Positions 1 through 64,000 of a stretch of DNA of 64,000 nt are shown in pieces. Origin of the DNA: Deltaproteobacteria bacterium (lineage in GTDB: Bacteria > Myxococcota_A > UBA9160 > UBA6930). Within the stretch, counting starts at the first letter, position 1. Each line of letters opens with the position of its first letter. The notes beneath the pieces are model-generated. The model was given only the letters and a program-made list of their open reading frames with translations, was not told the DNA's origin and ran no database searches. The DNA lies in the NCBI GenBank assembly GCA_016875395.1, contig VGRF01000002.1, forward strand, positions 207,815 through 271,814. Reading direction: 5' to 3'. A program made the position numbers and the translations under genes.

Positions 1-224
1 CCGCGCTCGAGCTCTCGAACCTGCTCGACTGCGCCGAGGCCGTCGCGACGGCCGCCGCGCAGCGCAAGGAGTCGCGCGGCGCCCACGCACGGCGCGACTT
101 CCCGAAGCGCGACGACGCGAGCTTCCTGCACCACTCGCTGGTTTATTACGGCGGGAACGCCCCGCGCTTCGCCACGAAGCCCGTGACGATGGGCGTGTGG
201 GTGCCGGAAGAGCGGAAGTATTAG
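1..224 (+). CDS. frdA: succinate dehydrogenase/fumarate reductase flavoprotein subunit, C-terminal fragment (5' end outside window)
   Basis: Frame 3 is open from the window edge. Translation ...[34 protein letters not shown]... matches the conserved FrdA/SdhA C-terminus. TAG at 222-224; frdB, frdC and frdD follow. Confidence 0.85.
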
Positions 225-344
225 GCGAGGCCGGGATCTCGATGCACCGATCGAAAGCAGCTCGGGAAGCCGCAAGCCGGCCAGCGGCGCAAAGCGCCGC
301 AGTCGGCGCGCGGTGAGCCGAAGGCGAACGGAGAATCGCAACAG

Positions 345-1088
345 ATGGCGCAAGTGAAGAAGACTCTGATCGTTACGCGCTTCGATCCCGACAAGGATCA
401 AGCGCCGCGCACGCAGAAGTACGAGATCTCGATCGAGGACGACGCGAAGGTTCTCGACGCGCTGAATCAGATCAAAGACCACGTCGACCCGACGCTCTCG
501 CACCGCTGGTCGTGCCGGATGGCGGTTTGCGGCAGCTGCGGCATGAACGTGAACGGCAAGCCGAAGCTCACCTGCAAGGATCCGATCTCGGCCTACGGCG
601 ACGTCATCGAGGTCACGCCGCTCGCGAGTTTCCCCGTGGTGAAGGACCTCGTCGTCGAGCTCGAAGGCTTCATGGACAAGTTCAAGAAGGTGAAGCCTTG
701 GATCATGGTGGCGAAGGAGCGGGCGGTGGAAGCCGGCCCGACCAAGCAGTCGCCCGACGAGCTCGCCGACTTCAAGCAGTTCAGCATGTGCATCAACTGC
801 ATGCTCTGTTACTCGGCATGCCCCGTCGTCTCGAACGAGCCGGACTTCCTCGGGCCCGCCGCGATCGCGATCGGGCACCGGTACAACCAGGACACGCGCG
901 ACGAAGGCGCGCGTGAGCGCAACGAGATCTTCCGCGACGACGGTGGCGTGTTCTCGTGCTCGTACGCGAACGAGTGCAGCGAGGTCTGCCCGAAGCACGT
1001 CGATCCGTCGGCGGCGATCCAGCAGGCGAAGCTCAACAACGTGCTCGACTGGGCCAAGAGCTTCGTCGTCCCGCGAGGAGGCAAGTGA
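345..1088 (+). CDS. frdB: succinate dehydrogenase/fumarate reductase iron-sulfur subunit
   Basis: 247-aa ORF with three Fe-S cysteine clusters (CRMAVCGSCG, CINCMLCYSACP, CSYANECSEVCP). Confidence 0.9.
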   Translation: MAQVKKTLIVTRFDPDKDQAPRTQKYEISIEDDAKVLDALNQIKDHVDPTLSHRWSCRMAVCGSCGMNVNGKPKLTCKDPISAYGDVIEVTPLASFPVVKDLVVELEGFMDKFKKVKPWIMVAKERAVEAGPTKQSPDELADFKQFSMCINCMLCYSACPVVSNEPDFLGPAAIAIGHRYNQDTRDEGARERNEIFRDDGGVFSCSYANECSEVCPKHVDPSAAIQQAKLNNVLDWAKSFVVPRGGK

Positions 1089-1528
1089 TGCACGCGAGAC
1101 CGCGCCTCGACGCGATGCGCCCGAAGAAAGAAGGCGCGACCCGCACCGCCGATCCGCGTCCGCCGGATCGCTTCCCGTTCGGCGGCAACTACGGGCCGTA
1201 CCTGTTGTTCGGCAGCTGCGGCGCGTTCCTGCTGTTCACCTCGCTGATCGCGATCGAGTTCGTGATGGCGCTCGGCGGCGGCCAGGCAAAGTACGAAGCG
1301 TTCATGTCGCGCATCCAAGGCGGCGCCTATCGGGCGTACTTCTGGATCGCGCTCGTCGCGCTGATCTGGTTCACGGTGCGCTTCTTCCGCCTGTTCCCGA
1401 AGACGCAGCCGTACCGGCTCGGGCCGTTCAAGCGCCCGCCGGACGCGGTCCTGCTCACCGGCCTGCTCGGCGCGTTCGTCGTGCTCAACCTCGCCGTCGC
1501 GGTGATTCTCGGAGGCGTGCTCGGATGA
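1088..1528 (+). CDS. frdC: fumarate reductase membrane anchor subunit C
   Basis: ATG at 1088 overlaps the frdB stop (TGATG). About 146 aa with three hydrophobic helices and an E. coli-type FrdC layout. The longer ORF start at 956 lies inside frdB and is rejected. Confidence 0.7.
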   Translation: MHARPRLDAMRPKKEGATRTADPRPPDRFPFGGNYGPYLLFGSCGAFLLFTSLIAIEFVMALGGGQAKYEAFMSRIQGGAYRAYFWIALVALIWFTVRFFRLFPKTQPYRLGPFKRPPDAVLLTGLLGAFVVLNLAVAVILGGVLG

Positions 1529-1875
1529 AAGCGCTGATGCTCAAGCTCGAGCCCTTGATCTGGCTGCTCTTCGGCGCGGGCATGATGGTGGGCGGCTTCG
1601 TGCTGCCCGCGTTCATCGCGACCGTCGGCCTCGGCCTGATCGGCAACGAGGCCGCCTACTCCTACGACCGCATGTACGCGTTCTTCTCGAACCCGATCGC
1701 GAAGCTGGCCGCGGTCGCCGCGATGGCGCTGCCGCTCTGGGGCGGCGTCCACCACCTGCGCCACGTGTGGATCGACTTCGGCGGGTTGAAGACGGACGGC
1801 ATCGTCGGCGGACTGCTCTACCTGCTCGCGCTCGGCGGCAGCGTCGCGGCGATCGTCGCGGTCGTCACGCTGTAA
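1525..1875 (+). CDS. frdD: fumarate reductase membrane anchor subunit D
   Basis: ATG at 1525 overlaps the frdC stop (ATGA). 116 aa; EPLIWLLFGAGMM and LPLWGGVHHLRHVWIDF resemble FrdD. Confidence 0.8.
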   Translation: MKALMLKLEPLIWLLFGAGMMVGGFVLPAFIATVGLGLIGNEAAYSYDRMYAFFSNPIAKLAAVAAMALPLWGGVHHLRHVWIDFGGLKTDGIVGGLLYLLALGGSVAAIVAVVTL

Positions 1876-1885
1876 GCCGCTGCGC

Positions 1886-3088
1886 ATGGCGAGCAATCCC
1901 GGCAGACCGCTTGCTGGGCTGAGGATTCTCGACCTCACGCGCGTCGTCGCGGGTCCGTTCGCGACCGCGATCTTCGCGGACCTCGGCGCCGAGGTGATCA
2001 AGATCGAGGCGCCGCGCACCGGCGACGACTACCGCGCGGGCCCGTCGCCGCCGGGGCAGACCTCGCTCTCGTTCCAGAACAACAACCGCGGCAAGCGCTC
2101 CATCACGCTCGACGTGCGCACGTCTGAAGGGCGCGAGTTGTTACTGAAGCTCGTCGACCGCGCCGATGCGCTCGTCGAGAACTTCCGCGCGGGCTACCTG
2201 GCGAAGTGCGGCCTCGGCGCGGACGTGCTGCAGGCGCGCAATCCGCGCCTCGTGGTCGCCGCGATCAGCGGCTTCGGGCAGACCGGGCCGCGCGCCGGCG
2301 AGCCGAGCTACGACATCGTCGCGCAGGCGACCGGCGGCCTGCTCGCGATGACGGGCTTCCCCGACGCCACACCCGTTCGCGCAGGCGGCGCCACCGCGGA
2401 CTTCGTGGGCGGCCTCTACCTCGCGCTCGGCGTGGTCGTCGCGCTGCTCGAGCGCGAGCGCACCGGCATTGCACGCGTGCTCGATCTCTCGAACCAAGAC
2501 TGCATCTTCGCGATCGCCGATTCCGCCGCGACGATCTACGCCGGCATCGGCGCGAAGATGGAGCGCGTCGGCAACGCGCACCCGTTCACGTCGCCGTACG
2601 ACTGCTTCGCCACGAGCGACGGCTTCGTCGTAGTGGGCACCGCCAGCAACAAGCTCTTCCGTAAGCTGTGCGAAGGCATCGCGCGCCCCGAGCTCGGGCG
2701 CGACGAGCGCTTCAAGAGCCACCGCATGCGCGCCGCGAACCGGCCCGAGCTCACCGCGATCCTCGCCGCGTGGATGCGCGCGCGCAGCTGTGACGAAGTG
2801 CTCGCCGCGCTCGGCCCGCGCGGCGTCGACGTGCCCGTCGCGCGCGTCTCCTCGCCGCACGAGCTGCTCGATGACCCGCAGCTCGTGGCGCGCGGCATGA
2901 TCGAGCGCCACCCGCACCCGCAGCTCGGCGAGGTCGTGTTCCACGGCAACGCGCTGAAGCTCTCGGGCGCCGTACCGCGCGAGCGCGCGCTCGCGCCGGA
3001 GCTGGGTGAAGCGAACGGGGAAGTGTTCGGCGAGATCGGCGTGACGGCGGGGGAGTTGGCGGGGCTGAGGGAGCGTGGGGTGGTGTGA
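1886..3088 (+). CDS. class III CoA-transferase (CaiB/BaiF family)
   Basis: 400-aa ORF. N-terminal LRILDLTRVVAGPFATAIFADLGAEVIKIE is the family III CoA-transferase signature. Confidence 0.85.
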   Translation: MASNPGRPLAGLRILDLTRVVAGPFATAIFADLGAEVIKIEAPRTGDDYRAGPSPPGQTSLSFQNNNRGKRSITLDVRTSEGRELLLKLVDRADALVENFRAGYLAKCGLGADVLQARNPRLVVAAISGFGQTGPRAGEPSYDIVAQATGGLLAMTGFPDATPVRAGGATADFVGGLYLALGVVVALLERERTGIARVLDLSNQDCIFAIADSAATIYAGIGAKMERVGNAHPFTSPYDCFATSDGFVVVGTASNKLFRKLCEGIARPELGRDERFKSHRMRAANRPELTAILAAWMRARSCDEVLAALGPRGVDVPVARVSSPHELLDDPQLVARGMIERHPHPQLGEVVFHGNALKLSGAVPRERALAPELGEANGEVFGEIGVTAGELAGLRERGVV

Positions 3089-3089
3089 G

Positions 3090-3502
3090 GTGAGCGAGAG
3101 CGCCGACCCTTCCCCGATCGGGAAACTGTGGCGTGACTACCAGCGCATGTACGCCGCGGCCTACCGATTCGCGCCGCTGCTCGGCGGCAAGTTCCTCGAC
3201 TCACCGGAGTCGTTCGCGCAGACGCACATCGCCGGCCTCGCGATGTGCAACTTCATGAGCGTTTTTTTCTCCTCGACGCTTTGGACTGGGTCGGCGAGGT
3301 CGGAACTCTCGTAACCGTCGTGCTGGAGCCACTCGTCGCATTTGTCGGCCACTACGTCTTGTTCGGTCGTGACCGCAGTCGCGAGATCGCTCGGCGATTC
3401 GCCAAGGATCGCTTCGGCGGCGTGCTCGTGATCTACACGGCGCTGAGCGCGGCTGGGTTCGCGAGCTTCCTCGCTCTTGCTCGGAGTGTGAACGCACCCT
3501 GA
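3090..3502 (+). pseudogene. small hydrophobic protein split by a 1-nt frameshift in a T7 run (or two unrelated small ORFs)
   Basis: ORFs 3075-3314 and 3245-3502 join into one sensible reading (..CNFMSVFF/LLDALDWVGEVG..) if the T7 run at 3262-3268 were T8. Putative GTG start at 3090. No family recognised. Confidence 0.3.
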
Positions 3503-3516
3503 GAGTGGCGCGCCGT

Positions 3517-5388
3517 TCACGGCTCCACGCTTCGGAGCGCGCGCTTCGCGATTTCGTGGTACTCGGGGCCGAGCAGCAGCCGCGCCTGCCAGAGATCGAA
3601 CGCAGCCTTTGCGCCTTGGGGAGCGGTCGGATCGCTCGCGTCCTCAGCCAATGGCTTGAAGCCGCCAAACAAAAAGCACGGCTCGCCCTTCGCGAACCCT
3701 TCCCTTCGCACGTTCCAGCCGAGATAGACGCCTCGCTTCTCCTCGAGCGCCCACAGCCGAATGCCCACGGCGTCGTTCCCATCTGCGTCCGTCTTCGGCA
3801 CGAGCGGGTCCCACCCCTCTCCCACCACCGCTGGCGGCACGCGCGCGTAGTCGACGCGCTGCACGTTGTTAGGTCGCGGCTCGTTCGCAGCCGCCTCGCG
3901 CAGCTCGCCTTGCGCGAGGCGCGGCCACACGCTCGCAGGCGGCTCGGCCTCGCCGCGCACCCACCGCTCCATCGCGACGACGAGCGCGCGGATCACGGGC
4001 GAGTACTTCACCGGGTTCGCGGGCAGCTCGCACCAGGGCGCAGTCATGCCCGGCGCGTGCGAGGCGCCGGCGATGAAGTACGCGCGCACGTTCTCCGGGA
4101 ACGCGACGTCGTGGCCGGCGCCGTCCGTGCCCACGAGCGACGCGCCGGCCTGCCAGAACTCGGCGCTGGTGTCGACGTGCATCAGCTTCGGGCACGATTT
4201 CGTCTCGCCGCAGCGCGCGAAGATGCCGTCGCGCGCGCTCGTCACGGGATCGGTCGTCACGGCGTACGTGAACGGAAACTGGTTGCCCGGCACGCGCTGC
4301 TCTTCGTGCGCGCGCGAGAAGCGTCCGGGCTGGCCCCAGCGCCAATTCGTGTAGGTCTTGCGCGAGCCCGCGATCACGGGGAGCACGCCTTCGAACAGCG
4401 CGCGGCCCTCGCCGTCGACGTGGAAGCCCTGCCACAGCAGGTCGCGCAGGTAGCGGCCCGACTGCGAGAAGCCGATCGCGAGCGCGCGCTTCACTTCGCC
4501 CGCGAGTGGATTCGGCGTTCCGCGCGCGTCGGTCTTGGCGAAGCGCAGGAACGAGATCACGTCGCGCGTCGCAGCGAAGCCGAGGCCCGTAACAAGCGGG
4601 TCGCGAGCGGTGTAGACGATCTCGTAGATCGCACCCGCGTCCATGTCCGAGGGGCGGTCGATCTCGAGCGTGCGCGCGTCGATCACGCGAATCGCACTCG
4701 CATCGAGCATGCGCGGCGCGTCGGGCTGGCGCGCACGCACGCTCACGCTGACCTGCGGCGCCTCGACGCTCGCGAGCGCATATGGGAGCGCGATGCGCGC
4801 GGGCGTCGTGGTGTGATCGAACACGATCTCGAGCTGCACCGGGCCCGAGATCGGCGCGTCGCCATCGCGCGCGATCGGAAAGCGCGCACTCATCAGGCCG
4901 GGGCCGACGACGTCCGCCTGCCAACCGATCCACACGAGCGTGAAGCCGCGCTTCAGCGCGAAGCCGTTGCCCGGGTCGCTCGTGCCGTCGCTCGGCTCGC
5001 CCGGAGTGAACGAAACCGCCGCGTCGTTGAGCGACGCCATCGCCGCCTTGCGCCCGCGGTTCAGCACGTCGAGCAGCAGCGTGCCGTTCGCGCGCGCCGC
5101 GTCCTTCGGGCGCAGGATCACGACATCCGTGTCGTACGCGATGCGACCGCGCGCATCGCGCGGCGCGAGGGCGAGGTCCACGATTCCCGAGCTCGCCGCG
5201 TGCGCCGGGTCGACACTCACGTGCGCGACCGCCTCGATCTTCTCGTACGCGCCCGCCTCGCCGAATGCCGCACCGCCGAACGCGTCGCCACGCGCGCGAA
5301 TCTCGAAACGCTCGACGCGCGCGGCCGGCGCCTCCGCCTCCGCGAGCGCAGCGAACATCAGCACAGCGAGTGCAAACCTGAGCCTCAC
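3517..5388 (-). CDS. secreted alpha/beta-hydrolase-fold protein
   Basis: GTG at 5388 overlaps the upstream stop (GTGA) and is preceded by GAGGTG. Signal-like N-terminus VRLRFALAVLMFAALAEA. GFSQSG nucleophile elbow. The longer 858-aa ORF N-terminus is Arg-rich noise. Confidence 0.7.
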   Translation of the reverse strand: MRLRFALAVLMFAALAEAEAPAARVERFEIRARGDAFGGAAFGEAGAYEKIEAVAHVSVDPAHAASSGIVDLALAPRDARGRIAYDTDVVILRPKDAARANGTLLLDVLNRGRKAAMASLNDAAVSFTPGEPSDGTSDPGNGFALKRGFTLVWIGWQADVVGPGLMSARFPIARDGDAPISGPVQLEIVFDHTTTPARIALPYALASVEAPQVSVSVRARQPDAPRMLDASAIRVIDARTLEIDRPSDMDAGAIYEIVYTARDPLVTGLGFAATRDVISFLRFAKTDARGTPNPLAGEVKRALAIGFSQSGRYLRDLLWQGFHVDGEGRALFEGVLPVIAGSRKTYTNWRWGQPGRFSRAHEEQRVPGNQFPFTYAVTTDPVTSARDGIFARCGETKSCPKLMHVDTSAEFWQAGASLVGTDGAGHDVAFPENVRAYFIAGASHAPGMTAPWCELPANPVKYSPVIRALVVAMERWVRGEAEPPASVWPRLAQGELREAAANEPRPNNVQRVDYARVPPAVVGEGWDPLVPKTDADGNDAVGIRLWALEEKRGVYLGWNVRREGFAKGEPCFLFGGFKPLAEDASDPTAPQGAKAAFDLWQARLLLGPEYHEIAKRALRSVEP

Positions 5389-6902
5389 GGCGTCACCTCG
5401 AAGATCAGCGCGTGCGCGTCGTTGTAGATCAGTCGAAAGCGCGCATCGCGCGCGAGCCCGAGCGCCATGGTGCGCTCCGCAGCGCTCTTCTGCACGAACA
5501 CGAAGCGCGCGCCGAAGTCGCGCGCCACGATCGTGTGCGCGTCGCTCGCGTCCCAGCGGTAGACGCGCAGCATCTTCGCGAAGAGCTAGGGGTCGAAGCG
5601 GTACAAGAAGATCGGATCGAGGGCCTCGATGTACGTGCCGTTCGGGCGGTAGTAGTAAAGCGGCGCGAACGGGATCCAGAAGTTGTGGTAGACGACGTCG
5701 CTCGGCTGCGCGCGGCGATCGAGGAACGCGATCGCGGGGCGCAGCTTCTCGGCAGGCGCTTCCGCCGCCGCGATGCGCGCGGGGAGCGCGGGCAGCGTTC
5801 GCGCAGCGCCGAGCGCGATGCAGAGCGCCAGTGCGCCGCCGAGCGCTGCGCAGTGTCCGCTCCGCAACAACTCGCGCGGGCGGGATTCGCCGAAGCACTC
5901 GCTCGCGGCGCGCCAGGCGGCGAGCACGGCGACGGGCACGAGGAAGAACGCGAAGCGATTCGCGAGCCCGCACGCGAGCAGCAGCGCCGCAGCGAAGCCG
6001 AACAGCGTGAGCGCTTCGCTGGACGGCGGCGTGACGCGCCAGCGCGCGAGCAGCGCAGCGCCTGCGGCGAGCGCGCCCGCCCACACGGGCCACAGTTGCA
6101 AGATGCCCGCGAGCGAGATCGGCATCAGCTCGCTGCCGAACACGTCCGGCGGCACGTCGGCGCGCGCGCCGGAAACGCTGCGCGCCACTTCAATCGCCTG
6201 GTCGAAGGCGATCGAGAGGTTGTTGGGGAAGTAGGGATGCAGCAGGGACGCGGCGATGATTCCGAGCGCGATGCCCGCCGCCGGCTTCCACGGCAGCGGC
6301 TGCCCACGCATTCGCGACGCGAGCGTGTGGGCGATGGGCAACGCGAGCAGCGTGAGGAACGAGGTGTGCGCGAGCGTGTGCGCCGCGGCGACGAGCGCGA
6401 GCGTCTTCCAGCGCCCCTCGAGCACGAGCACGATCTCCACGAGCAGCAAGGCGAGGCCTAACAGGTGTGGACGCACCTTCACGAGGTGCAGCCAGATCCA
6501 CGGCTCGCTCGCGGCGAGCAAGAGCACGGCCGCCCACGCGAAGCGCACCCGCAGGCGCGCGAGCGCGAAGCCGAACGCGCCGAGCACGAGCGCGCCGAGC
6601 GCGAGCGCCGCGCGCTTCGCGCCGGGCACCGAGGCGTTCTCGCCGACGAACGGGATCAGCGCGACGTGAAAGAGAAAGTCCTTGTCGCTGTAGCGATCGC
6701 GCCAAGTGCTGAATGCGGTCTGCGGGAACTCGCGGCGCACGCCGTGCTCGGCGAGCTGCTGCGCCGCGCGCGCGTGGAAGTAGCTGTCGCCGTCGTAGAG
6801 GCGCGGCGATGCGAATTGGAAGTGCGCGAGCGCGGCAAAGAAGAGCAGCAGCGCGGCGCCGAGTGCGATGCGGTCCCGCGCGGTCGGCGACGGCGTCGTC
6901 AC
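5385..6902 (-). pseudogene. polytopic membrane protein, GT-C/PMT-like glycosyltransferase candidate, interrupted by an in-frame TAG
   Basis: ORFs 5586-7223 and 5385-5573 are in the same frame, separated only by a TAG (cta at 5586-5588): ..FLYRFDP*LFAKMLRVYRWD... Many TM helices, with LYDGDSYFH in the first loop. GTG start at 6902 and the stop at 5385 are both in GTGA overlaps with neighbouring genes. Confidence 0.6.
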
Positions 6903-7939
6903 TTCGGCGTCGTACTCGCGGCTGGCGTCGGGTCCGCCCAGTGCACGACGACGGGAATGCGCGCCGGCAACTGCCTGTCTGGCCGCGCCTCCACGAACTC
7001 GCGGAACTCGTCGAGCTGCAATCCCGGCGGCTCGCTCCAGAACGACGCGCGCTGGGTCGTCCAGAGCAGCTCGGGCCCGAAGCCGGCCAGGTGTGCGGCG
7101 CGGAGCTCCGCTCCGGACCCGGTCTCGGACGGCTCGCACAGTCCTTGCGTCTTCGCGTCGTCTGCGAGCTTCGCGAGGATGGCGTCGCGAATTCGCGCCT
7201 CGCGCTCGAAGGTCGAGAGCCACTCGCCGCGCTCCAGTGCGCGCTGGATCTCGAGTGCGTAGAGGAGGGCGAGCGCGAGCTCACAGGGGCCGCCGCGCTC
7301 CGGGTCGTGCTCGATCGAGACCGCGAGATCGCGCTCCGGGCGCTGCACCACCAGCGCGAGCTCCGCGAGGAACTCGCGGCGCGCGGTGTCGATCGCGGCG
7401 TCGACCTCGGCGCTGGGAACGCCGAGACGCGTGGCGCGCATCTTCACGAAGTCGGTACCGAGCAGCGTCAGGAACGCGCGCGTCTGCAGAGGCTCGCCGC
7501 TCGGATGCGTGCCCTGATAACTCGCCTGGATGCCGTCCACCTCGCCCCACTTCGTCGACGCGCGCGACACCTCCTCGAGCTCGAGAGCGATCTTCCACTC
7601 GTTCTGCCCCGCGGCGTACTCGACCTCGCGCTTGGTCTGCTCGTACTGCGCCCAGAGCGCGTCCGCGACCGAGACCTGGCGGGGCAAGTTGAGTGCGGAG
7701 AACACGTAGAAGTCGAGGCGCAGCGCGGGGTCCTCACCCGCGTAGCTCGCGCCGAAGCCGGCCTCCGCTTCCGCAATGTCCGAGCGCCGGGCGAGATCGA
7801 AGGAGCCGACGCGAGCGGGCAGCGCGTACTCGGCGCTCGAGGTGCGCACCGCCGGGGCGCGCTGCGCTGAGGGCGCCGCGAGCGGCGAAGCGCACGCGAG
7901 CGCGAGGCAGAGCGGGATCAGGGCGACGAGTCGAGGCAC
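6899..7939 (-). CDS. lipoprotein of unknown function
   Basis: GTG at 7939 gives VPRLVALIPLCLALAC with a lipobox. 346 aa; no family recognised. Lies in the operon between the GT2 and membrane GT genes. Confidence 0.6.
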   Translation of the reverse strand: MPRLVALIPLCLALACASPLAAPSAQRAPAVRTSSAEYALPARVGSFDLARRSDIAEAEAGFGASYAGEDPALRLDFYVFSALNLPRQVSVADALWAQYEQTKREVEYAAGQNEWKIALELEEVSRASTKWGEVDGIQASYQGTHPSGEPLQTRAFLTLLGTDFVKMRATRLGVPSAEVDAAIDTARREFLAELALVVQRPERDLAVSIEHDPERGGPCELALALLYALEIQRALERGEWLSTFEREARIRDAILAKLADDAKTQGLCEPSETGSGAELRAAHLAGFGPELLWTTQRASFWSEPPGLQLDEFREFVEARPDRQLPARIPVVVHWADPTPAASTTPK

Positions 7940-7980
7940 GCGCGCATTCTGCCACGCGCGCGCGGCGGCGGAGCGCGCGT

Positions 7981-8700
7981 TCAGCCTGCCTTCAGGCGCG
8001 TGAAGCGATGCGCGACGATCGCGCTGACCGCTCGCAGCGCGTCGCTCGCGCGGATTTTCTTGCCCTCGCGGTAGCTGCGCGCGCGGTAGCGGATCGGCAC
8101 TTCGTAGAAGCGAGCGCCGGTGCGATGCAGCTTGGCGGTGAGCTCGGCCTCGATCGTGAACGTGGCGGCCGTGAGGTGCAGCGGCTTCACGAGCTCGGCG
8201 CGCATCGCTTTGTAGCCGGTGTAGAGGTCGGTGAAGTTGGTGTTGTAGACGACGTTCGCGGTGAGCGTGATCAGCTTGTTCGCGAGCGTGGTCCAGAAGT
8301 AGTTGACGCTGTGCTCGGCGCCGAGGAAGCGCGAGCCGTAGACGGCGTCGGCGACGCCGGCCTCGATCGGCCCTAACAAGCTCGGGATGTCGCGGGGCGA
8401 GTACTCGAGGTCGGCGTCTTGGATCACGAGCACGTCGCCGCTCGCGAGCGCGAATCCGGTGCGCACCGCCGAGCCCTTGCCGCGCGGGCGCTCGTGACGC
8501 GCGCAGCGAACGCGCGAGTCCGCGGCGGCGAGCTCCGCGATCACGCGCGGCGTCGCGTCGCTCGAGCCGTCGTCCACGATCACGACCTCGAGGTCGTACG
8601 CAGAGAGCGCCTCGCGCACCGCGTCCACCACGGCGCGCAGCGTGCGCTCCTCGTTCAGCGCTGGAATCACTACCGAGACGCGCAGCGGGCGGGACGTCAT
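7981..8700 (-). CDS. family 2 glycosyltransferase (polyprenol-phosphate sugar synthase-like)
   Basis: 239 aa; VSVVIPALNEE, VIVDDGSSD and VIQDADLEY motifs typical of DPM1/ArnC-like GT2 enzymes. Confidence 0.85.
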   Translation of the reverse strand: MTSRPLRVSVVIPALNEERTLRAVVDAVREALSAYDLEVVIVDDGSSDATPRVIAELAAADSRVRCARHERPRGKGSAVRTGFALASGDVLVIQDADLEYSPRDIPSLLGPIEAGVADAVYGSRFLGAEHSVNYFWTTLANKLITLTANVVYNTNFTDLYTGYKAMRAELVKPLHLTAATFTIEAELTAKLHRTGARFYEVPIRYRARSYREGKKIRASDALRAVSAIVAHRFTRLKAG

Positions 8701-8761
8701 GCGCCGCGAGAGTTAGCAGGACGCGAGACACGACAGGACGCGAGCGGGCGAAAGCGGACAG

Positions 8762-8796
8762 ATCGCGGAGCCAGCGTCAGACGCAAAATCCGCGAT
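8762..8796 (-). repeat. hairpin element with GCGTCAGACGC loop palindrome (family B, copy 3)
   Basis: Stem ATCGCGGA (8762-8769) pairs with TCCGCGAT (8789-8796). The loop holds CCAGCGTCAGACGC. Same architecture as the elements at 36281-36364 and 55420-55454. Lies 60-100 nt upstream of the GT2 start. Confidence 0.5.
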
Positions 8797-8821
8797 TCCG
8801 CCGCGCGACGACGTCCCGCCC

Positions 8822-10984
8822 TCACTCCGGCAGCGCGAAGGCGACGTAGCGGTCGCCGCTCGGGCGGCCGAGCTTGCTGCCTCCTGCGGCGATCACGACG
8901 AATTGGCGGCCGGCGGCCTCGTAGACCGCGGGCGTTGCGAAGCCGGCCGCGGGCAGATCGGCTTCGTAGAGCAGGGCGCCACTCGCCTTGTCGAACGCGC
9001 GCAGCTTCGCGTCGGGCGTGCCCGCGATGAACACGAGCCCGCCCGCGGTGACGACGGGCCCGCCGTAGGTCTCGGCGCCGAGGCCGCGCATGCCGCGCGC
9101 GAGCGCCTCGGGGTAGTCGCCGAGCGGCACCTGCCACGCGATCTCGCCGCGCGCGAGGTCGATCGCGCTGAGCGTGCCCCACGGCGGCGCGATCGCGGGG
9201 AAGCCGTCGGGATCGAGGAACTTTCGGTACCCGGCGAGCATGTAGCGCGGGAACATCGCGCCGCTGGGCACGTCGCTGGCGGGCGTTTCCTCGATCCGCG
9301 CGGGACCGAGCGGCTCGAACAGGTACCAGAGCAGCGCCGCCATCTCGGCGTTCCCTAACAACGGAAGCGCCGGCATGCGCCCGCGTCCTTCCTGCACGAT
9401 GCGCCGCACCTCGAGCGCACCCAGGCGCTCGCCCAGATCAGTCAGGGCCGGCACGCCGCCGCCCCCCTCGCGCTGAAGGCCGTGGCAGCCCGCGCACAGC
9501 GAGAGGTACGCCGCGCGGCCGCCGCTCCCGAGACCCGCGACGCGCGGTGCTCGCGCCATCTGGATCACGTAGGGAACTTCCTGCGAGTTCACGTACAGCA
9601 GGGAAGTCTCGGGATCCCAGGCGAGCCCGCCCCATTCCGCACCGCCATCCATGCCGGGCAGCAGCGCAATGCCCGCTTCGCTTGGCGCAGCGAACGGCTC
9701 GCTGCTGGAGAAGGCACGGAGCTGCGCGAGCACGGCGGCGTGCGCCTCGGGCGTGCGCTGAGTGAGGTCGCTCTCGCGCACGTGCTGGCGCGCGAACGGC
9801 GGCGGGCGCTCGGGCAGCGGCTGCGTCGCCGCGAGCTGCTCGCCTTCGAGCGCGCTCGCGGGCGCGGGCACTTCGCGAATCGGGAACAGCGGCGTGCCGC
9901 TCTCGCGCTCGAACACGAACACGTGGCCGCTCTTCGTCGCCTGCGCCACGGCGTCGATGCGCCTGCCGTCGCGCTCGAGCGCGATCAGGTTCGGCGGCGC
10001 GGGCAGGTCGCGGTCCCACACGTCGTGGCGCACGACTTGGTAGTGCCAGCGCCGCTCTCCGGTCGCTGCGTCGAGCGCGACGAGCGAGCTCGCGAAGAGG
10101 TTGTAGCCGCGCCGATCGCCGCCGTAGAAGTCGTAGGTCGCGGAGCCGGTCGGCACGAACGCGATGCCGCGGGCTGCGTCGACGCGAATTCCCGCCCACG
10201 AGTTGGCGCCGCCGGCCGTGCGCCACGCCTCGGCGGGCCACGTCTCGTGTCCCGCTTCGCCGGGCTGCGGGATCGTGTGGAACGTCCAGCGCAGCGCGCC
10301 GGTCTTCGCGTCGAACGCGCGTACGTGGCCGGGCGAGGCGTCACCGAGCTCGGAGACTCGCCCGCCGATCAGGACGAGATCGCGGTAGATCGCGGGCGGC
10401 GTCGTCGCCGCGACCCACTGCGCATCGGCGTCGCGCCCGAGCCCTTCGCGCAGATCGACGCGGCCCGCGTCCCCGAAGCTCTCGATCGGCTCGCCGGTGC
10501 GCGCGTTCAGCGCCCACAGCGCAGCGCCTGCGCCGAAGAACACGCGCTCGTCCTCGCCGTCGGCCCAGAACGTGAGGCCGCGGCTCGGCGCGAGGCCGGG
10601 CCGCTCGCTTGCCGCGGGATCGAAGCTCCACAGCTCCGCGCCGGTCGCGGCATCGAGCGCGAACGCGCGCAGCGAAGGCGAGACGCCGTAGAGCACGCCG
10701 TTCACCACGAGCGGGTTGGTCTGGATCTGCGCGCACTGCGAGACGCCGCCGGCCGCGTACTCCCAGGCCACGCGCAGCTCGCGCACGTTCGTGCGATCGA
10801 TCTGCGCGAGCGGCGAGTGCTGTCCGTCGTTCAGGTACGTGCGCCACTCGTGCGAAGCCTCGGCGCTCTTCGCGCGCGCGCCCTCGAACGCGGCGGCGCC
10901 CGTGCTGCGATGCGACGCGGCGCCGCCGCAGGCGAGCGCGAGGGCTGCGAGAGCCGTGGGAGGCACGAAACGCAAGCGGCGCAC
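8822..10984 (-). CDS. PQQ-dependent dehydrogenase (beta-propeller) with embedded cytochrome c domain
   Basis: 720 aa; signal peptide MRRLRFVPPTALAALALAC; quinoprotein propeller repeats; CAGCHG heme-c motif about two thirds along. Confidence 0.8.
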   Translation of the reverse strand: MRRLRFVPPTALAALALACGGAASHRSTGAAAFEGARAKSAEASHEWRTYLNDGQHSPLAQIDRTNVRELRVAWEYAAGGVSQCAQIQTNPLVVNGVLYGVSPSLRAFALDAATGAELWSFDPAASERPGLAPSRGLTFWADGEDERVFFGAGAALWALNARTGEPIESFGDAGRVDLREGLGRDADAQWVAATTPPAIYRDLVLIGGRVSELGDASPGHVRAFDAKTGALRWTFHTIPQPGEAGHETWPAEAWRTAGGANSWAGIRVDAARGIAFVPTGSATYDFYGGDRRGYNLFASSLVALDAATGERRWHYQVVRHDVWDRDLPAPPNLIALERDGRRIDAVAQATKSGHVFVFERESGTPLFPIREVPAPASALEGEQLAATQPLPERPPPFARQHVRESDLTQRTPEAHAAVLAQLRAFSSSEPFAAPSEAGIALLPGMDGGAEWGGLAWDPETSLLYVNSQEVPYVIQMARAPRVAGLGSGGRAAYLSLCAGCHGLQREGGGGVPALTDLGERLGALEVRRIVQEGRGRMPALPLLGNAEMAALLWYLFEPLGPARIEETPASDVPSGAMFPRYMLAGYRKFLDPDGFPAIAPPWGTLSAIDLARGEIAWQVPLGDYPEALARGMRGLGAETYGGPVVTAGGLVFIAGTPDAKLRAFDKASGALLYEADLPAAGFATPAVYEAAGRQFVVIAAGGSKLGRPSGDRYVAFALPE

Positions 10985-11038
10985 GCCGCGACACTAATTC
11001 GTGTCGGAGGACGTGCGCCGCTCCGAAGTGCAGATCCG

Positions 11039-11440
11039 TCAGCCGCGGAAGAGCCAGCCCCAGTCGACTGCGATCACCACGTTCGGCACGAAGTGCGACG
11101 GAATGCCGTGGTACTTGCGCAGGTGGCGGTGGAACTTGTCTCTACTCCCCCAGCGCTTGCCGCACGGGCGGCAGCCGTAGCCGTAGTCGTGGTCGTGACG
11201 GCTGTAGTAGTCGCGGCCGTAATAACCGCGGTCGTGGCCCCAGCCACCTCGCCAATGACGGCGTCCCCGGTCCCAGTCGTGGTCGCAATGTCGACCGTGC
11301 TCGTGCACGGGGTAGCCGCGGCGGTAGCGGTAGTCGTCGTCGTCCCAGTCATCGTGGCCCGCCAGGGCAGGCGCGGCGAGCGAGACCGAGAGCAGCGCCG
11401 CGGCTGCCGCAGCGCGAAGTCGCGTGATCTGGAAACGCAT
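11039..11440 (-). CDS. secreted His/Asp/Arg/Tyr-rich protein with a C2H2 zinc-finger-like motif
   Basis: ATG at 11440 preceded by AGGAGG. Signal peptide MRFQITRLRAAAAAALLSVSLAAPALA. Mature part is HD/RG/Y rich and contains YGCRPCGKRWGSRDKFHRHLRKYH. Confidence 0.6.
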   Translation of the reverse strand: MRFQITRLRAAAAAALLSVSLAAPALAGHDDWDDDDYRYRRGYPVHEHGRHCDHDWDRGRRHWRGGWGHDRGYYGRDYYSRHDHDYGYGCRPCGKRWGSRDKFHRHLRKYHGIPSHFVPNVVIAVDWGWLFRG

Positions 11441-11538
11441 CCTGAGAACCTCCTGCGCACTGCGACGCCGCGACCCCGCGCTCGATTCATGGCGGGAGCT
11501 CGAGGTCGCGTGCGTCGATGTGACGATGCGCACACCCC

Positions 11539-12972
11539 GTGAAGCGCGCGCGCATTCGCCTACGTTCCGCGCAGCGCCTCGAGGTTGCCGTGACCGCCGC
11601 CATACCCGCCGATCGCGCCCGCGCCGTGTTCCCGCCCGGGGTTCGCCATCGCACGCCGTTCCCGTTCATGCGCGCGCTGCGCGCCGATCCGCTCGAAGCC
11701 GTCGGGAGCGCGCTGCGCGATCACGGCGACGCCGTGGGCATTCAGGGCGGGCCGATACGCGTCGTGGTGCTCGCGCGCCCCGAGTACGCGCGCCACGTGC
11801 TGATCCGCAACGCGCGCAACTACACGAAGGGCCCGCAGATCGCGAAGCTGCGGAGGATCGCGGGCAACGGCATGTTCTTCGTCGACGGCGACGAGTGGCT
11901 CCGCCAGCGCCGCATGATCGTGCCCGCGTTCCAGCGCGCGAAGATCGAGGCGATGGTGCCGCATCTCGTCGCGGGCGCGGACGCGCTGCTCGCGCGCTGG
12001 GAGCGCGAGCGAGCGAGCGGCGAGTTCTTCGACGTCGCGCCCGATCTCTCGAAGACCGCGCTCGACATCGTGTGCCGCGCGATGTTCGGCAGCGACGTGC
12101 GCGAGCACGCCGACGCGTTCCATCGCCATGCCACGTTCGCCGCGAGCTACGCCCAGTACCTGTTCGATCACGTGCTGCCGGTTCCGCGCTGGATCCCGAC
12201 CGCGCGGAGCCGCCGCATCAACGAGGCGCTGCGCTGGGTGCACGGCTTCGTCAGCGAGATGATCGCGTCGCACCGGCGGCTCGACCCGCTGCCCGACGAC
12301 ATGCTCGGGTTGTTGTTGAGGTTGCGCGACGAGGAGACCGGCGCTGCGCTGAGCGACACCGAGCTCTACGACGAGCTGATGACGTTCGTGAACGCGGGCC
12401 ACGAGACGACCGCGGTCTCGCTGAGCTGGTCGCTCTACGAGATCGGGCGGGACCCCGCGCTGCGGGCGCGCCTCGAAGCCGAGGCCGACGCGGAGCTCGC
12501 TGCCAGCGAGCCCACGCTCGCGGGCCTCGCTCGCCTCGATTTGTTGGGGAGAACGATCCGCGAGGTACTGCGCCTGCATCCGCCCGGCTGGGCGATTCCG
12601 CGAGAGGCGAGCGAGCAGGACGAGATCGACGGCGTGCTGATTCCGAAGGGCGCGACCGCGCTGATCGCCGTCTACTTCCTGCACCGGCATCCCGAGTTCT
12701 GGAACGAGCCCGAGCGCTTCGACCCGGATCGCTGGCTCGAAGCGCGCGACGAGCCGCGCCACGCGTTCGCCTATCTCCCGTTCGGCCTCGGCGGCCGGCG
12801 CTGCGTGGGCGAAGACTTCGCGCTGCTCGAGCTGCGCGCGGTGCTCGCGCGCGTCCTGCAGCGCTTCCACGTGGAGATCGACCCCGCTCATCCCGTCGTG
12901 GCGCGTCCACAGCTCACGCTGAAGCCGGCGCACGGGGTGAGGCTGCGGCTCACGCCGCGGAGGGGCGCATGA
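11539..12972 (+). CDS. cytochrome P450
   Basis: 477 aa; heme loop FGLGGRRCVGEDFA; ETxR-type helix K region. Start codon uncertain. Confidence 0.85.
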   Translation: MKRARIRLRSAQRLEVAVTAAIPADRARAVFPPGVRHRTPFPFMRALRADPLEAVGSALRDHGDAVGIQGGPIRVVVLARPEYARHVLIRNARNYTKGPQIAKLRRIAGNGMFFVDGDEWLRQRRMIVPAFQRAKIEAMVPHLVAGADALLARWERERASGEFFDVAPDLSKTALDIVCRAMFGSDVREHADAFHRHATFAASYAQYLFDHVLPVPRWIPTARSRRINEALRWVHGFVSEMIASHRRLDPLPDDMLGLLLRLRDEETGAALSDTELYDELMTFVNAGHETTAVSLSWSLYEIGRDPALRARLEAEADAELAASEPTLAGLARLDLLGRTIREVLRLHPPGWAIPREASEQDEIDGVLIPKGATALIAVYFLHRHPEFWNEPERFDPDRWLEARDEPRHAFAYLPFGLGGRRCVGEDFALLELRAVLARVLQRFHVEIDPAHPVVARPQLTLKPAHGVRLRLTPRRGA

Positions 12973-13229
12973 GCGACGGCGTCACGAAGGCGCAGGTCGA
13001 GGCGCGGCTGCGCGAGCGGCTCGCGCCGGCGCAGCTCGAGGTGGTGGACGAGAGCCACCTGCACGTCGGTCACGGCGCGCCGGGCTCGCACTTTCGCGTG
13101 CACATCACGTCGGCGCGCTTTGCGGGGCTGAGCCGCGTCGCCGCGCAGCGGCTCGTGTACGAGGCGCTCGGCGACTGGATCGGCGGCGCCATTCATGCCT
13201 GCGCCGTGAGTGCGCGCGCGCCGAGCTGA
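12969..13229 (+). CDS. BolA family protein
   Basis: ATG at 12969 overlaps the P450 stop (ATGA). 86 aa; VVDESHLHVGHGAPGSHFRVHITSARFAGLSRVAAQRLVYEAL matches the BolA pattern. Confidence 0.85.
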   Translation: MSDGVTKAQVEARLRERLAPAQLEVVDESHLHVGHGAPGSHFRVHITSARFAGLSRVAAQRLVYEALGDWIGGAIHACAVSARAPS

Positions 13230-13252
13230 TCCTCCCGTCGCCGGGCGCGCGT

Positions 13253-13645
13253 CTAGTCGGCTGCGGGCGGCGTGACCTGCGCGCGCGCGAGCTCGTCCGC
13301 GGTCTCGCGCAGCTGCACGAGCCAGCCCGCATCGCCGCGCGCGAGGTGCGTGTGGAAGCGCAGCGGCGCGGCGACGCCTTCGCGCAGGAACATCGTCTCG
13401 ACCAGTGCGTCGTCCTCCGCGACTGCGGCGGCGCCGATGGCCGGCGGCTCTTCTCGCGCGCTCGCCCCTAACAACTGAGCGAGAGCCGACTCGTCGGGGC
13501 TCGCGAGCTGCGCAGCGCCCGCCGCATCTCCCGCTACCGCCGCGCTCCAGAACTCGAGCGCGACTTCCTCGGGCGCCGGCGCGGGCTCGGCGCACGCGAG
13601 CAGCGCAGCCAGGACGGCCGCGAGCGTGAGGCGTGCCGTGAGCAT
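13253..13645 (-). CDS. lipoprotein of unknown function
   Basis: 130 aa; MLTARLTLAAVLAALLAC lipobox. Confidence 0.55.
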   Translation of the reverse strand: MLTARLTLAAVLAALLACAEPAPAPEEVALEFWSAAVAGDAAGAAQLASPDESALAQLLGASAREEPPAIGAAAVAEDDALVETMFLREGVAAPLRFHTHLARGDAGWLVQLRETADELARAQVTPPAAD

Positions 13646-13692
13646 GCGATCACCCTAGCAGCGATCACCGGCGTCTCCAGCCGAGCGGTTGT

Positions 13693-13748
13693 TAGAACCC
13701 GTCTCGAGATTCCTCTCGTCGCCGGGTGCGCGTCCGAGACGGGTTCTA
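13693..13748 (-). terminator. 14-bp perfect inverted repeat starting at the stop codon of the 13746-14147 gene
   Basis: TAGAACCCGTCTCG (13693-13706) and CGAGACGGGTTCTA (13735-13748) are separated by 28 nt. No U-tract, so intrinsic termination is not assured. Confidence 0.4.
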
Positions 13749-14147
13749 GTGCTTCGACTTGCCCTGCTTCTTCGTCTGTCCCGGCGGGCCGCCATGCGGG
13801 TGGCGCTTCTTGTAGAGCTTCGCGGGAACGCGCTCGTACGCGAGTGCCCGCCACGGGCCGCTCGCGCCGACGGCGATCTCCCAGCGGTCGCCGACGATGC
13901 GGAAGTAGCTGCCATCGAGGAACCAGACGTCGCGCAAATCGACCACGACGTACACGCCGAGCGCCGAGTCGAACACCAGATCGTGATCGTGATGCTTGTG
14001 CCGGTAGCCGTGTGCGGGCGCGTGCGGCGGCGGCCCTGGGCGGCGAACCGCGGCGCGGTGCGGCGCGTGGCCGCCAGTCTCGACGACGCAGGCGAGCGAC
14101 GAGAGCGAAAGAGCGAGCAGAGCGACGGCGCGGAGCGAGGTGCGCAT
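13746..14147 (-). CDS. His-rich lipoprotein of unknown function
   Basis: 133 aa; MRTSLRAVALLALSLSSLAC lipobox; HAPAHGYRHKHHDHD stretch. Confidence 0.55.
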   Translation of the reverse strand: MRTSLRAVALLALSLSSLACVVETGGHAPHRAAVRRPGPPPHAPAHGYRHKHHDHDLVFDSALGVYVVVDLRDVWFLDGSYFRIVGDRWEIAVGASGPWRALAYERVPAKLYKKRHPHGGPPGQTKKQGKSKH

Positions 14148-14261
14148 GAAGGCCTCCTGAGGGCCCGTGCACCATCGGAAGAAACGCGCGGCCGGCTGTA
14201 GTGGCCGTCACGAACCGCGAGGGGGCTTCAGCCGAGTGCGAGTTCGGACGAGGCGTTTCCC

Positions 14262-14606
14262 ATGACCCGACGAATCCTGGCCGCGTCGCTGGCCCTTCTG
14301 CTCCTACCCGCCCTGAGTGGCTGCTGGGTGCTCGACGAGCTCGACAGCGGCATCGAGAAGATCGACAAGCACAGCGGCGGAAAGAAACAGAACACGCCGA
14401 GCACGGCGACACAGCCGGCCGCAGCTGCGGAGCCGAAGAAGGGCGCCGTGGACGACTACTTCCGCAAGGAGAACGAGGCGGGCACGACGCGCACGATCTC
14501 ACCGGGCCAAGTCAGCGAAGGCATCGTGAATTGCCGCATCGGCGAATCGATGCAGTTCATGACGAAGGACGCCTGCGCCGCACGCGGGGGCATCGAAGGC
14601 GCGTAG
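14262..14606 (+). CDS. lipoprotein of unknown function
   Basis: 114 aa; LLLPALSGC lipobox. Confidence 0.55.
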   Translation: MTRRILAASLALLLLPALSGCWVLDELDSGIEKIDKHSGGKKQNTPSTATQPAAAAEPKKGAVDDYFRKENEAGTTRTISPGQVSEGIVNCRIGESMQFMTKDACAARGGIEGA

Positions 14607-14628
14607 CGGTGCGCGCTGACCTCGCCCG

Positions 14629-15480
14629 TCAGACGAAGCGCGCGAGCCACTCTGCGAGATCGACCGAGAAGCCCGCCGCGTTCTTGTGGCCGCCGCCGCC
14701 CAGCGAGGTCGCGATCGCGGCGACGTCGCAGTCGCCGATCGAGTAGAGCGATACGTCCACGCGCCGGCCCTCGACGCGAAACACCGCGCCGGCTGGCGTG
14801 CCGTAGCGCGCGCGCAGCGCGAGCTCGTGGCCGATCTCGGCGCGCTGCGTGCGCGCGTTCACGCCCTCGAGACGCAGCGGCCCGATCGCGAGCGGCTGCG
14901 TGTGGGTGAGAGCGCGCTCGATCTCGATGCGAAACGCGCGCAGGATCGGCGCGCCCTCGTCCGCGAGCGCCTCGATCGGTTGCGCAGCGAGCGCGCTCCA
15001 CGCGCGGAACTCGCGCGGATGCGACGCGATCGTCGCGTTCACCTCGCGGCTGCGCGGCAGCTTCCACGCCCAGAGGTCTTGGTCCTCGACGTAGGCGAGC
15101 AGATCGGGCAGCGCCTCGTCCGGATGCAGCGCGCCCCACGCGAGCGCGGCGCCGGAGCGCGAGAGGTCGAAGCGCACCTGGTGGCCGGAGCGCTCGAGCT
15201 CGCGGGCGAGAAACGGGTCCGCCTCGAAGTCGCGCTGCGCGGTGACGTGATGATCGAGCACCACCAGCTGCGCCGCGTGCTCCGCGAGCGGCCGGTACGC
15301 GCGCGGCGGCGGCGCGATGTCGGCGAACAGCACGTACGCGCCCTCGAGCTCGTGCGCGCGCAGCGGGTCCTCGTGCCCGCGCGGCACGTACGCGCCGCGC
15401 TCCCCCCACGCGAGCCACGCCGACCACGCGGCCCCGAATCCATCGGGACAGCCCGCGTGGTAGATGCAGACGTGGCGCAT
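14629..15480 (-). CDS. DHH/DHHA1 family phosphoesterase
   Basis: Start taken at MRHVCIYHAGCPDG (ATG 15480). Contains the VVLDHH motif and the DHHA1 motif GGGGHKNAAGF. Confidence 0.75.
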   Translation of the reverse strand: MRHVCIYHAGCPDGFGAAWSAWLAWGERGAYVPRGHEDPLRAHELEGAYVLFADIAPPPRAYRPLAEHAAQLVVLDHHVTAQRDFEADPFLARELERSGHQVRFDLSRSGAALAWGALHPDEALPDLLAYVEDQDLWAWKLPRSREVNATIASHPREFRAWSALAAQPIEALADEGAPILRAFRIEIERALTHTQPLAIGPLRLEGVNARTQRAEIGHELALRARYGTPAGAVFRVEGRRVDVSLYSIGDCDVAAIATSLGGGGHKNAAGFSVDLAEWLARFV

Positions 15481-15493
15481 CGACCGAGCGTAC

Positions 15494-15516
15494 GTGCAAC
15501 GGGGACGTGCGTGCAT
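15494..15516 (+). repeat. single copy of the GGGGACGTNCGTGCA repeat unit (family A, copy 7)
   Basis: GTGCAACGGGGACGTGCGTGCAT matches the reverse complement of 20162-20184 with one mismatch. Lies 14 nt upstream of the DHH start codon, in the divergent DHH/pabB spacer. Confidence 0.5.
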
Positions 15517-15547
15517 CTCCGCTCTCGCCGTTAGCCTCCGCGCCCCG

Positions 15548-16915
15548 ATGCCCCCCGCTTACGCCTACAGCGCTGCGCCGATCCCGTGCGACTGGCTCGC
15601 CCTCGTCGCGGGCCTCGCACGGCGCCGCGGCTTCTGGTGGCTCGACAGCGCGCTCGTCGGCGCGCCGCTCGGGCGCTTCTCGTTCGCGGGCGCCGAGCCC
15701 GCGCAGCTCGCGCACCTCGACGGCGCGGCCGATCCGCTCGCCGCGCTGCGCGCGCTGCTGCCCGCTGCGGGGGCGCGCGTCGAGTGCGCAGACGCTGAGC
15801 CGTGCGCGCTGCCGTTCGTGGGCGGAGTCGTCACGGGGCTCGGCTACGAGCTCGGCTCGCGCTTCGAGCGCGTGCCGATCGCGCAGGACGACGCGCCCGT
15901 TCCGCTGGGCTCGTTCGCGCTGCGCGTCGACCGCTTCTTCGCGTGTGATCACCTGAATGCGCGCGTCTGGGCGATCGCGCTGTGCGCGGGAGCGAGCGCG
16001 CGCGAGGCGGCGCAGGCTGCGCGCGAGCTCGCAGCGAACGCGCCGTCCGCAGCGTGGCCTGAAGCGCCCGCGCCGCAGCGCGCACGCTCCGACGTGAGCC
16101 GCGGCTTCGATGCGCAGGAGCACGCGAAGGCGGTCGCGCTGATTCGCGAGCGCATCGCGGACGGCGCGCTCTATCAGGCGTGCCTCACACATCGCCTCGA
16201 AGCGCCGTTCGCGGGCGACGCGTTCGCTTATTACTGCGCGCTGCGCGCCGCGAACCCGGCGCCGTTCGGCGCCTTCATCGCGCTGCCCGAAGGTGCGATC
16301 GCGTGCAGCTCGCCCGAGCGCTTCCTGAAGCTCGACGGCGCGCGCTGGCTCGAGACGCGCCCGATCAAGGGCACGCGCCCGCGCCGTGTGGACCCCGCGG
16401 CGGACCGCGCCGAGGCGGCGGCGCTGCGCGCGAGCGAGAAGGACCGCGCGGAGAACCTGATGATCGTGGACCTCGCCCGGAACGATCTCGGGCGCGTCTC
16501 CGAGCTCGGCAGCGTGCACGTGCCCGAGCTGTTCGCGGTGGAGTCGTACGCCACGGTGCACCAGCTCGTCTCGACCGTGCGAGGACGGCTGCGACCCGAG
16601 CTCGATGCGACGGGCGCGATTCGCGCCGCGTTTCCGCCCGGCTCGATGACGGGCGCGCCGAAGCTCGCGGCGATGGCGCTGCTCGCGCGCATCGAGCGCG
16701 CGCGCCGCGGCCTCTACGCCGGTGCGCTCGGTTACCTCGACGTGCGCGGTGGCTGCGATCTCGCGGTGGTGATTCGCAGCGCGTTCCTGACCGCGGGACG
16801 CATCGCGCTGCACACGGGCGGCGGCATCGTCGCGGACAGCGACGCCACAGCGGAGTGGGCCGAGGCGGAGGCGAAGGCCGCGGCGCTGCTGCGCGCCGCC
16901 GGCGCGAAGGTTTGA
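15548..16915 (+). CDS. pabB: aminodeoxychorismate (or anthranilate) synthase component I
   Basis: Chorismate-binding family motifs SPERFLKL, PIKGTRPR, AFPPGSMTGAPK and GALGYLD. ATG at 15548 chosen. Confidence 0.75.
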   Translation: MPPAYAYSAAPIPCDWLALVAGLARRRGFWWLDSALVGAPLGRFSFAGAEPAQLAHLDGAADPLAALRALLPAAGARVECADAEPCALPFVGGVVTGLGYELGSRFERVPIAQDDAPVPLGSFALRVDRFFACDHLNARVWAIALCAGASAREAAQAARELAANAPSAAWPEAPAPQRARSDVSRGFDAQEHAKAVALIRERIADGALYQACLTHRLEAPFAGDAFAYYCALRAANPAPFGAFIALPEGAIACSSPERFLKLDGARWLETRPIKGTRPRRVDPAADRAEAAALRASEKDRAENLMIVDLARNDLGRVSELGSVHVPELFAVESYATVHQLVSTVRGRLRPELDATGAIRAAFPPGSMTGAPKLAAMALLARIERARRGLYAGALGYLDVRGGCDLAVVIRSAFLTAGRIALHTGGGIVADSDATAEWAEAEAKAAALLRAAGAKV

Positions 16916-16978
16916 GCGCGCGCTGCCGAGCCGCGCGTCTCGCGTGGTAGCTTCGCCTCCTTCCTCGGGAGGCCCACC

Positions 16979-18277
16979 ATGCATCGCGCGCTTCGTTTCG
17001 TGCTCGCCGCCGCAGTCGCGCTCGGCGCGGCGTTCGCCGCGCAGGCGGACGAGACCTGCCAGTCGCCGTACCTGCCCAAGATCGTCGGGCAGGAAGACTT
17101 CATCTACGTGTGGACGCTCGGGGTCGAGGGCCTCGGAGACGGCTCGGACAAGCTCGTCACGGTCGGCGCGAACCCGAGCCGCAGTGATTACGGCAAAGTC
17201 GTGCACTCGCTCTCTGTCGGCGGGCGCAACGAAGCGCACCACGCGGGCTTCACCGACGACCGCCGCCACCTTTGGGCCGGCGGCCTCGACTCGAGCAAGA
17301 TCTTCGTGTTCGACGTCGCGACGGATCCAGCAGCGCCGAAGCTGCTGCGCACGATCGAGGACTTCCCCGCGAAGACCGGCTGGGTCGGCCCGCACACGTT
17401 CTATCCGATCCCCGGCCGCATGCTGATCACCGGCCTCTCGAACGCGAAGGATCTCGGCGGGCGCACCGGCTTCGCCGAGTACAACAACGACGGCACGCTG
17501 GTGCGCACCGTGTCGATGCCCGAGGGCGCCCCTTACGGCTACGACCTGCGCATCAACGCGCACCTGAATCGCATGCTCTCGTCGTCGTTCACGGGCCACC
17601 AGAACTACATGCGCAAGCTGCCCGAGCTGTTGGGCGACGCCGAGGCGATGAAGAATTTCGGCAACACCATGGTGGTGTGGGACTTCCACGCGCGGCGGGC
17701 GCTGCAAACGCTCGACGTGCCGGGCGCGCCGCTCGAAGTGCGCTGGGCGCTCGCGCCCGACGCGGAGTACGCGTTCACGAGCACCGCGCTCACCTCGAAG
17801 ATCTGGGGCGTTTTCCGCAAGGAGGACGGCTCGTTCGAGGCGGTCGAGGTGGGCACGATCGGCGACCCCGCGAAGGTTCCGCTGCCCGTCGACATCTCGC
17901 TCTCGCGCGACGACAAGTTCCTGTTCGTCGACACCTTCTTCGACGGCACGGTGCGCGTGTTCGACGTGAGCAGCCCGCGCGCGGCGAAGCAGGTGTACGA
18001 ACACAAGATCGGCTCGCAGGTGAACATGGTCTCGCAGAGCTGGGACGGGAAGCGCCTCTACTTCACCAGCTCGCTGCTCGCGAACTGGGACGGCACGGGC
18101 CACCCCGACGAGCAGTTCCTGAAAGCGTTCACCTGGGACGGCGCCAAGCTCGCGCCCACTTTCGCGATCGACTTCACCGAGGCGAAGCTCGGCCGGCCCC
18201 ATCACATGCACTTCGGCCAGCTCGGCTTCTGGGGCCTGCCCGCGGAAGGCGCGGCGGGCGGTGAAGTGGCGAAGTAG
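16979..18277 (+). CDS. selenium-binding protein (SBP56) family, methanethiol oxidase-like
   Basis: 432 aa with a signal peptide. The YVWTLG..DKLVTV..GRNEAHHAGF..KIFVFDV pattern is typical of SBP56. Followed by an SCO1 gene, the pairing described for bacterial mtoX. Confidence 0.8.
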   Translation: MHRALRFVLAAAVALGAAFAAQADETCQSPYLPKIVGQEDFIYVWTLGVEGLGDGSDKLVTVGANPSRSDYGKVVHSLSVGGRNEAHHAGFTDDRRHLWAGGLDSSKIFVFDVATDPAAPKLLRTIEDFPAKTGWVGPHTFYPIPGRMLITGLSNAKDLGGRTGFAEYNNDGTLVRTVSMPEGAPYGYDLRINAHLNRMLSSSFTGHQNYMRKLPELLGDAEAMKNFGNTMVVWDFHARRALQTLDVPGAPLEVRWALAPDAEYAFTSTALTSKIWGVFRKEDGSFEAVEVGTIGDPAKVPLPVDISLSRDDKFLFVDTFFDGTVRVFDVSSPRAAKQVYEHKIGSQVNMVSQSWDGKRLYFTSSLLANWDGTGHPDEQFLKAFTWDGAKLAPTFAIDFTEAKLGRPHHMHFGQLGFWGLPAEGAAGGEVAK

Positions 18278-18290
18278 CTCGGGAGAAGCG

Positions 18291-18992
18291 ATGCGCTCGG
18301 TACTCGCGGGGATCGGGTTCGCGCTCGGGGCGCTCGCCGCCCACGCGAATCCACACGCGCAGCACCATGCGCCGCCGCCCGCCGAGCGCGAGCGTTTCGC
18401 GGCGCCGGCTGCCGGCACGTACGAGCTGCCGCCGATCGACCGCGTGGCGCAGCACTACTTGTTGGGGACGAGCGCGAAGCCCGAGCCGCTGATCGGCCTC
18501 GAGACCGGCGAGCTCGCGCTGATCTCGTTCGTGTACCTGCAGTGCGGCGAAGCCTGCCCGCTCGCGACGGCGATGCTGCACCGCCTCGACGGCGAGCTCG
18601 CGAAGCAGCCGGAGGTCGCGAAGCGCGTCGAGCTGGTGACGGTGAGCTTCGACCCGCAGCGCGACACGCCCGCGCAGATGCGCGCACTGCGCGAGCGCCT
18701 CGCACCGAAGGGGCGCTGGCGTTTCCTCACCGCCGCGAACGAGAGCGCACTGCGACCCGTGCTCGAGGACTTCGGGCAGGACGCGGTGTGGATTCCGGGC
18801 ACGCCCGAAGCGCCGGACTCTCTGCGCCACGTGCTCAAGGTGTTCGTGGTCGACGCGAACGGCGCGGTGCGCCAGATCTACTCGACGGGATTTCTCGACT
18901 CGCGCCTCGTGATCGCGGATCTGCGGACGCTGCTGGGTCTTTACTCGCCGGCGCCTGCACGCCCGGGATCCCACGCGCACCATCCCAGGTGA
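18291..18992 (+). CDS. SCO1/SenC family copper chaperone
   Basis: ATG at 18291 after GGGAGAAG. Thioredoxin-like fold with the CGEACP (CxxxCP) motif. Confidence 0.8.
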   Translation: MRSVLAGIGFALGALAAHANPHAQHHAPPPAERERFAAPAAGTYELPPIDRVAQHYLLGTSAKPEPLIGLETGELALISFVYLQCGEACPLATAMLHRLDGELAKQPEVAKRVELVTVSFDPQRDTPAQMRALRERLAPKGRWRFLTAANESALRPVLEDFGQDAVWIPGTPEAPDSLRHVLKVFVVDANGAVRQIYSTGFLDSRLVIADLRTLLGLYSPAPARPGSHAHHPR

Positions 18993-19968
18993 GCGCGCGC
19001 TTCGGCTCAGCCGCTGCGGGCTTTGGCGTGGGCGCGGGCTGCGCCGGCGCGACCGGCCGTGCCGCACGCATGCTCGGCCGCCGCTCCTCCAGCTCCTCGA
19101 GCGTGCGCGGCCAGTCCTTCCGTAACAACTGCGAGAGCGCGCGATCCGCGAGCACGCGTCCCCCCGTTTGACAGCGCGCGCAGTAGTTCGTCTCGTTCTC
19201 GGCGTGCACGATGCGCTGCACCGGCGCTGCGCAGACGGGGCATGGCTGCTTGAACTTGCCGTGCACCGCCATCTCGGGGCGGAACGCGGTGACTTCCTCC
19301 GGGAACGCATCGCCCGTTTGCACGCGTAGGCGCTCGGTCCACGCGCGCAGCGTCTCGCGAGTCGCGGCGAAGAGGCGCGCGATTTCTTCGGGCGCGAGGT
19401 TCGTCGTCATCTGCACCGGCGAGAGACGCGCGGCGTGGAGGATCTCGTCCGAGTATGCGTTGCCGATGCCGGAGAACACGTGCGGGTCGGTGAGCGTGCG
19501 CTTCAGCGTGTGCCGCTCGCGCGTGAGCAGCGCCGCGAACTCGGCTTCGTCGCACGCGAACGGGTCGACGCCGCCAGGGTCGTGCGCGAGCAGCGCCGCC
19601 TCGCCTCGCACGGCGTGCAGCGTCGCGCGCTTCTTCGTGCCGGCCTCGGTGAGCAGCAGCGTGCCGTTCTCGAAGTCGAAGCCGGCGTGCGCGTAGCGGC
19701 GCTGCAGCTTCGCGCCGAGCGCGCGCCAACGCAGGCGGCCCGCGATCATCAGGTGGATCACGAGAAACAGCTCGCCCTCGAAGCCGAGCACGACGCGCTT
19801 GCCGAGCCGGCGCGTCGTCACGAGCCGCCGCCCCGCGAGCTCCGCCAGTGGCGGCTCGACGCTGCGCAGCAGCGAGATGCTCGCGAGCCGCACGCCCTCG
19901 AGCCGCCTCCCGACCAGGCGCCGCTCGATCGCCTCGCGATAGAGCTCGATGTCGGGGAGCTCGGGCAT
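18835..19968 (-). CDS. Fpg/Nei family DNA glycosylase with long Pro/Ala/Arg-rich tail
   Basis: MPELPDIE catalytic N-terminus and a C4 zinc finger CPVC..CARC. The last ~90 aa are low complexity, and 158 bp overlap the convergent SCO1 gene. Confidence 0.75.
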   Translation of the reverse strand: MPELPDIELYREAIERRLVGRRLEGVRLASISLLRSVEPPLAELAGRRLVTTRRLGKRVVLGFEGELFLVIHLMIAGRLRWRALGAKLQRRYAHAGFDFENGTLLLTEAGTKKRATLHAVRGEAALLAHDPGGVDPFACDEAEFAALLTRERHTLKRTLTDPHVFSGIGNAYSDEILHAARLSPVQMTTNLAPEEIARLFAATRETLRAWTERLRVQTGDAFPEEVTAFRPEMAVHGKFKQPCPVCAAPVQRIVHAENETNYCARCQTGGRVLADRALSQLLRKDWPRTLEELEERRPSMRAARPVAPAQPAPTPKPAAAEPKRALTWDGARGIPGVQAPASKDPAASADPRSRGASREIPSSRSGAPRRSRRPRTP

Positions 19969-19985
19969 ACGCGCACTCTACGAAA

Positions 19986-20184
19986 CGCGCACAGGGGACG
20001 TACGTGCACAAAACCGCGCACCAGGGACGTACGTGCACAGAACCGCGCACTAGGGACGTACGTGCACACTCTCACGCGTAAGACGGTGCACGTACGTCCC
20101 AGGTGCGCGCAGATGTGCAGGTACGTCCCCAGTGCGCGCCACCGGGCGCGTTCGAGCGAGATGCACGTACGTCCCCGTTGCACG
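19986..20184. repeat. array of six copies of a 24-bp unit CGCGCACNNGGGACGTACGTGCAC, three direct then three inverted
   Basis: Direct copies at 19986-20009, 20015-20038 and 20044-20067 (29-bp period). Inverted copies at 20086-20109, 20115-20138 and 20162-20184. Fills the 227-bp spacer between the GT2 stop (20196) and the fpg start (19968). Confidence 0.75.
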
Positions 20185-20195
20185 TCCCGCGGGTG

Positions 20196-21218
20196 TCAGG
20201 CGGCGCAGACGAAGTCGCGTCGCTCCTCGTACCCCAGCGCGGCGAGCTCGGCGCGGATCTCGGCGCGCGGCTTCGAGCCCGCGACCGAGACGAGGAGCGG
20301 CAGCGCGCTTCGTTCGCGCAGCGCGGCGGGCGGCACGACCTCGGCGCCGTGGATGCGCTGACCGAGCCGGCGCGGGTGTAGCTCGATCACGCGCCCGAGC
20401 TGCTTGCCGCGGGCGGCGAGCGCTTTCGCGAGGGCGCGCCCGGTGCCGCCGTAGCCCCAGAGCGCGTAGCGCTCGTGCGCCGCGAGGAAGCCCTGCGCGA
20501 GGTACTCGGCCTTGCACGCGGTGAAGGCGGCCTGGGCGTAGGCGGGCGACGTGCGCGAGAGCCGGGCGGGGCCGTCGCGCCAGGCGAGCAGCTTCTCAGG
20601 CACGACACCGAGCGCACGCCCGGATGCGAGAACGCGCAGCACGAGGTCGTAGTCCTCGGGCCAGCCGCGCTCGCGATAGCCGAGGCTCCGAAGCAGCTCG
20701 CGGCGCAACACGAGGGTCGGATGCGCGAGCGGACACTCGACGAACGCGTCGCGCGCGATGTCGGCCGCGCTCGCGAGCGAGTTCAGCCACGCGCCGTAGT
20801 CGCGCAGGCCCTCCGAGATCGCGCGCTGCGGGAAGAGATGCACGTGGCAGCCCACACCCGCGAGCGCAGGGTCCGCGTCGAGCGCGTCGCACTGCTTCGC
20901 GAGACGCGTGCGTCGCATCACGTCGTCGGCGTCGAAGCGCGCGACGAGCGGTGCGCCGCACTCCGCGATGCCCCGATTCAGCGCCGCGACGAGCCCTTCT
21001 CGCGGTGCCGCGATCACGCGAAAGCGCGCGTCGCGTGCGGCGAAGCGCTGCGCGATCTCGCGCGACTCGTCGCGCGAGCCGTCGTCCACGATCACGCACT
21101 CGAAACGCGCCTCGCTCTGCCGCGCCACCGACGCGAGCGCGCACGCGAGCGTCGCCTCCGCATCGCGCACGGGCAGCAGCACCGAGACGCGCGGCGTCAG
21201 TCTGTGCGCCCCGATCAC
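20196..21218 (-). CDS. family 2 glycosyltransferase
   Basis: GTG at 21218 overlaps the upstream stop (GTGA). VSVLLPVRD, VIVDDGSRD and RFDADD motifs. Confidence 0.75.
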   Translation of the reverse strand: MIGAHRLTPRVSVLLPVRDAEATLACALASVARQSEARFECVIVDDGSRDESREIAQRFAARDARFRVIAAPREGLVAALNRGIAECGAPLVARFDADDVMRRTRLAKQCDALDADPALAGVGCHVHLFPQRAISEGLRDYGAWLNSLASAADIARDAFVECPLAHPTLVLRRELLRSLGYRERGWPEDYDLVLRVLASGRALGVVPEKLLAWRDGPARLSRTSPAYAQAAFTACKAEYLAQGFLAAHERYALWGYGGTGRALAKALAARGKQLGRVIELHPRRLGQRIHGAEVVPPAALRERSALPLLVSVAGSKPRAEIRAELAALGYEERRDFVCAA

Positions 21219-22057
21219 GCGCGCATCTCGCTGTCGCTCTGCCCGAGCGGTCCGAACAGGACCCGCGCGCCGAGCTCGCGGTGATCGAGCTGTGCGGCCT
21301 TGTCCATGCGCGCGACGAACTCGGGGCGCTGCATCGTCCAGCGCACCGAGCCGCTCGCGCAGCCGAGCGCGGCGAAGCGCGCCGCGACTTCGTCCCACCA
21401 CGGCACCACACGACCGGCGAGCGGCTCGAGCACGAGCACGCGCGCGCCGGCGGCGAGGCCGCGTTCGAGCGCGCCGAACACGCGCTCGCGGGCGTCGTCG
21501 TCGCACTCGTTGAGTAACCAGCCGAGCAGCGCGACATCGCCGCGCGCGAGCTTCGGGATGCCGAGGGGGAGCTGTGCGCGCTGCGTCTCGCCGCGCAGGC
21601 CGAACGCGGCGTACGTGCGGCGCGCTTCGGCGAGCGCGAAGCCCGAGCGCTCGAGCGCGAGAATCGGCGGGTGGCTCGGCGCCGCGAGCGCAGCGCCCGC
21701 GCCCGCCGCGCCGCTGCCTGCACCGAGGTCGACGATGCGCGCCGTGTCCGTGAAGCCGCGCTCGGGCAGCGCGCGCACGACGCCATACGCGGTCGCGAGA
21801 TGCAGCGGTGCGAAGTAGGCGGCGAACGCGGCGCGCTTCGCAGGCGAAGCGAGCGCGTCGCCCGGGTCGCGGCGCAGGGTGTAACGCCGAGAAAGCGCCT
21901 GAACGCCCTTGCGGATCTCGCTGAAGGTGAGCGGCGCCGCGCGCTCGACTGCGGAAGCGATCCATGCGTCGACACTCGCCGCGATCTCGGCGGGAAACTC
22001 GGCCGGCGGATCCGCAGCGAGCACCGCCTCCATCCCGTGTCCGCCGGCGCGAGTCAT
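21215..22057 (-). CDS. class I SAM-dependent methyltransferase
   Basis: Start at MTRAGGHG (22057). Motif I is VDLGAGSGAAG. Confidence 0.7.
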   Translation of the reverse strand: MTRAGGHGMEAVLAADPPAEFPAEIAASVDAWIASAVERAAPLTFSEIRKGVQALSRRYTLRRDPGDALASPAKRAAFAAYFAPLHLATAYGVVRALPERGFTDTARIVDLGAGSGAAGAGAALAAPSHPPILALERSGFALAEARRTYAAFGLRGETQRAQLPLGIPKLARGDVALLGWLLNECDDDARERVFGALERGLAAGARVLVLEPLAGRVVPWWDEVAARFAALGCASGSVRWTMQRPEFVARMDKAAQLDHRELGARVLFGPLGQSDSEMRA

Positions 22058-22132
22058 CAGGCCACGGTAGTCGCGCTCGCGCGGCGCAATCCCCTTTTTC
22101 CGCACTTCCTCGCGGCTACCGTGCCGCGCGTG

Positions 22133-23290
22133 ATGCGCGCCCTCGCCACGCTCCTCCCGCTCTGCGTGCTCGTGGGCGCTCCCGCGGCGGCGCAAACCGA
22201 CATCGCAGCGACGCCTCCGGTCACCGTGACCTCGACCAACTGGGACGAGGTCGAGCTGCTCGGCAAGCGCGTTCGGCCCGGCGACAAGCGGCGCCTCTTC
22301 CTGAGCTCGAGCGAGTCGTTCGCCGGTTCCGACACCGAGCTGCCGGTCCTGGTGACGCGCGGCGCGACGCCGGGGCCCACGGTGTGCCTGATCGCCGGCA
22401 TTCACGGCGACGAGCTGAACGGCATCGAGATCGTGCGCAAGGTGGTGGAAGGCCTAACACCTCGGCGCATCTCGGGCATGGTGATCGCGGTGCCGGTGGC
22501 GAACCTGCACGGCTTCCGCCGCTCCTCGCGCTACTTGCCCGATCGCCGCGATCTGAACCGCTTCTTTCCCGGCACCGCTTCCGGCAGCGCGGCCTCGCGC
22601 ATCGCGTGGTCGCTCTGGAACGACGTCGTGCGCCACTGCAGCTCGCTGATCGACCTCCATACCGGCTCGTTTCACCGCACGAACCTTCCGCAGGTGCGCA
22701 CCGACACGACGGACGAGCGCTCGCTCGCACTCGCGAAGGGCTTCGGTGGCGCTCTCATCGTGCACGACCCGGGGCAGGATGGAACGCTGCGCCGCGCGGC
22801 GCGGCGAGCGGGCATCGGCGCGATCACGTACGAGGCCGGTGAGCCGCTGCGCTTCCAGGAGCGCGAGATCGCGCGGGGCGTCGAGGGCGTGCGCAACATC
22901 CTCGCCACGCTGGGCATGAGCGACGCCGCGCCGCTGAAGTACGCGCCGCGCGTCTACCAGCGAGCGCGCTGGGTGCGCGTCGACGACGGCGGGATCTTCT
23001 TCACGCGCAGGCGCCTCGGCGAGCAGGTGCAGCCGGGTGATCTGTTAGGCACCGTCACCGACCCCGTGACGAACGAGACGAAATCCGTCGAGTCGCCGCT
23101 GCGCGGTCGCATCATCGGCATGGCCGTTCCACAGGTCGTGATCCCCGGGTACGCCGCGTTCCACCTCGGGATCGACGCGGCGGCGACTGCCGCGGAGGAG
23201 CCCGCGCTGCCTGCGCCGAGCGAGGATGCGGATGCGATGGCCGAGCAAGAGGCTGGGCGCGAGATGGATCCGGAGGCGGCGCCGGAATGA
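22133..23290 (+). CDS. secreted succinylglutamate desuccinylase/aspartoacylase-family (M14-like) zinc peptidase
   Basis: Signal peptide MRALATLLPLCVLVGAPAAAQ; zinc motif CLIAGIHGDELNG. Confidence 0.8.
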   Translation: MRALATLLPLCVLVGAPAAAQTDIAATPPVTVTSTNWDEVELLGKRVRPGDKRRLFLSSSESFAGSDTELPVLVTRGATPGPTVCLIAGIHGDELNGIEIVRKVVEGLTPRRISGMVIAVPVANLHGFRRSSRYLPDRRDLNRFFPGTASGSAASRIAWSLWNDVVRHCSSLIDLHTGSFHRTNLPQVRTDTTDERSLALAKGFGGALIVHDPGQDGTLRRAARRAGIGAITYEAGEPLRFQEREIARGVEGVRNILATLGMSDAAPLKYAPRVYQRARWVRVDDGGIFFTRRRLGEQVQPGDLLGTVTDPVTNETKSVESPLRGRIIGMAVPQVVIPGYAAFHLGIDAAATAAEEPALPAPSEDADAMAEQEAGREMDPEAAPE

Positions 23291-24891
23291 GCCGTTCCTC
23301 GCTCATCGTCGGCGCGCTGCTCGCCCTGCTCGGGCTCGCGGTCTTCGGCGTGAAGCACTTCCGCTACGGAATTCCGCTGCGCGTCGCCGAGGGCGTGGGC
23401 CCGTGGCAGGTGGAGCTGCGCGTGAACGTGCGCGGCGCGAACACGCGCGGCAGCGTGCGCGCGCTGCTGCCGAACAGCGAAGCCGGGCAGACCCTCTTCG
23501 ACGAGAAGCCCACGAACGACCGGCTCGAGTTCACGACGCGCGACGAAGCGACCGGCAACCGCATCGGCGTCTGGTCGGGCGTGATCGGACCGATCCACGA
23601 GGTCGTGTACGCGCTTCACGTGCAGATGAGCGCCGTCGAGGCGCCGCTGCCCGAGGGCCGCAGCTTCCCGGCGCCGCCGCGCGGGGTCGCGGCGCTGTAT
23701 CTCGCTCCCGCAGCACAGCTGCCGATCGATGCGCCAGAGATCGTCGCGCGGCTCGAGCAGCTCAAGCTGCCGTCTTCGCAGGATCTGCCGGCGCGCATTC
23801 GCATGATTTATCAGGCCGTCGCGAACGAGGTCGCGACGATCGAGCGAGGCCCCGAGGATCCGCTGCTCGTGCTCGCGAACCGCGAAGGCAGCGAAGCGGG
23901 CAAGGAGCTGCTGCTCGTGACGCTGATGCGCGCCGCGGGCGTGCCGGCGCGCGTCGTGCACGGGCTCGAGCTGCGCGCCGACGCGACGCCGCGCGAGCGC
24001 ACGTGGAGCGAGGTGTGGATCGCGGACAAGTGGGTGCCGATGCACGCGAGCGCGCTCGAGGGCAGCCCCGAGGGCTTTTTCGCGCGGCGGCCTGAGAACT
24101 TCCTCGTGCTCGGCCGCGGCCTCGTGCCCAACGTCGAGGCGACTTCGGTCACGAACATCGGCCATCGCTACCGCTCGCTGCGCGAGCACCTGCGCGCGGA
24201 CGAGGTCGCGAATCTGCTCACCCCGGACAACCCGGTGTTCGAGTTCCTCTCCTTCTATCGCTTGCCGCTTCCCACGCAGGCCGCGCTGCGTGTGCTGCTG
24301 CTGATCCCCCTCGGTGCGGTGGTGATCGCGCTCTTCCGCAACGTCGTCGGCGTGCGCACGTACGGCACGTTCATGCCGATTCTCATCTCGCTCGCGCTGC
24401 GCGAGTACTCGCTGTGGCGCAGCCTGGCGCTGGTCGTCGGCGTGATTCTGTTCGCGATCGTGCTTCGGCGCGCGCTCGAGTCCCTGCGCCTGCTGATGGT
24501 GCCGCGCCTCTCGATCATGCTCTGCACCGTGGTGCTCTTGGTGGCCGGCTTCGCGCTCGTCGGCGAAGACGCCGAGACCTCGGCCCTGTTCGCCGGCGTG
24601 CTCTTCCCGATGGTGATCCTCACCATGCTCACGGAGCGCATCTTCATCACCGCCGCGGAGGAGGGCGTGCGCGAGGCGACGGTGCGCGCGGGCATTTCGA
24701 CCGCGGTGGCGGCGACGATCCATCCGCTCTTTCAAAGCGCGCGCGCCGAGTACCTGATGTTCACCTTCCCCGAGCTCACGTTCTGCGCGATGGGCGTGCT
24801 GATCTGGATCGGCGGCTACACCGGCTATCGCATCGCCGACTTGCTGCGCTTCCGCTCGCTCGCGCATGACCCGAACGCCGAGGCCGCGTGA
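23287..24891 (+). CDS. inactive transglutaminase-like domain fused to a 7-TM region
   Basis: ATGA overlap with the upstream gene. TGase-core-like LLLVTLMRAAGVPARVVHG..WSEVWIADKWVPM lacks the catalytic Cys and His. The C-terminal half has about seven hydrophobic helices. Confidence 0.75.
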   Translation: MSRSSLIVGALLALLGLAVFGVKHFRYGIPLRVAEGVGPWQVELRVNVRGANTRGSVRALLPNSEAGQTLFDEKPTNDRLEFTTRDEATGNRIGVWSGVIGPIHEVVYALHVQMSAVEAPLPEGRSFPAPPRGVAALYLAPAAQLPIDAPEIVARLEQLKLPSSQDLPARIRMIYQAVANEVATIERGPEDPLLVLANREGSEAGKELLLVTLMRAAGVPARVVHGLELRADATPRERTWSEVWIADKWVPMHASALEGSPEGFFARRPENFLVLGRGLVPNVEATSVTNIGHRYRSLREHLRADEVANLLTPDNPVFEFLSFYRLPLPTQAALRVLLLIPLGAVVIALFRNVVGVRTYGTFMPILISLALREYSLWRSLALVVGVILFAIVLRRALESLRLLMVPRLSIMLCTVVLLVAGFALVGEDAETSALFAGVLFPMVILTMLTERIFITAAEEGVREATVRAGISTAVAATIHPLFQSARAEYLMFTFPELTFCAMGVLIWIGGYTGYRIADLLRFRSLAHDPNAEAA

Positions 24892-25862
24892 TGCTCCCGA
24901 AGCGGCTGCACGCGCTCGGCGTGCTCGGCATCAACGCGCGCAATCAGAAGTACACGCTGCGCGTGAACGAGCGGCGCTTCTATCCGCTCGTCGACGACAA
25001 GCTCGCGACCAAGCGCATGTGCCAGGAGGCGGGCATTCCGGTGCCGCGGCTGCTGGCGGTCGCCGAGGTGCACGCGCAGGCGAAGCGCCTTCTGCCGCAA
25101 CTCGCGGGCGAAAAGGCGTTCGTGCTGAAGCCCGCGCGCGGCGCGATGGGCAACGGCATTCTCGTGATCGACGTGCGCGAGGGGAAGATGATGCGCGGCT
25201 CGCGCGTCGTCAGCGCCGACGACTTCGTCTACCACGCGGCGGGCATCATCTCCGGGCTCTACTCGCTCGCGGGCCACGCAGACGTCGCGATGGTGGAAGA
25301 GAAGCTCGTGATCGACGCGCGCATCGCGCACCTCGCCGTCGACGGCGTGCCCGACCTGCGCGTGATCGTCTACCGCGGCATTCCGGTGATGGCGATGACG
25401 CGCCTCCCGACGTCGATGTCGGGCGGACGCGCGAACTTGCATCAAGGCGCGCTCGGCGTGGGAATCGATCTCGGAACCGGCGAGACGACGCACGCGATGT
25501 TTCGCGGCGAGTCGATCGCGAAGCATCCCGACAACGGCCACGCGCTGATCGGCTTCCTGATCCCGAGCTTCGACGACGTGCTCACGACCGCGGTCTCCGC
25601 GGCGGCGCGCACCGGCCTCGGCTACGTCGGCGCCGACGTCGTGATCGACGCGAACCTCGGCCCCGCGATCCTCGAGCTGAACGCTCGCCCGGGCCTCGCG
25701 ATCCAGCTGGCGAATCGCGCGGGGCTCGGCCCGCGGCTCGACGCGGTGGACGAGGCATTAGGGGAATGGAAGAAGGGCGAGAGCAACGACATGTCGATCG
25801 AGGCTCGCGTGGCGCTCGGCCGCGAAGTGGCGCGCATCGCGCAGGCGCGGCGGGCGGCGTGA
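24888..25862 (+). CDS. RimK-related alpha-L-glutamate ligase-like ATP-grasp protein
   Basis: GTGA overlap with the upstream gene. ATP-grasp pattern FVLKPARGAMGNGILVI .. DLRVIVYRG .. NLHQGALGVGIDL .. VGADVVID. Confidence 0.8.
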   Translation: MMLPKRLHALGVLGINARNQKYTLRVNERRFYPLVDDKLATKRMCQEAGIPVPRLLAVAEVHAQAKRLLPQLAGEKAFVLKPARGAMGNGILVIDVREGKMMRGSRVVSADDFVYHAAGIISGLYSLAGHADVAMVEEKLVIDARIAHLAVDGVPDLRVIVYRGIPVMAMTRLPTSMSGGRANLHQGALGVGIDLGTGETTHAMFRGESIAKHPDNGHALIGFLIPSFDDVLTTAVSAAARTGLGYVGADVVIDANLGPAILELNARPGLAIQLANRAGLGPRLDAVDEALGEWKKGESNDMSIEARVALGREVARIAQARRAA

Positions 25863-27103
25863 TGCGGCGCGCGGTGGTGCTGCTCGCTGCACTGCTCGCG
25901 CTGGCGAGCGCGGCGCTCGCGCAGCAGGCGCCCGCGCCTCGAGGCACCGCCTACGTCACCACCTTCGAGGCGCGCATCGTGCCGAGCGAGCGCCTCGCGC
26001 ACGCCACGATTCGCCTCGGAACCGGCGCGCTCGCGGTGCGCTTCATCGAGCTTCAGATCGACCCGAAGCGGCACGTCGACTTTCGCGGCGACGGCCGCGT
26101 GGTCGTGGATGGCGCGCGCGTGCGCTGGGAGCCACCCGCGCGCGGCGGTGCGCTGCAGTACGTGTTCCGCGTCGACAACTTGCGCACGTCGTCGGCCTAC
26201 GACGCGCGCTGCGCCGAGGACTGGGCGCTGCTGCGCGGCGACGACTTGTTCCCGCCCGCGCGCGTGCGCTCGAACGTCGGTTCGCGCTCGCGCTCGACGC
26301 TGAAGCTGCGCGTACCCGAGGGCTGGAAGATTGCGGTGCCGTACGAGCGCCTCGCCGATGGCAGCTATCGCGTCGAGCACGCGACGCGGAACTTCGATCG
26401 CCCGATCGGTTGGTTCGCGCTCGGCAACATCGGCGTGCTGCGCGAGAGCATCGCGGGCTCGCGCGTCGCGGTGGCGGGCCCGGTCGGGCAGGGCGTGCGG
26501 CGCCAGGACCTGCTCGCGCTGATGCGCTGGACGCTGCCGAGATTGAAGGCAGTGCTCGGCGAGCTGCCCGATCGAATCCTGATCGTGTCTGCGGGCGACC
26601 CGATGTGGCGCGGCGGCCTGTCGGGCCCGAGCTCGGTGTTCATCCATGCCGACCGGCCCCTGATCACCCCCGACCTAACAAGTCCGATCCTGCACGAGCT
26701 CTTCCACGCCGTCACCCGCGCGCGCGCGGGCGACGACGGCGACTGGGTCGTCGAGGGCCTCGCCGAGTACTACAGCCTCGAGCTGCTCGTGCGCTCGCGC
26801 GGCGTCTCGAAGCGGCGCCACGCGAACGCGCTCGACGAGCTCGAGCGCCGCGGCCGCGGCGCGCAGCTCGCGGGCACGCGCTCCTCCGGCGCCGAGACTG
26901 CGCGCGCGGTCGCCGTGCTGCGCGACCTCGACGCACTCATCCGCAGCGAGACGAGCGACCGCGTGAGCCTCGACGCCGTCGTCGCCGTTCTCGCGCGCCA
27001 GCAAGCGCCCGTCACGACCGCGGGTTTCCGCGCCACCGCGGAAGGGGTGACCGGCCTCGACCTCGGCGGCTTCTTCCGCTCGCGCGTCGGGCTGGTGAGG
27101 TAG
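25862..27103 (+). CDS. secreted HExxH zinc metalloprotease (gluzincin-like), family not identified
   Basis: ATG overlaps the upstream stop (TGATG). Signal peptide MRRAVVLLAALLALASAALAQQ. ILHELFHAV followed by VVEGLAEYY. Confidence 0.6.
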   Translation: MRRAVVLLAALLALASAALAQQAPAPRGTAYVTTFEARIVPSERLAHATIRLGTGALAVRFIELQIDPKRHVDFRGDGRVVVDGARVRWEPPARGGALQYVFRVDNLRTSSAYDARCAEDWALLRGDDLFPPARVRSNVGSRSRSTLKLRVPEGWKIAVPYERLADGSYRVEHATRNFDRPIGWFALGNIGVLRESIAGSRVAVAGPVGQGVRRQDLLALMRWTLPRLKAVLGELPDRILIVSAGDPMWRGGLSGPSSVFIHADRPLITPDLTSPILHELFHAVTRARAGDDGDWVVEGLAEYYSLELLVRSRGVSKRRHANALDELERRGRGAQLAGTRSSGAETARAVAVLRDLDALIRSETSDRVSLDAVVAVLARQQAPVTTAGFRATAEGVTGLDLGGFFRSRVGLVR

Positions 27104-27121
27104 GGCGAGCCGGGCCGCGGC

Positions 27122-27736
27122 TCACCGCCACGCGAACACGGGCTGCTCGTAGTGGTCGACGCGCGTGGCGCGGCCGAACAGCGCGACTTCGCGCAGCTGG
27201 AAGAGGATCGCGGCGGTGGGCGCATGGATGTGGGTGTCGAGCAGCGGGATCGAGATCACCGGGCGCTCGCTCTCCGGGATGCGGCGCAGGTGGGGCACTC
27301 CCGGGTGCGAGAGGTCGGCGACGGGCACGCGGTAGATCGCGGCGACCTCCTTCGGGTCGGGTCGCAGCTCGGGGTGCTCGCCGGTCCACACCACCACCGG
27401 AGTGATCACGAAGCCCGAGCGCGTGGGGTAGTCGTCGAGACGCCCGAGAATCGCGTCGTCGCGCAGCTCGAGCCCCACCTCTTCGTGCAGCTCGCGCAGT
27501 GCCGCGCGCTCCGGCGTTTCGCCGGCGTCGAGGCGGCCGCCGGGTAGCGCCCACTGGCCCGCGTGATTGCGCAGCCGCGCCGCGCGGCGCGTGATCACGA
27601 ACGCGAGCGCGCCGTCGTCTCCGGGCACGAGCGTCGCCGCGACCGCGGCGTGCCGCCTGCCCTCGAGCGGGGCCTCGCGCCGCTTGGCCGCGAAGCTCGC
27701 GAGATTCCGGCGCACCTCTTCGATTCGCTCGCGCAT
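27122..27736 (-). CDS. NUDIX hydrolase (CoA pyrophosphatase-like)
   Basis: Nudix box [24 protein letters not shown]. Start taken at MRERIEEV (27736). Confidence 0.8.
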
Positions 27737-27845
27737 TCGCGCACGGTAGACCGCCTCGCAGAGACTCGTGCGGCTGCGCCGCCGCTCGCTCGCCGAGTTA
27801 CGTTGCGCGCCCCTTCGGAGGCCGCTCGTGACTCCCGCTCGCGCC

Positions 27846-28727
27846 ATGCTCGCCAGCGCAACGCAGCGCACGCTCTCGCTGCCGCAGCGCGGCGTCGAGA
27901 TCGCGCTGCTCGACTTCGGCGGCGACGGGCCCCTCGCGCTCCTCCATCACGCGACGGGCTTCTGCAAAGGCGTGTGGGCCCCGATCGCGGAGCAGCTGCG
28001 CGCGCGCTTCCGCGTGATCGCGATGGACGCGCGCGGCCACGGCGACTCCTCCGTCGTCGAGGGCCCCGCGGCGTATGCGTGGCCGGAGTTCGCGCGCGAT
28101 CTCCAGGCGGTCGTCGAATCGCTCGCGAGCGAGCTCGGCCCGGTCGCGCTCGGGATGGGTCACTCGTTCGGCGGCACCGCGATGCTCAGCGCCGGCAAGG
28201 CGCGCCCCGACTTGTTACGGCGTCTCGTGCTCGTCGACCCCGTCGTGCCGATGCCCGCCGCGATGTATCCGCCGGACGCGCTCTCGCGGCCGAACGCGCT
28301 CGCGGACGGCGCGCGCCGCCGCAGGACCGAGTGGCCAAGCCTCGCGGAGGCGCGCAGGAGCTGGGGCGAGCGCAGCGTGTTCAAGACTTGGCGGCCGGAG
28401 GTTCTCGACCTCTATGCGCTCGATGGCCTGCGCGAGCGCGCGGACGGCAGCGTCACGCTGAAGTGCCCGAGCGCGGTCGAGGCGGCGATCTTCGATCAGG
28501 GCCGCGACCTCGACGTGGCGGCGATCGCGCAGGACCACCCCGTCCCGACGCTTTGGATCCGCGCCGGTCAGGGCAATTTTCCCGGCGAGTGGTGCCGGTC
28601 CCTTGCCGGCCGGATGCGCGCTTGTGAGTACCGCGACCTCGACGTCGGCCACCTCGTGGTGATGGAGCAGCCCGAGCTCGTGGCCGCCGAAGCGCTGCGC
28701 TTCGCCGAACCGGCAACAGAGGCGTAA
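27846..28727 (+). CDS. alpha/beta hydrolase
   Basis: GMGHSFGG nucleophile elbow and RGHGDS. Start at 27846 (MLASAT) preferred over 27768. Confidence 0.7.
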
Positions 28728-28762
28728 ACCCGCCCGCAGCGTTGGCCGATGCACTAGGCGCC

Positions 28763-31700
28763 ATGAATTTGCGCGTGCACGCGGCCGTTGTCTTCGCGGG
28801 GATCCTCCTGTGGACGGGAGCGACCTCGGCCCAGCAGGCGCAGAGCCTCGACGCGAAGGCGCCGCCCCCCGAGATGCGCGTGCTCGTGATGCCACCGCGC
28901 GCGACGAGCGTGTATCGCAGCGTCGATGCTGGCGTGCGCGAGTGGTGGGCCGCCGAGATCGCGGCGAACGACGTGAGGGTGATCGGGCGGCACGAGACGG
29001 CGGCCGCATCTGCGGCGGTGCTCGCCGGTGCGACGCGTCCCCACTTCAGCGCCGACGCGCCCGCGCTCGCGAAGCAAGCGAACGCCACGCACGTCGCGCT
29101 CAGCGAGCTGCGTTACGAGAAGGGCCTCGCGGAAGTCTGGCTGCGCGTCTACGACGCGAGCGGGAAGGCGCTCGCTGCGGGAAGCGCGAAGGGCAAGCTG
29201 GCGAAGCTCGGCGACGTGCTCGTGCAGGCCTCGGCGCCCGCACGAAAGCTGTTCGGCGCCGCGCCGCCGGAGTCGCCGCGGCTCTCGGAGCTCGGCGTGT
29301 TCGAGACCGCGGGCGATGCGCTGGGCGCATCCCGCCCGTCAGACGCAGTGGCTTCGCTCCTCAGCGCGAAGGGACGCACTGCCGACGCGCTGCGCGCCGA
29401 GCTCGAGCGCGCCGCGAGCGACGACCGCGTGCCGCTGCCCGAGCGCTCCCGTCTCGCGAGCGTGACCGGCAACGACGACCCGAACTGGCTGCGCGTCCGC
29501 CAGGGCATCATCGAGGGCAAGGATCCCGAGTTGTTATTGGCGGGCGCGGTGAACGCGAGCGCACGCGGCGAGCACGCGCGTGCGCTCGAGTTGTACCGCC
29601 AAGTGGAGACCGCAGCGCCCGACGCGCGCGCACGCCTCGGCATCGCGCGTGCGCTCACCGCGCTCGACCGCCATGCGGAGGCGCGGCCCGCGTGGGAGGG
29701 CGTGCTTGGGGACGATCCCGAGAGCTTCGAGGCGCGCAGCGCGCTGTCGCGGAATCCGTCGTTGCCGCCGGCAAAACGCGCTGAGCACGCGGTCGCGCTC
29801 GGCGAGCTGAAGGCGAAGGCGTTCGATCGCGAGGGCGCGGAGAAGGCGTTCGAGCACGCCACGCTGCTCGCGCCCAAGGAATCCGGGGCTCGCGCGAAGC
29901 TCGGCGTCGCGCAGATGCAGGCGCAGCTCGGCGAGCGCGAGGAAGCCTTGCTCGTGTACGAAGAGCTCGGCGCCGCGGGGCCGGAGGCGCTCGGCGAGCA
30001 CGCCGCGAGCACGTATGCAGGGCTCGGCGACATCCGCGCGCTCTCCGGTGACGACGCCGGCGCGAGTGAGGCCTACGCCACTGCCCTGGCGGCCGACCCG
30101 CAGAACGTCGACGCGCTGTCGGGGCAAGGCGAGATGCTGATGAAGGCGGGCAAGCCGCAGGAGGCGCTCTCGCCACTCGAGCGGGCCGCGCAGCTGGAGT
30201 CGCAGGCCGCGGATCGCCAGCTCCGCTGGGCGCGGGCGCTGCGCGCGGCGGGAGACGAGGAAGGCGCGCTGGTGGCGCTGAAGGCGCCGATGGTGCCTGA
30301 AGACCAGCAGGCCGAGCTGCTGCGCGAGACGGCCGACATTCAGCACGAGCAGGGCAATGCGGCGGCGGCGGCGGAGACGCTGCAGAAGGCCGTCGCGCTC
30401 GAGCCCGACGACGCTCCGCTGCGCACCGCACTCGCCGAGGCGTACGAAGAGACTGGCGACGCCGAGGCCGCCGCGCGCGAGCGCGCGCGGGTGTCGGCGC
30501 TGACCGGCCTCGCGCCGACCGACACGCGCGCGACGGCGCGCCAGGAGACGGAGAAGCCGAAGGAAGCGGGCGCCGGTGGCCCCTTCGCGTCGGTCGCCGC
30601 GGGCTTTCCGAAGGCGCGCCGTGACGGATCGCCGTTCGCGGGCGTCGCGTTCATCGGCGTCGCGCAGGAGCGCACGCCCGTCGATCACGTCCGCGCGTGG
30701 CTGTTGCCGCGCAGCCTCGACCTCGGTGCGCTCGAGGCTGAGCTGCGCGCCGCCTTCGAAGCGCGCTACGGCCTCGCGCCCGTTGGAGCCGTGAGCGACC
30801 TCGTTCGCCCGGCCTACGAGCGCGTGCTCGCGTTCTCGTCGACGGACCGCTCGGACCTCTCGCTCGTCAACGACGACCTCGGAGTCGAAGTCTCCTTCGT
30901 CGCGATGCTGACGCCGAACGAGCCGACCGGCATCGACTCACCGCTCGCGCCCGAGTCGCAGCTCGAGATTCGCATGCACACGGGCCGCACGACCGACGCG
31001 GTCGAGATCCTGCGTCTCGCGGCGAGCGTGCCGAACCCCGAGTCGTACCTGCGCTGGAACCCGCGCGCGCTGCTGCCCTACGGAATTCTGCTCGCGCTCG
31101 CGATGGCCCCGTTCATCCGCGGCTGGGGAAAGCTCAACGTGCGGCTCGAGCACGAGTCGCGGAAGAGCGCGAAGGGCTTCTTCACGATCGAGATCTCGCG
31201 CAGGCCCGGTCAAGCCAAGCGCGAGAAGGAGAAGGCCGGAGCCAGCAAGCTCACGCAATACCAGAAGAAGGGCGCCGCCTGGTCGCGCTTCCGCCGCTTC
31301 ATGGCGCAGCGCGAGAACGCGTTCCGGATGATTCCCGCGCGCAGTTATTACGTGTGCGTGCACGGAGTCATGCAGGACGACAAGGGCGATATCGTCGGTA
31401 GCTACCTCGAAGAGCGGAAGGTGAGGATTCCGCGCGGCGGCACGGTCGACGTCTCGTTCGACTTCCGGCCGCGCGAAGCGGCGCTCGAGGTGCGCTTGGT
31501 ACGGCCCGAGGGCGACACGCACGGCGTGGCGCGCGTGTGCGTGCGCGGGATGCCTTCGACCATGCGCTTCGTGAAGGAAGAGACCACGACGCTCTACGTG
31601 AGCAAGGGCGAGCACTTCGTCGTGGTCGGATACGGCGACTGCGTGTTCGAGCGCCGCGTCGAGATCAGCGAGCTGACCGCGCACCAGGTGACCATCGGTC

Positions 31701-33371
31701 TCGGCGACGTGAATCAGGCCGTGTTCCAAGGCGTGAAGGAAGCGATCGAGCCCTTCCTGATCGGCGATTTGCCGGCGTGCGCGCGCCCTCGACAAGGCCG
31801 GGCTGACGAAGCAGGCCAACGAGCTGCGCGCGCAGTACCACGAGCAGCAGGGCGACAAGGCCGCGGCTGCGAAGTTCTACCGCGAAGCCGGCCAGCTCAC
31901 GCAGGCGGCGGCGCTGTCTGCGGAGAGCGGCGGAAGCGCGCAGAGCGCCGAGCTGTACGAGCAGGCCGGCGATCATCGCAGCGCAGCCAGCGCGTATCTC
32001 GAAGCCGGCGAGTTTCAGCGCGCCGCCGAGATGTTCGAGGCCGCGTACGACTTCGCGGACGCGATCGAGGCATACCGCAAGGCGGGCGCGCGCGAGAAGG
32101 TGTGCGACTTGCTCGAGCGCGTCGGGCGCCATCACGAAGCCGGCGTGCTCTCACTCGAGCTCGGCGACGAGGACCGCGCGATTCGCAATCTCCAGCAGGT
32201 CGACCTGCGCGATCCCGACTACGCGGAGTCGTGTCGCGCGCTCGCGGATCTGTTCCTCGCGCGCGAGGAGTGGATGCTCGCGATCGACCGCCTCAAGGAG
32301 GCGATCCACACCGTCGGCGAAGACGCGGCGTCGCTCGAGATGTTCGAGCAGCTCGGCGACGCGTTCGAGAAGAACGGCGACCTGCAGGACGCGCTGCAGA
32401 CCTTCGAGGGCATCCGCAAGCGCGACTACCAGTACGCGAACATCGCCGACCGCATCCGCTCGCTGCGTGAGCGCACGCAGATCCAGGAGACGCAGCGCCA
32501 GTCGCAGCTGAACACCGCAGCTGCGGGCGCCACCACCATGGCCGCGGGCGCCGCGACCGCACCCGCCGCTGCGCCCGTGGAGGATCGCTACGAGATTCTC
32601 GGCGAGCTCGGGCGCGGTGGCATGGGCATCGTCTTCAAGGCGCGCGATCGCCGCCTCGGGCGCGTCGTCGCGCTGAAGCGCCTGCCCGACAACCTTCGCG
32701 ATCACCCCACCGCGGTCGCGCTGTTCCTGCGCGAGGCGCAGTCGGCGGCGGCGCTCAATCATCCGAACATCGTCACGATCTACGACGCCGACCAAACGGC
32801 GGGGAACTATTACTTGACGATGGAGTTCCTCGAGGGCATGCCCCTCGATGCGGTCTTGAGAAAGCGCGGGAAGCTCTCGCCCAAGGACGCCGCGCGCATG
32901 GGCGTGCAGATCGCGACGGGCCTCCAGTTCGCGCACGAGCGCGGCCTCGTTCATCGCGACATCAAGACGGCGAACCTGTTCTTCACGCGGGATCGCGTGG
33001 TGAAGATCATGGACTTCGGCCTCGCGAAGATGGTCGAAGAGGTGCGCAAGGCGGCGACGGTCGTCGGCGGCACGCCGTACTACATGGCGCCCGAGCAGGC
33101 GCTCGGTGAGCGCGTCGATCACCGCGCGGATCTGTACGCCTTCGGCGTCACGCTCTTCGAACTCGTCGCCGGCCGCGTGCCCTTCAAGGACGGCGACGTC
33201 GCGTACCACCACCGGCACACGGCGCCGCCGGATCTTCGCGGTCTCGTGCCGGGCATCCCCGAGGCGCTGGCCGCGCTGATCGAGCAGCTGATGGCGAAGA
33301 AGGCTGCCGATCGCCCCGCGACGACCGCGGAAGTGACCGCTGCGCTCGAGGCGCTGGTGCGCGGCGCGTAG
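28763..33371 (+). pseudogene. giant membrane-spanning TPR protein with C-terminal Ser/Thr kinase domain, reading frame broken once in a (GC)4 run
   Basis: ORF 28742-32470 codes sensibly up to ..AIEPFLIGDLPACA (about 31783), then turns into an Arg-rich out-of-frame tail. The kinase-frame ORF shows clear coding (ALDKAGLTKQANELRAQYHEQQGDKAAAAKFYREAG...) from 31785, with no possible start before the ATG at 32031. Kinase motifs GRGGMGIVFKA, HRDIKTANL, DFGLA and APE are present. Confidence 0.7.
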
Positions 33372-33448
33372 CGAGCGCGCGCCCGATCCCCGCCATGCAG
33401 AGGAACTTCGAGCGGGTACGATGCGGCGCTTCCGAGAGTGAGGAAGCG

Positions 33449-36262
<2,814 letters not shown>

Positions 36263-36280
36263 CGGTAACGGGCGGGCGCC

Positions 36281-36364
36281 CGAATCGAGAAGCGAGCGTC
36301 AGACGCGTTCTCCTCGATTTCGGAGAATCGAGGGCCAGGCGTCTGACGCTGGATTGGCGATTCG
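36281..36364. repeat. 84-nt imperfect palindrome containing two inverted copies of the GCGTCWGACGC hairpin element (family B, copies 1a and 1b)
   Basis: Palindromes at 36296-36306 and 36339-36349. AATCGAG/CTCGATT stems at 36283-36289, 36313-36319 and 36326-36334. Lies between the sucA stop and the nfi start. Confidence 0.55.
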
Positions 36365-36407
36365 CCCCGCGGGTGCGTCGCGCGCCCACGCGCGGCACCG
36401 TCGTGTG

Positions 36408-37097
36408 ATGCGCGCGCTCGAGCCCCGCGTTGCCGTCACCGCCGAAAGCGTCGCCGAGGCCCGCGCGCTGCAGGAGCAACTGCGTTCCCGCGTAGTCGCG
36501 CGCGATGCGTTCCCGCGCCGCGTGCGCTTCGTCGCGGGCACGGACGTCTCGTTCGATCGCTTTGCGCCGACGCTCTTCGCCGCGGTCGTGGTGCTCGACG
36601 CGCGCACGCTCGCGGTGGTCGACGCCGCGTGCGCGGAGGTACCCGCGTCGTTCCCGTACGTGCCGGGCTTCCTCTCGTTCCGCGAGCTTCCGCCGCTGCT
36701 CGCCGCGTTCGCGAAGCTGCGCGTCGCGCCCGATCTCGTCGTGTGCGACGGCCATGGCCGCGCGCACCCGCGGCGCTTCGGCCTCGCGTGCCATCTCGGC
36801 GTCGCGCTCGATCTGCCGACGCTCGGCTGCGCGAAGTCGGTGCTCACAGGCGAGCACGCCGAGCCCGCGCGCGAGCGCGGCAGCTTCGCGCCGCTACGCG
36901 ACGGCGGCCGCACGCTCGGCTCCGCGCTGCGCACGCGCGACGGCGTCGCGCCCGTGTACGTGAGCGTGGGGCACCGCGTCTCGCTCGCGACGGCGCGCCG
37001 CTGGCTGCTGCGCCTCGCGCCGACGCATCGCCTCAGCGAGCCGATTCGCGCTGCCCACGAAGCGAGCAATCGCGCGCGGCGTGGAGGCGTAGCATGA
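36408..37097 (+). CDS. nfi: endonuclease V
   Basis: [18 protein letters not shown] and [20 protein letters not shown] motifs. Confidence 0.85.
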
Positions 37098-37119
37098 GCG
37101 CGCCCAGCGAGGAGACGCG

Positions 37120-37824
37120 ATGCGCCACTTGTTACGCCCGATCGCGGCGGTGCTCGCGATGAGCGCGGCGGCGTACGGCGGCGACGACCGCCCCGCCGAG
37201 CGCGAGCGCATGGTCGCGGAGCAGATCGCGGCTCGCGGCGTCTCCGACGCGCGCGTGCTCGCGGCGCTGCGCAAGGTGCCGCGTCATCGCTTCATGCCCG
37301 AAGCGGTGCGCGACCTCGCGTACGAGGACCGCGCGCTGCCGATCGAGAATGGGCAGACGATCTCGCAGCCCTACATCGTGGCGGTGATGTCCGAGGCCGC
37401 GCGCGTGAAGCCGGGCGACCGCGTGCTCGAGGTCGGCACGGGCTCGGGCTATCAGGCCGCGGTGCTCGCGGAGATGGGCGCAGACCTCGACTCGATCGAG
37501 ATCGTGCCCGCGCTCGCCGACTCCGCCGCGAAGGTGTTAGGCGAGATGGGCTACGCGCGCGTTCGGGTGCACACCGGCGACGGCTACCGCGGCCTGCCCG
37601 AGCGCGCGCCGTTCGACGCGATTCTCGTGACCGCCGCGCCTGATCACGTGCCGCAGCCGCTGCTCGATCAGCTCGCGATCGGCGGCCGGCTCGTGATCCC
37701 CGTCGGCGCGAGCGTGCAGGAGCTGCGCGTCATCGAGCGCACCAAGGACGGCACCGCGCAGCACTCGATCTTTCCCGTGATGTTCGTGCCGATGACGGGC
37801 GAGGCGCAGCGCGGGCGCGAGTGA
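37120..37824 (+). CDS. pcm: protein-L-isoaspartate O-methyltransferase
   Basis: [22 protein letters not shown] and GGRLVIPVG motifs. Signal-like N-terminus. Confidence 0.9.
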
Positions 37825-37865
37825 GCTGCTGCGCTTCTCTCAGGGCCGCAGATGCAGGCGTCCCG

Positions 37866-38579
37866 TCAGTGCTTCCCCGCTTCGAGCTTCACGCCCGCGC
37901 GGCGCGAGAGCATGTAGGCCTCGAGCGCGATCATGCGCGGGTCGTCGTGCGCGAGCGGCTTGCCCTCGAGCGGGTTCTCGATGCACCAGTTCGTCATGTC
38001 GCGAAGCAGGGCCACCTTCTTCAGCTGGGCCTGGAACTTCGGATACGTCTCGGGGTGCGTGTTCGACGCGTGCGGGTGGCACATCGCGCACGCCACGCCG
38101 TTCGTGCCGATCTCGTCGCTGTGGAAGAGCCGGTCGCCCTCGGTCACGACCTTGTCGAGCTCCGCCTGCCAGATCTTCTTCTCGCGTTCGGTCGGCTCGC
38201 CGAAGCTCACCTTCAAGAACGGGATGTCCGCGCCTGGCACGTAGTTTTCGTAGACCATGCCGTTCGCTGCGACGGTGATGTGCTGGTCCACGCCGACGTG
38301 CGCGACGATTTCTTCCTTGCAGTAACGCATCAGCCCCGTGAGCACGTCGGCCACGAGCTGCGCCTTCTCGGGCGACATCTTCTCGTCGGGCCTGACACCT
38401 TGCACCACGACGATCTTGCGGCGGTCGCACGCGGTCACCGTGCGCGACGCCCAGCCGCCGCGCTCGCCCGCGACGACCTCGCCCGCGAGCGCAGGCGCGC
38501 TCGGCGCGCCGAGCACGAGCCACGCGCCGGCCAGCAGTGCGGCGCCCATCGCCGAAGCCACGATCTTGTTCGCGTTCAT
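37866..38579 (-). CDS. mono-heme c-type cytochrome
   Basis: ATG at 38579 after GAGGAG; signal peptide; a single CAMCH motif. Confidence 0.7.
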   Translation of the reverse strand: MNANKIVASAMGAALLAGAWLVLGAPSAPALAGEVVAGERGGWASRTVTACDRRKIVVVQGVRPDEKMSPEKAQLVADVLTGLMRYCKEEIVAHVGVDQHITVAANGMVYENYVPGADIPFLKVSFGEPTEREKKIWQAELDKVVTEGDRLFHSDEIGTNGVACAMCHPHASNTHPETYPKFQAQLKKVALLRDMTNWCIENPLEGKPLAHDDPRMIALEAYMLSRRAGVKLEAGKH

Positions 38580-38654
38580 CTCGTTCTCCTCGAGTGCGTT
38601 TCCGTTCCGCCGCGACCGCAAGCGCAACGCGCAGCAAGCCGCAGGCGAAGTCGA

Positions 38655-39800
<1,146 letters not shown>

Positions 39801-39826
39801 CGGGATCCTCCCGTCGTTGGGCGAAA

Positions 39827-40942
39827 TCAGTTTTTCGGTGCGACCTGCGCGAGGCGCTCGAGGTCGTCGCTCGTGAAGCTCTCGAGCAGCGCGACGAGGT
39901 CCGTCTTTTCGTCCGCCGTCAGCGCCAAGGGACGCATGCCGCCGTCGAGGTACGGGTTCGCGTTGCCGCCGCGGTCGTAGTAGTCGATCACGCTCGCGAG
40001 CGTCGCCTCGCTGCCGCCGTGCATGTACGGCGCCGTCTTCGCGACGTTGCGCAGCTGCGGCGTCTTGAAGGCCCCGAGGTGCCGCTCTTCGCGCGTCACG
40101 AGGAAGCGCCCGAGCTCGCCCATTTCCTCGCTGCCGAGCGCGAGGTCGTCGATCGAGGCGCCCGCAGCGCCAGCCGCGGCGGCTTTGCGCGATGCGACCG
40201 CGAAGTCCACGCGCGTCACGCCCACGCCGATGTTGTGGAAGTCGTCGTCAGTGAAGAGCGGGATCGCTTCGACGTAGCCGTGACACGTGCTGCAGCGCGC
40301 CTTGCCGTTGAACAGCTCCCAGCCGCGTTGCGCCTCGGCGGAGATCGCGCTCGCATCGCCGCGCAGAAAGCGATCGATCGGCGCGTTCACCTCGATCAGC
40401 GTGCGCTCGAAGCTCGCGATCGCCTGCCCCACGCGTTCGATCGTGATCTCGCGCGAGCCGAACGCCGCCTCTAAGGGAGCGCCGTAGTCGCTCAGCGTGC
40501 TCAGCTTCGCGACGACGGCCGGATGATCCGCGAAGCCGTGCTCGATCGCGTTGATCAGCGGCAGCACCGCCTGCGCCTCGAGATTCGCGGCGCGGCCGTC
40601 CCAGAACTGCGTCGCGAGGAACGCGGCGTTCAGCACGGTGGGCGCGTTCTTCGAGCCGACCGCGCCGCCGACGCCGGCCGAGCCCTTCGTGCCGCGCCCG
40701 TCTGCGAACGCGTGCTTCGGATCGTGACAGGTCGCGCACGCGACCGTGCCGTCGGTCGAGAGGCGCGTGTCGAAGTAGAGCTTCTGGCCGAGCGCGATTT
40801 TCTCCGCGCTGAGCGCGTTGTCTGCGGGGATCTCGGGCGGGAACACGCCGGCCGGAAGCGCGGGCAACAGTGCGTCGTTCGCGCCGAGCGCGAGCAGCGC
40901 GAGCGCCGCTGCCGAGATCGCCGTGAATGCGCGCCGCTTCAT
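39827..40942 (-). CDS. di-heme cytochrome c peroxidase / MauG family
   Basis: 371 aa; signal peptide; two heme motifs CATCHD and CSTCHG. Confidence 0.85.
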   Translation of the reverse strand: MKRRAFTAISAAALALLALGANDALLPALPAGVFPPEIPADNALSAEKIALGQKLYFDTRLSTDGTVACATCHDPKHAFADGRGTKGSAGVGGAVGSKNAPTVLNAAFLATQFWDGRAANLEAQAVLPLINAIEHGFADHPAVVAKLSTLSDYGAPLEAAFGSREITIERVGQAIASFERTLIEVNAPIDRFLRGDASAISAEAQRGWELFNGKARCSTCHGYVEAIPLFTDDDFHNIGVGVTRVDFAVASRKAAAAGAAGASIDDLALGSEEMGELGRFLVTREERHLGAFKTPQLRNVAKTAPYMHGGSEATLASVIDYYDRGGNANPYLDGGMRPLALTADEKTDLVALLESFTSDDLERLAQVAPKN

Positions 40943-41006
40943 CGCGAGCCTCCGACTCGGCGCGACTCTCGGCTAGATAACAACGACTGGCAACAAGAAA
41001 TCGGCT

Positions 41007-41444
41007 TCAGACCGAGTTTTCGCAGCGGGCGCAGCGCCCCAGCACCACGACCGAGATGCGCTCGAGCGCGAAGCCTTCGGGCAGGTTCGCCTTGGCGCGG
41101 ATCGCGGAGTCCGCGCTGCTCGGGAGATCGTGCAGCGCGCCGCACACGCGGCAGCGCGCGTGATAGTGCGGCGCGCTGTTCGCCTCGTAGCGGTAGGGCT
41201 CGCCGCCGTCGGTCACGCACGCGGCGAGCCCCGCGCCGACGAGCGAGCCCAGCACTTCGTACACGGTCTTCAAGCTGAGGCTCGGCTGCTTGCGCGCGAG
41301 CGCGCGATGCAAGCTCGCGGCGGTGGGGTGAGCATTCGATGCGCGCAGCGCCTCCAGCACGCCGACGCGCTGGCGCGTTGCGCGCAGACCGTGCGCCGCG
41401 AGCTCGATCGCGATCTGCTTGTGGTTGGGGTTCGCGCGCGCCAT
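41007..41444 (-). CDS. Fur family transcriptional regulator (PerR-like by context)
   Basis: Start at MARANPNHK (41444). Pattern RATRQRVGVLEAL..HPTAASL..CRVCG..CARC. Directly upstream of the peroxidase operon. Confidence 0.8.
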   Translation of the reverse strand: MARANPNHKQIAIELAAHGLRATRQRVGVLEALRASNAHPTAASLHRALARKQPSLSLKTVYEVLGSLVGAGLAACVTDGGEPYRYEANSAPHYHARCRVCGALHDLPSSADSAIRAKANLPEGFALERISVVVLGRCARCENSV

Positions 41445-41520
41445 GCGCGAAATCGTTATCCGATCGAGGGAAACTCTGCCGCGCCTCGACGTCCAGCCAC
41501 TTCGCGAGGATCGTCGCGGG

Positions 41521-42498
41521 ATGCCGCAGCCCTGCGTCGCCGAGCCGATCACGCAGCCGCGCTCGCCCGACGCCGAGCGCTTCGATCCCGCGGTGTGGAA
41601 GGCGCGCTGGGTGCCCGAGCGCGAGCTCGCGTGGGGCGCGTTTCTGCGCGATGCGCGCGAGCGACTGGGAGCTCGCGCGGCGGACCTCGAGCGCGCGCTG
41701 GAGCACGGCGGGATGCACGTGTCGGGGCGGCCGATCGATCCGAGCGCGCCACCCGGGACGATTCCGGCAGGCTGTTGGGTCGCGATCTACGGCTTCGTGC
41801 GCGAGCCGGAGCCCGTCGCGTTCGACGCGGCGCGCATCCTGCTCGACGCGGACGGCCTCGTCGCCGTCGACAAGCCGCCGTGGCTCTCGATGCAGCGCAC
41901 GCGCGCGAGCTTTCGCGCCTCGCTCGAGGATCAGCTGCAAGCGTTGTTAGGGGATCGCACGCTGTTCGCGGTGCATCGCCTCGACCGCCAGACGAGCGGC
42001 GTCGCCCTGTTCGCGCGCGGGCGCGAGCGCACCGCGGAGCTCGGGCGCGCCTTCCGCGACCGCCGCGTCGAGAAGCGCTACGTGGCGTGCGTATCCCCGC
42101 CGCCGCACGAGGACGAGCTCGCGGTGCGCGGATTCCTCGGTCGCGTGCCCCATCCGTCGCGCTTCAAGTTCGGCCTGTTCGCCGAGCCTGCAGAGGGCCG
42201 GCGCGAGAGCGCGACACACTTTCGTGTCACGCGGCGCTGCGCGCGCGGCGCGCTCGTCACCGCCGCGCCCGAGACCGGGCGCACGCACCAGCTACGCGTG
42301 CACCTCGCCGCGCACGGCTGCCCGATTGCGGGCGATGACCTCTACGGCCTCGCATGGGCGCCCGGCGCATCCCACGCCGCGGCGCGCGTCCTCTTGCACG
42401 CGAAGTCGCTCGCGCTCTCGCTCGCGGGGCGCAGCCTCGTCGTGGACGCGCCGACACCGCCCGACATTCGCGAGTTTGCGCTGGAAGGTGCTGGCTGA
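41521..42498 (+). CDS. RluA family pseudouridine synthase
   Basis: AVHRLDRQTSGVALFA and TGRTHQLRVHLA motifs. ATG at 41521 chosen because earlier ATGs overlap the divergent fur start. Confidence 0.8.
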   Translation: MPQPCVAEPITQPRSPDAERFDPAVWKARWVPERELAWGAFLRDARERLGARAADLERALEHGGMHVSGRPIDPSAPPGTIPAGCWVAIYGFVREPEPVAFDAARILLDADGLVAVDKPPWLSMQRTRASFRASLEDQLQALLGDRTLFAVHRLDRQTSGVALFARGRERTAELGRAFRDRRVEKRYVACVSPPPHEDELAVRGFLGRVPHPSRFKFGLFAEPAEGRRESATHFRVTRRCARGALVTAAPETGRTHQLRVHLAAHGCPIAGDDLYGLAWAPGASHAAARVLLHAKSLALSLAGRSLVVDAPTPPDIREFALEGAG

Positions 42499-42568
42499 GC
42501 GCGGGCCGACTGCCGTGCGCGCGCTCGCGGGTGACGCGCTGCACGCGCTCGCCTAAAAACTCGCGCCC

Positions 42569-43510
42569 ATGAACGACTCGAGCCTCGACTCCGACGAACG
42601 CGCCGCCGCGAGCTACCCCGGCGCGCGCCTGCCCGACCGCCGCCGCACCGTGAAGTCGTTCGGCGTCGACTTGTGCGTCTCCGAGTGGGGCGACGAGCGC
42701 GCGCCCGTGATTTTCTGCTCGCACGGCGGCTTCGACTTCACCGGCACCTTCGACGTGTTCGCACCGCTGCTCGCCGCGGGCGGCTACCGCGTCGTCGTGT
42801 GGGATCAGCGCGGCCACGGCGACTCGGGCCATGCGCCGCTCTACTCGTGGGACGCCGACGTGCGCGATCTGCTCACGGCGCTCGATTCGACGACGCGCGA
42901 GCCCGCGATCTTGTTGGGGCACTCGAAGGGCGGATCGATCTCGACGTACGCGATCCAAGCCGCACCGCACCGCGTGCGCGCCTTCGTGAACATCGACGGC
43001 ATGCCCTCGCACCGGCCGCCGCCCGACGTCGCCGATCACGAGCGCACGAAGCTGCTCGCGACCGAGTTATCAGGCTGGCTCGACCACCGCCGCGCGGCCG
43101 GCGACAAGGTGCGCCGCGCCGACACGCTCGGCGGCCTCGCCGAGCGCCGCGCGCGCCAGAACCCGCGCCTCTCGAAGGCGTGGCTCCGCTACCTCGTGAC
43201 GCGCGGCGCGCGCAAGGACGCCGACGGCTGGCGCTGGAAGATCGATCCCGTGCTGCGCCCCGGCGGCTTCGGGCCGTGGCGCGCGACGTGGTCGATGGCG
43301 CGCCTCGCGAGCCTGCCCGTGCCGCTGCTCGGCCTGCTCGCGACCGAGAGCGAGCCGATGGGCTGGGAGACGCGCGCCAGCGAGGTGAAGCCGTACCTGC
43401 CGCGCCGCGCCGAAGTGGTGGAGATGAAGGGCGTTGGCCACTTCATCCACATCGAGCAACCCGAGCGGACCGCGAAGCTCGTGCTCGACTTCTTGCGGAA
43501 CCTCGCGTGA
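42569..43510 (+). CDS. alpha/beta hydrolase
   Basis: 313 aa; RGHGDS and the GHSKGG elbow. Confidence 0.8.
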   Translation: MNDSSLDSDERAAASYPGARLPDRRRTVKSFGVDLCVSEWGDERAPVIFCSHGGFDFTGTFDVFAPLLAAGGYRVVVWDQRGHGDSGHAPLYSWDADVRDLLTALDSTTREPAILLGHSKGGSISTYAIQAAPHRVRAFVNIDGMPSHRPPPDVADHERTKLLATELSGWLDHRRAAGDKVRRADTLGGLAERRARQNPRLSKAWLRYLVTRGARKDADGWRWKIDPVLRPGGFGPWRATWSMARLASLPVPLLGLLATESEPMGWETRASEVKPYLPRRAEVVEMKGVGHFIHIEQPERTAKLVLDFLRNLA

Positions 43511-44160
43511 AGACGATTCGCCTGAAGCACGCGCGCATCGAGCTCGCGCTGCACGAGCTACGCGCAGGCGACGGACGCGCGCTGTTGCTCCTGCACGGCC
43601 TCGGCGAACGCTCGCCGCGCGAAGTCCCAGCCTACGCCGCAGCCTGGTCTGGTCCCGTGTTCGCGGTCGACTTCACGGGCCACGGCGAGAGCTCGCTCAC
43701 GAGCGGCGGCGGCTACAGCGCCGAAGTGCTGATGGGCGACGCCGACTGCGCGTTGCGCCATCTCGGCCGAGCGACGTTGTTAGGGCGCGGCCTTGGCGCC
43801 TACATCGCGCTGCTGATCGCCGGCGCGCGCCCCACGCTCGTGCGCGGCGCCATCCTGTGCGACGGCCTCGGCCTCGCCGGCGGCGGCGCCGAAGCCGCCA
43901 CGCCGAGCCTCGTCTACCCGAACCCGCACGCCGTCGCGTCGCCCGACCCGTTCGCGCTGGTCGAGCTCGCCCGCGACGTGCGCCCGCCGGATTACGCCAC
44001 TGCCTTCTGGCGCCAAGCGAACGAGTTATCAGGGCTCGAGCGCCCCATCGCGGTGTGCTGCGCCGAGCGTCCGGATTGGCTCGAAGCGGTGCTGAAGGAA
44101 TCCGAGCTGCGCGTGACGACGGTCGAGGATGCGGTCGCGGAGTACGCGCGGGTGGCCTGA
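43507..44160 (+). CDS. alpha/beta-hydrolase-like protein lacking the nucleophile serine
   Basis: GTG at 43507 in a GTGA overlap. LLLHGLGE and FTGHGES are present, but the elbow reads GRGLGA (Gly where Ser is expected). Confidence 0.6.
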   Translation: MKTIRLKHARIELALHELRAGDGRALLLLHGLGERSPREVPAYAAAWSGPVFAVDFTGHGESSLTSGGGYSAEVLMGDADCALRHLGRATLLGRGLGAYIALLIAGARPTLVRGAILCDGLGLAGGGAEAATPSLVYPNPHAVASPDPFALVELARDVRPPDYATAFWRQANELSGLERPIAVCCAERPDWLEAVLKESELRVTTVEDAVAEYARVA

Positions 44161-44263
44161 AACGGCGCGTCGACGCACTCGCGAGCCGCGGCGTCGAGCT
44201 GAAGTGGTTCACGCACGCGGAAGAGAGACGCGCCCCGAGTGGTCGCCGCTCGGTCGAGGACGC

Positions 44264-45631
44264 TCAGCGGCGTTCGTCGCGAGTCTCTCGTGAGTCCTCC
44301 GCAATCGCCCTCATCTCCCGATGCAGCGCCTCGCGCTCGGCTTTGAGCTTCGCCGCCTCCGCAGGGCGCAGCTTCACCGTCGCCCACGCGCGCGCGTGCT
44401 CCCAGAAATGTTCGTAGCGTTCGTGGAAGAGCATCGCGAACCACGCGGCGAGCGGGCCTAACAAGAACGTCGCGACGCCCGCGGCCCAGCCCCACATGCC
44501 GCCGGCGACGAACGCCCACACGAGCCAGGTGATCGGGTAGAGGAAGAACCCGCCGAGCAGCTTGACCGTGGCGGGCAGGTTCTCGCCGGGCGTGAGGCGC
44601 GCGCCGGCCCAGATGATGCGGTACGGGATCCAGTTCATCGCGCTGCCCAATGCCGCGATCGGGAGCCAGAAGAAGAGCAACGTCGCGCTGCCGATCGCGT
44701 ACGCGATCACCTCCTCGCGCGGATACTTCGCAGCGACATGCTCGTCGCGCAGGCGCTGCTCGGCGAGGCGGTGCTGGTAGTTCTCGACGCGCGCGGTGAG
44801 CGCGGCGACGCGATGCGGGTAGCGCTGCTTCGCGCGCTCGTAGAGGCGCAGCGCCGTGCTGCGCAGCTGGAACGCCTCCTCGAGCGCCATGCGCGCGGGC
44901 AGGTCGCGCTCGCGCTCGGCCCAGAGCGCAGACGCCTGATCGATCACCGGCACGTCCTCGTGCTTCGGGTAGTTGAGCGTCACCGCCTCCAGCGCGGAAC
45001 GCACGGCAGCTGTCAGGTCGCGCACGGCGCCGGCTTCGTCGCTCGCAGCGCTCGCGATGAACGGCGCAGGATCGAGCGGCGCGCCGATCGTCACGAGCGA
45101 GCGCGAGCGGAACTTTCCCTTCTGCTCGAAGGTGAGTCCCACGGGCACGATCTGCGTGCCGCGCACGCCGAGCTCACTGGCGGCGCCGAGCACGATGCGC
45201 GCGGCGCCAGTCTTGAGCCGCGCGAGATGCGGCGCGTCGTGGCTGATGCCTTCGGGAAAGAGCGCGATCGCACCGCCCTCGGCCAGCACGCTCCAGCACG
45301 CGCGGAATGTCTCGTCGTTCTTCGACATGTCCGAGCCGTCCTGCGCCCGGTACACCGGGATCACCTTCGCGAGCTTCAGCAAGAGGCGCGTGAACGGCAC
45401 CTGCCAAAGCGTCGCCTTCGCGAGAAAGCGCGCGTGCACGCCCGTCGTCCCCAACACCAAGATCGGATCGACTAGGCTGTTGTGGTGATTCGAGACGAGC
45501 ACGAGCGGCACGCCGCGCGGAATGCGCTCCTCGCCCGTGACTTCGATGCTGCGGAAGAACGTGAAGCAGGCCGCCTTCGCGAGCCCTTCCACGAACGTGC
45601 CCGCGCCTCGCTTGTCGCTCGTTTCGCTCAC
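44264..45631 (-). CDS. lysophospholipid/glycerol-phosphate acyltransferase family protein with C-terminal membrane domain
   Basis: GTG at 45631. NHHNSLVD (HxxxxD) and FPEGISH motifs. C-terminal hydrophobic helices. Confidence 0.75.
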   Translation of the reverse strand: MSETSDKRGAGTFVEGLAKAACFTFFRSIEVTGEERIPRGVPLVLVSNHHNSLVDPILVLGTTGVHARFLAKATLWQVPFTRLLLKLAKVIPVYRAQDGSDMSKNDETFRACWSVLAEGGAIALFPEGISHDAPHLARLKTGAARIVLGAASELGVRGTQIVPVGLTFEQKGKFRSRSLVTIGAPLDPAPFIASAASDEAGAVRDLTAAVRSALEAVTLNYPKHEDVPVIDQASALWAERERDLPARMALEEAFQLRSTALRLYERAKQRYPHRVAALTARVENYQHRLAEQRLRDEHVAAKYPREEVIAYAIGSATLLFFWLPIAALGSAMNWIPYRIIWAGARLTPGENLPATVKLLGGFFLYPITWLVWAFVAGGMWGWAAGVATFLLGPLAAWFAMLFHERYEHFWEHARAWATVKLRPAEAAKLKAEREALHREMRAIAEDSRETRDERR

Positions 45632-45734
45632 GACGCCCCCGCCTGCGAGCACTCTACTCGCCGCATCGGGCGGGCGATGAAGGAGCGTGAGTCCGGGTCT
45701 CGTAGACGGATAATCTGCGCGCGAGAGGCGATCC

Positions 45735-47303
45735 ATGAAGCTGTTCGACGACGGCCAGCGGCGCATCGCGGAGGCGCTCTCGAAGCTCACGCACGCGAAC
45801 CCGTTTCTTCCGGAGCGCATCGAGCACGAGCGCGAGGTGCTCGGGGGCGCGTTCGTGCCGGGCCGCGTGGTGTGGAACGTCGACGCCGACCTCGACGGCA
45901 TGAACCCGAACCTCGCGCGCCTCGAGACCACCGCGCGCGAGCTGCTCGCGACCGCGCGCGAGCGCATCCTCGGCGGGCGCAAGCCGAGCGCCGAGGAAGC
46001 CGCGCTCTACGAGGACGTCGTGCTCTATTGCGTCTACGCGCGCTACGAGCGCGAGTGGCGCGCGACGCTCGATCGCGATGCGGAGCGGCCGCGCCCCGTG
46101 GCGGCGTGGGAGGCGTTCGCCGAAGACGTCCAGCGCGACCTCGCGCTGCCCGGTTTCCCGAAGCCCGACGCCGCATTCCTGTTCGCGTACGGCTACCAGA
46201 CGCGCCGCGCCTTCCACTTCGTCTTCCGCCATCTGTACGGCGCCTCGCTGCCCGCGGCGCAGCTGCGTGCGGCGGCGTGGCAGTCGATCTTCTCGCGCGA
46301 TCGCCGCCGCTATCGCCGCGCGCTCGTCGCGCACATGCACGACGTTCCGACGCTCATCACCGGCCCGAGCGGCACCGGCAAAGAGCTCGTCGCGCGCGCG
46401 ATCGGCTGCTCGCAGTTCATCCCCTTCGACGCCGAGGCGAAGGCGTTCGCGCATGCGCCCGAAAAGCGCTTCTTCGCGCTGAACCTCTCGGCGCTCACGC
46501 CCACGCTGATCGAGTCCGAGCTGTTCGGGCACCGCCGCGGCGCGTTCACCGGCGCGGTCGACGATCGCGAGGGCTGGCTCGAAGCCTGCGGCCGCGGCGG
46601 CGCGGTGTTCCTCGACGAGATCGGCGAAGTCTCGCCCGAGATCCAGGTGAAGTTGTTACGGGTGCTGCAGACGCGCAGCTTCGAGCGCCTCGGTGAAACG
46701 CGCGCACGCCGCTTCGACGGCAAGATCGTGGCCGCGACGAATCGCGACATCGCGGCCGAGATGCAGGCCGGCCGCTTCCGCGAAGACTTCTACTACCGCC
46801 TGTGCGCCGACCTCGTGCGCACGCCGAGCCTTCGCGAGCAGCTCGACGACCACCCCGACGACCTGCGCAGCTTCGTCGTGGTGATCGCGCGCCGCCTGTT
46901 CGGCGAAAGCGAAGGCGACGCCGTGGCGCGCGAGGTGCACACGTGGATCGACGCGAACCTGCCGCGCGACTACGCGTGGCCCGGCAACGTGCGCGAGCTC
47001 GAGCAGTGCGTGCGCAACGTCGTGATTCGCGGCGGCTACGCGCCCGCGCTGCCGGCCGCGCGCGCCGCCGGCGTGCCCGCGAGCGGGCCGGTCGCCGAGC
47101 TCGCGGCCGAGCTCGCGCGCGGCAGCACCTCTGCCGACGCGCTGCTCTCGCGCTACGCGACGCTCGTCTACTGGCAAGCCGGCTCGTACGAGGAGACGGC
47201 GCGGCGGATCGGGCTCGATCGCCGAACCGTCAGGGCGCGCATCGATCAGGAGTTCTTGGCGCGGCTGAAGGGATCGGATCAGGGCGAGAAGAGCGAAAGC
47301 TGA
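45735..47303 (+). CDS. sigma-54-dependent transcriptional activator (AAA+ bEBP) without receiver domain
   Basis: Walker A GPSGTGKE, GAFTGA loop, VFLDEIGE, and a C-terminal Fis-type HTH (YEETARRIGLDRRTV). Confidence 0.85.
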   Translation: MKLFDDGQRRIAEALSKLTHANPFLPERIEHEREVLGGAFVPGRVVWNVDADLDGMNPNLARLETTARELLATARERILGGRKPSAEEAALYEDVVLYCVYARYEREWRATLDRDAERPRPVAAWEAFAEDVQRDLALPGFPKPDAAFLFAYGYQTRRAFHFVFRHLYGASLPAAQLRAAAWQSIFSRDRRRYRRALVAHMHDVPTLITGPSGTGKELVARAIGCSQFIPFDAEAKAFAHAPEKRFFALNLSALTPTLIESELFGHRRGAFTGAVDDREGWLEACGRGGAVFLDEIGEVSPEIQVKLLRVLQTRSFERLGETRARRFDGKIVAATNRDIAAEMQAGRFREDFYYRLCADLVRTPSLREQLDDHPDDLRSFVVVIARRLFGESEGDAVAREVHTWIDANLPRDYAWPGNVRELEQCVRNVVIRGGYAPALPAARAAGVPASGPVAELAAELARGSTSADALLSRYATLVYWQAGSYEETARRIGLDRRTVRARIDQEFLARLKGSDQGEKSES

Positions 47304-49345
47304 TCCGCGATCCCCGGTCTCCGGAACGCCGCGGTGGAGAGCTCCGGCCCGCGGCGCGCGAGTCCCGCGCGCTTCAGGCCCAGCGCGAACAGTGCCTCGA
47401 TCTGCGCCGCGAACTCGCCGGCGCCGCGCTGGCGGTGCGCGTAGCGCGAGTCGTAGAGCGCCCCGCCGTGCAGCGAGCGCAGGCGATTCAGCACCTTCTC
47501 GCGGCGCTCGGGGACGTGCTGCGCGAGCCAGTCCGCGAACAGCTCCTTCACGCCGTGCGGCAGGCGCAGCACGACGAAGCCCGCATTCTTCGCGCCCGCG
47601 TTCGCGGCGGCCTGTAGAATCGCAGGCAGCTCGTGATCTGTTAGGCCCGGAATCATCGGCGCCGCCATCACGCCCACGGGTACGCCTGCCTTCGCGAGAG
47701 CCTCGATCGCGGCGAGCCGCTTCGACGGCGGCGACGCGAGCGGTTCCATCTTGCGCTGAAGCTCGGGATCGAGCGTCGTGACCGAGATCATCACCGAAGC
47801 AGCATTGACGCTCGCGAGCTCCGCGAGCACGTCGGCGTCCCGCGTCACGAGGAAACCCTTCGTCACGATGCCGACGGGGTTCTTGAACTCGGCCAGCACC
47901 TCGAGGCAGCCGCGCGTGATGCGCAGGCGTCGCTCCGCGGGCTGATACGGATCCGTCACGCCCGAGAGCGCCACGACCTGCGGCTTCCACGCCGGGGACA
48001 TCAGCTGCTTCCGCAACAACTCGGCGGCGCGCGGCTTCACGAGGATCTTGGTCGAGAAGTCGAGGCCCGCGGAGTAGCCGAGGTATTCGTGCGTGGGGCG
48101 CGCGTAGCAGTTGTGAGTGGCGAGGCCGTTCGCGTAGAAGGTTCGCGTAGAGGTCTGGATGTCGACGACGTCGCGAATCGGCCCTGGCTCGATCGCGGCG
48201 ATCGTCGCGGCGCTTGTTACGGGATCGAGCTCGAAGCAGGCATTGATCTTGCGCTGGATCGCGGGGCGCACGGCAGCGAAGAAGCGCATGCGCTCGCTGA
48301 CCGTGCCCACGAGCCTGGCCGAGCTCGCGTGGTTCTCGCGGGGTTCGAGCTTGAACTTGAAGCCGAGGCTCGCCGCGTAGCGGATCACTCGCTCGAGAAC
48401 GGCCTGATCCAGCTGTGATACGCGAAGCGTCCCGCTGTTGTGCCCCTCTGCGTCGAAGAAGCCCGCGAGCCAGCCTCGACGGAAAGACTCGCTGTCGAGC
48501 TCCGTGCGAATCACCTTCGACACGATCTCGAGCTTCGAAAGCGAGCGAGTCTCGACCTTGAAGAGCGGCTGTCGCGCGGACTTCCCGCCGTCGAAGGGGC
48601 GCAAGAACAGCTCTACGCCGAGGGGGCGCATGAACTCGATGCAGCGTTCGAGAGGCGCGCGATCGATCATTGCGACGCGCCAGTACGCGGCAGGGAAGCC
48701 GAGCTTGTCGCTCCGCCAGCCCGGCTCGTAGCGGAAGGTCCCGTCACCGAGCGACAGGCCCGCGACGTAACCGACTCGGTAGTCCGCATCGAGCGCAACG
48801 CGGGTTGGATTCATTAGGTGGCGGAGCCGCCTTCCGACCTGAAGCTGGGTCGTTCGCGACCAGCGAAACATCCACCACTGCAGCCAGCGGTGCTCAGCTG
48901 TCGTGACGACCTCCGCACGATCAGTCACCACGCGGATCGTCGACTGCCGCGACCACCACACATGCTCCACGACACTATTCCTGAGCTTGCGCGTGTGATG
49001 ACCGTCGGCTGGGAACTCGTCGAGGCCGACGATCTCGTCGCCCGGCTTCAATTCTCCGATCGGGCTCGATGTCATGTCCGCACGGAGAACGGATGTCTCC
49101 GGCTCCAGGCAGTAGCTGCACGCGTGTTGGCAACCCCGATACGGGTTCACGCTGGCGCCGAAGTTCAGGTCGGGGCTGTCGTTGGTGGCGACGATCGTGC
49201 GCGATGGATCCACGAGCAGCTCGGTGCGCGGATCCTCGGGCGGGTCGTCGGGGCTCGGCCCGAAGCCGAGCTCGGGCATGTCGGCGACGTGGACGCGCTC
49301 GAAGCGGTTGGGCGGGTTGGCGAGGGCGCCGGGCGGGGAGGGCAT
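47279..49345 (-). CDS. radical SAM protein (SplB/PA0069-like) interrupted by an intein
   Basis: 688-aa ORF. The exteins ..NPYRGCQHACSY and CYARPTHEYLGY.. together restore the CxxxCxxC motif. Confidence 0.85.
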   Translation of the reverse strand: MPSPPGALANPPNRFERVHVADMPELGFGPSPDDPPEDPRTELLVDPSRTIVATNDSPDLNFGASVNPYRGCQHACSYCLEPETSVLRADMTSSPIGELKPGDEIVGLDEFPADGHHTRKLRNSVVEHVWWSRQSTIRVVTDRAEVVTTAEHRWLQWWMFRWSRTTQLQVGRRLRHLMNPTRVALDADYRVGYVAGLSLGDGTFRYEPGWRSDKLGFPAAYWRVAMIDRAPLERCIEFMRPLGVELFLRPFDGGKSARQPLFKVETRSLSKLEIVSKVIRTELDSESFRRGWLAGFFDAEGHNSGTLRVSQLDQAVLERVIRYAASLGFKFKLEPRENHASSARLVGTVSERMRFFAAVRPAIQRKINACFELDPVTSAATIAAIEPGPIRDVVDIQTSTRTFYANGLATHNCYARPTHEYLGYSAGLDFSTKILVKPRAAELLRKQLMSPAWKPQVVALSGVTDPYQPAERRLRITRGCLEVLAEFKNPVGIVTKGFLVTRDADVLAELASVNAASVMISVTTLDPELQRKMEPLASPPSKRLAAIEALAKAGVPVGVMAAPMIPGLTDHELPAILQAAANAGAKNAGFVVLRLPHGVKELFADWLAQHVPERREKVLNRLRSLHGGALYDSRYAHRQRGAGEFAAQIEALFALGLKRAGLARRGPELSTAAFRRPGIADQLSLFSP
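48110..49111 (-). mobile_element. 334-aa intein with LAGLIDADG homing endonuclease domain
   Basis: Starts CLEPETSVL (block A), has TTAEHRW (block B), carries YVAGLSLGDGTF and WLAGFFDAEGH (LAGLIDADG motifs), and ends FYANGLATHN followed by Cys+1. Visibly lower GC and rare codons. Confidence 0.8.
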
Positions 49346-49415
49346 GAGGCGAATCTACGACGAATCTGTCTAGGCGATCAAGCGCGAAGTCGAAGCCGCG
49401 TGCGCGGGGTGGCGC

Positions 49416-50322
49416 CTAGTCCGCCCACTCCGGCAGGCCACTCGCGCGCAGCGCCTCCAGATCGTGCGAGACCACCACCGTGAAGTCGTCCTCGGCGTCG
49501 AGCGCGGCGAGGTAGCGCCGCAGCTGCTCGGTGCGGCGCGTGTCTTCCGGCACGAGCAGGCCGCTGTAGAGGAAGCCCTTGCCGCGATTGGCGAGCAGCG
49601 CCTCGCGCGTGTTGGTGATGTCGCCGGACAGGATCCAGACGTGGTTGCCCACGGCGAACGCGAACATCGTCGAGCACGCCGTGTGCCCGCCGAGCGGAAT
49701 CAGCGCCGTGCCCGGGAACGCGGCGAGCGTGAGCAGGCCCTCGTCTCCCGCGCTCGTCGCTTCGAAGCACGAGCTTTCGACTAGCGCAGCGCCTTCCGCG
49801 GTGTTCGGGTCGCGCAGCGTCGCCTGCGGACTCCCCCTGATACACGCGCGCGCCGGGCGCCGGCCCGGCCGCGCACAGCGCCTCGATGCCCTGCGTGTGA
49901 TCGATGTGCAGATGCGTGAAGCCGAGGCCGCGCACGCGCGCGACCGCGCTGCCGATCTGCTCGGACACCGTGCCGTGCGGCGTCACCTGCCCGCCGCCCG
50001 AGAGCGTGCCTAACAACTCGCCGAACTCGACGGCGGCTGCGGCATCCATGCCCGCGTCGACCTCGAACAGCGAGCCATCGGGCCACTCGGCGAGAAACAC
50101 CGAGTGCGCGATGACGCCGCGCGCGAGCGGCTGCGAGGAGGTGTTGATCCAGCGCAGCGAGCGCGGACCGCCGGGAGCGCTCGTCAGCGAGCGCAGCTCC
50201 TCCGCGCTGGGAAGCCGCGGCGCGACCCGGCGGATCTGCAGGTGAGCGGGAACGATGCGCAGAGCGAGCGCGGCGAGTGCGAGCAAGGGCAGGGCGGCGG
50301 CGATGCGAAGTGCCCAGCGCAT
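49416..50322 (-). pseudogene. MBL-fold metallo-hydrolase broken by a 1-nt frameshift in a C5/G5 run
   Basis: The N-terminal ORF (THLHIDHTQG motif) turns to noise after ..GARVYQG. The C-terminal part (SPQATLRDPNTAEG...MFAFAVGNHVWILSGD...) continues in the +1 frame. Junction at the homopolymer 49833-49837. Confidence 0.65.
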
Positions 50323-50337
50323 GGCGAGAGCTGCTCC

Positions 50338-52602
50338 TTACGCCCGCTCGATCCTCGCTCTTACGTGCTTGTGCCACGGCGTGCCCGCGATCCAGTCGCG
50401 GTCCTCGCTCGCGGTGAGCTCGTTCGGCGCGACGCCCGTCGTGCGCGAGCCCTCGGCGCCGCCGGGGTAGTGGAGGCCGAGGCCGTTGGGCAGCGTCGCG
50501 TGGCCGGGCAGCAGCGTGTCCGTCACCTCCACCTCCGCGACGCCTTCGCCGCGCTTCGTGGTGATGCGCGCGCGGGCGCCGCTCGCGAGGCCGAGGCGCG
50601 CGGCGTCCTCGGGGTTCATGCGCAGCGCGCCTGCCGCGTCCTTCGTGCGCCACGCGGGGTCGCGCACGATCGTGTTCGCGGTGCTGGTGCGCCGCTCGCC
50701 GGCCGCGAGCACGAACGGGTAGGCGTCGTCGCGCGCGGGCCGCTCGTCGCGCAGCGCGCGCAACTCGCCTAACAGCTCCGGGATCGCGAGGTGCGCCCGG
50801 CGGCCGTCGTGCGTGACGCGGCTCCACGAGTCGGCGTGCTCGTCCGCCGTGAACACGACTCCGCTGCGCTCGCGCAGGATCGCGTCGAACAGCGCGAGGC
50901 CCTGCTCGATCGGGTTCGCGCCTGCGAAGCCCGCGCGCCGCACCGAGTCCGGGTACTCCTGCGCGCACTGGATCGCGAGCGCCGCGAGCGCCGCGGCGTT
51001 CGCGGCGCCGTCCGGCAGCGTGGGCCCGAGCGTCTCGTACATCACCACGGGCGCGACCTGCGCGAACTTCGGGCTCTTCGCGAGCGCTCCGAGCAGCGCG
51101 ACGGCGTACTGCGCGCGGCCCTGCCTCGCGGCCTCGTGCAGCGGCGCCACGTCCTCGTCTCCGTAACAACCGAGCGCGCGCACGAGGCGGCGGTGAATCT
51201 CGGCCTCGACGAGCGTTCCCGGCGCGGGCTCGAACAACGGCGCGCGCAGGTGGAACACGTTCTTCGGGAACTCGAAGTTGAAGAAGGTCGCCTCCCACTT
51301 CTCGAGCTGCGACGCCGCGGGCAGCACCCAGTGCGCGAGGCGCGCCGTCTCCGTCATCGCGACGTCGATCACCACGACGCACTCGAGCGCGGCGATCGCC
51401 TCGCGCATGCGAGCGCTGTCCGCGAGCGAGTGCGCGGGGTTGCCGCTCTCGACGAGCAGCGCGCGGAAGCGCTGCGGGTGATCCGTGAGGATCTCTTCCG
51501 GAATCGCGTTGCAGGGCATGATGCCGCCGATCACGCGCGCGCCCGTCACCGCCGTCTTGCGCTCGCTGCTCTTGCCGATCAGCGCGCCGAAGTGCGTGTG
51601 CAGGTTCATCGCGCCGGGCTTCGCGAAGTTGCCCGTCAGCAGCCACGCGAGCTTCTCGAGGTACGAGTTGAGCGTCGAGTGCGGCGCCATCTGCACGCCG
51701 AGGTCTTCGAGGATCGACACGCTCGCCGCGCGCCCGATGCGCCGCGCGACTTCGCGCAGCGTGCTCTCCTCGACCCCGGCGCGCGCGCAGTAGTCCGCGA
51801 TCGGCACCTCGGCGAGCGCGGCCAGCACTTCGTCTGCGCCCACCGTGCGCGCGGCGAGGAATTCGCGGTCGATGAGATCTTCACTCGCGAGGATCGCGAG
51901 CAGCGCGGCCAGCAGGAACGCGTCGCAGCCGGGCTTCACCCGCAGGTGGAAGTCGGCGAGCTCCGCGGTCTCGGTGCGGCGCGGATCGATCACGACGAGC
52001 GTGCGCTCCGGATCGCGCGCGATTTCCTTCAGCACGATGCGCGCGCGCGGGAAGCCGTGCGACTGCCACGGGTTCTTCCCTAACAACACCGCGACTTCGG
52101 CGTGCTCGAAGTCCGGCGTCGAGTGGCAGTTGGGCCGCCCGAACAGCTTGCCGTCCACCCAGAACTCGCCCGTCTTCTCCTGCGCGAGCGCGTTCGACGC
52201 GTACACGTAGCCGACCGCTGCGCGCGTCGCGCGCCCGTAGCCGCCGGGTAGGTGGTTGCCCTGGCCGCCGCCGCCGTAGTAGAGGATCGACGCGCCGCCG
52301 TGCGTGTCGCGCACGCGCGCGAGGTCGCGCGCCACGCCCGCGATCGCGACATCCCAGCTCACCGCCTCGAACGTGCCGTCCGCGCGCCGGCGCAGCGGCG
52401 ACGTGAGGCGATCGCGCCCGTTCTGATAGGCGTCGAGCCCGCGCGCCGGCTTCTCGCACGTGTAGCCCTGAGACGCGGGGTGCGCGCGATCGCCGCGCAT
52501 CTTCACGACGCGGCGGCCGTCGGTCTGCACCTCGAGTCCGCAGTTGAGGCTGCACAGAATGCACGCGGACTTCTGCCAGCGTGATGCATCGGCGTTCGGC
52601 AT
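50338..52602 (-). CDS. molybdopterin (bis-MGD) oxidoreductase catalytic subunit
   Basis: 754 aa. N-terminal 4Fe-4S motif CILCSLNCGLEV..C, plus molybdopterin-binding and C-terminal dinucleotide-binding regions. Confidence 0.85.
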   Translation of the reverse strand: MPNADASRWQKSACILCSLNCGLEVQTDGRRVVKMRGDRAHPASQGYTCEKPARGLDAYQNGRDRLTSPLRRRADGTFEAVSWDVAIAGVARDLARVRDTHGGASILYYGGGGQGNHLPGGYGRATRAAVGYVYASNALAQEKTGEFWVDGKLFGRPNCHSTPDFEHAEVAVLLGKNPWQSHGFPRARIVLKEIARDPERTLVVIDPRRTETAELADFHLRVKPGCDAFLLAALLAILASEDLIDREFLAARTVGADEVLAALAEVPIADYCARAGVEESTLREVARRIGRAASVSILEDLGVQMAPHSTLNSYLEKLAWLLTGNFAKPGAMNLHTHFGALIGKSSERKTAVTGARVIGGIMPCNAIPEEILTDHPQRFRALLVESGNPAHSLADSARMREAIAALECVVVIDVAMTETARLAHWVLPAASQLEKWEATFFNFEFPKNVFHLRAPLFEPAPGTLVEAEIHRRLVRALGCYGDEDVAPLHEAARQGRAQYAVALLGALAKSPKFAQVAPVVMYETLGPTLPDGAANAAALAALAIQCAQEYPDSVRRAGFAGANPIEQGLALFDAILRERSGVVFTADEHADSWSRVTHDGRRAHLAIPELLGELRALRDERPARDDAYPFVLAAGERRTSTANTIVRDPAWRTKDAAGALRMNPEDAARLGLASGARARITTKRGEGVAEVEVTDTLLPGHATLPNGLGLHYPGGAEGSRTTGVAPNELTASEDRDWIAGTPWHKHVRARIERA

Positions 52603-52694
52603 GGAACCTCGCGGGGCGCGTCGCCACGGAACCTACCGCGGACCCGAGAGGCGGCAGGGGGCAGTCGGCCGGGCCGATTAGGCCCCCGCCCGCG

Positions 52695-55355
52695 CTACTT
52701 CGCGCTCTCCAGCCACTTCGCGAGCTGCGGCTTCACGCGTGCGTCGAAGGCGAGCGTCAGGTCGATCTGCTCGGTCGCCTTCCTCACGGCGCGCACCGCA
52801 GTCGGCACCGGGTTCTGCTTGAAGAACGCGGCGATGTCCTTTCGCGCGCCCCTCGTGGCGAGGGTCGCGGCGGCCTCGATCGGGCGCGCCACGAGCGCGG
52901 GCGGCAGCTTCTTGCGCAGCGCGACGAAGCGACGCTTGAAGAACTCCCAGGTCGCGGGCGCCGCGTTCGGGTTCGCGAGCTGTGCCGCGAGCACGAGGCC
53001 CACGTCCTGCGCGCCGATGTCGTCCGTGAGGCACTGCGCGTGCGTGCGCTGCACGAGCTCTTTGCTGCGGAACTCCGCGAGCGCCATCAGCATGCGCCGG
53101 CTCTCGAGCGGCGTGGCAGCGTCCTTGCGCGCCGCGACGTAGCGGTCGTAGAGCGCGGCGTCGCCGCACGACGCCGCGATCGTGATCGCGGCCGCCGCGA
53201 GCTCGGGCTCGACGCTGCCGCGGTCCGCGAGGTACGCCGCCACGAGCTCGGCAGCCTGCCCGCGCGCGGCGGCGTTCTCGCCGACATCGCCGACGAGCGC
53301 GAACAGCACCGCGCGGCGGCGCCGCGTGTCGTCGCTCTCGCGTGCGCTCGCCGCGAGGCCGAGCTGCGCGAGCGCGGGCCCGAACGTGACGGCGATGCGC
53401 GCGCGCAGCTTCTGCTCCGCGTCCGCGCCGAGCGTGCGCTTCGCTGCGCGCGCGATGCCCTCGAGCGCGGGCCGCAGCGCGACGAGCACGTCCGCGTCCG
53501 GCTCGTCGCCGAGCGAGAGCGCGAAGCCGAGGAAGCTCGCGAGATCGCAGTGGCCCGCGCGCAGCGAAGCCCAGAGGTGCCCGACGAGCCCTTGCCTCTC
53601 GACCGAGGTGAGCTCCTTCTTCGCCTGTGCGAGCGCCGAGAGCTCCGCGGCCGTGTGGAGCGGGCGAATGAACGCGGACTCCTCGGCGTTTCCGTACAGG
53701 AAGCGCGGCGTCTCGCCTTCGACCTCGAATTCGCCGCGCGAGCGCCCTAACAGCTGGCGCAGGCTGCGCGAGCCGACCGCGGTGCCGGCACGCCCGACCC
53801 ACGGAATCGGCCAGCGCTTCGTCGCGTCCTTGGCGGGTTTGTCGGCGTTGGGGCGGAAGCGTTCCTGCCGGTAGCGCACGAGCTGCTTGCCGCCGCGCTC
53901 GACGCGTTCGAGTCGCAGCAGCGGGAAGCCCGGCTGCTCGATCCACGCGCGCATGATCGGCTCGACGTTCTGCCCGGAGACCTCGGAGAGCGCGTTCCAA
54001 AGATCCGCCGCGACCGTGTTCCCCTCCTGGTGCTCGCGGATGTACTTGCGCACCCCCGCGCGGAACACTTCGGCGCCGAGGTAGCGCTCGATCATGCGCA
54101 CGACCGACGCGCCCTTCTCGTACGTGATCAGGTCGAAGTTCTCGGTCGCCTCGGCGGGGCTGCGCACCTCGACGTAGATCGGATGCGTCGAATCGAGCGC
54201 GTCCATGCCGAGCGCGGCGGCGCGGTCGTGCTGGAACGTCGACCACATGCTCCACTCGGGCTTCCACGCGTCGACGATCTGGTACGCCATCCAGGTCGCG
54301 AAGGCCTCGTTGAGCCAGAGGTCGTCCCACCAGCGCATCGTGACGAGATCGCCGTACCACATGTGCGCGAGCTCGTGACAGATCACCTCGGCGACGCGCT
54401 TCAGCTCGAGCGTCGTCGTGCGCGCGGGGTCGACGAGCAGCAGCGTCTCGCGGAAGAACACGGCGCCCGCGTTCTCCATCGCACCCGCCTCGAACTCCGG
54501 GCACGCCACGAGGTCGAGCTTCTCGTACGGGTAGGGCATGTCGAAGTACGTCTCGAGTCGCGCGAGCGTCTCGCGCGCGCACTCGAGCGCGAACGCGGTG
54601 AGGTTCTCCTTGCCCGGCACGTGCCAGATGCGGATCTCGGTCTCGCCGCAGTGCACGGGCTCCGAGGCGACGAGCTCGCCCACCGCGAGCGCGAGCAGAT
54701 ACGTCGAGAGCGGCGGCGTCTGCGAGAACACCACCGTCTTCCGTCCGCCCTCGCGGGGCACGATCTTCTCGACGGGGTTGTTACTGAGCACGGTGTTCGC
54801 GTGCGCAGTCGTCACCGAGAGCCCGAAGCGCGCCTTCAGCGCGGGCTCGTCGAAGCACGGGAACACGCGGCGCGCCTCGGTCGACTCCATCTGCGTGAAG
54901 GCGTACTTGCGCTCGCCCGCGCGCGCGGCGTAGAAGCCGCGCAGATCGGTCGCGAGCTTGCCCTTGAACTCGAGCGCGAGCGTCACCTCGCCCGCGGGCG
55001 TTGTCTCCGCGAGCACGATGTCCACCGTCTCGCGATCGGGGCGCATCACCGCGCGCCCGCGAATCACGCGGTCGCCCACTTCGGCCTGCGCGCGCGTGAT
55101 GGTGATGCCCACCGCGTGCAGCTCGAGCGTTCGCTTCGGCCGCGCGAGATCGAGGTGATGCAGCACCTCGCCCGTGAACGCGGCGCTCTGCGCCGGGTCG
55201 ACCGCGATGTGCAGGTCGACCTCGACCGGGCGCGTGTCGGCGGGCAGGCGATACGCGCCGCGCTGCCGCTCGCTGCGCACGCGCCGCGCCTCGCGCCGGG
55301 CGGCGGGCGTCGCTTGCTTGCGTCCGGGTTGCTTCGCGCCGTCGCCCTTCGCCAC
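52695..55355 (-). CDS. pepN: aminopeptidase N (M1 family)
   Basis: GAMEN motif and HELAHMWYGDLV..WLNEAFA zinc site; 886 aa. Confidence 0.9.
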   Translation of the reverse strand: MAKGDGAKQPGRKQATPAARREARRVRSERQRGAYRLPADTRPVEVDLHIAVDPAQSAAFTGEVLHHLDLARPKRTLELHAVGITITRAQAEVGDRVIRGRAVMRPDRETVDIVLAETTPAGEVTLALEFKGKLATDLRGFYAARAGERKYAFTQMESTEARRVFPCFDEPALKARFGLSVTTAHANTVLSNNPVEKIVPREGGRKTVVFSQTPPLSTYLLALAVGELVASEPVHCGETEIRIWHVPGKENLTAFALECARETLARLETYFDMPYPYEKLDLVACPEFEAGAMENAGAVFFRETLLLVDPARTTTLELKRVAEVICHELAHMWYGDLVTMRWWDDLWLNEAFATWMAYQIVDAWKPEWSMWSTFQHDRAAALGMDALDSTHPIYVEVRSPAEATENFDLITYEKGASVVRMIERYLGAEVFRAGVRKYIREHQEGNTVAADLWNALSEVSGQNVEPIMRAWIEQPGFPLLRLERVERGGKQLVRYRQERFRPNADKPAKDATKRWPIPWVGRAGTAVGSRSLRQLLGRSRGEFEVEGETPRFLYGNAEESAFIRPLHTAAELSALAQAKKELTSVERQGLVGHLWASLRAGHCDLASFLGFALSLGDEPDADVLVALRPALEGIARAAKRTLGADAEQKLRARIAVTFGPALAQLGLAASARESDDTRRRRAVLFALVGDVGENAAARGQAAELVAAYLADRGSVEPELAAAAITIAASCGDAALYDRYVAARKDAATPLESRRMLMALAEFRSKELVQRTHAQCLTDDIGAQDVGLVLAAQLANPNAAPATWEFFKRRFVALRKKLPPALVARPIEAAATLATRGARKDIAAFFKQNPVPTAVRAVRKATEQIDLTLAFDARVKPQLAKWLESAK

Positions 55356-55419
55356 ATCGGCCTCCGAAAAAGAGGGCGCATCTTACCGGCAGGAATGGGG
55401 AATCCGAGAAGCCCGCGAA

Positions 55420-55454
55420 ATCGAGGGACCGGCGCCTGACGCTGGGCCCTCGAT
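55420..55454 (+). repeat. hairpin element with GCGCCTGACGC loop (family B, copy 2)
   Basis: Stem ATCGAGGG (55420-55427) pairs with CCCTCGAT (55447-55454). Loop contains CTGACGCTGG. 27 of 30 nt match 36326-36352. Lies about 85 nt upstream of the 55537 ATG. Confidence 0.55.
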
Positions 55455-55536
55455 CTGCGCGTTTGCGTCCGCCCGCGTGCGAAACCGTTCGCGCGGGGGC
55501 GCGTTCTACCTCGTGCACGCCCTGAGGAGTCACGTC

Positions 55537-55974
55537 ATGTCCCGCATGCTCGTCGCTTCGCTCGCGCTGGTTGCCTCGTTCGCCGCCGCTGGCGCCGCCG
55601 GCGCGCGCGAGTACCGGTTCTTCCAGGGCAGCGATCGCGTCTACTACGAGACGTTCCACCGCCGCTTCGAGCCGATCTCGGAACCGCACATCCACTTGAC
55701 GCGCGCGGCGCGCGCGTTCGCGAACGCGAGTCGCTGGTACGCGGCGGAGAATCTCGAGAAGGCCGCGGCCGGGTTCTCGTACTTCGAGGAGCGCGCCGCG
55801 GGCGAGGACCGGCGCCAGCTCGATCGCGCGGGCCGCGCGCTCGAGAAGCTCGCGCGTCAGGTGCGGCGCGGCGACGTCGACGGCGTCGAGATCGTCGAGC
55901 GCGCCGTCAGCGATGCCCAGCGCGTGCTCGCAGGCGAGCGCGTGATGGAGACGCGCGTTCCGGCGCAGTCCTGA
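55537..55974 (+). CDS. secreted protein of unknown function
   Basis: ATG at 55537 after GAGGAG. Signal peptide MSRMLVASLALVASFAAAGAAGA. Confidence 0.55.
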   Translation: MSRMLVASLALVASFAAAGAAGAREYRFFQGSDRVYYETFHRRFEPISEPHIHLTRAARAFANASRWYAAENLEKAAAGFSYFEERAAGEDRRQLDRAGRALEKLARQVRRGDVDGVEIVERAVSDAQRVLAGERVMETRVPAQS

Positions 55975-56517
55975 CTACTGGCTAGCCGCCCCGCGCGCGC
56001 TCGCGACGAGGGCTGCGACCGCGGCGCGCAGCGCGCTCGCTGCGCGCTCGTTCGCGAGGATCGCGCTCGCGTCGACGCGATTACTCGCGAGATGCAGCGT
56101 GATCGACGCCTCCGGCACGATGCGCGCCTCCATCGTCGCGAGGATCTCGCGCAGCTGCGGCGTTGCGAAGTGCGAGCGCGATGTGTCGATCAGCGCGAGC
56201 GGCTTCCCGCACAGCTCGCCGCTCGACACGATCCAGTCGAGCGCGTCCTTCAGCGCGCCGGGAACGCCGTGCACGTACTCCGGGCTCGACAGCAGCAGGG
56301 CGTCGCACTCGCGCAGCGCGTCTCGCCAGCGCGCGACCGCCGGCGGCGGAGTGTCGGCCTCGCGGTCGAGGTCGGGGTTGAAGTGCGGCAGTTCGCCGAT
56401 TCCGAGGAAGCGCTCGACGCGCGCGCCAGCAGGCGCCAGTTGAGCGGCGGCATCGAGCAGAGCCGCATTCGAGGAAGCCGCGCGCAGACTCCCGCAAGCG
56501 GCGAGGACGCGTGTCAC
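55975..56517 (-). CDS. NAD(P)H-dependent FMN reductase family oxidoreductase
   Basis: GTG at 56517 in a GTGA overlap with dinB. LLLSSPEYVHGVPGALKDALDW motif. Confidence 0.8.
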   Translation of the reverse strand: MTRVLAACGSLRAASSNAALLDAAAQLAPAGARVERFLGIGELPHFNPDLDREADTPPPAVARWRDALRECDALLLSSPEYVHGVPGALKDALDWIVSSGELCGKPLALIDTSRSHFATPQLREILATMEARIVPEASITLHLASNRVDASAILANERAASALRAAVAALVASARGAASQ

Positions 56518-57056
56518 AGCGCGAGCCGCGCGATCTCGTCGCGCCGACGGGGCTCGTCGTAACGCAAGAAGAACTCGTCGAGCTGCGGCGGCGCAACGCG
56601 GGTGCCCGCGAGCATCGAGTGGACCTGCCCGCGGTGATGGATCTGGTGCGCGAACAAGTGCTCCAGTGCTGCGGGCAACGCCTCTTCGAACACGCCCTCG
56701 TCTCCGCGATCGAGGCCGACCGTGCGAGCGAGCGCGGCATCGCCCTGCGCATCGCAGTACGCGATGAGCCGGCGGTCGGACGCGAGCTGCTCGGCGGCGA
56801 GCGGCGCGATCTCGCCGTGCTCGCGCTCGCGCAGCGCGGTCCACGTCGCGAGCCCGCGCCCGGTCGCTTCGAGCTCGCCGAGGTAGTACGCGTCGACGCG
56901 CAGGATGTGATTCAGCGTGAGCATCAGCGAGGGGAAGAAGCTCACGCGCGGCGCGTGCAGCTCTTCGCGCGTGAGCTGGGCGCACGCGCGCAGCAGGCGA
57001 TCGTTCGACCACGCGTTGTTACGGGCGCAGGCGCGAAAGTGCGCGGCGAGGGTCAT
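56514..57056 (-). CDS. DinB family protein
   Basis: 180 aa. Four-helix DinB pattern with HILRVDAYY and HQIHHRGQV. Confidence 0.8.
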   Translation of the reverse strand: MTLAAHFRACARNNAWSNDRLLRACAQLTREELHAPRVSFFPSLMLTLNHILRVDAYYLGELEATGRGLATWTALREREHGEIAPLAAEQLASDRRLIAYCDAQGDAALARTVGLDRGDEGVFEEALPAALEHLFAHQIHHRGQVHSMLAGTRVAPPQLDEFFLRYDEPRRRDEIARLAL

Positions 57057-57121
57057 CGCGGTTCTCCGGCACGAGGCGCGATCTTCGCACGCATCCAGCT
57101 TGCGCGAAGTACGATGCGCGC

Positions 57122-58477
57122 ATGACGCCGCTGCGCGCTTCCGGCTTCGCCTTCCGCGATCTGCGCGAGGTGCTCGCCAAGGCGAACGAACCGAAGAGCG
57201 GCGATCAGCTCGCGGGCATCGCGGCGGCGAGCGCGCAGGAGCGCGTCGCCGCGAAGCGCGCGCTCGCGGAGCTGCCGCTCGTGCGCTTCGTGGAGGAGTC
57301 CGTGATCGCGCCGGAGCGCGACGAGCTCACGCGCGCGTTCCTCGCGGAGCAAGACGCCGCGGCGTTCCGCTCGCTCGCGAACGTCAGCGTGGGCGAGCTG
57401 CGCGAGAAGCTGCTCGCGGGCGAGCTCGCGAGTGCCGAGGCGCAGGCGAAGCTGCGCCGCGCGCTCCTGCCCGAGCACGCCGCCGCCGTCGCGAAGCTCT
57501 GCTCGAACCTCGATCTCGCGCTCGCGGCGAAGCGGCTCCCTGTCGTCGCGAGCGCGCGCACGACGCTCGGCCTCGCGGGTCGCCTCGCTTCGCGCATTCA
57601 GCCGAATCACCCCGCCGATGCTGCGGACGGAATCCGTGCGGCGATCCTCGAGGGCCTCGCGTACGGCTCCGGCGACGCGGTGATCGGCGTGAATCCGGTC
57701 GAGGATCGCCTCGAGACGGTGGAGCGCATCGCGCGCGCGATCGACGGCGTGATGACGCCGCTCGGCGTTCCGACGCAGAGCTGTGTGCTCGCGCACGTGA
57801 CGACGCAGATGCGGGCCTTCGAGCGCGGCGCGCCGCTCGATCTCGTGTTCCAGTCGGTCGCTGGCACGCAGAAGGGGAATCGCGCGTTCGGCATCGACCT
57901 CGCGCTGCTGGGCGAAGCGACGGCGCTCGTGCGCGAGAAGGGGCGCATGAAGTCGCCGCACGTCTGGTACTTCGAGACGGGGCAGGGCTCCGAGCTCTCG
58001 AGCGACGCGCACGAGGGCGTCGATCAGGTCACGCTGGAGGCGCGTTGTTATGGCGTCGCGCGCCGCCATGCGCCGCTGCTCGTGAACACGGTCGTCGGCT
58101 TCATCGGCCCCGAGTACCTGTTCGACGCGCGCGAGATCGCGCGCGCGGCGCTCGAAGATCACTTCATGGGCAAGCTGCTCGGCGTCCCGATGGGCGCCGA
58201 CGTCTGTTACACGAACCACGCCGAGGCCGATCAGAACGACCTCGAGAGCACCGCGATGCTGCTCGCGAGCGCTGGCTGCAACTACTTCATGGGCGTGCCG
58301 CTCGGCGACGACTGCATGCTCCACTACCAGAGCACGAGCTATCACGACGTCGCGGCGCTGCGTGAGCTGTTGGGCCTGCGCCCCGCGCCCGAGCTCGAGG
58401 CGTGGCTCGAAGCGCGCGGTCTCATGCGCGACGGCAAGCTCACCGCGCGCGCCGGCGATCCGCGGGTGCTCGCGTGA
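57122..58477 (+). CDS. eutB: ethanolamine ammonia-lyase large subunit
   Basis: 451 aa with EutB-wide similarity (..FETGQGSELS.., ..CYTNHA..). Confidence 0.9.
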   Translation: MTPLRASGFAFRDLREVLAKANEPKSGDQLAGIAAASAQERVAAKRALAELPLVRFVEESVIAPERDELTRAFLAEQDAAAFRSLANVSVGELREKLLAGELASAEAQAKLRRALLPEHAAAVAKLCSNLDLALAAKRLPVVASARTTLGLAGRLASRIQPNHPADAADGIRAAILEGLAYGSGDAVIGVNPVEDRLETVERIARAIDGVMTPLGVPTQSCVLAHVTTQMRAFERGAPLDLVFQSVAGTQKGNRAFGIDLALLGEATALVREKGRMKSPHVWYFETGQGSELSSDAHEGVDQVTLEARCYGVARRHAPLLVNTVVGFIGPEYLFDAREIARAALEDHFMGKLLGVPMGADVCYTNHAEADQNDLESTAMLLASAGCNYFMGVPLGDDCMLHYQSTSYHDVAALRELLGLRPAPELEAWLEARGLMRDGKLTARAGDPRVLA

Positions 58478-59178
58478 GCGACGAGCTCACGCGCCTCCTG
58501 CGCTCGACGCCCGCGCGGCTCGATCTCGGCCGCGCCGGGGAGCGCCCGCGCACCGCGAGCGCGCTCGACTTTCGCGAAGACCACGCGCGCGCGCGCGATG
58601 CCGTGCACGGCGCATGGAGCGAGGCGTTTCGCGAGCAGCTCGCAGCGCGCGGCTGCCTGTTCGTGCAATCCGCCGCGCCCGATCACGCGACGTACTTGCG
58701 CCGCCCCGATCTCGGGCGCGCGCTTGCCGATGGCGAAGCCGCGCGCATCGCCGCAGCGCGCGTGCCGGGTGCCGTCGCGCAGATCGTCGTGAGCGACGGC
58801 CTCTCTGCACGCGCCGCCGAGGCGCAGCTCGCACACGTGTGGCCCACGCTCGTGCGCGGCCTCGAGCGGCTCGGCCCGCTCGCGCGGCCCGTCGCCGTCA
58901 CGCTCGGCCGCGTCGCGATCGCCGACCGCATCTGCGAAGCGAGCGGTGCGCGGCTCGCGGTGCACCTGATCGGAGAGCGCCCCGGCCTCAAGGCCGCCGA
59001 GAGTCTCGGTTGTTACGTGACGCTCGCGCCGAACGCCGCCACGACCGACGCCGATCGCAAGTGCATCAGCAACATCCACGCGCGCGGCCTCGCACCCGAC
59101 GAAGCCGGCGCCGCGATCGTCGAGGTGTGCGAGAAGATTCTGCGCGCGGGGAGTAGTGGGACGAAGGTGGAGCTGTAG
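58474..59178 (+). CDS. eutC: ethanolamine ammonia-lyase small subunit
   Basis: GTG at 58474 in a GTGA overlap with eutB. IGERPGL..SLGCY..ISNIH pattern. Confidence 0.85.
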   Translation: MSDELTRLLRSTPARLDLGRAGERPRTASALDFREDHARARDAVHGAWSEAFREQLAARGCLFVQSAAPDHATYLRRPDLGRALADGEAARIAAARVPGAVAQIVVSDGLSARAAEAQLAHVWPTLVRGLERLGPLARPVAVTLGRVAIADRICEASGARLAVHLIGERPGLKAAESLGCYVTLAPNAATTDADRKCISNIHARGLAPDEAGAAIVEVCEKILRAGSSGTKVEL

Positions 59179-59185
59179 AACCGAG

Positions 59186-59410
59186 TCAGCGCATCGCGAC
59201 GAATGCCTCGACGGTCACTCCGATGTCGAGCGTGATCTGGCGCAAGAGCCGTGGCGAGATGTCGCGACCTTGGTGCATCGGCACGGTGGTCGCGCGCCCG
59301 TCGGGGTGCCGGAAGCGCCGGTGTGATCCGCGCTGGCGGATTGCCACGAAGCCAAGGCGCTCGAGGATCGCTGCGACCTCGCGAGGTCGCAGCACCGCGG
59401 TCGGCGCCAT
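59186..59410 (-). CDS. hicA: HicA family toxin (type II toxin-antitoxin)
   Basis: 74 aa; LERLGFVAIRQRGSHRRFRHPDGRATTVPMH pattern. Confidence 0.8.
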   Translation of the reverse strand: MAPTAVLRPREVAAILERLGFVAIRQRGSHRRFRHPDGRATTVPMHQGRDISPRLLRQITLDIGVTVEAFVAMR

Positions 59411-59412
59411 GG

Positions 59413-59655
59413 CTACGAGACGACGACTTGGTGAGTGCCGACGAACTCCGACTCGAGAACGGGTTCGCCGTCCTCCAGCAGAAGCTCGACGACCTCGCGC
59501 AGGTTCTGCGCGAGCTCCTCCATGGTGGCGCCCTGCGAGTGAGCGCCGGGGAATCCCGGGATGTGGCCCACGAAGAGGCCCGTTTCGAGATCCTTCTCGA
59601 TGACGGCGGTGAACTTTCTCACCTGATGAACTCCGCGGGACCGGGGTTCGGACAC
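59413..59655 (-). CDS. hicB: HicB family antitoxin
   Basis: 80 aa; KFTAVIEKDLETGLFVGHIPGFPGAHSQGATMEEL pattern. 2 nt upstream of hicA. Confidence 0.75.
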   Translation of the reverse strand: MSEPRSRGVHQVRKFTAVIEKDLETGLFVGHIPGFPGAHSQGATMEELAQNLREVVELLLEDGEPVLESEFVGTHQVVVS

Positions 59656-59692
59656 GCTACTCCCGACATCCGCAATTGGCGACGGCGTCGAA

Positions 59693-60934
59693 TCACCTCT
59701 CCAGCGGCACCTCCGGAGCCACCGCCCACCACATCAGCCCCGACACGAAGTAGAGCGCGGCGACGCTCGCGAGTGGGATGTTCCAGCTGCCGAAGTGCTC
59801 GAGGCAGTAGCCGAACACGACCGGGCTCGTGGCGCCGCCGAGGTTGCCGAACATGTTCATCGCGCCGCTGACGACGCCGCCGTGGCGGCCGCCGATCGCG
59901 AGGCAGGTCGACCATGCGGACGCGATGCCGAGCGCGGCGAAGCCCGCGGCGGCCGTCAGGAACGCGGTCGCAACGCGTGCGCTCGGGGTCTCGATCGCGC
60001 CGAGAATCATCAGCGCGGCGATGGGCAAGCCGACGATCCCCGGCGCGCGCAGGCCGAAGCGGAGCCCGCGGCGGCGCACGAGCGCGTCGGAGACGAGGCC
60101 GCCGAAGAAGCAGCCTGCGGCGATCGCGAGCCACGGCAGCGCCGCGAGCCAGCTCGTCTGCGCGAGGCTGAAGCCGCGCGCCTTCTCGAGGTACTGCGGC
60201 AGCCACGTCATGAAGAAGTACCAGCCGTAGATCGCGCAGAAGTACATCGCGCAGATCACGATCAGGTTGCGGCTGCGCGCGAAGCGCCCCCACGGCACGC
60301 CCGTGTGCGGCTCCTGCGCGGGCGGTCCGATCTCCGCGACCTCGGCTGCGCTGACGTCGCGGTGCTCGCGCGGGTCGTCGCGCATCCACGCGTACCACGC
60401 GAGCGCCCACACGCCGCCTAACAAGCCGAACGCGACGAAGGACTCGCGCCAGGTGAAGCGCCCGAGCATCGCGCCCACGATCGGCTGCGCGATCGCGCTG
60501 CCGAGCGCGCCCGCCGCGACCGTGAGCCCGAACGCGCTCCCGCGCTCGCGCTCGGGCAGCCAGCGCCGGAACGCGCTCGCGAGGGTCGGCAACACGCCAG
60601 CCTCGCCCATCCCGAACAAGAAGCGGATGCCGATCAGCGAGAAGAACCCTCGCGCCGCTGCGGTGGCTGCGGTCCACGCGGACCACCACAGCACGATGCG
60701 CGTCATCATGCGGCGCGAGCCGAAGCGATCCGCGAGCCAGCCGCTCGGCACCTCGAACAGCGCGTAGGCGAGCGTGAACGCGCTGAACGCGTAGCCCATC
60801 TGCGTGGGAGTCAGCGAGAGATCGCGCTGGATCGCCGAGCTCGACAGCGAGATCGCGACGCGGTCGATGTAGGCGAGCGCCATCGTGCCGAGCGCGAAGG
60901 CGAGCATCGTGTAGCGGGTGCGCCAGAAGAGCAT
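59693..60934 (-). CDS. MFS transporter
   Basis: 413 aa, 12 predicted TM helices, GWLADRFGSRR loop motif. Confidence 0.85.
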   Translation of the reverse strand: MLFWRTRYTMLAFALGTMALAYIDRVAISLSSSAIQRDLSLTPTQMGYAFSAFTLAYALFEVPSGWLADRFGSRRMMTRIVLWWSAWTAATAAARGFFSLIGIRFLFGMGEAGVLPTLASAFRRWLPERERGSAFGLTVAAGALGSAIAQPIVGAMLGRFTWRESFVAFGLLGGVWALAWYAWMRDDPREHRDVSAAEVAEIGPPAQEPHTGVPWGRFARSRNLIVICAMYFCAIYGWYFFMTWLPQYLEKARGFSLAQTSWLAALPWLAIAAGCFFGGLVSDALVRRRGLRFGLRAPGIVGLPIAALMILGAIETPSARVATAFLTAAAGFAALGIASAWSTCLAIGGRHGGVVSGAMNMFGNLGGATSPVVFGYCLEHFGSWNIPLASVAALYFVSGLMWWAVAPEVPLER

Positions 60935-60976
60935 GGACGGCGCAGTCTCTCGCGGCGGGAGACGCGTCGCTACGGG

Positions 60977-61333
60977 TTATTGGGGCTTCGCGGTGTCGCA
61001 GCTCCCTCTTCGGAGCGCGCTCACCCGCACGAGGCTCACCGCGCGATCGGCGTCTCGTGCGGCGGGCCAATCAGAGGGGAGCGGCCCCTCGATCGCGGCG
61101 AAATCCAGGAGCAGCGGGCCTTCGTTCTCCGCAAGCCACTTTTCGATTTGCCAATCGAACGTGTAGTTGCTCGAACCCATGCCGATCTGCAACCGCGCAC
61201 CCGTCGAGCAGTCGAGCATCAGCCGGTCCGTGAACTCGCCCCAACGAATCACCTGCGCGGTCCCGCTCGTGCGCAGCGGGGTGACGCAGGCGGCTGCTGC
61301 GACGCAGGCGCTCGCGAGCAGCCACGCCCTCAC
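60977..61333 (-). CDS. lipoprotein of unknown function
   Basis: GTG at 61333 in a GTGA overlap. VRAWLLASACVAAAAC lipobox-like N-terminus. Confidence 0.5.
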   Translation of the reverse strand: MRAWLLASACVAAAACVTPLRTSGTAQVIRWGEFTDRLMLDCSTGARLQIGMGSSNYTFDWQIEKWLAENEGPLLLDFAAIEGPLPSDWPAARDADRAVSLVRVSALRRGSCDTAKPQ

Positions 61334-61554
61334 CCGCGCTCCCACACGAGCTGAAACTCGATCTCCTCCTGCTCGTCGCCGCGCTCGTGCTCGATGTTGA
61401 TCACGGCGTTCGCTGGGATCGCGACGCGCTCGCCGGCGACCTGGATGCGGAAGCGCCCGCCGCTCTCGATCGCGTCGGCGAGGCGCCGCAGCTTCGCGGC
61501 GAACTGCTTCGGCGGATAGTTCTTCTCGATGTCGCGCTTTCGCTTCGCTGCCAT
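61330..61554 (-). CDS. amphi-Trp domain-containing small protein
   Basis: 74 aa. AAKLRRLADAIESGGRFRIQVAGERV ... EIEFQLVWE resembles the amphi-Trp domain pattern (from memory). Confidence 0.55.
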   Translation of the reverse strand: MAAKRKRDIEKNYPPKQFAAKLRRLADAIESGGRFRIQVAGERVAIPANAVINIEHERGDEQEEIEFQLVWERG

Positions 61555-61562
61555 GGCGGCTC

Positions 61563-62033
61563 CTACTTCGCTGCTTTCCAGTGATCACTCATCAGCTCGC
61601 TCGCCCACGCGGGCTGGCGGACTTCCTCGCGCGGCAAGAACTCGCGCATCACCGGCTTGATGTCCACCACCGGCGTGCCCTCGACCGCGTCGAGCTCGCG
61701 CACGAACAACGTGCGGCCTTCGCGGCGCGCGACGCGGCAGATCGTCGAGCCGAGTCGGTTCACGCGGTTCTTCGCGCGCTGCGCGAGGATGCCCGTCACC
61801 GGCCAGGCCGTGTTGTTCCGCGGATGCCGCGCGCCGCGCACGATCTTCGCGTCCGGAACGCGATCGAACACGAACAGCACTTCGACATGGGAGAACTGCT
61901 CGATGCCGTCGAGCGCGCTCTCCTCCACGGCGTCCGTGAGCACGAGGCGCGACACCGCGCCGCCCCAGTAGTCATCCTCGACGTCACTGCGCGCATCACG
62001 TACGAACGCGATCGGCGTGAGCTCGAGCTTCAC
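61563..62033 (-). CDS. TsaA/TrmO-like SAM-dependent tRNA methyltransferase
   Basis: 156 aa. FSHVEVLFVF, RSPHR-type RHPRNN, LFVRELDAVEGTPVVDIKP pattern. Confidence 0.75.
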   Translation of the reverse strand: MKLELTPIAFVRDARSDVEDDYWGGAVSRLVLTDAVEESALDGIEQFSHVEVLFVFDRVPDAKIVRGARHPRNNTAWPVTGILAQRAKNRVNRLGSTICRVARREGRTLFVRELDAVEGTPVVDIKPVMREFLPREEVRQPAWASELMSDHWKAAK

Positions 62034-62076
62034 GTGACCTCCTCGGGTGATGCGCCGACTCTCAGCGATGCGCTCG

Positions 62077-62517
62077 TTACCGCAATCTTCTCTGCCGGAT
62101 CAGTGTGAGCGCGGCGCGCGTGATCTGCGTCCGGAACGCGACGGCGATCGCGCTCGCGCACGAGCCTAGAACGAACGCAGCGTCCCAGGTGCTCGCCCGG
62201 AACCCACCGACAGCGAGCCCGGTTGAGTAAGCCACTAGCAACGCGAGGAGGGGCGCGGCACCGACGACCCTCAGCCAGAAAGGTCGCTCGATACACGTGA
62301 GGATCAGAAACGATCCGATCGCTGCCGCGGCTCCATTGGCCAGATCTTCAGAGGTTCCAGTCGAGAGGGGTGTCGTCCAGCCTCGGACAGCGATCACGAT
62401 CCATCTTCCGGCGAAGAACCCGACAAGCACCCGCAGCGGAATCCATCGCGCCACCTTCGATGGATCGCCGCCCTCATTCGAGAGCTCCGACTCCGGCGGG
62501 CGATAGCGCTCATCCAC
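62077..62517 (-). CDS. small membrane protein of unknown function
   Basis: GTG at 62517 abuts the upstream TAG. Three to four hydrophobic helices. Lower GC and rare codons (AGA AGA TTG ... TAA). Confidence 0.45.
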   Translation of the reverse strand: MDERYRPPESELSNEGGDPSKVARWIPLRVLVGFFAGRWIVIAVRGWTTPLSTGTSEDLANGAAAAIGSFLILTCIERPFWLRVVGAAPLLALLVAYSTGLAVGGFRASTWDAAFVLGSCASAIAVAFRTQITRAALTLIRQRRLR

Positions 62518-63275
62518 TACGCGAAGTACTTCGCAAACGCCGCGCGCAGGTCGCGCGGCCCTGCTTCGAGCGGCTCGCCGTGCGCGACGACGATGCGCGC
62601 GAAATCCCACGCGCACACGCGTTCGATCCACGCCTGCACGGCGGCGCGGTTGTAGAGCAGGAACCAGTGTGCGGTCTTCGTCGGGCCGAAGCGCCCGAGC
62701 GCGCCGTAGCCGCCCCACACCACGCGGTCGATCCAGCGCTCGACGTGGCGCACGTTGAACGAGCTGTCGACGAGCGCGAGCGTGCGCGAGGCGGCGTGGA
62801 AGAACGCGACCTCGGCGGTGCCGCGGCCGCCGGCGAGGACGCGATGCGCGAAGGTGCTCGCGAACGGCGTCGCGTCCTCGTCCACGAGCTCGCGGCCCGC
62901 AGGCACTGCGTCCCTGACGCGCGCGCGCAGGCCCGGTGCGAGCCACACCTCGGCGCTCGGGAACGCGCGCTGCCACTCGGCGAGGCCGAGGTAGTGGAAC
63001 GAGTTCGGCGCGACGAGAAAGCGCGCACCGCCGCGCGCCTCGACGAAGGCGCGCAATTCGGCGCCGAGCGGAACGGGCGCCCACGCGAGCACGCCGCCAC
63101 CCGGCAGGTCGACGAGCAGCGCGCGCGTCCCGAGCCGCGGACCCATGCCGATGCCGAGCATGCGATCCACGGACCACAGCCCCGGCGCGAGCTCGTGCGG
63201 CGCGGGCTCGCCGGGCAGCCACGTCGGCGAGCTGAGCGCGACGATGCGTTCGAGAAGGCTCCGCTCACTCGCCAC
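62517..63275 (-). CDS. DUF4336-like (MBL-related) protein
   Basis: 252 aa; FLVAPNSFHYLGLAEWQRAFPSAEVWLAPGL pattern recalled for DUF4336. Confidence 0.65.
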   Translation of the reverse strand: MASERSLLERIVALSSPTWLPGEPAPHELAPGLWSVDRMLGIGMGPRLGTRALLVDLPGGGVLAWAPVPLGAELRAFVEARGGARFLVAPNSFHYLGLAEWQRAFPSAEVWLAPGLRARVRDAVPAGRELVDEDATPFASTFAHRVLAGGRGTAEVAFFHAASRTLALVDSSFNVRHVERWIDRVVWGGYGALGRFGPTKTAHWFLLYNRAAVQAWIERVCAWDFARIVVAHGEPLEAGPRDLRAAFAKYFA

Positions 63276-63660
63276 GAGGCTCGAGCCGGTAGATGAAGCG
63301 CGTGGGATCGAAGCCCGCGAGCTCGCCGGGTCTTCCGGCCAGCACGGCCGTCGCGAGGTAGATCTTCTCGCCGAAGCGCACGCGCACGCGCGGGTCCTCG
63401 CGGATGTGATCGAGCCAGCGGCGCCCTTCCGCGGGGTCGATGTAGAGCGCGCCGTCTTTCACGACGTAGTTGAGCTCTACGGAGTATGGGTCGCTCGGGC
63501 GCGTCTCGAGGTCGACGAATTCGTCGGTCGCGAACGACCAGTCCGCGACGGGCTCGGTGACGACTTCGCCTGATAACTCGCCGCCTGGAAAGACGAGGAA
63601 GGGTCCGCCGCAGCCGAGCGCAGCGGCGAGAACGAACGAGCATGCGAACGAGCGTCTCAT
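63265..63660 (-). CDS. lipoprotein of unknown function
   Basis: 131 aa; MRRSFACSFVLAAALGC lipobox. Confidence 0.55.
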   Translation of the reverse strand: MRRSFACSFVLAAALGCGGPFLVFPGGELSGEVVTEPVADWSFATDEFVDLETRPSDPYSVELNYVVKDGALYIDPAEGRRWLDHIREDPRVRVRFGEKIYLATAVLAGRPGELAGFDPTRFIYRLEPRGE

Positions 63661-63712
63661 GCTGGCCTCGGGGCGCCGCCAGGAGGTAGCGCGTGCCGCA
63701 TTCGGCGCGCGG

Positions 63713-64000
63713 CTACTCGAGAATCCCCGCGACCCGTGCTCTCACGAGCGCCTCGATCGCGTCCACGCGGCGGATGTCTTCGCGCAGCTCCGCGGCGAAC
63801 GCGCGGCGCTGCTCGTGCAGCGCTTCGTCCGTGCCGTCCACGAGGCCGCGGTGGCGCGCGAGCTTCAGCGCCGTCGCGAACAGCGCGATCGACACGCTCT
63901 CCTGCCGCGCAACGCGACCCTGCAGCGCGTACTGCTTGCCGAGCGCGAGGCAGCTCCGCAGGAACGCGCTCTCTTCGATCTTCGCGCCGGGCGCTCGCTC
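63713..64000 (-). CDS. C-terminal fragment of an unidentified protein (5' end outside window)
   Basis: The frame stays open to the window edge (..EESAFLRSCLALGKQYALQGRVARQESVSIALFATALKLARHRGLV..) and ends at a TAG, seen as cta at 63713-63715 on the + strand. Confidence 0.4.
   Translation of the reverse strand, partial: ERAPGAKIEESAFLRSCLALGKQYALQGRVARQESVSIALFATALKLARHRGLVDGTDEALHEQRRAFAAELREDIRRVDAIEALVRARVAGILE

Follow-up and report, generated by a model that had tools for sequence, protein, structure and literature searches.

A probable class 1 LAGLIDADG intein at the third cluster cysteine of a PA0069-family radical SAM protein

We analyzed a window of 64,000 nucleotides (the whole stretch of DNA under study), in which the minus strand carries the gene for a protein of 688 residues. 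Judging by its sequence, the host is a PA0069-family (COG1533) radical SAM protein from an uncultured Myxococcota-like bacterium, and it is interrupted by an insert of 334 residues. The features are as follows:

47279..49345, minus strand: precursor gene, PA0069-family radical SAM protein with intein, 688 aa plus stop (ORF list; NF033668)
49112..49345, minus strand: N-extein, residues 1-78, ending in ...NPYRGC72QHAC76SY78
48110..49111, minus strand: intein, 334 aa, residues 79-412, a Hint domain split around a LAGLIDADG endonuclease
49109..49111, minus strand: codon of intein Cys1 (C79), block A nucleophile, forming C-S-Y-C with C76; invariant in 118 of 118 sequences
48884..48904, minus strand: block B, TTAEHRW (TxxH: T149, H152), from conservation
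48242..48796, minus strand: LAGLIDADG homing endonuclease domain, about intein residues 106-290, from the structural model, the I-DmoI match and dN/dS
48734..48769, minus strand: LAGLIDADG motif 1, YVAGLSLGDGTF, acidic residue D201, from conservation
48440..48472, minus strand: LAGLIDADG motif 2, WLAGFFDAEGH, acidic residue E300, from conservation and Pfam
48110..48169, minus strand: blocks F and G, VVDIQTSTRTFYANGLATHN (D395, H411, terminal N412), from conservation
47279..48109, minus strand: C-extein, residues 413-688 plus stop, beginning with C413 (+1) followed by YARPTHEYLGY

The original prediction placed the 334-aa insert of this 688-aa open reading frame at 48110-49111, and these coordinates proved exact. 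The junctions read ...NPYRGCQHACSY/CLEPETSVL... on the N side and ...FYANGLATHN/CYARPTHEYLGY on the C side (here and below, the slash marks the splice point). The N-extein carries the first two cluster cysteines (C72 and C76, the latter being position -3 relative to the intein), and C413, at position +1, has a dual role as splice nucleophile and third cluster ligand. The product spliced in silico has 354 aa and reads CQHACSYCYA, so that C72-x3-C76-x2-C is restored, as had been predicted; close relatives have uninterrupted alleles. The NF033668 model (PA0069 family radical SAM; curated cut-off 360 bits) matches the spliced form with 460 bits, contiguously over model positions 4-348 of 348, and the precursor with 441 bits, and Pfam Radical_SAM (PF04055) gives a single contiguous match to the spliced form (residues 66-244, 75 bits). 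Around the junctions, C72, H74, C76 and Y78 of the N-extein and C413, A415, R416, P417, H419 and E420 of the C-extein are invariant in an alignment of 62 sequences (A1), and Y78 is kept in 117 of the 118 sequences of a second alignment. It should be noted that the unspliced precursor already shows the CxxxCxxC spacing (C72-x3-C76-x2-C79), because Cys1 of the intein takes the place of the third ligand. A scan of positions 46900-50500 for promoters and terminators found none.

The insert has the complete residue set of a class 1 intein: a position-1 nucleophile, the block B TxxH, the block F Asp, the block G His-Asn and the +1 Cys. The hallmarks that had been named beforehand (Cys1, TTAEHRW, the terminal HN and the +1 Cys) are all located, and they are conserved or nearly so across homologues. 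Within the 62 sequences C79, H152, D395, H411, N412 and C413 are all invariant, as are D392 and I396, and T149 is conserved in at least 90%; a comparison of the 117 intein-bearing homologues finds little or no variation at any splicing position or at the two acidic positions of the endonuclease. The two LAGLIDADG-type motifs that had been named are present as well, as helices with acidic ends (VAGLSLGD201G and LAGFFDAE300G), both conserved in at least 90% of sequences. In motif 1, G196 and T203 are invariant and G200, D201 and G202 at least 90% conserved among the 62 sequences; in motif 2, G295, F296, F297, D298 and A299 are invariant, and E300 and G301 at least 90% conserved.

The profile searches that the original prediction proposed succeeded for the endonuclease models and failed for the splicing model. 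Pfam Hom_end (PF05204; 27.4 bits, cut-off 21.1) and LAGLIDADG_3 (PF14528; 23.9 bits, cut-off 22.5) both match the insert above their cut-offs, each starting at LAGLIDADG motif 2, whereas Pfam Intein_splicing (PF14890) has no match to the window intein at E <= 1 and matches 23 of 72 of its relatives. A direct sequence search of the PDB with the intein returned a weak match to PI-PfuI alone (E 0.06); profile and fold searches were needed. The profile search of the PDB found PI-PfuI, PI-SceI and I-DmoI. In an AlphaFold model of the precursor (mean pLDDT 83, with the majority of the intein above 85), Hint strands are located at residues 85-176 and 378-411, and alpha/beta elements of the endonuclease at 187-368. 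Foldseek searches with this model matched PI-PfuI (E 7e-13) and PI-SceI, which together span E values from 7e-13 to 1e-10, as well as the Ssp DnaB mini-intein (TM 0.74-0.79) and I-DmoI (about 180-205 alignment columns, TM 0.62-0.70). The match to I-DmoI indicates the alpha-beta-beta-alpha-beta-beta-alpha pseudo-dimer fold.

Among close relatives the intein is sporadic: exteins with 88% identity to those of the window lack it, and exteins with 84-92% identity carry it. Two empty alleles with 88% extein identity, L003 and L004, have the continuous sequences CQHACTYCYARPTHEYLGY and CAHGCSYCYARPTHEYLGY, and the contiguous motif is found in 53 species-representative loci (these two and 51 others), versus about 10 occupied loci in species-representative genomes. 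Full-length inteins are present in the relatives L001, L019 and L030, and mini-inteins with the endonuclease deleted are present in L006, L062, L064 and P0211 (494 aa). Such a mixture of full, mini and empty alleles among relatives is what a homing element would be expected to produce. When aligned, as had been suggested, the intein-free homologues lack exactly the whole 334 aa, which favors an intein over a conserved host domain.

We also looked for a vector and for traces of homing at the empty site. No close relative of the intein was found in cultured phages and IMG/VR (identity at most 32%), and a tblastn search of 50,697 phage records gave distant inteins only, with about 28% identity among the matches listed, situated in mycobacteriophage terminase-like genes. 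Since all of these matches are distant, with nothing above 32% identity, these searches point to no transfer vector, and a phage vector was rejected. The site reads ACT or AGT TAT/TGT TAC in L003 and L004, the two closest empty alleles; three of its codons in a row end in T (A[CG]T TAT TGT) despite a GC3 of 0.86-0.92. In the empty alleles L035 and L034 it reads AGC TAC/TGC TAC. Over 27 empty alleles with high GC3, T-ending codons at the site amount to 25%, compared to a background of 19% (Fisher p = 0.25); synonymous "immunizing" changes were thus rejected as a general effect.

The nucleotide composition of the intein differs from that of its host. Its GC content is 64.6% (GC3 82%), compared to 70-71% (GC3 90-92%) in the exteins, which places it in the lowest 0.6% of 1-kb windows by GC (mean over the 64 kb 70.9%, sd 2.3%). 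Codons ending in A or T number 60 of 334 in the intein versus 34 of 354 in the exteins (Fisher p = 0.002); for example, the codons CTA ATG AAT CCA lie inside the intein at 48806-48817. The lower GC and rare codons had been read as a mark of mobile origin. The dip itself is real; however, the orthologous inteins L001, L019 and L030 have the same offset of 5-7 points, so we rejected recent arrival as its cause and regard it as a standing property of the element, and a mobile origin is something that the composition can at most suggest. Selection on the endonuclease domain is purifying, with a dN/dS of about 0.12 (0.11-0.13), compared to 0.14-0.15 for the whole intein and 0.11-0.17 for the C-extein, and column conservation is 0.73 in the intein versus 0.67-0.74 in the exteins. 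The intein also shows an apparent dS excess (1.1 versus 0.46). The identity of the intein tracks that of the exteins across homologues (r = 0.81).

The anatomy of the insert, the exact restoration of the host, the conservation, the purifying selection and the presence of full, mini and empty alleles side by side make it very likely, in our view, that the insert is a true class 1 intein whose two-motif LAGLIDADG endonuclease is functional, located between Tyr78 and the third cluster-ligand cysteine. We infer that the precursor splices, and the following steps are proposed from standard intein chemistry. Cys79 (Cys1) would attack the carbonyl of Tyr78 in an N-S acyl shift aided by T149 and H152, Cys413 (+1) would take over the N-extein through trans-thioesterification, cyclization of Asn412, aided by H411, would free the intein, and an S-N shift would leave an ordinary peptide bond. 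The resulting 354-aa product, with its contiguous C72-x3-C76-x2-C loop, could then hold the SAM-binding [4Fe-4S] cluster. The freed 334-aa intein is expected to be a site-specific endonuclease that would cut intein-less alleles across ...TGC AGC TAC/TGC TAC GCG CGC CCC..., and repair would then copy the intein in (homing). The purifying selection on the endonuclease domain may, however, reflect a benefit to the host in place of homing. It is also plausible, as the original prediction suggested, that splicing gates the activity and cluster binding of the host enzyme.

A further possibility, which would add to the reading as a selfish element and need not replace it, is that the intein is conditional, i.e., that redox state or metal availability gates splicing and hence the maturation of an oxygen-labile radical SAM enzyme. 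Two routes can be envisaged: a C-x-x-C disulfide between Cys76 (-3) and Cys79 (Cys1) may hold back the first step of splicing for as long as conditions are not reducing, or the thiols of C72, C76, C79 and C413 may bind Zn or an Fe-S cluster and block splicing in that way. The Cys at -3 is invariant and forms CSYC with Cys1, a Cys occupies -3 in 79 of 100 representative relatives of the window intein, and the endonuclease and splicing domains are conserved as much as the host. There is also a precedent, to which we return below. However, the Cys at -3 is dictated by the cluster motif of the host and is equally present in intein-free alleles, so that it is uninformative on selection for a redox trap. 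Furthermore, the majority of family members in species-representative genomes have no intein (the 53 empty loci noted above, versus about 10 occupied), and therefore the host does not need it. We hold conditional splicing to be possible but rather doubtful.

According to another explanation, the intein is competent for splicing but its endonuclease is no longer homing, and the element persists by vertical inheritance only, because its loss would demand precise deletion. The co-variation of intein and extein identities is explained by prolonged vertical residence no less well than by frequent homing, the GC offset is common to orthologous inteins in relatives, and the existence of mini-inteins implies that the endonuclease is dispensable for persistence. 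Conversely, a dead endonuclease should drift, whereas this domain has a low dN/dS and at least 90% of homologues retain its two catalytic acidic residues; the sporadic distribution among exteins of similar identity also counts against purely vertical inheritance. We consider this explanation unlikely. Finally, the idea that the insert is dead (a pseudogene) or belongs to the host as a non-intein domain has nothing in its favor except the PF14890 miss and is extremely improbable, being effectively refuted by the invariance of every catalytic splice residue, the purifying selection on the exteins, the Hint and LAGLIDADG folds of the model, and the intein-free homologues.

The preferred reading, a class 1 intein with a functional endonuclease, can be compared to several known systems. 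Inteins at the identical site are already known in a sister family of COG1533 proteins. Table 1 of Novikova et al. 2016 includes 48 inteins in COG1533 "SplB" proteins, and that survey gives this host class for Actinobacteria only (PMC4760082). Searches of the literature on radical SAM, SplB and DUF5131 inteins and the CxxxCxxC motif turned up no account of the insertion point, the sole mention being the table in PMC4760082. The NCBIfam model NF038136 describes intein-containing Rv2578c family radical SAM proteins, which belong to the same COG1533 host branch as the window protein and have an intein at the same site, just before the third Cys of GC-x-H-x-C-x-Y/C-[YF]-AR (P0365, L069, L071); the window protein, P0352, P0365, L069 and L071 all share one junction register. 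For example, P0365, an Rv2578c family member with 815 bits on NF038136, has the junctions GCSHSCVY/C...SHN/CFARNTHTY. Both inteins are of the LAGLIDADG type, and their full-length identity of about 33% (E about 5e-28) marks them as homologous; the intein part of the model gives 61 bits with the window intein by itself. However, the whole window protein reaches 324 bits, below the 700-bit cut-off, and thus represents a sister case and not a member of the Rv2578c family. Its host belongs to the PA0069 subfamily (NF033668) in a Myxococcota-like organism, whereas the Rv2578c cases are actinobacterial, and its intein is strongly diverged in sequence from the actinobacterial one.

The precedent for conditional splicing is the MoaA intein of P. 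abyssi. MoaA, a radical SAM enzyme, has a CxxxCxxC motif of its own and, because of this motif, its intein is presumably inserted at the cysteine equivalent to the window site. As two papers describe, a native Cys-3/Cys1 disulfide controls splicing of this intein, and the control is interpreted as protection of an oxygen-sensitive enzyme (PMC3922620; PMC10663303, citing Callahan et al. 2011). In both inteins the Cys at -3 pairs with Cys1 in a C-x-x-C across the N-junction; however, the redox control demonstrated in MoaA (PMC3922620; PMC10663303) has as its counterpart in the window intein a sequence arrangement, C76-S-Y-C79, and MoaA is another enzyme from another domain of life. The M. tuberculosis SufB intein, reviewed together with other stress-sensing inteins, resides in Fe-S-related machinery as well, and its splicing may answer oxidative conditions (PMC10663303), but as a scaffold for cluster assembly SufB is a different kind of host, and no cluster-ligand motif contains the SufB intein. 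The best structural matches, PI-PfuI (archaeal RNR) and PI-SceI (yeast VMA1), have the same two-part layout, in which a two-motif LAGLIDADG endonuclease is set into a Hint domain, and PI-PfuI (1dq3) is the best PDB sequence match. They differ from the window intein in sequence (12-16% identity), hosts and target sites are unrelated, and the window intein is smaller (334 aa versus about 454), with no evident extra DNA-recognition region.

The window intein has roughly 900 relatives at E < 1e-10. Among the 100 representative full-length relatives, the +1 Cys is present in 99, and the insertion motif is CxxxCxx/C in 43 and C-x5-8-C-xx/C in 22. Their hosts include COG1533 proteins, B12-binding radical SAM enzymes, DUF5131 (phage Gp37/Gp68) and DUF1848 proteins, as well as Cas4/RecB-like nucleases and primase zinc fingers. 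By their sequences, these relatives appear to occupy mostly C-x-x/C metal-ligand sites, in several radical SAM-like families. One intein clade thus lands repeatedly at the third cluster cysteine of radical SAM-type motifs, and the catalogued range of COG1533 ("SplB") inteins widens from Actinobacteria to Myxococcota, Gemmatimonadota and other phyla. One may speculate that Cys(-3)-x-x-Cys1, the +1 Cys and the first Cys of the motif form a redox- or metal-sensing site of the precursor, which would serve as a splicing checkpoint throughout the superfamily. We think this improbable; if true, reducing conditions or the supply of Fe-S/Zn would govern when many radical SAM-type enzymes are spliced, beyond mere conservation of the target site. 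The full, mini and empty alleles with invariant Cys-3, Cys1 and Cys+1 provide a natural test bed for the idea, put forward for P. abyssi MoaA, that inteins gate how oxygen-labile Fe-S enzymes mature, and the endonuclease may prove to be a new rare-cutting enzyme whose target is GC-rich. The annotation should read "intein-containing PA0069-family radical SAM protein"; the current labels on such proteins are "DNA repair photolyase" or plain PA0069.

Several independent lines of evidence, from sequence and from a predicted structure, identify the insert in the radical SAM gene as an intein that carries a LAGLIDADG endonuclease. The original prediction was correct in its observation and essentially right in its interpretation: the 334-aa insert and its junctions coincide exactly with 48110-49111, and both endonuclease motifs, the TTAEHRW block and the quoted rare codons are present:

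47279..49345, minus strand: precursor ORF, 688 aa (ORF list)
48110-49111, minus strand: intein, 334 aa, precursor residues 79-412 (translation and the originally proposed junction strings)
48884-48904, minus strand: TTAEHRW (located in the translated insert)
48734-48769, minus strand: YVAGLSLGDGTF, LAGLIDADG motif (translated insert)
48440-48472, minus strand: WLAGFFDAEGH, LAGLIDADG motif (translated insert)
48806-48817, minus strand: codons CTA ATG AAT CCA (located in the insert)

In the translated ORF, the splice junctions (slash) are NPYRGCQHACSY/CLEPETSVL and FYANGLATHN/CYARPTHEYLGY. Hom_end (27.4 bits) and LAGLIDADG_3 (23.9 bits) of Pfam match the insert over their cut-offs, and all 334 residues align to the intein part of NF038136 (61 bits), the dedicated NCBIfam model "intein-containing Rv2578c family radical SAM protein". 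The AlphaFold2 model of the precursor, with 62 homologues as input, has a mean pLDDT of 83, mostly >85 in the intein. Foldseek of this model against the PDB returned PI-PfuI (E 7e-13), PI-SceI, I-DmoI (TM 0.62-0.70) and the Ssp DnaB mini-intein (TM 0.74-0.79); PI-PfuI, PI-SceI and I-DmoI were also recovered by sequence, in a profile search of the PDB. In the 62-sequence alignment, the splicing residues C79 (Cys1), H152 (block B), D392/D395 (block F), H411 and N412 are invariant, as are C72, H74, C76, Y78 and C413 (+1) on the extein side, and D298 and the glycines of both LAGLIDADG motifs; the acidic residues that bind metal, D201 and E300, show >= 90% conservation.

Excision recreates the host motif, as had been proposed. 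The spliced 354-aa product matches NF033668 (NCBIfam PA0069 family radical SAM protein) contiguously, over model positions 4-348 of 348 (460 bits, cut-off 360), and the Pfam Radical_SAM match becomes uninterrupted after in-silico removal of the intein. The PA0069 family falls within COG1533, labelled "DNA repair photolyase / SplB" by the sources; a profile search of the PDB found no solved structure nearer to the host than SkfB. That the insert is instead a host domain, the refuting condition named with the original prediction, is ruled out by 53 loci with an uninterrupted NPYRGC-x-H-x-C-x-Y-C-[YF]-AR in a scan of species-representative genomes, including the two intein-free alleles nearest to the window, whose exteins are 88% identical to its own, L003 (CQHACTYCYARPTHEYLGY) and L004 (CAHGCSYCYARPTHEYLGY), from which exactly the 334 aa are absent.

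Three states are found among relatives. Full-length inteins are present in loci L001, L019 and L030, and a full-protein search returned >100 clusters of intein-bearing PA0069 proteins of 680-730 aa (56-87% identity). Mini-inteins of roughly 110-160 aa occupy the same site in P0211 (494 aa, on a 3.0-Mb NCBI contig), L006, L062 and L064; they retain the N- and C-terminal Hint parts, and the entire endonuclease domain is deleted. Empty sites are the third state, and this mixture is expected of a homing cycle. Purifying selection acts on the endonuclease domain, with dN/dS of 0.11-0.13 versus 0.11-0.17 in the C-extein and a column conservation of 0.72 versus 0.67-0.74 in the exteins. Since intein identity is correlated with extein identity (r = 0.81), descent within the clade of this intein may have been vertical for much of its history. 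In P0147 (494 aa), a PA0069 N-extein and an intein broken off past the second LAGLIDADG motif are followed by a DDE_3 (IS630-like) transposase domain, suggestive of insertion-sequence disruption of the intein or else of a chimeric gene call. It should also be noted that codons -2, -1 and +1 of L003 and L004, which may share ancestry, are A[CG]T TAT TGT, all T-ending despite a GC3 of 0.86-0.92, versus AGC TAC/TGC in the window. This could reflect endonuclease resistance; a family-wide test of T-ending codons at the empty site was not significant (p = 0.25).

The lower GC content of the insert is real: 64.6% versus 70-71% in the exteins (GC3 82% versus 90-92%), so that it ranks within the bottom 0.6% of 1-kb windows across the 64-kb stretch (mean 70.9%, sd 2.3%), with A/T-ending codons twice as common as in the exteins (p = 0.002). 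The dip had been read as consistent with a mobile origin; orthologous inteins of relatives share the offset, however, which makes it a constant trait of the element and no evidence of recent arrival. Against L001, L019 and L030, dS is 1.06-1.23 in the intein (48110-49111) versus 0.45-0.47 in the adjacent C-extein (47279-48109), an excess that could result from independent intein histories or merely from stronger codon bias in the exteins. The sole other stretch of the window with similarly low GC (about 64-65%) is 1-1400; read off the sequence, the cysteine motifs of its ORF 345-1088 (plus strand) are of the kind usually found in iron-sulfur subunits of succinate dehydrogenase/fumarate reductase.

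The window protein is, by sequence, a sister case to NF038136, in the PA0069 subfamily and other phyla. It scores 324 bits on that model, under the 700-bit cut-off, and is not a member, whereas the protein P0365 is a true member (815 bits); the insertion site of P0365 (GCSHSCVY/C...SHN/CFARNTHTY) is identical, and the inteins of the two proteins share about 33% identity (E about 5e-28). A second full-length lineage, about 30% identical, is inserted at this site in further PA0069 genes, those of L028 (Gemmatimonadota) and L060 (Haliangiales), at about 1961-3000 in each; these inteins start with CVSGDT or CISGDT, end with SHN, and resemble actinobacterial Rv2578c inteins more than that of the window. 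Inteins of such hosts are already on record: Novikova et al. 2016 (PMC4760082) list 48 in COG1533 "SplB" proteins, all under Actinobacteria. A literature search found no description of the insertion point inside the cluster motif.

An exhaustive phmmer search with the window's intein, counted in cluster representatives, returned 2472 relatives at E < 1e-3; of these, 917 also pass E < 1e-10 and 116 pass E < 1e-30. Among 100 full-length relatives, Cys1 is present in 97, terminal His-Asn in 98, +1 Cys in 99, an aromatic residue at +2 in 82 and Cys at -3 in 79; the site is a tri-cysteine radical SAM-like motif in 65, with CxxxCxx/C in 43 and C-x5-8-C-xx/C in 22. Pfam applied to 72 of them assigned the hosts to DUF5131 (phage Gp37/Gp68; 21), Radical_SAM (20, six with a B12-binding domain), PD-(D/E)XK nucleases (5), DUF1848 (2), the DnaG CHC2 zinc ribbon (2), SPL (1) and SPASM (1), with helicase domains also among them. 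Relatives that are 31-50% identical over the full length directly precede a metal-ligand Cys in a number of unrelated families: DUF5131 (P0137, P0158, P0189), DUF1848 (P0166, P0239), B12-binding radical SAM (P0251, P0313), Cas4/RecB-like C-x2-C-x5-C (P0320, P0361) and the primase CHC2 zinc finger (P0290), and likewise in loci L102 and L103. The common core of the DNA sites across families is only TGC nnn yAy/TGC TAy GCs. From these junctions, a single intein clade appears to specialise in metal-ligand cysteine motifs. Inteins are known to sit in conserved functional motifs, a rule that this preference fits; no description of a preference for radical SAM cluster motifs was found in the literature search. 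P0137 also matches TIGR04471, "radical SAM mobile pair protein A", and COG1533 hosts (P0365) match TIGR04470, "mobile pair protein B"; therefore, the two main host families of the clade are related to proteins travelling paired on mobile elements.

Ordinary class 1 splicing is the best-supported reading, and we infer both splicing and DNA cleavage by the window's intein. Cys79 would attack first, followed by transfer to Cys413 and finally cyclisation of Asn412, yielding an enzyme of 354 aa whose cluster loop is restored; the released intein would be a free LAGLIDADG endonuclease targeting the intein-less sequence around TGC AGC TAC/TGC TAC GCG. The proposal that the enzyme cannot bind its cluster before splicing is not evident from the sequence, because the unspliced precursor also reads C72-x3-C76-x2-C79, with Cys1 mimicking the third ligand; the precursor model cannot decide this, its confidence being low exactly at residues 71-75 and 415-428. 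Redox gating of splicing is an established concept, and a direct analogue exists: in the P. abyssi MoaA intein a Cys(-3)-x-x-Cys1 disulfide blocks splicing until reduced (PMC3922620; PMC10663303, citing Callahan 2011), and the window's intein has the same arrangement. However, the host motif itself demands Cys(-3), which empty alleles carry too; a regulatory role of splicing here seems rather unlikely. Given that the site preference extends across the clade and that Cys(-3), Cys1 and Cys(+1) are invariant, conditional splicing of Fe-S enzymes becomes a testable question.

The radical SAM gene lies on the chromosome, in synteny with relatives, the closest genome records being MAGs of uncultured Myxococcota/"Deltaproteobacteria". 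In both the window and L001, a molybdopterin oxidoreductase is found upstream, and downstream there is a convergent sigma-54 activator; in the window, the 3' ends of the radical SAM gene (minus strand) and the sigma-54-dependent activator (45735-47303, plus strand) overlap by 25 nt (47279-47303), and the convergent layout recurs in L001. Directly upstream of the host, a metallo-beta-lactamase-fold gene (49416-50322, minus strand) appears frameshifted: its N-terminal part, which includes the HLHIDHTQG motif, shares the frame of ORF 49378-50322, and a plausible C-terminal part (...FTVVVSHDLEALRASGLPEWAD) that of ORF 49416-49667. Either the sequence contains an error here, or the gene is a pseudogene.
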